A stretch of DNA of 11,280 nt from Planctomycetaceae bacterium (GTDB lineage: Bacteria; Planctomycetota; Phycisphaerae; Phycisphaerales; UBA1924). Within the stretch, counting starts at the first letter, position 1; every line of letters begins with the position of its first letter. Below the pieces are notes generated by a model, which searched no databases, was not told the origin of the DNA, and saw only the letters and a list, made by a program, of their open reading frames with translations. The position numbers and the translations under genes are program-made. The stretch covers positions 1-11,280 of the forward strand of contig JBDZUZ010000129.1 in NCBI GenBank assembly GCA_040255445.1, in the 5' to 3' direction. Shown one piece after another: positions 1 to 11,280 of this stretch.

Positions 1-857
1 TCGCGATCATCGCGCTGCTCATCGGCATCCTGCTGCCGGCGCTGGGCAAGGCCCGGGCCGCGGGTCAGACCGTCAAGTGCCTGTCGAACGTGAAGCAGTT
101 CGGGCTCGCGGCGATCCTGTACGCGCAGGATTACAAGAACCAGATCTGGCCGATCGCGCTGCGGAACCAGGCGGGGCAGCGGTACTGGCCGCCCGAGACG
201 GTGGCGCCGCCCCCCGGCTCGCCGCCGCCGACCAACGTGGCGATGTGGGCGCAGACGGTCGGACCGGATGGCGCTCGCGCGCCGGGTCTGCTGTATCAGT
301 ATGTCGAGAACGCGCATTATGTCGGCGAGTGCCCGACCAACAAGCGGCGCACCGCGACCGGCACCGAGTACGCGAACATGTGGTCCTCGCGGACGGGCGT
401 TGACTTCGACTACACGATGCTGGACGAGACCGAGGGTATCAAGCTGAGTTCGCAGGCCAAGGTTGGGTATGTCGCGCCGCAGTACACGCCCAACTGGCGG
501 ATCCTGCCCGCGGGGCTCGCCACGCAGCTCACGCTGTTCCATTCGGTGCCGATCTTCTTCGAGGAGAGCACCTTCATCTGGAACCAGCAGTACCGCGATG
601 GGATGTTCGGCAACGAGGATCAGCTGACGACGCGGCACGCCAACGGCGGGCACATGTCGTTCCTCGACGGTTCGGCGATGCTGATGAAGATGAGCAGCGA
701 CGGGATCGAGAAGACGCAGAACCGTCAGCTCGACTTTGAGTGTCTGGATATGTACGTCAACACGAAGCTGCTGAACACGAGCTGGTACTCGATCAGCGAC
801 CAGGACTGGCGCTTCGGGTACACGCAGCCGTACGGGTGGATGAACGATCCGCGGTGA
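1..857 (+). CDS. Prepilin-type N-terminal cleavage/methylation domain protein with DUF1559 (H-X9-DG) domain. 5'-partial: the reading frame is open to the window edge.
   Basis: Frame 3 is open from position 3 and encodes ...AIIALLIGILLPALGKARAAGQTVKCLSNVKQFGLAAILYAQDYKN, a pseudopilin-like hydrophobic N-terminus missing only the first ~15-20 residues. The C-terminal region carries RHANGGHMSFLDGS, which fits the H-X9-DG signature. Strong GC3 codon bias. Stop TGA at 855-857. Confidence 0.85.
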   Translation, partial: AIIALLIGILLPALGKARAAGQTVKCLSNVKQFGLAAILYAQDYKNQIWPIALRNQAGQRYWPPETVAPPPGSPPPTNVAMWAQTVGPDGARAPGLLYQYVENAHYVGECPTNKRRTATGTEYANMWSSRTGVDFDYTMLDETEGIKLSSQAKVGYVAPQYTPNWRILPAGLATQLTLFHSVPIFFEESTFIWNQQYRDGMFGNEDQLTTRHANGGHMSFLDGSAMLMKMSSDGIEKTQNRQLDFECLDMYVNTKLLNTSWYSISDQDWRFGYTQPYGWMNDPR

Positions 858-859
858 TG

Positions 860-1336
860 TCAGCAGCCGGCTGGTGGATATATTTTGACACAAAGGCCGT
901 TCAGCGGCGCGAGCGCGGCGCTTATGAGCGGCTCGACCTCACGCCACGCGAGGCCGCCGTTGCCGCAGCCGAGGGCCGGGATAGCGACCGACCGTAGCCC
1001 AAGCCGCTGGATCTCCCCGGCCATTGCATCAATCGAGGCACCAACGTCATCCAGCCGCGAGGCTTCACGCCAGTGCCGCTTCGTTGGAACGTTGATCACA
1101 ATACAACGCGGCCCATCGTGTGCAACGCGCACAGTCAGCACCTTGCCCGGCTTGAGTTCGCCGCGAGCGCACGCTTTGCGGTAGGCGGCGAAATTGGTCG
1201 GGAACGCCTGCTTGAACTGCAGCGCGAGCCCCTTGCCCATCACGCCCACCGTATTGACGGGGTTTATCAGGCCCTCGGCATCCGAGAGCAGCAGGTCCCC
1301 GGTGGACCGTACAAACTCGGCGCCGCCGTCGCTCAA
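860..1336 (-). CDS. Stand-alone macrodomain protein of the DarG/TARG1 type (ADP-ribose-binding / de-ADP-ribosylating).
   Basis: The translation [56 protein letters not shown]...[19 protein letters not shown]...[25 protein letters not shown] matches, from memory, the conserved blocks of DarG antitoxin and TARG1 macrodomains (GDLL start, NxVNxVGVMGKGxALxFK, KxHWR, PxLGCGxGGLxW). The start is uncertain. TTG at 1336-1334 overlaps the asnS stop (TTGA). The first in-frame ATG at 1480 would overlap asnS by 148 nt and is disfavoured. Confidence 0.78.
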
Positions 1337-2775
1337 AACTCCGCCTGCTTGGGCGCCCGCGGGAACGGGATCACATCGCGGATGTTCTGCATCCCCGTCA
1401 GGAACATCATCGCGCGCTCGAAGCCCAGCCCGAAGCCCGCGTGCGGCACCGTGCCGTAGCGGCGCAGGTCGCGGTACCACCAGTAGTTCTCCTTCGGCAG
1501 CCCCATCTCGTCGATGCGCCGGTCGAGCACATCCAGCCGCTCCTCGCGCTGCGACCCGCCGATGATCTCGCCGATCTTGGGCACCAGCACATCCATCGCC
1601 GCGACCGTGTCGCCGGGCGCGTTGTCCGTGCCCGCATCGTTGAGCCGCATGTAGAACGCCTTGATCTGCTTGGGGTAGTTGATCAGGATCACCGGCTGCT
1701 TGAAGTGCTCTTCGGTGAGATAGCGCTCGTGCTCACTCTGCAGGTCCGTGCCCCACTTGACGGGGAACTCGAACTTCTTCTTGGCGTTCTGCAGGATCGA
1801 GACCGCCTCGGTGTAGGGCAGCCGCCGGAACGGCGTCTCCTGCACATGCTTGAGCCGCTCGATCAGACCGTTCTCGATCCGCTCATCGAAGAACTTCATG
1901 TCGTCGGCCCGCTCGGTGAGCACGGCATCGATCATGAACTTGATGAAGTCCTCGGCGATCTCGCTGTCGCGCATCAGGTCGCAGAAGGCCATCTCCGGCT
2001 CGATCATCCAGAACTCGGCCAGGTGGCGGCTGGTGTTGCTGTTCTCGGCGCGGAAGGTCGGGCCGAAGGTGTACACGTTCGAGAGTGCGCAGCAGTAGGT
2101 CTCGACATTGAGCTGGCCCGACACGGTGAGATGCGACTCCTTGCCGAAGAAGTCTTCCTTGTAGTCGATCGCGCCGGTTGAGTCCTTGGGCCCGCCCGCC
2201 CGCGGCGGGTTCACCGCATCCAGCGTGCTCACGCGGAACATCTGCCCCGCGCCCTCGCAGTCGCTCGCGGTGATGATCGGCGTGTGGACGTAGTAGAAGC
2301 CCCGTTCGTGGAAGAAGCGGTGCACCGCCATCGAGAGGCAATGCCGCACCCGCGCCACCGCGCCGAAGGTGTTGGTGCGGACGCGCAGGTGCGCCTGCTC
2401 GCGCAGGTACTCGAAGGTGTGCCGCTTGTTCTGCACCGGGTATGTATCCGGGCTCTCGACCCAGCCGGTGACCTTGATGCTGCTGCCGCGGACCTCGACC
2501 GCCTGCCCCTTGCCCTGGCTGGCGACGAGTTCGCCCTCGACCTCGACAGCGCAGCCGGTGGTCAGCTTCTTGATCTCTTCAAAGTTGGCGAGCGCGCCGT
2601 CGCCGCCGCCGGGGGCGACGACCTGGATGGGGTCGAAACACGACCCATCCGACACCGCCACGAAGCACAGGCCGCCTTCGGCCTTGCTCTCGCGGTTGGT
2701 GCGGACCCACCCCTTGATCGTGAGCTTCGTCCCGACCGGGGCTTTGAAGGCATCCGCCACGCGCATCCACTGCAT
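1333..2775 (-). CDS. asnS: Asparagine--tRNA ligase (AsnRS).
   Basis: Near-colinear match to E. coli AsnS along its whole length, as recalled: [10 protein letters not shown]...[114 protein letters not shown]. The start is set at ATG 2775 ([10 protein letters not shown]...), preceded by AAGAAGGGA 7 nt upstream. The ORF-track extension to 2913 is rejected. Confidence 0.97.
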
Positions 2776-2950
2776 ACCGCTGTCCCTTCTTTGGAGCCCG
2801 CGGCCGACCCGGCGGCGGGGCCTCCATGGTAGGAATCCCGCCGACACCCCCGATTCCGCCGCACCCGGGCCGCTGGGATGCCGATAATGCAAGCGGACCT
2901 GACCGAATCCCAAGAATGCATCCGGTGGCGCGGGCTATCACCGCGCCCGA

Positions 2951-2958
2951 AAGGGGGA
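2951..2958 (+). promoter_or_regulatory. Shine-Dalgarno sequence for the flotillin gene.
   Basis: AAGGGGGA, 5-nt spacer to ATG 2964. Confidence 0.7.
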
Positions 2959-2963
2959 CCCAC

Positions 2964-4652
2964 ATGGGCATGATGTTCCTGATCGTCGGCGTGGTGCTCG
3001 CGCTCGCCATTCTTGTCAGCGTGCCGCGGATCCCGGGGGCGGCGCTCAAGGGCGCGGCCGCGGCGTTCGCGCTGCTGCTCGTCATCGCCGGGTTGCTGCT
3101 GTCTTCGGCGGTGTATGTGAGCGCCGACCGCGTCGGCATCGTCTCGAAGAACCTCTTTGGCGCCAGCCTCAAGGACGGCAAGATCATCGCCATCGACGGC
3201 GAGATGGGCGTGCAGGCCGATGTGCTCCCGCCCGGGTGGCACTGGGGCTATTGGCCGATCGTGTACAGCGTCGACACCGTTGCGCTGACCGAGGTGCCCT
3301 CGGATCAGGTCGGCCTCATCGAGGCCAAGGACGGCCTGCCCCAGGAGCCGGGCCAGCTCTTCGCGCCCGAGTTCAAGCAGGCCGAGTTCCAGAAGATGCT
3401 CGATGCGCGGTACTTCCTGACCGACGGCCGCGGCCGCAAGGGGCCGCAGTCGTCCGTGCTCACGCCCGGCAAGTACCGGCTCAACACGCAACTGTTCACC
3501 ATCCAGATGGTGCCGCAGACCGAGGTGGCGCAGGGCGAGGTCGCCGTCATCAAGGCGAACTTCGGCGCCGAGCCCTCGATCCAGATCAAGGGCGACGGGG
3601 GCGAGGGCGACATCTTCCTCGCCAAAGAAGGCGAGATGGGCGTCCGCGCCCGGCCCCTCCCGCCCGGCAAGTACCCGCTGAACACAAGGGCCTTCACCAT
3701 CGTCGAGATGTGGACCACGCAGATGATCGCCCATTACGCCGGCGGCACGACCTCCAACCCGACAAGCGGAGCCCCCCAGCGCAGCCGCGGCGGTACGCCC
3801 CGCGGCGGGCCAGAGTCCGAAGAACGCGAGATCACCGTCCGCACCAGCGATGGGTTCACCTTCCCCGTCGATGTGCGGATCGAGTACCTGATCCGCCCAG
3901 AGAACGCCCCCCTCGTCGTCGCGCGTCTCGGCAGCGATGAGGACGAGCGCTTCATGAACGCGCTCAACTCCGCCGTCCGCGCCATCTTCCGGAACAACGC
4001 AGAGGGCGTCCGCGCGCTCGACTACGTTCAGCAGCGGTCGCACCAGGAGTCCCAGTCTCTCGAGATGCTCTCCGATCAGATGGCGCGGTTCGGCGTGACC
4101 ATCACCGCCGTCCGCATCGGCAACGTCGGCGATGAAGCCTCGCTGGGGGCCCTGCTCAAGACCCAGACCGACCGCGAGATCGCCAAGCAGGAACTCATCA
4201 CCTTCCAGGAGCAGCAGAAGGCGGCCGAGCAGAAGAAGGAACTCTCCCGCGCCACCCAGGAGGCCGAGGAAGAGAAGCGGCTGGCGACCGCGGCGTACGC
4301 CGTGAAGATCGCCGAGGAGGAGCAGAAGCGCAAGGTGATCGAGGCGCAGGCCGAGGCAGAGGCGATCGGGATTCGCGCTGAGGCCCAGGCGCTGGCGTAT
4401 CAGCAGATCGCGCTGCAGATCGGCAAGGGCAACGCCGCGCTGGTGGAGCTGCTCAAGATCGTCGGCGAGCGGAACATCCAGATCACGCCGCGGGTGCTGA
4501 TTACCGGCGGGAGTGGTGGGGGTGGCAATGGGAGCGGCAACAGCGGCGAGACCACCGCACTGATCGGCACGATGCTGGACCACATGGTCTCGCGGGAAGA
4601 AGATGCCCCGCAGGCCCGCGGCCGGGTGACGCCGACCTCCGGGGGGAACTGA
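2964..4652 (+). CDS. Flotillin-like SPFH/band-7 membrane protein (YqiK/FloT family).
   Basis: Strong SD AAGGGGGA (2951-2958) 5 nt before ATG 2964. Two N-terminal hydrophobic helices. SPFH-like region. Long charged coiled-coil with EA/KQ repeats (QEAEEEKRLATAAYAVKIAEEEQKRKVIEAQAEAEAIGIRAEAQALAYQQ). Gly-rich tail ITGGSGGGGNGSGNSG, as in YqiK/FloT C-termini. Confidence 0.9.
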   Translation: MGMMFLIVGVVLALAILVSVPRIPGAALKGAAAAFALLLVIAGLLLSSAVYVSADRVGIVSKNLFGASLKDGKIIAIDGEMGVQADVLPPGWHWGYWPIVYSVDTVALTEVPSDQVGLIEAKDGLPQEPGQLFAPEFKQAEFQKMLDARYFLTDGRGRKGPQSSVLTPGKYRLNTQLFTIQMVPQTEVAQGEVAVIKANFGAEPSIQIKGDGGEGDIFLAKEGEMGVRARPLPPGKYPLNTRAFTIVEMWTTQMIAHYAGGTTSNPTSGAPQRSRGGTPRGGPESEEREITVRTSDGFTFPVDVRIEYLIRPENAPLVVARLGSDEDERFMNALNSAVRAIFRNNAEGVRALDYVQQRSHQESQSLEMLSDQMARFGVTITAVRIGNVGDEASLGALLKTQTDREIAKQELITFQEQQKAAEQKKELSRATQEAEEEKRLATAAYAVKIAEEEQKRKVIEAQAEAEAIGIRAEAQALAYQQIALQIGKGNAALVELLKIVGERNIQITPRVLITGGSGGGGNGSGNSGETTALIGTMLDHMVSREEDAPQARGRVTPTSGGN

Positions 4653-4772
4653 ACGGGCGTGGAGTTCGTCCGGTAAGTCCAAACACGAACCCAACAGGTG
4701 TGCGGGCCGTACCTATACTGACGGTGCCGCCAACGCGGGGCGTGTAGTCTGCACAAGGGTCGGAGGACTTCA

Positions 4773-5312
4773 ATGAAAACCAGCACCTCCGCGATGGAAG
4801 TGGTCGAGTACCTCCAATGGCTGGCTTCCAATGAGCTCGCGGACGATGAGAGTTCGCCGCTGACCAACCTGATGGTTCAGAAGCTCCTGTACTTCGTGCA
4901 GGGGTGGAGCCTCGCCGAGACCGGCCAGCCGCTCTTCCGCGAGTCGATCGAAGCGTGGGATTACGGGCCTGTTGTGAAGGATGCGTATCAGGAGCTCAAG
5001 GTCTTTGGCAAGGCCGCGCTCCCGCTGATGCCGCGTCTTCGCACCACACTGACCGAGCACGAACAGGAACTGATCCGCGGCGTGTGGGACCGCTACAAGA
5101 ACTACTCCGCCTACGGCCTCATGCACCTAAGCCATCGCGAGCGTCCTTGGCGCGAGGCCGCGAAGGGCAAGACGATTCCGCACGAGGCCATGAAGCAGAG
5201 CTTCCTCGAGCAGATGCGGCAGGCCGAAGCGCGGCTCGCCGCCGCGTGGGATCGGATCGACAGCGCTGCCCGGACCAACACGCAGCAGATGTTCGGACGC
5301 GAGGCGATCTGA
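4773..5312 (+). CDS. Panacea-domain (DUF4065, SocA/GepA-like) protein, putative antitoxin.
   Basis: SD GGAGGA (4762-4767) 5 nt before ATG 4773. The translation contains VQKLLYFVQGWSLAETGQPLFRESIEAWDYGPVVKDAYQELK, which matches my recollection of the DUF4065/Panacea core (KLQKLLYyaqg...lf.e.ieAw.yGPV...vY). Stop TGA overlaps the ATG of the next ORF (TGATG). Confidence 0.65.
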   Translation: MKTSTSAMEVVEYLQWLASNELADDESSPLTNLMVQKLLYFVQGWSLAETGQPLFRESIEAWDYGPVVKDAYQELKVFGKAALPLMPRLRTTLTEHEQELIRGVWDRYKNYSAYGLMHLSHRERPWREAAKGKTIPHEAMKQSFLEQMRQAEARLAAAWDRIDSAARTNTQQMFGREAI

Positions 5313-5702
5313 TGCAGTTCCGCATCGGGCAGGTCTTCCACCTCAGCGAAGTCCCGCCCCTTGCCGGAGGCGATCCCAAGGACCGGTTCGTCGTGCTCAT
5401 CGGCCCCCCCGGGGCTTGACAAGCGTCCCGGGGCGTTGGTCGTCGTCGCCGCCGTCTCCAGCCGAGCGCCCGATGACTCGACGGATTATGACGCCGTGCC
5501 GATGCCCAACCGTGCGGATTTTCCATCGACGCCGGCTCCTTTCGATCGTCCCTGCTGGTGCTTTCCGCGCTGGGTCTTCCGGATCGATCGCGCCAAGCTC
5601 GGTCCGAGCCGCGGCTACATCTCGGGAGCACGGCTGCAGAGCGTGATCGAGGCGGTGGCGCAGCGTGCCGAGAATGGGCACGGGTTCCCCGGTCTTCTCT
5701 GA
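5312..5702 (+). pseudogene. MazF/PemK/Kid-family toxin gene, disrupted by a +1 frameshift in a C7 homopolymer.
   Basis: Frame 2 (5312-5419) encodes MQFRIGQVFHLSEVPPLAGGDPKDRFVVLIGPPGA*, which aligns with the Kid/PemK N-terminus (GEIWLVSLDPTAGHEQQGTRPVLIVT). Frame 3 (continuing to 5702) encodes ...LVVVAAVSSRAPDD...CWCFPRWVFRIDRAKLGPSRGYISGARLQSVIEAV, which aligns with Kid PVVVPVTSGG...CDQPRTIDMKARGGKRLERVPETIMNEVL. Removing one C from the run at 5404-5410 joins them into a ~129-aa ORF. Confidence 0.6.
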
Positions 5703-5752
5703 CACGCGCCCGCGCCAAGCCCATGCCGCGGCGGATCTCATACCCTCCGCCC

Positions 5753-6211
5753 ATGTCACCCACCGCCGTCGCGTTTCTTGGAATCGGCCTGGCGATGCTC
5801 GCCGGCGTCACCACCGCCATCCAGCCCGCCATCAACGCCCGCTTCGGCTCGCTGATGCCCTCGCGGCTGCACGGCTCGGTCGTCAACTTCGTCACCGGCC
5901 TGGCGGCGATGCTGATCGTCTGCCTGATCGTCCGCACGCCGCTGCCCAAGGCCGAGGCTCTCGCCCGCGCTCCGTGGTGGAGCTGGCTGGGCGGCCTCTG
6001 CGGCGCGTTCTTCGTGACCATGGCGATCATGCTCGTGCCCCGCCTGGGCGCTGCGGCGTACCTCACCGCGATGGTCGCGGGCATGATGATCGGCTCGCTG
6101 GTCATCGATCACTTCGGGATGCTGGGTCTGGATGTCCGCGCTGTGACACCGGGCCGGATCATGGGCATCGTCCTGATCCTGGCGGGCGTGGGCTGCGTGC
6201 GGTTCCTGTGA
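5753..6211 (+). CDS. DMT-superfamily small membrane transporter, YdcZ/DUF606 family.
   Basis: 152 aa with 4-5 hydrophobic helices. WLGGLCGAFFVTMAIMLVPRLGAAAYLTAMVAGMMIGSLVIDHFGMLGL fits the DUF606 pattern (GG..GA..V.....P..G......GQ...S...DHFG..G). The upstream ORF-track extension to 5558 is Arg-rich and is rejected. Confidence 0.82.
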   Translation: MSPTAVAFLGIGLAMLAGVTTAIQPAINARFGSLMPSRLHGSVVNFVTGLAAMLIVCLIVRTPLPKAEALARAPWWSWLGGLCGAFFVTMAIMLVPRLGAAAYLTAMVAGMMIGSLVIDHFGMLGLDVRAVTPGRIMGIVLILAGVGCVRFL

Positions 6212-6239
6212 CCGTGTGAGTGTGAGTGCCGCGGATCCC

Positions 6240-6291
6240 GTGCCATCATGATCGCCTGCTCTGAGGCGATCGTGATGGGCTCGGCGCCGCA
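6240..6291 (+). repeat. 52-bp GC-rich hairpin repeat, copy 1 (REP-like element or terminator-like).
   Basis: GTGCCATCATGATCGCCTGCTCTGAGGCGATCGTGATGGGCTCGGCGCCGCA. Arms 6243-6257 and 6264-6278 form a 15-bp stem. On the + strand RNA the single non-canonical pair is a G·U wobble. The loop is 6 nt. A second copy with 51/52 identity lies at 7481-7532. Confidence 0.8.
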
Positions 6292-6315
6292 ACGCCGCGG
6301 CGGTACGCTACCGGC

Positions 6316-7479
6316 ATGCCTACCGGTCGTCGGTTGCTCCGAGTCGTTGCGTGCTTCGCCATCGTCCTAGGCAATGCGATTGCGCCCGCGCACCAGCCTG
6401 ATCCGACCGCAACGCCCGCCGATGCGGAAGCATCGCGTGTCAAGACCGCCATCGCCCTCCTCGAATCCGCCCACGCTTCAACAGCACCCTTCGAAGTCCG
6501 CATCCGCTACGCCGGCATGATCGGCGGCGGGATCTCCCGAGCCGATGTCGCCCGCATCCCCGGCGCCACCATACTCGAACGCGGCGATCCGCCCGTCGAG
6601 CTCTTCGCCGTGCGCGAGGGTGTGCTCACGTGCGACGGCGCGGACGGCATGCGGCTGGAGAGCCGATACATCGCCGCTCGCGTCGGCAATCCACACACCT
6701 CAGCAGAGGTTTGGACCGCCACGGAGAACGCGGTTGTGCCGACGCTGGAGGCCGAGACCGGTGTGACCGTCCGCGCGGAACTCTACCGCATCAAGCCCAC
6801 CACGCAGGGTGAGCGAGCCGCTGCCTATCAGGGATATCTCTGGACCTACGAACGCCGGCGCGCCGTGACGCATTATCTGCCCATGGCCCGGCACGTCGCC
6901 GTGGTGCTGAGCGAAGACCCCGAGACCCGTGTTCTTGCCGCGACCGATGACGCGATCCACCTCGAATCGCCCGGGGCTGGGATGCAGGCGATTGTTGACC
7001 GCAAGAGCGGCGCCCTTCGCCGCGTTCGCTTCGCGGATATTCGCGGCGGCACCACCGATTACGAGTTCAACGGCGTGATCGATGGCCCCGGCTTCCCGGC
7101 CGCGCACCCCGCCGAGGTTGTGATCCGCTACCCCGGCGGATCGACCGCAGCGGAGCTCTACAGCGACTATCGCGCGATACCCGCGCCCGATCCGGAACAG
7201 TTCACATGGCAGTCGATCGCTTTCACTGCATTCGACCCCCGGAGCGGTGAGCAGTTCTGGGCCGAGAAGAAACCCACGCCGCCCGATGTGATGGTTCTGG
7301 GAACCACATCAACCGCAGCCACAACGCCGGTGCCGCCGGTCCCCTCGCCCAACATCCCCGCCAATCCCACCCCTGGCGGGAGCACCACCGTCCCGCTCTC
7401 GCCGATTCTTCTGCTGCTGGGCCTGATCGCCGCGGCGGCGGTGATAGGAATCATCTCGATCTTCAGGCCGAAGAAATGA
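6316..7479 (+). CDS. Secreted hypothetical protein with a Pro/Thr-rich linker and a conserved C-terminal TM-plus-basic 'sorting-signal-like' module.
   Basis: N-terminal signal peptide MPTGRRLLRVVACFAIVLGNAIA/PA. GC3-biased codons throughout. C-terminus PNIPANPTPGGSTTVPLSPILLLLGLIAAAAVIGIISIFRPKK*, paralogous to the C-terminus of the 9199-9567 gene. Confidence 0.7.
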   Translation: MPTGRRLLRVVACFAIVLGNAIAPAHQPDPTATPADAEASRVKTAIALLESAHASTAPFEVRIRYAGMIGGGISRADVARIPGATILERGDPPVELFAVREGVLTCDGADGMRLESRYIAARVGNPHTSAEVWTATENAVVPTLEAETGVTVRAELYRIKPTTQGERAAAYQGYLWTYERRRAVTHYLPMARHVAVVLSEDPETRVLAATDDAIHLESPGAGMQAIVDRKSGALRRVRFADIRGGTTDYEFNGVIDGPGFPAAHPAEVVIRYPGGSTAAELYSDYRAIPAPDPEQFTWQSIAFTAFDPRSGEQFWAEKKPTPPDVMVLGTTSTAATTPVPPVPSPNIPANPTPGGSTTVPLSPILLLLGLIAAAAVIGIISIFRPKK

Positions 7480-7480
7480 T

Positions 7481-7532
7481 GTGCCATCATGATCGCCTGC
7501 TTTGAGGCGATCGTGATGGGCTCGGCGCCGCA
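7481..7532 (+). repeat. 52-bp GC-rich hairpin repeat, copy 2.
   Basis: GTGCCATCATGATCGCCTGCTTTGAGGCGATCGTGATGGGCTCGGCGCCGCA. The only difference from copy 1 is one base in the loop (C to T). It starts 2 nt after the stop of the 6316-7479 gene and lies between convergent genes. Confidence 0.8.
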
Positions 7533-7631
7533 CAGCAGCAACGCCACATCTCCACTCGACTCGTCTGCACCCTTCCTCGAGATTCACCCAAACCGCACCG
7601 GCCGGCTCTCAGAGCCGTCGCGAGCGTGAAC

Positions 7632-8837
7632 TCAGCACGAGCCTTCCCAGAGGTAGAAGAACCGGTTGATATCGTAACCATCGACCCCGCCGGACTGGTC
7701 AATATCGGCGCATGGAGACCCGCGCTGCCAGTCCTCGAAGAACGCGAAGATATCGTCGCCGTCGACGCCGCCCGAACCATCAAAGTCGCCAGGGCAGGGC
7801 TTGTTGCACGGCCAGTACACGCAGCCTTCGATCTCGAGCGTGTAGGTTGCCTCCAACGCGGCATCGCCCGTCCATCCGGTGACGATGCAGGCGGACCCGG
7901 GGCCATCCGGGCCGCGCTCGATGCCCGAGATGCCGGTCTGCCAGAGGGCTGCCCCTTCACAGCCGAGCGGCACGCGTGGGTGCGTGGTCACAGCGAGCAG
8001 ATAAGTGCTCGCGCCGCCGACCGCGCTGTTGGTCAATCTGGCCGAAACGCCGGCCGGATCGTTCTGAACATTCGCCGCGAGCGCGAGGCCGCGGCCGTCG
8101 TGATCGAGCAGGTACAGCGCGATGTCTCGGTAGGCACAGGTCACCGACGCCGCGAACGCCGCGGGGTTGCTGATGCGGACGGCATAGATATCGACATCGG
8201 TCCCCGCGCGCAGCCGGCCCATGATCGGGAGCGGATAGTCCGGATCACCGCCCGGCCAATCTGCATCTGCCGGCAGGTTGTTCGCGGTCGCATCATGCTC
8301 TTCCCGATCGAAGTACCAGTATTCGCTCTCCCATCTCATGCGACCGTGTTCGATACGCAAGGACGACGTGCTGTTCTCCGTGGCCGTGCTCGACGCGGCG
8401 AAACCGGATGGACCAAAGGTCGCCGGCTCCAGCGCGATCGCCAGGTACGCGATTCCGCAACAGCGCTCACCATCGCGGCCATCGAAGGGGATGGGCCCGG
8501 ACGAAGGGCGGCTCGGCAACGGCACACCGAAGGAGAGCGCTGCGTGTTCCGCCACGCCCTCGCCGTGGTCGCTCGCAATCAACTCGCCCTGGTTGTTGTA
8601 GACTCCGATCGCGATGTCGCCGCCCTCGACGCCGATATCGAGGAAGTTCTCGTAGCTGGCTAAGAACGGTGTGCCGTCGATGCGATACCAACGGACGGCC
8701 GGGCCGGCGAGGCTGAAGGTCCTTGCCTCGACCGTCCCCCGGGCTCTCATATCCAGCCGCTCCGCCATTGGCTGCGCGAGAGAGTGTGCAGAAATCAGCG
8801 TGGTCAGAAGCACACCAATCTGAATCGTTCGATGCAC
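7632..8837 (-). CDS. Secreted protein with C-terminal tandem dockerin-like/EF-hand-like Ca-binding repeats and a Cys-rich region.
   Basis: GTG start at 8837, preceded by GGAGGG with a 6-nt spacer. Signal peptide VHRTIQIGVLLTTLISAHSLA/QP. The C-terminus GDFDGSGGVDGDDIFAFFEDWQ...ADIDQSGGVDGYDINRFFYLWE carries two DxDxSGGVDGxDI..FF repeats. Several Cys residues (CVYWPCNKPCPG). Confidence 0.75.
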   Translation of the reverse strand: MHRTIQIGVLLTTLISAHSLAQPMAERLDMRARGTVEARTFSLAGPAVRWYRIDGTPFLASYENFLDIGVEGGDIAIGVYNNQGELIASDHGEGVAEHAALSFGVPLPSRPSSGPIPFDGRDGERCCGIAYLAIALEPATFGPSGFAASSTATENSTSSLRIEHGRMRWESEYWYFDREEHDATANNLPADADWPGGDPDYPLPIMGRLRAGTDVDIYAVRISNPAAFAASVTCAYRDIALYLLDHDGRGLALAANVQNDPAGVSARLTNSAVGGASTYLLAVTTHPRVPLGCEGAALWQTGISGIERGPDGPGSACIVTGWTGDAALEATYTLEIEGCVYWPCNKPCPGDFDGSGGVDGDDIFAFFEDWQRGSPCADIDQSGGVDGYDINRFFYLWEGSC

Positions 8838-9198
8838 CGTGCACCCTCCAGGCTCGCCCGTTCGCTACAGCGGAGAGGGTCGGACCGCACATTTCCGATC
8901 CGAACCGCGTGTCCGCGCAGCCTACCAGACTTCCCTCAAGTCGCGAGTGAAATTTCAGTCGCGTGCGTGATAACACCGCGGACGACCGTCATCCCGATAG
9001 ACTCCAGGCCGAGGACCAGTGCTCCGATCGCGGCTTCATAACCCCGCTTTCAACCATGCTCCCTTCTCGATGTCCTGTCGCCGCCGCTGCAATCCTCGCG
9101 ACCATCCGCCGAATGAAGTGATGTGCGATCACCATCGCTCGTGTTGGAGCGATCGCGGTAGAGTTGGCCGCCCGAGTGAGGAGTCGTAGGCTATTACC

Positions 9199-9567
9199 AT
9201 GCTTTCAAAGACCACGCTAATCGCGCTCGTACCTCTCTTGACCCTGCTCATCGCGCAGGCATCGCCGGCCGCGCTGCAGACCGAGCAGCCGATGTCGCCG
9301 CCCGCTGCGCAGCCCGGCATCACGGAGGGACAGCCGGCAGACGGTCCAACGCAGCGGCCCGAAGAGGCAGCGCTCGTGCAGCCGCCGGAGCCCGAGGCTG
9401 CAACCACCCCAGCCCCCGGCCGCGCTGTCCCCGCGCCCAACACCCCGGCCAACCCCGCCCCCGGCGGTCAGACCGTCCTGCCCCTTTCGCCCATCCTTCT
9501 GCTCCTGGGCCTGCTCGCCGCGGCGGTCATCATCGGGATCATCTCGATCTTCAGACGCAAGAAATGA
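9199..9567 (+). CDS. Small secreted Pro-rich protein carrying the same C-terminal TM-plus-basic module as the 6316-7479 gene.
   Basis: Signal peptide MLSKTTLIALVPLLTLLIAQA/SP. Pro/Ala/Glu-rich low-complexity middle region. C-terminus PNTPANPAPGGQTVLPLSPILLLLGLLAAAVIIGIISIFRRKK*. About 80% nucleotide identity to 7348-7479 over the last ~130 nt. Confidence 0.65.
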   Translation: MLSKTTLIALVPLLTLLIAQASPAALQTEQPMSPPAAQPGITEGQPADGPTQRPEEAALVQPPEPEAATTPAPGRAVPAPNTPANPAPGGQTVLPLSPILLLLGLLAAAVIIGIISIFRRKK

Positions 9568-9603
9568 TGGGATGCGCGCCCCGGCCACGGCGCAGCGCGT
9601 CCA

Positions 9604-9837
9604 TCAGGTACGCTGCTCCGCCCCCTCCCCATACTCAAACACCTCCTCCACATCCCGTCCGAACACCCGCGCGATTGCGAACGCCAGCTCCAGCGACGGT
9701 GCGTACTTCCCGCCCTCGATCGCGTTGATCGTCTGCCGCGTGACGCCGGTGCGATCGGCGAGCGCCTGCTGCGTCATCTCGCCGTGCATGAAGCGCAGCT
9801 CGCGGATGCGGTTGGTGATGCGTGGCTTGTCCGCCAT
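9604..9837 (-). CDS. XRE-family HTH transcriptional regulator (YozG/HTH_26-like, 77 aa).
   Basis: MADKPRITNRIRELRFMHGEMTQQALADRTGVTRQTINAIEGGKYAPSLELAFAIARVFGRDVEEVFEYGE fits the Cro/C1 HTH pattern (GvsrqtIs.iE.GKy.PSL.LaF.iA..f). The ATG at 9837-9835 overlaps the stop of the upstream membrane-protein gene, and GGGAGGG lies 5 nt upstream. The ORF-track N-terminal extension to 9999 is rejected. Confidence 0.85.
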   Translation of the reverse strand: MADKPRITNRIRELRFMHGEMTQQALADRTGVTRQTINAIEGGKYAPSLELAFAIARVFGRDVEEVFEYGEGAEQRT

Positions 9838-10346
9838 CACATCCCTCCCATCCCGCGCCGGTAGTACACGATCTGCAGCGTGTACTTGAGGACCTCCGAC
9901 ACGAACATCGACCCCAGCAGCAGGTGCGCCACCCACACCGGCGCTGCGCCGACGACCATCGCGCTGATCCCGCAGATCACGCCAGCGCCCACGATCCACG
10001 CCGCGTTGCTCTCCGCCCGCCAGCCGATCAGCCGGTCGCGCTCATCGCGATGATCGGGCGATCGCGCGCTGCCGGCCCCGCCGCCGAGCCGCTCACCGAT
10101 GAGCGCGGCGAGGTGCCCGACCACCAGCACGACGACCATCAGCACCACCGCCGCGGCGAACAGCGGCACATACGCCGGCAGCGCCATCACCCCGTTGGCC
10201 ATCATGGCCCCCGCCACGGCGAAGTACCCGCCCAGGACGACCACCATGGAAATCAGCTGCACCCAGACGCTCTTCTCGCTGTACGACCCCACCGGACCCT
10301 CCCTTCCAAGCCGCTCGGGCCCGTGCAGGTCGCATCGAGCCGACAT
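9837..10346 (-). CDS. Small integral membrane protein (about 4 TM), translationally coupled upstream of the XRE regulator (DUF2178-like arrangement).
   Basis: Four hydrophobic segments (VWVQLISMVVVLGGYFAVAGAMM, ALPAYVPLFAAAVVLMVVVLVVGHLAALI, AAWIVGAGVICGISAMVVGAAPVWVAHLLLGSMF). Ends ...RRGMGGM* with ATGTGATG overlap onto the regulator start. Start ATG 10346 is chosen because a sigma70-like promoter sits immediately upstream. An alternative GTG start ~70 nt downstream has a GGAAGGGAGGG SD. Confidence 0.65.
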   Translation of the reverse strand: MSARCDLHGPERLGREGPVGSYSEKSVWVQLISMVVVLGGYFAVAGAMMANGVMALPAYVPLFAAAVVLMVVVLVVGHLAALIGERLGGGAGSARSPDHRDERDRLIGWRAESNAAWIVGAGVICGISAMVVGAAPVWVAHLLLGSMFVSEVLKYTLQIVYYRRGMGGM

Positions 10347-10353
10347 GATGTCA

Positions 10354-10382
10354 AAAATACGCGACGCTGGGAGTTGTGTCAA
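10354..10382 (-). promoter_or_regulatory. Putative sigma70-type promoter (TTGACA-17 nt-TATTTT) for the membrane-protein/XRE operon, giving a near-leaderless transcript.
   Basis: On the minus strand the -35 TTGACA is at 10382-10377 and the -10 TATTTT at 10359-10354. The spacer is exactly 17 nt and the ATG at 10346 is 7 nt downstream of the -10. Confidence 0.4.
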
Positions 10383-10453
10383 GTAAAGCAGACACAGAAT
10401 CGGCGTGTCCACAGGGACCACCCGCCCCGCGGCCCTCGAATAGGCTGGCCACG

Positions 10454-11280
10454 ATGCTAATCCGCCTGATCGCGATCGCCGTCCTGCTCGGTCCGGCTGT
10501 CCTGCTCGGCCCCGCCGCGATCTCTGCCGCCGCGGCGGCCGCGGCACCCGCGCCTACCGCCGCGCCCGCGGCCGTGTCGCCGCCGGTCATCCTCGTCACC
10601 CGCGCTGCATCGCTCTCATCGGACCGCCCGCCTGCGACGCCGATGCTCCGCCGCCTCGCCGGGGAGATCGATGCCGCGGAAGGGCCGCGGTTCGCCGCGC
10701 TCCAGTCCGTCCTGCGAGCGCCGCCGCTCCGCGCAGTGCCCGATCCCGCGCCGGTGACCTTCCTCACGCTGCACATCTTCAGCGCAGCGCCGGCGCGCAC
10801 CATCACACTCGCGCGCGATCACGCCGGCGCCGTCTTCGCGATGCAGACAAACGCCCGCGGCGACATCACCTGGTCGCGCCTCGACCCCGACCGATTCCGC
10901 AACGCCGGCTTCGGCTGGATCGATACGCCCGATGCATCCGACACGCCGGGCGCATCGCAGGATGCACCACCGTCGCCTGATGCGCCGCAATCTCCGGCCA
11001 CATCGCCCGCGAAACAGCCCGCCTCCGGCGAAGTCGCGTTGCTCCCACCGCCGTACACACCGGCCACCATCACACTCACCCCGCGCGAAGTCTCCCGCCG
11101 CATGCCCGGCCGGAATGGCCTTCGGTTCGGCGACCTCGCACGCGACATCACCAGCGAGTCTTTCCAACTCCGCCTTCCCAAGAGCCACAACCCCGCCGCC
11201 GCGGCGGGCCTGCTCGTGTGGATCAGCCCGATGGCCAGCGGCGCTCCGCCGCGTTCGCTGTGGGACGCGGCCGACGAGCT
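10454..11280 (+). CDS. Secreted hypothetical protein, 3'-partial (runs off the window end).
   Basis: ATG 10454, open to the window end with no stop. Strong GC3 bias. Signal-peptide-like N-terminus MLIRLIAIAVLLGPAVLLGPAAISAAAAAAA. Ala/Pro-rich. The stretch FQLRLPKSHNPAAAAGLLVWISPMASG loosely resembles the Y.LYLPkgYdp..kyPLvlfLHG lead-in of esterase/peptidase-like alpha/beta hydrolases, but without the HG. Confidence 0.55.
   Translation, partial: MLIRLIAIAVLLGPAVLLGPAAISAAAAAAAPAPTAAPAAVSPPVILVTRAASLSSDRPPATPMLRRLAGEIDAAEGPRFAALQSVLRAPPLRAVPDPAPVTFLTLHIFSAAPARTITLARDHAGAVFAMQTNARGDITWSRLDPDRFRNAGFGWIDTPDASDTPGASQDAPPSPDAPQSPATSPAKQPASGEVALLPPPYTPATITLTPREVSRRMPGRNGLRFGDLARDITSESFQLRLPKSHNPAAAAGLLVWISPMASGAPPRSLWDAADE

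Follow-up and report, generated by a model that had tools for sequence, protein, structure and literature searches.

In the toxin-antitoxin system DarTG2, the macrodomain of DarG by itself strips ADP-ribose from thymidine in single-stranded DNA and rescues cells from DarT (PMC5179494), and uracil-ADP-ribose in RNA is a further, less efficiently processed substrate of DarG (PMC13036486). Macrodomains standing alone have been described as well. SCO6735, a solitary macrodomain of Streptomyces coelicolor, cleaves thymidine-linked ADP-ribose, rescues cells from DarT, and has been proposed to shield Streptomyces against foreign DarT-like toxins (PMC9411070), while human TARG1/OARD1 removes both T-ADPr and U-ADPr. 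Most recently (2026), the macro-only phage protein AdfM was shown to defeat DarTG2 (PMC13309987). The contig analysed here in its entirety (11,280 bases with a GC content of ~65%, henceforth the window) carries on its reverse strand, directly downstream of asnS, a gene at positions 860–1336 that encodes a single DarG2-type macrodomain and is predicted to specify an ADP-ribosyl-(thymidine) DNA glycohydrolase. The reading favoured below, to which a probability of about 0.55 is attached, is that this macro gene was acquired laterally and encodes an orphan DNA glycohydrolase for thymidine-ADP-ribose which, expressed by way of asnS, would provide standing protection against DarT2-type toxins.

Family, fold and active site of the macro protein

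The 158-residue product matches the Pfam Macro family well beyond chance (E 1.2e-18), and the first-pass annotation had placed it with DarG rather than with the more common MacroD/YmdB type. Profile comparisons bear this out. The NCBIfam DarG equivalog (NF048014) is matched with E 2.4e-59 at 201.3 bits, a score under the equivalog cut-off of 250 bits and confined to profile positions 4–150 of 338, and the PADLOC DarG model with E 5.6e-61 over profile positions 5–147 of 329. By comparison, NF001666 (PRK00431.2-2, ADP-ribose-binding protein), which we take to represent the MacroD/YmdB type, is reached with E 6.9e-07 and 29.3 bits versus a cut-off of 246. A phmmer search of the PDB likewise returns the DarG macrodomains first, those of M. 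tuberculosis at 1.4e-40 and T. aquaticus at 1.8e-39 (5M3I and 5M31, ~1e-40), to which the macro protein is 45–47% identical, followed by weaker matches to a Thermosipho DarTG fusion (2e-21), SCO6735 (5E3B, 2.2e-06) and TARG1 (2e-4). An AlphaFold2 model based on an alignment of homologues (mean pLDDT 93.5) leads to the same order in Foldseek, where DarG macrodomains (5M3E/5M3I) superimpose with TM scores of 0.91–0.96 and an rmsd of 1.2–1.3 Å, TARG1 (4J5S) is second with TM 0.78–0.83 and E 2.5e-11, and other macrodomains rank after TARG1. No MacroD or PARG structure appears above DarG and TARG1 in the PDB sequence and Foldseek rankings, and best matches to MacroD, Af1521 or PARG types, named in advance as the result that would contradict the assignment, were seen in none of the profile, sequence and fold searches. 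Because the best matches are to DarG and not to these other types, the macro protein is classified, on sequence and model, as a DarG-type macrodomain, specifically that of DarTG2.

The residues of the active site are intact. Alignment of the macro protein in the PDB comparison onto the T. aquaticus DarG residues listed in PMC5179494 sets K86, within a PTKRHW motif, at the position of the catalytic lysine K80, and residues contacting ADP-ribose or sensitive to mutation are retained as N28, K35, Q40 and W89 (N22, K29, Q34 and W83 in T. aquaticus DarG, respectively). The ADP-ribose loop is similarly kept, G123/G125/N126/G127 corresponding to G117/G119/N120/G121. These mapped positions are invariant or nearly so in an alignment of 28 homologues, and of all the T. 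aquaticus contact residues only two are replaced in the macro protein, by the family-typical changes N8 to D and T20 to P.

The macro protein parts from DarG at its C-terminal end. Full-length DarGs continue for ~195–210 residues beyond the macrodomain, and the macro protein for none, ending at the domain boundary. An HMM of the DarG C-terminal domain, built from 109 DarGs and run on the six-frame translation of the contig, found no remnant of this domain near the macro gene, for which there would also be no room, since the convergent gene on the 3' side ends at 857, 2 nt away. A second HMM, built from 57 DarT genes lying directly upstream of full-length DarGs, yielded no match better than E 0.48 across the six frames of the 11.3-kb contig, and the gene directly upstream of the macro gene, where DarT (DUF4433) stands in DarTG, is asnS. 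Both absences, of the C-terminal domain from the protein and of DarT from the window, had been noted in the first-pass annotation and withstand these searches. With neither a C-terminal domain nor an adjacent DarT, the macro gene is therefore to be viewed as an orphan, an 'antitoxin enzyme without toxin', and not as half of a DarTG module.

A second antitoxin-like gene in the window, a stand-alone SocA/Panacea domain gene (4773–5312, forward strand), was considered as the missing C-terminal half of a split DarG. The C-terminal-domain HMM does match it weakly (E 4.5e-4 in the contig, and an hhalign probability of 64% over 43 columns); the gene was nevertheless rejected as part of the macro feature, as Pfam SocA_Panacea, compared with 25 C-terminal domains of DarG, matches only one (E 0.12), the Panacea product has no sequence relative in the PDB, and the gene is 3.4 kb away on the opposite strand, beyond asnS and an SPFH gene.

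The asnS locus and the origin of the macro gene

The macro gene is an intact reading frame of 159 codons including the stop, extending from a TTG start to a TGA at 860–862. The start overlaps the TGA stop of asnS in the tetranucleotide TTGA (1333–1336 on the reverse strand, tcaa on the forward strand), an overlap that had been described previously and is directly legible in the sequence. A survey of in-frame start codons left the TTG at 1336 as the sole sensible choice. A GTG at 1480 was rejected, since it would add 48 residues inside asnS that are found in no homologue, as was a GTG at 1249, with which the NxVN motif and the first strand would be lost. A 158-aa macro product and a 480-aa AsnRS product are also what public gene calls report, and in public protein clusters the exact macro gene is known from one sequence (a cluster of 1). 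The sequence 5' of the start reads gcccaagcaggcggagtt TTG, and the Shine-Dalgarno-like motif AGGCGGAG (1339–1346, reverse strand) lies within the last asnS codons and ends 2 nt before the TTG, a spacing so short that it constitutes weak evidence for a Shine-Dalgarno element. Expression of the macro gene could be low, since TTG is a weak start and the motif stands a mere 2 nt away.

The upstream gene, asnS (1333–2775, reverse strand), encodes an asparaginyl-tRNA synthetase of 480 aa, with a class II core (Pfam tRNA-synt_2) and an OB anticodon-binding domain. Its top solved relative is the asparagine--tRNA ligase 6PQH (E 2.4e-152), in keeping with the earlier identification as asnS, and its orthologues at 82–83% identity, in MAGs of Phycisphaerae/Planctomycetota, carry the name asparagine--tRNA ligase and place the contig in a bacterium of the Phycisphaerae (Planctomycetota). 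From the TTGA overlap we infer that asnS and the macro gene are probably co-transcribed and coupled by termination-reinitiation. Facing the macro gene from the other side is a convergent pseudopilin-like gene on the forward strand (3–857), cut by the contig start and bearing a weak likeness to DUF1559 (Pfam E 0.0079, below the cut-off). Its stop codon is separated by 2 nt from that of the macro gene and therefore bounds the insertion on its 3' side, so that the macro gene fills the gap between asnS and the convergent gene exactly, overlapping the former by 4 bases and ending 2 bases from the latter. A terminator scan also detected a terminator-like hairpin here, a CAGCCGGCTG palindrome with a T-rich tail (858–886, forward strand), that serves the convergent gene. 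The hairpin overlaps the final macro codons (VKIYPPAGC*), which are AT-rich at this point.

Comparison with related loci delimits the insertion from the asnS side. At the three closest AsnRS loci (82–83% identical) the SPFH/Band_7 gene is kept upstream of asnS, and at the loci designated L255 and L257 it directly adjoins asnS in divergent orientation. Downstream of asnS none of the three has a macro gene, its place being taken by other, differing genes, and nucleotide similarity between the contig and these loci ends at 1332–1337, which is the asnS stop codon. No DarG-type macro gene was found at 80 further metagenomic asnS loci (≤63% identical). Thus, the linkage to asnS is lineage-specific. 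In base composition the macro gene stands apart from its surroundings, with a GC3 of 0.75 where asnS has 0.93, the convergent gene 0.91 and the SPFH gene 0.89 (binomial p ~5e-11), and its product has a best relative of 59% identity, the few named homologues belonging to other phyla. Because of the low GC3, the distance of the macro homologues as against the 82–83% identity of AsnRS, and the close relatives that have no macro gene, the gene is considered, on these sequence-based grounds, a laterally acquired, lineage-specific insertion of foreign GC3.

Macro-only homologues and their relation to full-length DarGs

Macro-only DarG-type genes without DarT are not rare but common, in bacteria and phages alike. 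In a k-mer-seeded protein search the best 120 matches (52–60% identity) were nearly all macro-only proteins of 146–190 aa from Actinomycetes, Myxobacteria, Acidobacteriota and many metagenomes. An exhaustive search of 50%-identity representatives, in which the top 150 were sorted by their domains, yielded 61 full-length, 34 macro-only and 37 fragmentary sequences, and among the best 80 loci in one-genome-per-species contigs there were 72 full-length DarGs and ~7 short forms. Viral contigs contributed 55 full-length and 23 macro-only genes, making the macro-only form commoner there (23/78) than in species-representative genomes (6/80, p = 4e-4). Homologues occur in 282 GenBank phage records, and those of chimalliviruses are 31–33% identical to the macro protein. 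The two best GenBank phage/plasmid matches, to Thermus phage phiMa and a Streptomyces plasmid, were rejected as macro-only examples, both being full-length DarGs.

Across these sets a clean rule emerges, by which macro-only architecture goes with the absence of DarT. DarT is present at 67 of the 80 genome loci, all but one of them (L078, a split DarG) with a full-length DarG, and several of the full-length genome loci without it are cut at a contig end. For viral full-length DarGs the count is 51/55, and over all sets it is ~118/127, with DarT immediately upstream. At the 37 macro-only loci, of which 14 are bacterial and 23 viral, neither DarT nor a C-terminal domain occurs within 6–10 kb, and Fisher's test for macro-only architecture versus DarT absence gives p ~1e-28. 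The apparent exceptions amount to L078, in which the split DarG is accompanied by DarT, L009 with its frameshifted DarG, and two loci truncated at a contig end.

The position of the macro-only sequences among DarGs is instructive as to their origin. A neighbour-joining tree of 329 macrodomains, poorly resolved as it is built on ~145 columns, calls for 44 parsimony changes of architecture and contains only small pure clades, and the macro protein falls within a group of eight macro-only sequences beside full-length ones. In a set with less bias, more than half of the macro-only sequences (37 of 65) have a full-length DarG, and not another macro-only form, as their closest relative, and mean identities differ little, at 0.50 for short-short, 0.52 for short-long and 0.55 for long-long pairs. 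Taken together, the tree with its parsimony count and the nearest-neighbour identities speak against a separate ancient subfamily of macro-only genes, which seem instead to have been derived from true DarGs time and again.

The surroundings of the macro-only homologues reveal no common partner gene. Two of them lie inside type I restriction-modification (R-M) operons, in the orders hsdR-macro-hsdS and hsdM-hsdS-macro-hsdR, and a third follows hsdS; type I R-M operons are also a known site of insertion for complete DarTG modules (PMC5179494). Another is found 9 bases after nadK-recN, and one comes after a PemK toxin gene on a planctomycete-like contig, within an island rich in toxin-antitoxin genes, while three more are situated among unrelated chromosomal genes.

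Proposed role, rival explanations and comparison with known systems

The favoured reading of an orphan glycohydrolase may be spelled out as follows. The macro gene would have been acquired laterally, already in the form of a macro-only cassette, and placed between the asnS stop and the convergent gene. Its expression would depend on read-through transcription and termination-reinitiation from asnS, presumed to be constitutively expressed. As expected from the DarG/TARG1 family, the macro protein would bind ADP-ribose carried on thymidine of single-stranded DNA, and K86 would cleave the base-ribose bond so that unmodified DNA is restored; uracil-ADP-ribose in RNA may be a second, less efficiently processed substrate. 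This would amount to a standing, enzyme-only protection of the chromosome from outside DarT2-type thymidine ADP-ribosylation, whether DarT arrives on incoming DarTG-bearing mobile elements, in which case the effect would be one of anti-addiction, or as a secreted or injected DarT-like toxin. The activity would be the same as that of phage AdfM against DarTG2, and it is the analogy with AdfM, together with the speculation made for SCO6735, that suggests a role in immunity.

A wider generalisation may be put forward tentatively, and is held with less confidence than the reading of this one locus. Chromosomal macro-only genes may constitute a recurrent 'vaccination' device, in which the enzymatic half of DarG, detached time and again by bacteria and also by phages, is hard-wired to constitutive operons (asnS, recN, or type I R-M) to confer permanent immunity to DarT2 toxins of invading mobile elements or competitors, a host-side mirror of AdfM. 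The data are compatible with this notion, since 37 of 37 macro-only loci are without DarT, the macro-only genes are polyphyletic among DarGs, and a recent lateral copy is coupled to asnS.

Several other explanations can be weighed against the orphan glycohydrolase. The one that survives best, although unlikely, views the macro gene as an evolutionary leftover of a DarTG module that lost its toxin and C-terminal domain, intact but purposeless. Such decay would be in line with the scatter of macro-only forms among full-length DarGs (44 changes over 329 leaves, with 37/65 nearer a long DarG), with the intermediates observed in the frameshifted L009, which has no DarT, and the split L078, and with the several macro-only genes in type I R-M operons, a known place of DarTG insertion (PMC5179494). 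At the present locus, however, the sequence flanking the macro gene holds no trace of DarT or the C-terminal domain, the reading frame stops cleanly at the domain boundary like those of dozens of independent macro-only genes, the active-site residues are all intact, and the exact overlap with asnS suggests that the gene is expressed.

Next in order, and also improbable, is an AdfM-like anti-defence gene belonging not to the host but to a cryptic or decayed phage or mobile element in the contig. The precedent of AdfM (PMC13309987), the enrichment of macro-only forms in viral contigs and the homologues in phage records described above, the foreign GC3 of the gene, and the presence of a second orphan antitoxin-like gene (Panacea) in the contig could all be accommodated by this explanation. 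It would nevertheless have to be reconciled with the other genes of the contig, among which Pfam, NCBIfam and PHROGs searches found no ADP-ribosyltransferase, integrase, transposase, phage hallmark or integrative hallmark. The PHROGs matches are limited to the macro gene and the SPFH and Panacea proteins, and the macro gene is a single gene wedged between two neighbours of host-like GC3.

A lower probability still is assigned to a trans-encoded antitoxin, by which the macro protein would enzymatically curb a DarT2, or another thymidine- or uridine-directed ADP-ribosyltransferase, encoded elsewhere in the genome. The genome sequence covered here is 11.3 kb only, and the macrodomain by itself suffices as an antitoxin (PMC5179494), both of which favour this idea. 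The genomic record speaks against it, as DarT lies directly upstream at ~118/127 full-length loci and within 6–10 kb at 0/37 macro-only loci, and unlinked DarT-DarG pairs are encountered neither among the surveyed loci nor in the literature cited here.

Least supported, and very improbable, is a housekeeping partnership with AsnRS in tRNA/RNA metabolism or in the clearance of NAD metabolites (e.g., ADP-ribose-1''-phosphate or O-acetyl-ADP-ribose), for which the stop/start overlap with asnS, the automatic JGI name of homologues ('O-acetyl-ADP-ribose deacetylase') and the ability of DarG to act on U-ADPr RNA (PMC13036486) could be adduced, but which is contradicted by a linkage conserved neither at the 80 metagenomic asnS loci nor at the three closest AsnRS orthologues, by the lack of an adjoining aaRS gene at all 37 macro-only loci with tabulated context, by the foreign GC3, and by a negligible match to the MacroD/YmdB-type model. 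The first-pass annotation had offered a solitary hydrolase and a housekeeping repair enzyme as two alternatives; the second, as far as it was tied to the synthetase, loses ground with the missing linkage in 3 + 80 asnS loci and the foreign GC3.

If the macro protein is active, a bacterial chromosome can harbour the enzymatic part of a toxin-antitoxin defence module by itself, where it would neutralise DarT-type DNA ADP-ribosylation from any source, which would bear on resistance to DarTG-bearing mobile elements through anti-addiction. A more practical consequence concerns annotation, since PADLOC, DefenseFinder or NCBIfam may label macro-only genes as 'DarG' where there is no DarTG, affecting the way defence annotations are read. 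No new mechanism is implied, both the chemistry and the orphan concept having already been set by DarG, TARG1, SCO6735 and phage AdfM. Of modest interest are the aaRS-coupled position in a chromosome, the rule relating macro-only architecture to the absence of DarT, and the risk of counting such genes as DarTG.

Comparison with the known systems helps to define where the macro protein stands. With the DarG of DarTG2 (M. tuberculosis Rv0060, T. aquaticus; NF048014) it shares the N-terminal macrodomain, the catalytic lysine and the ADP-ribose loop, but DarG possesses a C-terminal DarT-binding domain of ~200 aa and an adjacent DarT, both missing here, and the macro protein scores under the 250-bit equivalog cut-off and lies outside any toxin-antitoxin pair in the contig. 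AdfM (PhiKZ gp104, chimalliviruses; PMC13309987) is likewise a single DarG2-like macrodomain without a toxin, and the macro protein would share its activity, the removal of DarT2-derived ADP-ribose from DNA; unlike the macro gene, which is chromosomal, bacterial, located behind asnS and with no phage genes near, AdfM is a phage gene whose product enters the phage nucleus by import, and in sequence the macro protein is much closer to bacterial DarGs. SCO6735 (ALC1-like, 5E3B) is another bacterial macrodomain that stands alone, DarT not being encoded next to it, yet belongs to a different subclass, having Gln85 for the catalytic lysine and a mobile loop longer by five residues (PMC9411070), whereas the macro protein has K86; moreover, SCO6735 is conserved across Streptomyces and the macro gene is a lineage-specific insertion. 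TARG1/OARD1 has in common with the macro protein the macrodomain class, the catalytic-lysine mechanism (for the equivalence of the lysines see PMC5179494) and a stand-alone form of ~150 aa, but it is eukaryotic and more remote, at ~20% identity, E 2e-4 and TM ~0.78. In its lifestyle, then, the macro protein resembles SCO6735 and TARG1, although it is of a different subclass, and by architecture it belongs to the class of macro-only orphan DarG2-like hydrolases, of which the characterised example is phage AdfM.

The asnS flank and the 3' end of the macrodomain gene

The divergent arrangement of asnS (1333-2775, minus strand) with an SPFH/Band_7 gene (2826-4652, plus strand) is kept in the closest relatives, represented by the loci of the nearest AsnRS orthologues (L255, L257), while each genome of this comparison has a different region downstream of asnS. 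This downstream region is apparently a variable site for insertions. The last codons of the macrodomain gene (VKIYPPAGC) are AT-rich (AAA ATA TAT), which is unusual for a 65% GC genome, and have embedded in them a terminator-like hairpin (CAGCCGGCTG) followed by a T-tract (858-886, plus strand) that would serve the convergent plus-strand gene.

Macro-only homologues in other operons

Macro-only DarG-type genes are also found inside type I restriction-modification operons, at 8001-8501 in L002 (one of the loci L002-L004 with this arrangement), 6001-6519 in L254 and 7722-8216 in L070. In these operons the macro-only gene lies between hsdR and hsdS or between hsdS and hsdR, and no DarT accompanies it at any of these loci; the L002 operon likewise contains an AAA_15/AAA_21 ATPase and a DUF4276 protein. 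A further attachment of a macro-only gene to a housekeeping or DNA-repair operon is seen in L088, where a homologue belonging to the small clade of the query macrodomain (7154-7603) starts 9 bases past recN in a nadK-recN operon.

The Corallococcus locus L250 (6001-7119) encodes a 156-aa macro-only protein, named 'antitoxin DarG' by NCBI, followed by a 212-aa gene that matches Pfam Macro and gives no match to the HMM of the DarG C-terminal domain. DarT is absent from this locus, making it a case of annotation labelling an orphan macrodomain 'DarG'.

Secreted-looking proteins in the window

Two otherwise unrelated secreted-looking proteins (6316-7479 and 9199-9567, both plus strand), neither matched in Pfam, NCBIfam or PHROG scans, have almost the same C-terminal tail (~43 residues), in which a P-rich stretch leads into LPLSPILLLLGL..AA..IGIISIFR(P/R)KK and which looks like a sorting or anchor signal common to both. 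A secreted 401-aa protein (7632-8837, minus strand) carries a C-terminal GC-type dockerin domain, matched narrowly over the NCBIfam cut-off (5.6e-07), and is otherwise devoid of recognisable features.

A Panacea-domain gene and the DarG C-terminal domain

A stand-alone SocA/Panacea antitoxin-domain gene (4773-5312, plus strand, GC3 = 0.83) is supported by matches to Pfam (1e-21), phrog_1281 (3e-37) and NCBIfam SocA, the last at 5e-20 yet under the model's cut-off. It lies between the SPFH gene upstream and a YdcZ-type exporter downstream, with no recognisable toxin gene next to it. It is the second orphan antitoxin-like gene within one 11-kb contig.

In a comparison with DarG C-terminal domains from L006-L039 (alignment A2), the N-terminal part of the domain (motif LTxLEIQKLAYFLQ...YGPY) bears a weak likeness to the Panacea motif: the DarG C-terminal-domain HMM matches the 4773-5312 protein at E 4.5e-4, and hhalign aligns the domain with the Panacea protein at a probability of 64% across 43 columns. 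The Pfam SocA_Panacea model, however, matches a single one of 25 DarG C-terminal domains, at E 0.12.

Follow-up and report, generated by a model that had tools for sequence, protein, structure and literature searches.

The DNA analysed here, referred to below as the window, is a complete contig of 11,280 nt from an NCBI metagenome-assembled genome. It contains a two-gene locus whose members we identify with high confidence as genes of a Panacea antitoxin (panA) and of a MazF/PemK-like toxin, the reading frame of the second being broken at a run of seven cytosines. The genes and sequence features of the locus and its surroundings are as follows.

860–1480, minus strand: Macro-domain gene
1333–2775, minus strand: asnS
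2964–4652, plus strand: Band_7/flotillin gene (562 aa)
4762–4767, plus strand: Shine–Dalgarno-like GGAGGA, read from the sequence, 5 nt before the panA ATG
4773–5312, plus strand: panA, 179 aa, with a PF13274 match; Panacea core at about residues 1–128, long C-terminal helix at residues 137–174
5301–5304, plus strand: GAGG motif, read from the sequence, 7 nt before the toxin ATG
5310–5314, plus strand: TGATG stop/start overlap, the panA TGA (5310–5312) and the toxin ATG (5312–5314) sharing one base
5312–5419, plus strand: 5' part of the toxin gene, 35 codons, predicted strands beta1–beta2 with Arg25; premature TGA at 5417–5419
5404–5410, plus strand: C7 homopolymer, site of the +1-nt frameshift; C6 would restore the frame
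5415–5702, plus strand: 3' part of the toxin gene in the +1 frame, 95 codons, predicted beta3 to C-terminal helix, with Ser49 and the CW..PRW motif; TGA at 5700–5702
5744–6211, plus strand: YdcZ gene

The neighbourhood of asnS, flotillin and ydcZ genes named in a preliminary description of this DNA is present at the positions listed. Its characterization of the genome as planctomycete-like agrees with the AsnS protein, whose best named matches belong to Planctomycetota/Phycisphaerales at approximately 82% identity, and we accordingly consider the host to be Planctomycetota/Phycisphaerae-like. Three relatives (AsnS 82%, flotillin 61% identity) retain the divergent asnS–flotillin pair, and none of the three has PanA, a MazF-like gene or YdcZ within 7 kb. 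The module therefore lies in a variable, accessory region, and the locus marks such a spot downstream of a conserved gene pair. An island of foreign GC content was considered and rejected, as GC amounts to 63% in panA, 67% in the toxin gene and 66.6% in the window.

No sigma-70-like promoter was found between positions 4500 and 5900, and scans of the locus for promoters and terminators, Rfam families, tRNAs and inverted repeats yielded no Rfam family, tRNA or convincing operator. Two further ORFs, a long antisense one at 5119–6105 (minus strand) and one at 4904–5419 (plus strand), were rejected as genes; both are overlapping high-GC artefacts without family support, and GC3 follows the panA and toxin frames.

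The Panacea gene and its broken neighbour

The preliminary description had recognized a Panacea/DUF4065 core in the ORF at 4773–5312, and profile searches bear this out. The 179-aa product contains the quoted core (KLLYFVQGW...IEAWDYGPVV) and matches the Pfam family SocA_Panacea (PF13274) with E = 1e-21 and 78.4 bits (cutoff 25.7), residues 35–126 of the protein covering profile positions 1–112 of 113. The best NCBIfam match is SocA_antitoxin (NF047745) at 71.9 bits, which does not reach the equivalog cutoff of 190 bits. Because this match is partial, extending over the shared Panacea core only, as well as below the cutoff, we regard the panA product as a Panacea protein and not as SocA itself. 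PF13274 is found in all 18 PanA homologues, which are 28–42% identical to the window protein and share with it an invariant QKLLY..W..GPV core. A scan of genome contigs with PanA returned no relative above 43% identity, and the exact protein is recorded in both NCBI and Logan.

The AlphaFold (AF2) model of PanA, built with the 18 homologues, has a pLDDT of 95.1. Residues 1–128 form a helical core that includes a small beta-hairpin, and one long helix (137–174), which lies outside the Pfam domain, follows. Comparison of the model with the PDB by Foldseek gave no confident match, the best being with one chain of the DarTG complex from M. tuberculosis (E = 0.025, TM 0.37). The length of the C-terminal helix and its sequence pattern (...R.N....G...) are common to the window PanA, P0002, P0003 and P0006, and three of these four proteins (the window PanA, P0003 and P0006) are linked to the same subfamily of MazF-like toxins as in the window. 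By a speculative analogy with Phd-C or PAD1, this helix may be a MazF-specific neutralizing element.

The overlap of the panA stop codon with the start of the next gene in TGATG is located where it had been reported, and is consistent with translational coupling of the two genes. The frame opened by this ATG reads MQFRIGQVFHLSEVPPLAGGDPKDRFVVLIGPPGA and ends at the TGA at 5417–5419. The +1 frame, which is already open ahead of the junction, reads LDKRPGALVVVAAVSS...RIDRAKLGPSRGYISGARLQSVIEAV... until the TGA at 5700–5702, with PCWCFPRWVFRIDRAKLGPSRGYISGARLQSVIEAV also contained in it after LDKRPGALVVVAAVSS. GC3 periodicity tracks the panA frame, then the 5' frame of the toxin gene and then the +1 frame, the switch falling at the junction. 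Removal of one C from the C7 run, the repair proposed in the preliminary description, gives a 129-aa protein reading ...LIGPPGLDKRP..., and the GPPGLDK junction so restored aligns without gaps to intact relatives, among them P0029 (...LIVPPGVDD...). The C7 tract is the longest homopolymer of the whole window, and errors concentrate in such tracts. In the annotation of the corresponding Logan contig the 5' part is called as a 35-aa gene, and the protein P0025 is the identical 35-aa product. Positions 5312–5702 are better annotated as a frameshifted PemK/MazF-family pseudogene than as a 35-aa hypothetical protein followed by an unannotated remnant.

Compared on its own with PemK_toxin (PF02452), the repaired protein scores 18.1 bits (gathering score 23.1; E = 0.003), in a weak match that covers profile positions 12–107 of 109 and runs across the frameshift. 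When the repaired toxin was searched against a word index, no homologues came up, and an exhaustive search was therefore needed. This search, performed with HMMER against 1.84 billion representatives, yielded 86 relatives with an E-value of no more than 1e-3, 19 of them reaching 1e-10 or better; most are 120–140 aa long and align to approximately residues 3–120 of the query, again across the frameshift. The family alignment comprises 62 sequences, namely the repaired window protein and 61 relatives. PF02452 is matched by 50 of the 62, the repaired protein being counted among the 62, with a best E-value of 1.2e-15. The family profile matches chains of MazF6, MazF9, S. aureus MazF, EndoA and PemK in the PDB over their full length (E = 1e-12 to 1e-8, the best MazF match having E = 1.2e-12), and hhalign aligns the window toxin with B. 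subtilis EndoA (a sequence identical to 4me7_A) at 95.3% probability.

Structure prediction points in the same direction as the profiles. The AF2 model of the repaired toxin (pLDDT 92.6, pTM 0.86) has six strands and a helix at residues 105–120, that is, the SH3-like beta-barrel of the MazF/CcdB fold with a C-terminal helix. The top 50 Foldseek matches are all MazF/PemK structures (TM 0.65–0.82), headed by S. aureus MazF, EndoA, MoxT and MazF-mt with probability 1.00; on MazF/EndoA the model superposes with TM 0.7–0.8. The assignment of the repaired ORF to the MazF/PemK fold, already made in the preliminary description, is thus upheld by family, profile and model comparisons alike.

In the hhalign alignment, Arg25 and Ser49 of the window toxin correspond to Arg25 and Thr48 of EndoA. 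R25 and T48 form the catalytic pair of B. subtilis MazF (R29 and T52 in E. coli), and their mutation abolishes activity (PMC7354611); M. tuberculosis MazF7 naturally carries Ser in place of Thr at the second of these positions (PMC7354611). The two columns contain Arg in 52 and Ser or Thr in 61 of the 62 family sequences, and the near-invariant residues G6, W87 and G101 are all kept in the window toxin.

To score the two halves we used a profile of the 61 intact relatives, with the window sequence left out. The 5' stub reaches 38.3 bits and the 3' part 81.3 bits, compared with 126.4 bits for the joined, repaired protein, in line with the earlier proposal that the two frame-shifted halves make up one Kid/PemK/MazF-like toxin. 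Intact toxin homologues linked to Panacea reach 121.8 and 104.9 bits on the same profile. The ORF for the whole MazF/PemK domain is interrupted in the window, with the break at C7 and a stop after 35 codons. Judged by these comparisons, the downstream gene is a predicted MazF/PemK-family toxin gene that shows no decay beyond a single extra base. The PADLOC models gave no match for either the panA product or the repaired toxin.

Panacea–toxin pairs in other loci

The toxin subfamily to which the window gene belongs has the consensus ...G.IYW...CPPLDG...K.RPV.V...VVA.S/T...CWA.PRW.... On four metagenomic contigs (L003–L006) a member of this subfamily lies directly 3' of a Panacea gene whose product is 38% identical to PanA, with a stop-to-start gap of 14 nt, and at a further locus (L074) a member is arranged head-to-head (divergently) with a 41%-identical Panacea gene. 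These contigs represent two other metagenomic lineages that combine Panacea with the same toxin subfamily. In the genome and metagenome collections, a PemK-like ORF was found directly downstream and on the same strand in 9 of 138 other Panacea loci; four of these nine ORFs were compared with Pfam, and all four exceeded the gathering score. Among the 58 + 80 scanned Panacea loci none contained the exact window subfamily at strong E-values, and the partners found there were more distant PemK-like proteins only. No close orthologue emerged when metagenomes were scanned with the repaired toxin as the single query, and there is hence no intact, near-identical copy for comparison.

Neither partner is restricted to the other. 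A HEPN protein, recognized by a weak Pfam match, is the partner of Panacea at L008–L011, and close Panacea relatives at L012 and L002 are paired with small proteins without a Pfam match. The closest relatives of the toxin (P0020 and P0022) follow a different small protein and not Panacea, which indicates that the toxin subfamily is not dedicated to PanA. This variety of partners, on the side of Panacea as well as of the toxin relatives, corresponds to the partner swapping that has been described for Panacea.

The window locus has the two-gene layout of a Panacea toxin–antitoxin pair, in that the genes overlap by one base and the pairing recurs in L003–L006, in L074 and in the 9 of 138 loci. 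From gene arrangement and sequence, the one-base overlap and the recurrence in other lineages argue for panA and the MazF-like gene being a cognate pair.

The frameshift and the proposed working of the module

An independent Logan assembly of run SRR28167102 contains a contig of 3,824 nt (L001) that is identical to window positions 2044–5867, and the C7 tract and the frame break are the same in this contig and in the NCBI contig. The two assemblies were probably built from the same reads, and shared reads make their agreement compatible with a systematic homopolymer error. Four other 6-nt runs in the window (three C6 and one G6) leave their ORFs unbroken, and the C6 and G6 runs within the 562-aa flotillin gene are not disruptive. 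We think it probable that the C7 frameshift is a real mutation that reflects recent inactivation, rather than an assembly error. The toxin as assembled is non-functional, because only the 35-aa stub can be made.

The frameshift coincides with the window's longest homopolymer, the repaired toxin shows no decay (126.4 bits, with R25, S49, G6, W87 and G101 all kept), and all examined Panacea-linked toxin homologues are intact. Each of these observations would also fit a module that is intact in the organism, where the seventh C would have arisen as an error of sequencing or assembly or would represent a minority allele, and the full 129-aa toxin would form a functional pair with PanA. However, two different assemblers produced an identical C7 tract, the identity of the 3.8-kb Logan contig with the MAG contig would argue for accurate reads, and the four other 6-nt C/G runs of the window are not accompanied by ORF breaks. 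We consider an intact module rather unlikely, though a serious alternative to inactivation.

A different scenario views the C7 tract as a regulatory device that tunes toxin dosage, either by reversible C6/C7 phase variation through slipped-strand mispairing or by low-level +1 ribosomal frameshifting. In the latter version tRNA-Pro would slip in the P site on CCC CCC G and only a mere trickle of full-length toxin would be made; slippage into the +1 frame is known for CCC-C contexts. Slipping by +1 here would give precisely the GPPGLDK join that resembles the family, and the downstream toxin frame is perfectly preserved. Such a switch would be an unusual form of control of a toxin in a toxin–antitoxin system if it were true, but it is highly improbable in either version: none of the homologues with available DNA is frameshifted or carries at least 6 identical nucleotides in a row at the C7 position, no stimulatory element (internal Shine–Dalgarno sequence or hungry codon) is evident at the site, Rfam found nothing at the locus, and a simple mutation accounts for the data just as well.

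Equally little credence attaches to the notion that the Panacea protein is a SocA-like type VI proteolytic adaptor, a free-standing sensor or a phage-associated protein to whose function the MazF-like remnant is unrelated, since the features that suggest it (SocA_antitoxin as the best NCBIfam match, the JGI label "uncharacterized phage-associated protein" on PanA homologues, and the sensory role for Panacea proposed in the NetFlax paper, PMC10440598) are set against a SocA match of 71.9 bits that falls short of 190 and covers the shared core only, a locus with no SocB-like partner, and a start/stop overlap with a toxin-family gene in a pairing that recurs in other lineages.

On balance, we favour the interpretation of the locus as a type II toxin–antitoxin operon of the PanA–MazF-like kind, most likely disarmed recently by a change from C6 to C7 that left an orphan antitoxin. 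The operon would be a chromosomal PanA–PanT operon of type II in a Phycisphaerae-like planctomycete. Its first gene, panA (4773–5312), would encode an antitoxin made up of a stand-alone Panacea domain and a long C-terminal helix, and the second, coupled to it through TGATG, an endoribonuclease toxin of the MazF/PemK family. As judged from other members of the family, the intact toxin would act as a dimer that cleaves RNA by means of Arg25 and Ser49 and thereby blocks translation, and PanA would bind the toxin directly and restrain it for as long as PanA is neither lost nor triggered. It is possible to imagine, by a speculative analogy with the C-termini of MazE, that the C-terminal helix of PanA occupies the RNA groove of MazF. 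In the present genome, with its one extra C, the product would be a 35-aa stub that includes Arg25 and lacks the rest of the fold. As this stub is all that the broken frame provides, the module is most likely a pair that was disarmed not long ago and whose antitoxin is now an orphan, and it would illustrate a common fate of chromosomal toxin–antitoxin loci, in which the toxin is disabled first and the orphan antitoxin stays.

The point of interest in such a module is the way in which a MazF dimer is neutralized by a Panacea protein that stands alone and carries one long C-terminal helix. According to the NetFlax paper (PMC10440598), stand-alone Panacea can neutralize directly, and appended elements such as Phd-C, PAD1 and ZBD neutralize "linearly". 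The searched parts of the two Panacea papers (PMC8832971 and PMC10440598) cite no structural model of a stand-alone Panacea protein neutralizing a MazF dimer.

Comparison with known toxin–antitoxin systems

The SocAB system of Caulobacter (a type VI system) shares the Panacea domain PF13274 with the window PanA. The window partner, in contrast, is a MazF-like RNase and not the DnaN-binding SocB, and neither the SocAB gene order nor its ClpXP-adaptor mechanism is implied here. With a score below the equivalog cutoff of NF047745 and a MazF-like partner in place of SocB, the window protein falls outside the SocA family proper.

Canonical MazEF, PemIK and Kid–Kis systems (B. subtilis EndoA–EndoAI, E. 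coli MazEF and M. tuberculosis MazEF-mt) have the same toxin fold as predicted for the window and the same catalytic Arg and Thr/Ser, which are likewise predicted there. They also resemble it in being antitoxin-first bicistrons with overlapping genes. The difference lies in the antitoxin, which in the window is a globular Panacea protein without a recognizable DNA-binding module, whereas canonical MazE-type antitoxins bind DNA through AbrB/SpoVT or RHH domains.

The closest counterparts are the PanA–PanT pairs reported by Kurata et al. (2022, PNAS, PMC8832971) in a survey of DUF4065/Panacea gene neighbourhoods, where PemK is listed among the partner toxin domains. Two PanA-neutralized toxins that HHpred relates to EndoA/PemK/MazF, one from Pseudomonas moraviensis and one from Bifidobacterium ruminantium, were validated in that work, and both of these MazF-like PanTs inhibit protein synthesis (PMC8832971). 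Dataset S1 of the survey gives the P. moraviensis pair the order A|T with a spacing of −1, places the toxin cluster T5 at 99.5% HHpred probability to EndoA/MazF6, and includes PanA loci in Phycisphaerae; toxin-first is the less common order in the set described there. As in the window, the antitoxin of these pairs (toxin clusters T5/T6) is a stand-alone "noNTD" Panacea protein encoded first, and a small MazF-fold toxin gene lies directly 3' of it (PMC8832971); in P. moraviensis the spacing of −1 is identical to that of the TGATG overlap (PMC8832971).

The window locus differs from the published PanA–PanT pairs in that its toxin gene is frameshifted and its host is a Phycisphaerae-like MAG. Its toxin subfamily is also distinguished by the CPPLDG and CWAxPRW motifs, and many of its members reach the Pfam PemK family, whereas the validated PanTs are reported to be without a CDD match (PMC8832971). 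The antitoxin-first Panacea–MazF pairing named in the preliminary description is not a novelty, as such pairs have been catalogued and experimentally validated in the work of Kurata et al. (PMC8832971). Since that catalogue and its validated pairs already include antitoxin-first Panacea–MazF loci with a −1 overlap, the architecture of the window locus is a known one and only this member is new, adding one more planctomycete example to an already large catalogue of Panacea–toxin pairings.

Gene order at the site of the toxin–antitoxin module

The divergent asnS–flotillin pair is kept in relatives (loci L155–L157), and the gene that comes after flotillin varies among them:

L155: flgH and a flagellar rod cluster
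L156: small unknown ORFs, then his genes

The site that holds the TA module and ydcZ in the window is thereby marked as a synteny breakpoint. One further element lies directly 3' of the flotillin gene, roughly 80 nt before panA:

4659–4695: imperfect inverted repeat, 11 nt, 82% complementary, with a 15-nt spacer

The repeat could form the hairpin of a weak terminator or serve as an operator; taken alone, it is not above chance expectation.

Flanking genes

A Macro-domain ORF is found immediately downstream of asnS:

860–1480 (−): Macro-domain ORF (PF01661, E = 2.5e-18)

Its longest form overlaps the 3' end of asnS by about 150 nt, and the true start of the gene is therefore probably internal to this ORF. 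A Macro-domain gene (2140–2595, weak Pfam match on record) also adjoins the Panacea pair of L012. In a Foldseek search of the PDB, the DarTG complex 7yk3 contributed the only chain at all similar to the PanA model (E = 0.025, TM 0.37).

On the other side of the module, several long ORFs 3' of ydcZ (6316–10547) have no Pfam match:

6316–7479 (+): long ORF
7632–8837 (−) and 7626–8663 (+): overlapping ORFs, either strand being a candidate for coding
9822–10547: long ORF

A membrane anchor is suggested for the product of 6316–7479, whose C-terminal end is a Pro/Thr-rich stretch and then a hydrophobic tail (LLLLGLIAAAAVIGIISIF).

Partners of Panacea and toxin relatives

Close relatives of the window Panacea protein (35–41% identity) precede partners other than MazF at several loci:

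L008–L011 (e.g., L008 1744–2514 and 2507–2920): 137 aa, weak HEPN Pfam match on record, overlapping the Panacea stop
L012, 1668–1958: 96 aa, no Pfam match
L002, 2577–2858: 93 aa, no Pfam match

These differing partners illustrate partner swapping inside a single Panacea subclade. Panacea is not the partner of the window toxin's two nearest intact relatives (L013–L015), whose genes come after one for a small protein, about 80 aa long (e.g., L015 1269–1529 and 757–1272). The small proteins have no Pfam match and share a conserved C-terminal motif (...RFQAWFDANRDAL... / ...LKHWFKENHGEIL...), and they may constitute an undescribed antitoxin family for the window MazF subfamily. L015 additionally encodes a DUF6941 protein.

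In L074, a gene of the window toxin's subfamily (174–599, −) and a 41%-identical Panacea gene (644–1204, +) lie head-to-head with 44 nt between them. The pair is divergent rather than an operon, a layout that is unusual for TA genes.

What the first reader, a model, noticed from the sequence alone, without database searches (positions are those of the whole stretch)
5402..5419. Toxin reading frame broken exactly at a C7G4 homopolymer: sequencing error, phase-variable switch, or fixed toxin inactivation
The sequence GGCCCCCCCGGGG (C7 at 5404-5410, then G4) coincides with the point where homology to MazF/PemK jumps from frame 2 to frame 3. One fewer C gives an uninterrupted ~129-aa toxin ORF. 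Homopolymers of this length are classic slipped-strand mispairing sites and also classic sequencing-error sites. The three readings have different biology. As drawn, the antitoxin is intact and the toxin is a pseudogene (an orphan antitoxin). If the run slips, the result is a heterogeneous ON/OFF toxin. If it is a sequencing error, the toxin is intact.
Basis: seen in the sequence. Interest (0 to 1): 0.65.

Follow-up and report, generated by a model that had tools for sequence, protein, structure and literature searches.

The report
Frameshifted MazF-like toxin beside PanA antitoxin
A two-gene toxin-antitoxin module in an uncultured Phycisphaerae bacterium has an intact Panacea-type antitoxin, but its MazF-type RNase toxin gene is broken by one extra base in a run of seven Cs; this is most likely an ordinary recent inactivating mutation, and less likely a sequencing error or a switch.

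Summary
C7 lies at 5404-5410, G4 at 5411-5414, and a premature TGA at 5417-5419. Homology to a MazF-fold family runs from frame 2 into frame 3 exactly there. Removing one C, or one G, gives a 129-aa protein. That protein scores 127 bits against a family HMM built without it, which equals the member median. It folds with pLDDT 92 and superposes on solved MazF toxins. The break lies in a variable loop where relatives also have Pro-Pro(-Gly). The upstream partner is an intact Panacea-domain antitoxin (PanA), not a MazE-type antitoxin. A PanA with a MazF-like toxin is a published combination, and one other metagenomic locus carries the same pair with an intact toxin.

No close ortholog exists in any collection searched, so C6 and C7 could not be compared across genomes. 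The only other record, a Logan assembly of SRR28167102, is 100% identical over 3.8 kb and also has C7. Other C/G runs of 5-6 bases sit in open reading frames.

My estimate:
- genuine, recent slippage mutation giving a toxin pseudogene and an orphan PanA: about 0.6
- read or assembly artefact: about 0.2
- true phase variation: about 0.08
- +1 recoding at CCC-C: about 0.04

This is an ordinary finding of low novelty.

The parts
4773..5312 (+). panA: intact 179-aa Panacea-domain (SocA-like) antitoxin gene. Its TGA stop (5310-5312) overlaps the toxin ATG (5312-5314).
   Evidence: Pfam SocA_Panacea, E=1e-21, 78.4 bits against a cut-off of 25.7, covering profile positions 1-112 of 113. Homologs of 186-210 aa align over 72-100% of it.
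5312..5419 (+). Toxin gene, 5' part in frame 2: 35 codons ending at the premature TGA 5417-5419. It encodes strands beta1-beta2, including the K-D-R motif.
   Evidence: Translation. It scores 37 bits against the family HMM. It was called as a 35-aa gene in the Logan contig and in the protein collection.
5404..5414 (+). C7 (5404-5410) followed by G4 (5411-5414): the site of the one extra base. C6G4 or C7G3 would restore the frame.
   Evidence: It falls in the loop between strands 23-31 and 42-49 of the predicted fold, where relatives carry PP or PPG.
5409..5702 (+). Toxin gene, 3' part in frame 3: about 95 codons up to TGA 5700-5702. It encodes the rest of the MazF fold, including the V-S-S and PCW-x-PRW motifs and the C-terminal helix.
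   Evidence: Translation. It scores 83 bits against the family HMM. GC3 is highest in this phase, 0.76. Profile and structure matches to MazF extend across it.

Best explanation
This is a chromosomal PanA-PanT toxin-antitoxin module of an uncultured Phycisphaerae (Planctomycetota) bacterium. The antitoxin gene (4773-5312) encodes an intact Panacea-domain protein. It is translationally coupled, through a TGATG overlap, to a toxin gene of a divergent MazF/PemK endoribonuclease subfamily.

The toxin's Pro-Pro-Gly loop codons (GGC CCC CCG GGG) formed a C6G4 tract. Replication slippage added one base, C6 to C7 or less likely G3 to G4. Translation now ends after 35 residues, before the Ser/Thr-bearing strand and most of the fold, so no active RNase is made.

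The lesion is recent, because nothing else in the gene has decayed. The locus is therefore a toxin pseudogene with a still-intact orphan PanA.

Shown: the tract, the frame break, the family and fold assignment, the PanA identity, the lack of other decay, and C7 in a second assembly. Inferred: that the extra base is biological rather than technical, that the intact protein would be a toxic RNase neutralised by PanA, and the direction of the mutation.
For: - Frame break at the tract, with a single-base repair giving 129 aa.
- 86 relatives, almost all uninterrupted ORFs of 120-140 aa aligned across the break.
- 27 of 31 aligned members hit Pfam PemK_toxin, best E=1.2e-15.
- The family profile hits solved MazF6, MazF9, S. 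aureus MazF and EndoA at E=4e-10 to 1e-7 over the full length.
- AlphaFold2 model with pLDDT 92.3 and pTM 0.86. Foldseek top hits are all MazF, probability 1.0, TM 0.7-0.8.
- The repaired protein scores 127.4 bits against an HMM built without it, against a member median of 127.5, so there is no decay beyond the one base.
- PanA: PF13274, E=1e-21.
- The same pairing recurs with an intact toxin: in L006/L007 a PanA 38% identical to this one is followed 14 nt later by a family member.
- PemK/MazF-like PanT toxins are published (PMC8832971).
- An independent assembler working on raw reads (Logan, SRR28167102) gives 3,824 bp 100% identical to the window, including C7.
- Three of the four other C/G runs of 6 lie inside ORFs that stay open; the fourth, at 4641-4646, is six bases from the stop of the SPFH ORF, so the contig is not riddled with homopolymer errors.
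- A second family member (P0037, locus L090, JGI metagenome) is independently frameshifted near a G5 run. This shows that such toxin lesions recur.
Against: - No read-level data were available, and the Logan run may be the same read set as the NCBI contig. The two records may therefore share one systematic error.
- The gene is otherwise perfect, which is also what a sequencing or assembly error would look like.
- No ortholog exists to show that C7 is inherited.
- Toxicity and neutralisation are untested.
- The window protein alone is below Pfam's gathering score (18.1 against 23.1 bits).
Confidence: 0.6

Rival explanations
1. Sequencing or assembly artefact. The organism carries C6G4 (or C7G3) and an intact, functional PanA-MazF-like module, and the extra base is a homopolymer miscall carried into the consensus.
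For: - The break is at the longest homopolymer of the contig.
- The tract lies in a GC-rich self-complementary context.
- The gene shows no other defect and scores at the family median.
- Both records may derive from one read set. The clusters are singletons with sources NCBI and Logan.
- The short Logan contig (3.8 kb) suggests modest coverage.
Against: - Two different assemblies agree base for base over 3.8 kb. That argues for accurate reads, in which 7-base homopolymer indels are rare. This is established knowledge for Illumina-type data; the platform here is unknown.
- Three of the four C6/G6 runs, and the C5/G5 runs that fall in confident genes, lie in ORFs that stay open; the G6 at 4641-4646 is too close to its ORF's stop to test. 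This is unlike homopolymer-error-prone data.
Confidence: 0.2
2. Phase-variable (contingency) switch. The C tract slips at a high rate, so the population mixes toxin-ON cells (C6, C9) and toxin-OFF cells (C5, C7, C8), and the consensus happened to catch OFF.
For: - A homopolymer lies in the 5' third of the ORF.
- C6 and C9 give full-length proteins, while C5, C7 and C8 are OFF.
- The repaired codon pair CCC-CCG is not used by any of the 12 other Pro-Pro pairs in the contig's genes, which mostly break C runs with CCG-CCC. This is a weak hint that the tract is unusual.
Against: - Seven bases is at the low end for high-frequency switching. This is established knowledge from Neisseria, Haemophilus and Campylobacter contingency loci, where tracts are usually 8 or more.
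- The tract is explained by family-typical Pro-Pro-Gly residues.
- C/G runs of 7 or more are depleted in the contig, 1 against 3.35 expected.
- No length polymorphism was seen between the two records.
- Relatives carry no comparable tract, and the toxin in the one other locus with this PanA pairing has no Pro-Pro here.
Confidence: 0.08
3. Translational recoding. C7 is the true genotype, but ribosomes shift +1 on CCC-CCC-G, by tRNA-Pro re-pairing during a Pro-Pro-Gly stall. They thereby make some full-length toxin, possibly more when EF-P or m1G37 function is compromised.
For: - CC[C/U]-[C/U] motifs are documented +1-slippery sites, with up to about 1% frameshifting against a background below 0.003%, rising 8-fold without m1G37 (PMC4519876).
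- The 0-frame encodes P-P-G, an EF-P-dependent stalling motif (established knowledge), followed two codons later by UGA-C.
- A +1 shift yields exactly the family-consistent sequence IGPPGLDK.
- The downstream frame is fully intact.
Against: - There is no Shine-Dalgarno-like stimulator upstream of the tract.
- The stop codon is not adjacent to the slip codon, unlike in prfB.
- The local RNA structure is no better than shuffled sequence, z=-0.62.
- The frameshift is not conserved. Relatives, including the PanA-linked one in L006/L007, are single ORFs.
Confidence: 0.04

Closest known systems
PanAT systems with EndoA/PemK/MazF-like PanT toxins (Kurata et al. 2022, PMC8832971; NetFlax, PMC10440598)
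   Same: A Panacea-domain antitoxin sits immediately upstream of, and overlapping, a small toxin with the MazF fold. PemK is listed among PanT domains, and two MazF-like PanTs (P. moraviensis, B. ruminantium) were shown to inhibit protein synthesis.
   Different: The toxin belongs to a divergent subfamily, at most 41% identical to anything in 1.8 billion representatives. Its relatives mostly have other, non-Panacea partners. The host is a Phycisphaerae MAG. The toxin gene is interrupted. No functional data exist.
Canonical MazEF/PemIK/Kis-Kid type II modules (e.g. M. tuberculosis MazF-mt3/MazF6, S. aureus MazF, B. subtilis EndoA)
   Same: The fold matches (Foldseek TM 0.7-0.8). The profile-level sequence similarity covers the full length. 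The Arg of the K-x-R-P motif and a Ser/Thr at the end of strand 3 are retained.
   Different: The antitoxin is not a MazE, PemI or AbrB-type protein. Sequence identity to solved MazFs is only 14-24%. The family has a distinctive PCWA-x-PRW motif. The window protein is below the PF02452 gathering score.
Homopolymer-tract contingency (phase-variable) genes of Neisseria, Haemophilus and Campylobacter
   Same: A mononucleotide run early in an ORF, whose length decides whether the gene is in frame.
   Different: The tract has only 7 bases. No polymorphism is documented. Nothing suggests the tract is maintained by selection. The gene class and lineage are not known for this mechanism.
Programmed or leaky +1 frameshifting (prfB; CCC-C slippage by tRNA-Pro)
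   Same: A CCC-C slippery motif allows perfect re-pairing in the +1 frame, with a weak UGA-C stop nearby.
   Different: There is no upstream SD-like stimulator, the stop is not in the A site at the slip codon, and the frameshift is not conserved among homologs.
SocAB (Caulobacter type VI TA; SocA is the founding Panacea protein)
   Same: The antitoxin shares the Panacea domain. NCBIfam SocA_antitoxin matches at E=5e-20.
   Different: The score of 71.9 bits is far below the equivalog cut-off of 190, and the toxin is MazF-like, not SocB. No ClpXP-adaptor role can be inferred.

Membership tests
MazF/PemK toxin family (PF02452) | Sequence match to the Pfam model at or above the gathering score | tested here: not met
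   The repaired window protein scores 18.1 bits, E=0.0031, against a cut-off of 23.1. The alignment covers residues 15-117 and spans the break. At family level, 27 of 31 aligned relatives match at E<=0.01, best 1.2e-15.
MazF/PemK toxin family (PF02452) | MazF/CcdB-type SH3-like beta-barrel fold with a C-terminal helix | tested here: met
   AlphaFold2 gives pLDDT 92.3 and pTM 0.86. The top 50 Foldseek PDB hits are all MazF, EndoA or MoxT, with probability 1.0 and TM 0.62-0.81. The family profile hits solved MazF chains at E=3.7e-10 to 3e-6.
MazF/PemK toxin family (PF02452) | Catalytic Arg (strand 2, x-R-P motif) and Ser/Thr at the end of strand 3 | tested here: inconclusive
   K23-D-R25 and V48-S49-S50 align with the family consensus K-x-R-P and V-x-S-T, and with RRP in MazF6. 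P26 is replaced by F, as in family member P0021. Assigning catalytic roles rests on knowledge of B. subtilis and E. coli MazF and was not tested.
MazF/PemK toxin family (PF02452) | Sequence-specific endoribonuclease activity and growth inhibition | not testable with these tools
   This needs expression of the repaired ORF.
PanAT toxin-antitoxin systems | Antitoxin carries a Panacea domain (PF13274/DUF4065) | tested here: met
   78.4 bits against a cut-off of 25.7, E=1e-21, covering profile positions 1-112 of 113.
PanAT toxin-antitoxin systems | Conserved two-gene architecture with an adjacent or overlapping toxin, recurring in other genomes | tested here: met
   There is a TGATG stop/start overlap at 5310-5314. 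In L006/L007 a PanA 38% identical to this one is followed 14 nt later by an intact member of the same toxin family. The pairing is rare: only 2 weak hits among 80 other PanA loci.
PanAT toxin-antitoxin systems | PanA neutralises the cognate toxin | not testable with these tools
   This needs a co-expression assay.
Phase-variable contingency locus | Tract-length polymorphism within or between populations | tested here: inconclusive
   Only two records exist. Both have C7 and they may come from the same reads. No reads were available.
Phase-variable contingency locus | Tract longer than, or maintained beyond, what the coding sequence requires | tested here: not met
   The tract is explained by the Pro-Pro-Gly codons typical of the family loop. 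Runs of 7 or more are depleted in the contig. The only hint otherwise is the atypical CCC-CCG codon pair.
Programmed +1 ribosomal frameshift (prfB-like) | Slippery P-site codon with re-pairing in the +1 frame | tested here: met
   CCC CCC G at 5405-5411.
Programmed +1 ribosomal frameshift (prfB-like) | Stimulators: an upstream SD-like element and a slow or stop codon in the A site at the slip | tested here: not met
   The upstream sequence GTGCTCATCGG has no SD-like element, and UGA lies two codons after the run.
Programmed +1 ribosomal frameshift (prfB-like) | Conservation of the frameshift among homologs | tested here: not met
   Homologs are single ORFs. The one other frameshifted member (L090) is broken at a different site.

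The most novel reading that the evidence does not exclude
C7 is the true and maintained genotype, and toxin synthesis depends on a +1 shift of tRNA-Pro on CCC-CCC-G during an EF-P-dependent Pro-Pro-Gly stall. The amount of active MazF-like RNase would then report on the state of the translation apparatus (EF-P, m1G37, proline supply). This would be a toxin gated by recoding rather than by antitoxin decay alone.
Probability: 0.04. Interest if true: 0.75.

Novelty: new member of a known kind. Interest (0 to 1): 0.2.

Why it matters
If the lesion is real, it is one more case of a toxin-antitoxin module decaying toxin-first through homopolymer slippage and leaving an orphan Panacea antitoxin. That matters for annotation: the two fragments should be flagged as one pseudogene, and the antitoxin labelled PanA rather than MazE-like. 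It also helps in counting functional TA loci in Planctomycetota.

The analysis also defines a divergent MazF subfamily (motifs CPPLDG, K-x-RP and PCWA-x-PRW) that pairs with several unrelated upstream partners, including PanA. This adds a small data point to the partner-swapping picture of TA evolution. It does not open a new question unless read data reveal tract heterogeneity or recoding.

Tried and rejected
- The word-indexed protein search with the repaired toxin found no hit.
- Scans with the repaired toxin of genome contigs, metagenome contigs and viral contigs found no relative, so no C6-versus-C7 comparison across orthologs is possible.
- Synteny through asnS: the nearest genomes are Phycisphaeraceae and Phycisphaerales MAGs, 79% and 74% identical in AsnRS. 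They lack the SPFH-PanA-toxin block next to asnS.
- Exact-protein look-ups of PanA and of the 35-aa fragment found only the one Logan contig. Both clusters are singletons.
- A MazE-type antitoxin is rejected, because the upstream gene is Panacea.
- An ancient, decayed pseudogene is rejected, because the repaired protein scores at the family median.
- An RNA-structure stimulator is rejected. The 9-bp stem 5407-5415/5425-5433 exists, but the region folds no better than shuffles, z=-0.62.
- The promoter and terminator scan of 4500-5900 found nothing above background.
- PADLOC gave no defence-system match for PanA or the toxin.
- The idea that short family hits show a recurrent break in the same loop is rejected. 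Of four checked, two are intact with mis-called starts (L091, L092), one lacks its N-terminus (L089), and one is frameshifted but at the K-R-R-P motif (L090).
- A literature search for the run accession found no paper.

Full report
**Observation.** The window reads ...ATC GGC CCC CCC GGG GCT TGA... around 5399-5419. C7 lies at 5404-5410, G4 at 5411-5414 and TGA at 5417-5419. An ATG at 5312 is in frame 2 and overlaps the TGA stop of the upstream gene, giving TGATG at 5310-5314. It opens a 35-codon ORF ending at that TGA. Frame 3 is open from the tract to TGA 5700-5702. Deleting one C gives a 129-aa ORF. C9 gives 130 aa, and C5 and C8 are out of frame. One C7/G7 run in 11.3 kb is fewer than the 3.35 expected from dinucleotide shuffles. 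The run itself is therefore not remarkable. What matters is that it coincides with the frame break.

**What the broken gene is.**
- Alone, the repaired protein matches Pfam PemK_toxin only weakly: 18.1 bits, E=0.003, below the 23.1-bit cut-off. The alignment covers residues 15-117 and crosses the break.
- An exhaustive HMMER search of 1.84 billion representatives found 86 relatives. The best full-length one is 41% identical. Almost all are 120-140 aa and align in one stretch over query residues about 3-120.
- The alignment shows a distinct subfamily with the consensus IRxGxIYW..CPPLDG..K.RPV[IV]V...VVA.ST...LP...TGL..PCWA.PRW...L...G.
- 27 of 31 aligned members hit PemK_toxin, best E=1.2e-15.
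- The family profile hits solved MazF6/MazF-mt3, MazF9, S. aureus MazF and B. subtilis EndoA over their full length, at E=4e-10 to 1e-7.
- An AlphaFold2 model of the repaired protein has pLDDT 92.3 and pTM 0.86. Its 50 best Foldseek matches in the PDB are all MazF-type toxins, with TM 0.62-0.81.
- The break falls at residues 33-35, in the loop between strands 23-31 and 42-49. This is the least conserved part of the family, and several relatives also have Pro-Pro there. P0010 has exactly PPG.

**State of decay.** I built an HMM from 71 family members without the window sequence. The repaired protein scores 127.4 bits against a member median of 127.5. The N fragment scores 37 bits and the C fragment 83 bits. 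Third-position GC peaks in frame 2 before the tract (0.88) and in frame 3 after it (0.76). Both values are within the range of the contig's accessory genes. The single extra base is therefore the only visible defect. That rules out an old pseudogene. It does not separate a recent mutation from an artefact.

**The partner and the system.** The upstream 179-aa gene is a Panacea-domain protein: PF13274, 78.4 bits, E=1e-21, nearly full profile coverage. It falls below the SocA equivalog cut-off. The locus is therefore a PanA-PanT module and not a mazEF pair. Kurata et al. list PemK among PanT domains and validated two EndoA/PemK/MazF-like PanTs that inhibit protein synthesis (PMC8832971). NetFlax lists MazF/PemK among the commonest folds (PMC10440598).

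The nearest PanA homologs are only 38-42% identical. One of them, P0089 in loci L006 and L007 from two samples, is followed 14 nt downstream by an intact member of this same toxin family. The pairing is therefore real and recurrent. It is also rare: among 80 further metagenomic PanA loci, only two have weak hits to the family HMM downstream. Other family members sit behind unrelated small proteins or a DUF6941 gene. This fits the partner-swapping picture of TA evolution.

**Provenance and independent records.** The cluster table shows the 35-aa fragment and PanA as singletons with sources NCBI and Logan. The longest contig is 11,280 bp, so the window is a whole NCBI contig. A Logan assembly of run SRR28167102 yields a 3,824-bp contig that is 100% identical to window 2044-5867 and includes C7. 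I cannot tell whether that run is the read set behind the NCBI contig.

No close relative of the toxin exists in the GTDB species genomes, JGI metagenomes, IMG/VR or the protein collections. The nearest genomes by AsnRS are Phycisphaeraceae and Phycisphaerales MAGs, at 79% and 74% identity. They lack the SPFH-PanA-toxin block at asnS.

**Weighing the readings.**

*For a genuine lesion.*
- Two assemblers agree exactly over 3.8 kb, which implies accurate reads.
- The four other C6/G6 runs and the many C5/G5 runs do not visibly disrupt any ORF: three of the four C6/G6 runs lie well inside ORFs that stay open, and the fourth is six bases from an ORF's stop.
- Toxin genes of this family are found broken elsewhere. 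P0037/L090 is frameshifted at the K-R-R-P motif next to a G5 run, and P0014/L089 lacks its N-terminal third.

*For an artefact.*
- The break sits at the longest homopolymer of the contig.
- The gene is otherwise perfect.
- The two records may share the same reads.

*For phase variation.* There is only the geometry, meaning that C6 and C9 are ON, plus a weak codon-usage oddity. None of the 12 other Pro-Pro pairs in the contig uses CCC-CCG, and most use CCG-CCC, which breaks C runs. Against it:
- The tract is short.
- It is explained by family-typical residues.
- Long runs are depleted in the contig.
- No polymorphism is seen.

*For recoding.* CCC-C is a documented +1-slippery motif, with up to about 1% frameshifting and more without m1G37 (PMC4519876). 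The 0-frame encodes the EF-P-dependent stalling motif P-P-G followed by UGA-C. Against it:
- There is no upstream SD-like stimulator.
- The stop is not adjacent to the slip codon.
- The local RNA fold is unexceptional, z=-0.62.
- Homologs are single ORFs.

My estimates are: genuine recent slippage mutation 0.6, artefact 0.2, phase variation 0.08, recoding 0.04, other 0.08.

**Mechanism (most likely).** The ancestral gene encoded a MazF-fold RNase neutralised by PanA, with the two genes translationally coupled. Slippage on the C6G4 tract created by GGC-CCC-CCG-GGG added one base. Translation now stops after strands 1-2, upstream of the Ser/Thr strand, the PCW-x-PRW core and the C-terminal helix, so the product cannot fold or cleave RNA. 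PanA remains intact as an orphan antitoxin. Leaky +1 slippage at CCC-C could still give traces of full-length toxin, which PanA would be expected to neutralise. The steps from toxicity onward are inferred and not shown.

**Verdict.** The finding is ordinary. It is a new, divergent member of a known kind of system carrying a common kind of lesion. Read-level data would settle the remaining ambiguity.

Noticed in passing
window 860-1480 (-): A stand-alone macrodomain protein directly downstream of asnS matches the DarG antitoxin macrodomain strongly (PADLOC DarG E=1.4e-60, profile positions 5-147 of 329; Pfam Macro E=2.5e-18). No DarT-like gene is adjacent. It may be a second orphan antitoxin-like gene on this contig, or simply a TARG1-type ADP-ribose hydrolase.
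   Followed up: partly
L090 480-891 (JGI 3300052987, protein P0037): Another member of the toxin family is frameshifted. HMM positions 3-27 are in one frame and 25-121 in the next, with the break at the K-R-R-P motif beside a CCGGGGG run.
   Followed up: yes
L089 551-829 (Logan SRR28520287, protein P0014): This family member lacks the N-terminal third. No frame upstream encodes the IRxGxIYW/CPPLDG part, so it looks like a truncated remnant.
   Followed up: partly
L005 757-1982 and L092 673-1800: Two family toxins sit downstream of a DUF6941 protein (151-171 aa) plus a small ORF (72-86 aa). This is a recurring three-gene arrangement that differs from the PanA pairing. The small ORF may be the antitoxin.
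   Followed up: no
window 5407-5434: CCCGGGGC occurs twice, at 5408-5415 and 5427-5434. Bases 5407-5415 can pair with 5425-5433 in a 9-bp stem whose loop holds the premature UGA. The region as a whole folds no better than shuffled sequence, z=-0.62.
   Followed up: partly
window 5404-5414: Deleting one G (C7G3) restores exactly the same 129-aa protein as deleting one C (C6G4). The extra base cannot be assigned to the C run from sequence alone.
   Followed up: yes
window, all confident genes: The 12 other Pro-Pro codon pairs are CCG-CCC (6), CCG-CCG (4), CCC-CCC (1) and CCA-CCA (1). None is CCC-CCG, the pair that creates the long C run in the toxin. The sample is small and the cause is unexplained; it could reflect foreign origin of the module or chance.
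   Followed up: no
window 2826-4652 (+): A 608-aa SPFH/Band 7 membrane protein gene ends 121 nt upstream of panA on the same strand (Pfam Band_7 E=1.5e-12). Neither it nor the TA pair lies next to asnS in the nearest Phycisphaerae MAGs.
   Followed up: partly
L091 141-443 and L092 1501-1800: The database proteins P0028 and P0045 look N-terminally truncated. In fact their genes are intact, and the start codons were called too far downstream. Short members of this family in protein databases are therefore not reliable evidence of truncation.
   Followed up: yes

What the first reader, a model, noticed from the sequence alone, without database searches (positions are those of the whole stretch)
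6240..7532. 52-bp hairpin repeat present twice, bracketing a single gene as direct repeats
A 52-bp element (51/52 identical) occurs at 6240-6291 and 7481-7532, in both cases starting within ~30 nt after the stop of a + strand gene. It folds into a 15-bp stem. The one non-Watson-Crick pair is G·U only when read from the + strand, and the single difference between copies is in the loop. This implies selection on an RNA structure transcribed with the upstream genes, with no U-tract. The two direct copies precisely bracket gene 6316-7479, one of the sorting-tail paralogs. That raises the possibility that the gene sits in a cassette-like unit, or that the element is a family of REP-like / Rho-independent-like 3' stabiliser hairpins.
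Basis: seen in the sequence. Interest (0 to 1): 0.55.

Follow-up and report, generated by a model that had tools for sequence, protein, structure and literature searches.

The report
REP-like palindromic repeat in a Phycisphaerales contig
The two near-identical 52-base hairpins are real and look like a small REP-type repeat family (short intergenic palindromes that accumulate behind genes) also found in related uncultured Phycisphaerales; that is ordinary biology in a little-studied lineage, not a gene cassette.

Summary
A 52-nt unit lies at 6240-6291 and 7481-7532 (51/52 identical). It has a 15-bp stem, a 6-nt loop, one U·G pair on the + strand and no U-tract.

The exact stem sequence was found in no public collection I could scan. 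The architecture does recur in related Phycisphaerales contigs fetched through AsnRS homologues (L009, L010, L012). It has four parts:
- a 5' tag GTGN,
- a stem foot CAY,
- a 10-15-bp stem,
- often the same loop GCYYTG and a T·G wobble at stem position 6.

All 13 non-coding members sit in or at the edge of intergenic spacers. Most lie just after a stop codon. Some form inverted pairs, and stem differences are compensatory. Control tags give 0-2 such hits.

The window also holds a decayed third copy (9123-9176). It follows a relic of the same tail-coding gene end.

These features fit repetitive extragenic palindromes (REPs) of the GT[AG]G-tagged type. REPs of this type are already known in Planctomycetes. 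The cassette idea is not supported.

Two things could not be tested: the copy number in the source genome, and whether a RAYT-type transposase (the enzyme thought to spread REPs) is present. Verdict: a new member of a known kind, of modest interest.

The parts
6240..6291 (+). Copy A of the 52-nt unit. Tag GTGC 6240-6243; stem 6243-6257 / 6264-6278 with T6249·G6272; loop GCTCTG 6258-6263; 3' tail GCTCGGCGCCGCA 6279-6291. It lies 28 nt after the stop of the YdcZ-family gene and 24 nt before the start of gene 6316-7479.
7481..7532 (+). Copy B of the 52-nt unit. Tag GTGC 7481-7484; stem 7484-7498 / 7505-7519; loop GCTTTG 7499-7504; tail 7520-7532. The unit starts 1 nt after the stop codon 7477-7479, and the stem starts 4 nt after it. 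It lies in a 152-nt convergent spacer.
9123..9176 (+). Decayed third copy. Tag GTGC 9123-9126; loop position GTGTTG 9141-9146; only the inner 7 bp of the stem still pair. It is 68% identical to copy B.
   Evidence: The covariance model gives 19.6 bits, E 0.007 over 130 kb and 6e-4 in the window alone. Alignment and identity against a random maximum of 0.64 are; the fold is.
9043..9121 (+). In-frame relic of a tail-coding gene end (PLSTMLPSRCPVAAAAILATIRRMK*). It has the same TGA-T-GTGC junction to the element as in copy B. It is 63% identical in nucleotides to 7385-7480.
5754..6211 (+). DMT_YdcZ-family membrane protein gene, whose 3' end precedes copy A. The ORF is listed as 5558-6211; the likely start is near 5754.
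6316..7479 (+). Gene for a 387-aa secreted or anchored protein of unknown function, lying between copies A and B. It has a C-terminal hydrophobic tail. Only about 27 remote homologues were found.
7339..7481 (+). Tail-coding segment shared with the 122-aa paralogue (9427-9569, 80% identical). This homology ends exactly where copy B begins.
   Evidence: (D1)
9565..9608 (+). Unrelated strong hairpin on the stop codon of the 122-aa paralogue. It is not a family member because it has no GTGN-CAY tag. It shows that 3'-end hairpins recur at this locus.

Best explanation
The 52-nt unit is a REP-type element: a short, tagged, imperfect palindrome from a family dispersed in intergenic spacers of some Phycisphaerales genomes.

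Shown:
- The unit is GTGN tag + CAY foot + a 10-15-bp stem + (often) a GCYYTG loop.
- It lies outside genes, usually just downstream of a stop codon, with the tag nearest that codon.
- It occurs as singletons, tandem pairs and inverted (head-to-head) pairs.
- Stems differ between copies and between genomes by compensatory changes. The tag, the loop and a T·G irregularity at stem position 6 stay the same.

In the window, an old block duplication carried the element together with the 3' end of a tail-encoding gene. Copy B and the decayed copy at 9123-9176 descend from that event. Much more recently the 52-nt unit alone was copied between the site behind the YdcZ gene and the site behind gene 6316-7479 (98% identity).

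Inferred, not shown:
- As with other REPs, the tagged strand folds as single-stranded DNA and is recognised by a Y1 HUH (RAYT / TnpA_REP-like) enzyme that spreads or maintains the copies.
- When transcribed, the -28 kcal/mol hairpin acts as a 3' barrier to exonucleases, or as a weak terminator without a U-tract, for the upstream gene.
- Copy B's stem starts only 4 nt after the stop codon, so it may also hinder the terminating ribosome. That effect was reported for E. coli REPs; I cite it from my own knowledge, not from a tool result.

That the two copies flank one gene is a consequence of element density, not of a cassette mechanism.
For: Anatomy and significance in the window.

Related hairpins in other genomes:
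- L010(-) 11824-11781 and 11622-11577 have loop GCTCTG and 15-bp stems, and differ by an A-T/G-C swap.
- L010(-) 16593-16550 is 74% identical to the window element, with 4 fully compensatory pair swaps and the same T·G position.
- L010(-) 16692, 6412 and 6316 are further members.
- L009(+) 6846 and L009(-) 6962 form an inverted pair.
- L012(+) 18100 and L012(-) 18202 form an inverted pair with loops GCCCTG and GCTTTG.

Enrichment. The descriptor GTGNCAY + stem gives 18 hits in 195 kb, 13 of them non-coding. Ten control tags give 0-2 non-coding hits each. Intergenic DNA is only about 11% of the sequence.

Loop. GCYYTG occurs in 6 of the roughly 32 six-nt-loop hairpins. About 0.05 would be expected from base composition.

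Wobble. The T·G at stem position 6 is conserved in three different stem families.

Pairing. 92.5% of cells are paired and 15/15 pairs show double changes. The covariation score is 1.04 against 0.29 for shuffles (0/500) and 0.10-0.26 for slid controls.

Third decayed copy with the gene-end relic.

The tagged strand folds better as both RNA and DNA.

Canonical hairpin + U-tract terminators also exist in these relatives, so this element is not the clade's ordinary terminator.

Published REP features match. These include a 5' GT[AG]G tag (GTGG in Opitutus), G-T pairs, and sub-families with complementary stem changes. They also include location between unidirectional or convergent ORFs downstream of coding regions, predominant head-to-head dimers, and presence in Planctomycetes (PMC3733652; PMC6006769; PMC8266576).
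Against: - The copy number in the source genome is unknown. The window is the whole 11,280-bp contig. The exact stem was absent from genome, viral and metagenome collections and from plasmids and phages.
- No RAYT / Y1 transposase gene appears in the window or in the roughly 195 kb of relatives. That is only a small sample of each genome.
- The window's tag is GTGC, not GT[AG]G.
- The stem (14-15 bp) is longer than the 5-13 bp reported for GTAG REPs.
- The repeated unit carries a 13-nt 3' tail.
- Six of ten sampled relatives showed no member.
- Members were found by looking for hairpins, so the covariation statistics are inflated by ascertainment.
- No transcript data exist.
Confidence: 0.62

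Rival explanations
1. Private local duplication. The hairpin is an ordinary gene-end stem-loop (RNA stabiliser or terminator) belonging to the tail-paralogue genes. It was copied only by local segmental duplication or gene conversion, is not a dispersed or mobile family, and resembles hairpins in other genomes by coincidence.
For: - All three copies lie within 3 kb of one another.
- The decayed copy shows that the element travelled with a gene end in a block duplication.
- No other exact-stem copy exists in any collection scanned.
- A different hairpin occupies the same position behind the 122-aa paralogue.
Against: - Copy A has no tail-coding sequence next to it, and the A/B identity stops sharply at the 52-nt unit.
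- Tag, loop, stem length and wobble position are shared with hairpins at unrelated loci in three other genomes. L010(-) 16593 is 74% identical with four compensatory swaps.
- Control tags do not give such hairpins.
Confidence: 0.15
2. A dedicated RNA element. The family is a transcribed 3'-UTR hairpin whose conserved GCYYUG loop and U·G are read by an RNA-binding protein. It would serve factor-dependent 3'-end formation, processing or stability. It would spread passively, with no DNA-level transposase.
For: - Singleton and tandem copies are co-oriented with the gene whose stop lies just upstream, as in window A and B, L009 6846, L010 6412 and 11824, and L012 18100.
- The loop is conserved while the stems vary.
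- The U·G is on the sense strand.
- The hairpin has no U-tract, so it is not a classical terminator.
Against: - Inverted pairs include a copy antisense to both flanking genes, at L009(-) 6962 between two + genes.
- Near-identical multi-copy spread within a genome needs a copying mechanism.
- No Rfam family matches.
- The same features (tag, irregularity, loop) are the known recognition determinants of REP transposases on single-stranded DNA (PMC8266576).
Confidence: 0.12
3. Recombination-site cassette. The two direct copies are core sites of a site-specific recombinase, each with two 15-bp inverted arms around a 6-bp spacer. Together they flank a mobile single-gene cassette, in the manner of integron attC or lox/dif-like modules.
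For: - The direct repeats bracket exactly one gene of unknown function with few homologues.
- The arm-spacer-arm geometry resembles a recombinase core site (read directly from the sequence).
- The only difference between the copies is in the spacer.
Against: - The window has no integrase or recombinase.
- The attC R boxes (RYYYAAC...GTTRRRY) are absent.
- The bracketed gene's GC content equals that of its flanks.
- In relatives the same kind of hairpin occurs twice in one spacer with no gene between, or as inverted pairs.
- The third copy is attached to a gene-end relic, not to a cassette boundary.
Confidence: 0.04

Closest known systems
GTAG-tagged REPs (repetitive extragenic palindromes) and their REPIN/BIME dimers, as catalogued by Di Nocera et al. 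2013 (PMC3733652) and Quentin et al. 2018 (PMC6006769)
   Same: - A short palindrome with an unpaired 5' tetranucleotide tag at the stem foot. The tag is GTGG in L010 and L012, the variant reported for Opitutus terrae.
- Intergenic location, mostly downstream of coding regions and in unidirectional or convergent spacers.
- G·T pairs on the tagged strand.
- Species-specific stems, with sub-families differing by complementary changes.
- Head-to-head inverted dimers 40-80 nt apart.
- Known presence of REPs in Planctomycetes.
   Different: - The window's tag is GTGC; GTGA and GTGT also occur.
- The stem is 14-15 bp, against the 5-13 bp reported.
- A hexaloop GCYYTG and a T·G at stem position 6 are conserved across different stem families.
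- The window unit carries a 13-nt 3' tail.
- No associated RAYT was seen, and the genome-wide copy number is unknown.
Rho-independent (intrinsic) terminators
   Same: A G+C-rich hairpin placed 1-30 nt after a stop codon, on the sense strand.
   Different: There is no U-tract, while canonical hairpin + U-tract terminators are present in the same clade. Copies are near-identical repeats, and some copies are antisense.
Class 3 TnpA_Y1-associated hairpins of Planctomycetes and Acidobacteria (PMC6006769)
   Same: Multi-copy hairpins with a 5' tetranucleotide foot, in the same phylum.
   Different: The published foot is CnGA, not GTGN. No class 3 gene was seen here.
Integron attC sites
   Same: An imperfect palindrome at the 3' end of a gene. 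Direct copies flank a single ORF.
   Different: There are no R''/R' core sites and no IntI. Relatives' copies are not arranged as cassette arrays.

Membership tests
REP (GT[AG]G-tagged repetitive extragenic palindromes) | Short (about 21-65 nt) imperfect palindrome able to form a stem-loop | tested here: met
   A 36-nt hairpin within a 52-nt unit. It is the most stable 44-nt window on the + strand of the contig.
REP (GT[AG]G-tagged repetitive extragenic palindromes) | Conserved tetranucleotide GT[AG]G immediately 5' of the stem foot | tested here: inconclusive
   All members start GTGN followed by CAY. The tag is GTGG in L010 11824 and 11622 and in both L012 copies. It is GTGC in the window, L010 16593, 16692 and 6412, and L009. 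The first three bases fit the consensus. The fourth base in the window does not, and it pairs with G6278.
REP (GT[AG]G-tagged repetitive extragenic palindromes) | Extragenic, mainly between unidirectional or convergent genes and downstream of coding regions | tested here: met
   13 of 13 well-formed non-CDS members lie in or at the edge of intergenic spacers, which make up about 11% of the sequence. Window copy A is in a unidirectional spacer and copy B in a convergent one.
REP (GT[AG]G-tagged repetitive extragenic palindromes) | Many dispersed copies per genome (tens to thousands) | tested here: inconclusive
   The source genome is not available beyond this 11-kb contig, which holds 2 intact copies and 1 decayed copy. 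L010 has 6 members in 3 spacers within 21 kb. L009 and L012 have 2-3 each. Six other relatives have none in about 20 kb each. The exact stem is absent from all scanned collections.
REP (GT[AG]G-tagged repetitive extragenic palindromes) | Sub-families with complementary stem changes; G·T pairs on the tagged strand | tested here: met
   Compensatory swaps occur within L010, L012 and L009 pairs. There are four between the window element and L010 16593. All 15 pairs show double changes. The T·G at position 6 is.
REP (GT[AG]G-tagged repetitive extragenic palindromes) | Frequent inverted dimers (HH/TT; REPIN/BIME) | tested here: met
   Met in relatives: L009 6846(+)/6962(-) and L012 18100(+)/18202(-), with tags outward. 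The window itself has no such dimer; its copies are direct and 1,241 nt apart.
REP (GT[AG]G-tagged repetitive extragenic palindromes) | A cognate RAYT / TnpA_REP (Y1 HUH, PF01797-like) gene in the genome, typically flanked by REPs | not testable with these tools
   No such domain appears in the window or in the precomputed Pfam lists of the fetched loci.
Intrinsic (Rho-independent) terminator | Run of U directly 3' of a G+C-rich hairpin | tested here: not met
   The stem is followed by GCTCGGCGCCGCA. Neither copy appears among the terminator-like sites.
Integron attC | R''/R' core sites (RYYYAAC ... GTTRRRY) and a nearby IntI integrase | tested here: not met
   The element contains no AAC...GTT boxes. 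The window has no integrase domain.
Any curated RNA family (Rfam 15) | Match to a covariance model | tested here: not met
   No hit lies at or near the element at E <= 1.

The most novel reading that the evidence does not exclude
The conserved GCYYUG hexaloop, the position-6 U·G and the GUGN tag could define a previously undescribed, protein-recognised RNA 3'-end element of Phycisphaerales. This would be a factor-dependent terminator or processing signal without a U-tract. A less likely variant is a lox-like recombination site that makes single genes excisable. Under either reading the REP resemblance would be superficial.
Probability: 0.1. Interest if true: 0.6.

Novelty: new member of a known kind. 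Interest (0 to 1): 0.3.

Why it matters
REP elements shape bacterial genomes and gene expression. They affect mRNA stability, termination, translation near stop codons and recombination hot spots. They have been characterised almost only in Proteobacteria.

A family with a GTGN tag, a long stem, a fixed hexaloop and a fixed T·G irregularity would add a lineage-specific example from uncultured Phycisphaerales. Its recognition determinants are easy to read off, which makes it a good substrate for finding the cognate Y1 HUH enzyme.

For annotation, the result explains why identical hairpins flank a gene without invoking a cassette. It also flags a decayed paralogue relic at 9043-9176.

Tried and rejected
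1. Exact-stem pattern scans of genome contigs, viral contigs and metagenome contigs gave only chance palindromes inside coding regions. The source genome is not in those collections.
2. BLASTN of the element against plasmids and phages found nothing related.
3. Rfam gave no match.
4. A word-indexed homologue search with the 387-aa protein returned only the protein itself. A profile of the two C-terminal tails returned nothing, not even the queries. Paralogue contigs from the same genome could therefore not be fetched.
5. Look-ups of window proteins led only to two short Logan contigs identical to the window.
6. Synteny comparison failed. The relatives share only AsnRS and Band_7, so no empty-site comparison for gene 6316-7479 was possible.
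7. A sigma-54 promoter reading of TGGCA(C/T) was considered. I rejected it because the window and several other members have GC instead of GG at the -24 position.
8. Target-site duplications were looked for. GCCGCGG occurs on both sides of copy A but is not flush with the unit, and nothing comparable flanks copy B. I rejected this.
9. The bracketed gene shows no compositional anomaly.
10. An energy threshold alone did not separate GTGSCA-tagged sites from control motifs in this G+C-rich DNA. A stem-anchored descriptor was needed.
11. A cluster look-up gave no accession for the source MAG.
Full report
**1. The observation**

The window is a whole contig of 11,280 bp from a G+C-rich (about 67%) member of the Phycisphaerales. 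Three results point to that order:
- The AsnRS is 81-83% identical to those of MAGs labelled Phycisphaerales or Planctomycetota.
- A GC-type dockerin protein is present.
- An H-X9-DG-like protein is present.

The 52-nt repeat is present exactly as described, at 6240-6291 and 7481-7532, 51/52 identical. The one difference is in the loop (C6261 / T7502). Each copy has:
- a 15-bp stem (6243-6257 / 6264-6278),
- a 6-nt loop (GCTCTG or GCTTTG),
- one T·G pair (T6249·G6272), which is a C·A mismatch on the other strand,
- a 13-nt tail, GCTCGGCGCCGCA.

The two copies are the two most stable 44-nt windows on the + strand of the contig, at -28.6 and -28.4 kcal/mol. The contig mean is -12.2 with sd 4.6. 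Against shuffles, z is -4.2 and -4.4 on the + strand and -2.5 and -3.5 on the - strand.

Copy A begins 28 nt after the stop of a DMT_YdcZ gene. Copy B begins 1 nt after the stop of gene 6316-7479. Neither is followed by a U-tract. An independent Logan assembly reproduces both copies.

**2. Surroundings**

Genes on the contig:

| Coordinates | Strand | Product |
|---|---|---|
| 90-857 | + | H-X9-DG-like protein |
| 860-~1300 | - | macro domain |
| 1333-~2775 | - | AsnRS |
| ~2964-4652 | + | Band_7 |
| 4773-5312 | + | SocA_Panacea antitoxin |
| ~5754-6211 | + | YdcZ family |
| 6240-6291 | + | copy A |
| 6316-7479 | + | 387-aa protein with signal peptide and C-terminal hydrophobic tail |
| 7481-7532 | + | copy B |
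| 7632-~8750 | - | GC-dockerin protein |
| 9199-9567 | + | 122-aa protein with the same tail (80% nt identity, 7339-7481 vs 9427-9569) |
| 9604-9840 | - | HTH_3 |
| 9837-10292 | - | 151-aa protein |
| 10454-end | + | partial ORF |

No recombinase, integrase or transposase domain is present. The bracketed gene has the same GC content as its flanks. It has about 27 remote homologues (24-37% identity) among 1.84 billion representatives.

**3. Search for other copies**

The exact stem (ATCAYGATCGCC-N6-10-GGCGATCRTGAT) occurs in no species-representative genome, IMG/VR contig or JGI metagenome contig. The few hits are chance palindromes in coding regions. BLASTN against plasmids and phages gave nothing, and Rfam gave nothing.

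The source genome is therefore not in the searchable collections, and its copy number cannot be counted here. That is the main gap in this analysis.

**4. Relatives**

I fetched about 20 kb around the AsnRS gene of ten related genomes. Synteny ends after Band_7, so no empty-site comparison was possible.

Scanning gene 3' regions for hairpins turned up a hairpin in L010 with a 15-bp stem and the loop GCTCTG, identical to the loop of window copy A. Reading the spacer showed two such hairpins 200 nt apart that differ by a compensatory A-T/G-C swap.

Systematic scans then defined a family. Every member starts with GTGN followed by CAY, where the stem begins. The stem has 10-15 pairs. In seven members the loop is GCYYTG.

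Members:

| Locus | Strand | Position | Notes |
|---|---|---|---|
| window | + | 6240 (A) | |
| window | + | 7481 (B) | |
| L010 | - | 11824 | |
| L010 | - | 11622 | |
| L010 | - | 16593 | |
| L010 | - | 16692 | |
| L010 | - | 6412 | |
| L010 | - | 6316 | |
| L009 | + | 6846 | inverted pair with 6962 |
| L009 | - | 6962 | inverted pair with 6846 |
| L009 | + | 4590 | at a gene edge |
| L012 | + | 18100 | inverted pair with 18202 |
| L012 | - | 18202 | inverted pair with 18100 |

L011, a second assembly of the L010 species, carries the same copies.

Statistics:
- The descriptor gives 18 hits in 195 kb, 13 of them non-coding. Intergenic DNA is only about 11% of the sequence. Ten control tags of the same composition give 0-2 non-coding hits each.
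- About 0.05 GCYYTG loops would be expected among the roughly 32 six-nt-loop hairpins found. Six were observed, in three genomes and four stem families.

**5. Homology and structure conservation**

L010(-) 16593-16550 reads GTGCCACGATCATCGCGGGCTTTGACGCGATGGTCGTG. It is 74% identical to the window element. Four of the differences are fully compensatory pair swaps, and the T·G is in the same place.

Counted from the CA foot, the T·G sits at stem position 6 in the window, in L010 16593 and in L010 11824/11622. These three have unrelated stem sequences. A degenerate copy has T·T at that position.

On a gapless, loop-anchored alignment of eight sequences:
- 92.5% of cells pair.
- All 15 pairs show changes on both sides.
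- The covariation score is 1.04, against 0.29 for shuffles (0/500) and 0.10-0.26 for slid registers.

Caveat: members were ascertained as hairpins, so these numbers overstate independent support. The independent evidence is the co-occurrence of tag, loop, wobble position and intergenic location.

The tagged strand is the better folder with both RNA and DNA parameters. The strand asymmetry therefore identifies the folding strand but not the molecule.

**6. A third copy in the window**

A covariance model built from A, B and L010 16593 finds one further site, at 9121-9165 (+). It scores 19.6 bits, with E 0.007 over 130 kb and 6e-4 in the window alone.

Alignment shows about 135 collinear nt in two parts:
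- 9043-9121 is an in-frame relic of the tail-coding gene end (PLSTMLPSRCPVAAAAILATIRRMK*). It is 63% identical to 7385-7480, against a random maximum of 0.58.
- The same TGA-T-GTGC junction follows, and then a decayed element. That element is 68% identical to copy B, against a random maximum of 0.64. Only 7 bp of its stem survive.

So the element was once duplicated together with a gene end. By contrast, A and B share only the 52-nt unit, with sharp boundaries, at 98% identity. That points to a much more recent copying or conversion of the unit alone.

**7. Comparison with known systems**

The features match published accounts of REPs:
- a 21-65-nt palindrome with a 5' GT[AG]G tetranucleotide at the stem foot (PMC6006769);
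- the tag degenerate in some families and GTGG in Opitutus terrae;
- G-T pairs;
- sub-families with complementary stem changes;
- location between unidirectional and convergent ORFs, downstream of coding regions;
- head-to-head dimers predominant;
- presence in Planctomycetes (PMC3733652).

TnpA_REP recognises the folded single DNA strand through the tag, a stem irregularity and the loop (PMC8266576). Those are exactly the three features conserved here.

Differences from published REPs:
- The window's tag is GTGC.
- The stems are longer (14-15 bp).
- The hexaloop is fixed.
- The unit has a 13-nt tail.
- No RAYT was seen.

Other comparisons:
- The element is not a canonical intrinsic terminator. 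It has no U-tract, and true hairpin + U-tract terminators are present in the same spacers of relatives.
- It is not an attC site. It has no R boxes, and no IntI is present.

**8. Mechanism**

Shown: a tagged, structure-conserved, intergenic, multi-copy palindrome family. The window holds three members of different ages.

Inferred:
- Copies spread or are maintained by a Y1 HUH enzyme acting on the tagged single strand.
- Once transcribed, the hairpin protects or ends the upstream mRNA.
- Copy B lies 4 nt from the stop codon and may also affect translation termination. REP roles in mRNA stability, termination and translation are summarised in PMC6006769. The stop-codon proximity effect is from my own knowledge of E. 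coli work.

That one gene lies between two copies follows from element density (2-6 copies per 10-20 kb where the family is present). It is not evidence for a cassette.

**9. Verdict**

This is a new member of a known kind, of modest interest. The decisive missing data are the copy count in the complete source genome and the presence of a cognate RAYT.

Noticed in passing
window 9043-9176 (+): A decayed relic of a third tail-paralogue gene end (PLSTMLPSRCPVAAAAILATIRRMK*) followed by a degenerate copy of the hairpin element. It lies in the divergent spacer upstream of the 122-aa gene.
   Followed up: yes
window 5312-5700 (+): The SocA_Panacea antitoxin gene (4773-5312) is followed by only a 35-codon ORF. 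Coding-like sequence then continues in another frame to about 5700. This looks like a frameshifted or decayed toxin partner.
   Followed up: partly
window 9565-9608: A different strong hairpin (-26 kcal/mol) starts on the stop codon of the 122-aa paralogue and overlaps the stop of the convergent HTH_3 gene. It has no GTGN-CAY tag, so it is not a family member.
   Followed up: partly
window 7339-7479 and 9427-9567: The 387-aa and 122-aa proteins share a C-terminal tail, PLSPILLLLGL..IISIFR(P/R)KK, preceded by a Pro-rich linker. The two tails are 80% identical at the nucleotide level. The tail matches no Pfam or NCBIfam sorting-signal model and may be an undescribed anchor or sorting motif.
   Followed up: partly
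L010 (all six members) and L012 18121-18153: All six family members in L010 lie on the same strand, which may reflect a replication-strand or transcription bias. In L012 the 3' arm of the + element is tandemly duplicated (AGCAGGCATG[T/C]CTTCC x2).
   Followed up: no
L016 / L017 936-8748: A bacterial gasdermin gene lies next to a CHAT protease and an NACHT/WD40 protein, beside AsnRS, in a related genome. This is a likely defence island.
   Followed up: no
The search for homologous proteins behaviour: The word-indexed search did not return the 122-aa paralogue for the 387-aa query, although phmmer gives E 6e-11 at database size. The tail profile returned nothing at all. The low-complexity tail probably defeats the word index.
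   Followed up: partly
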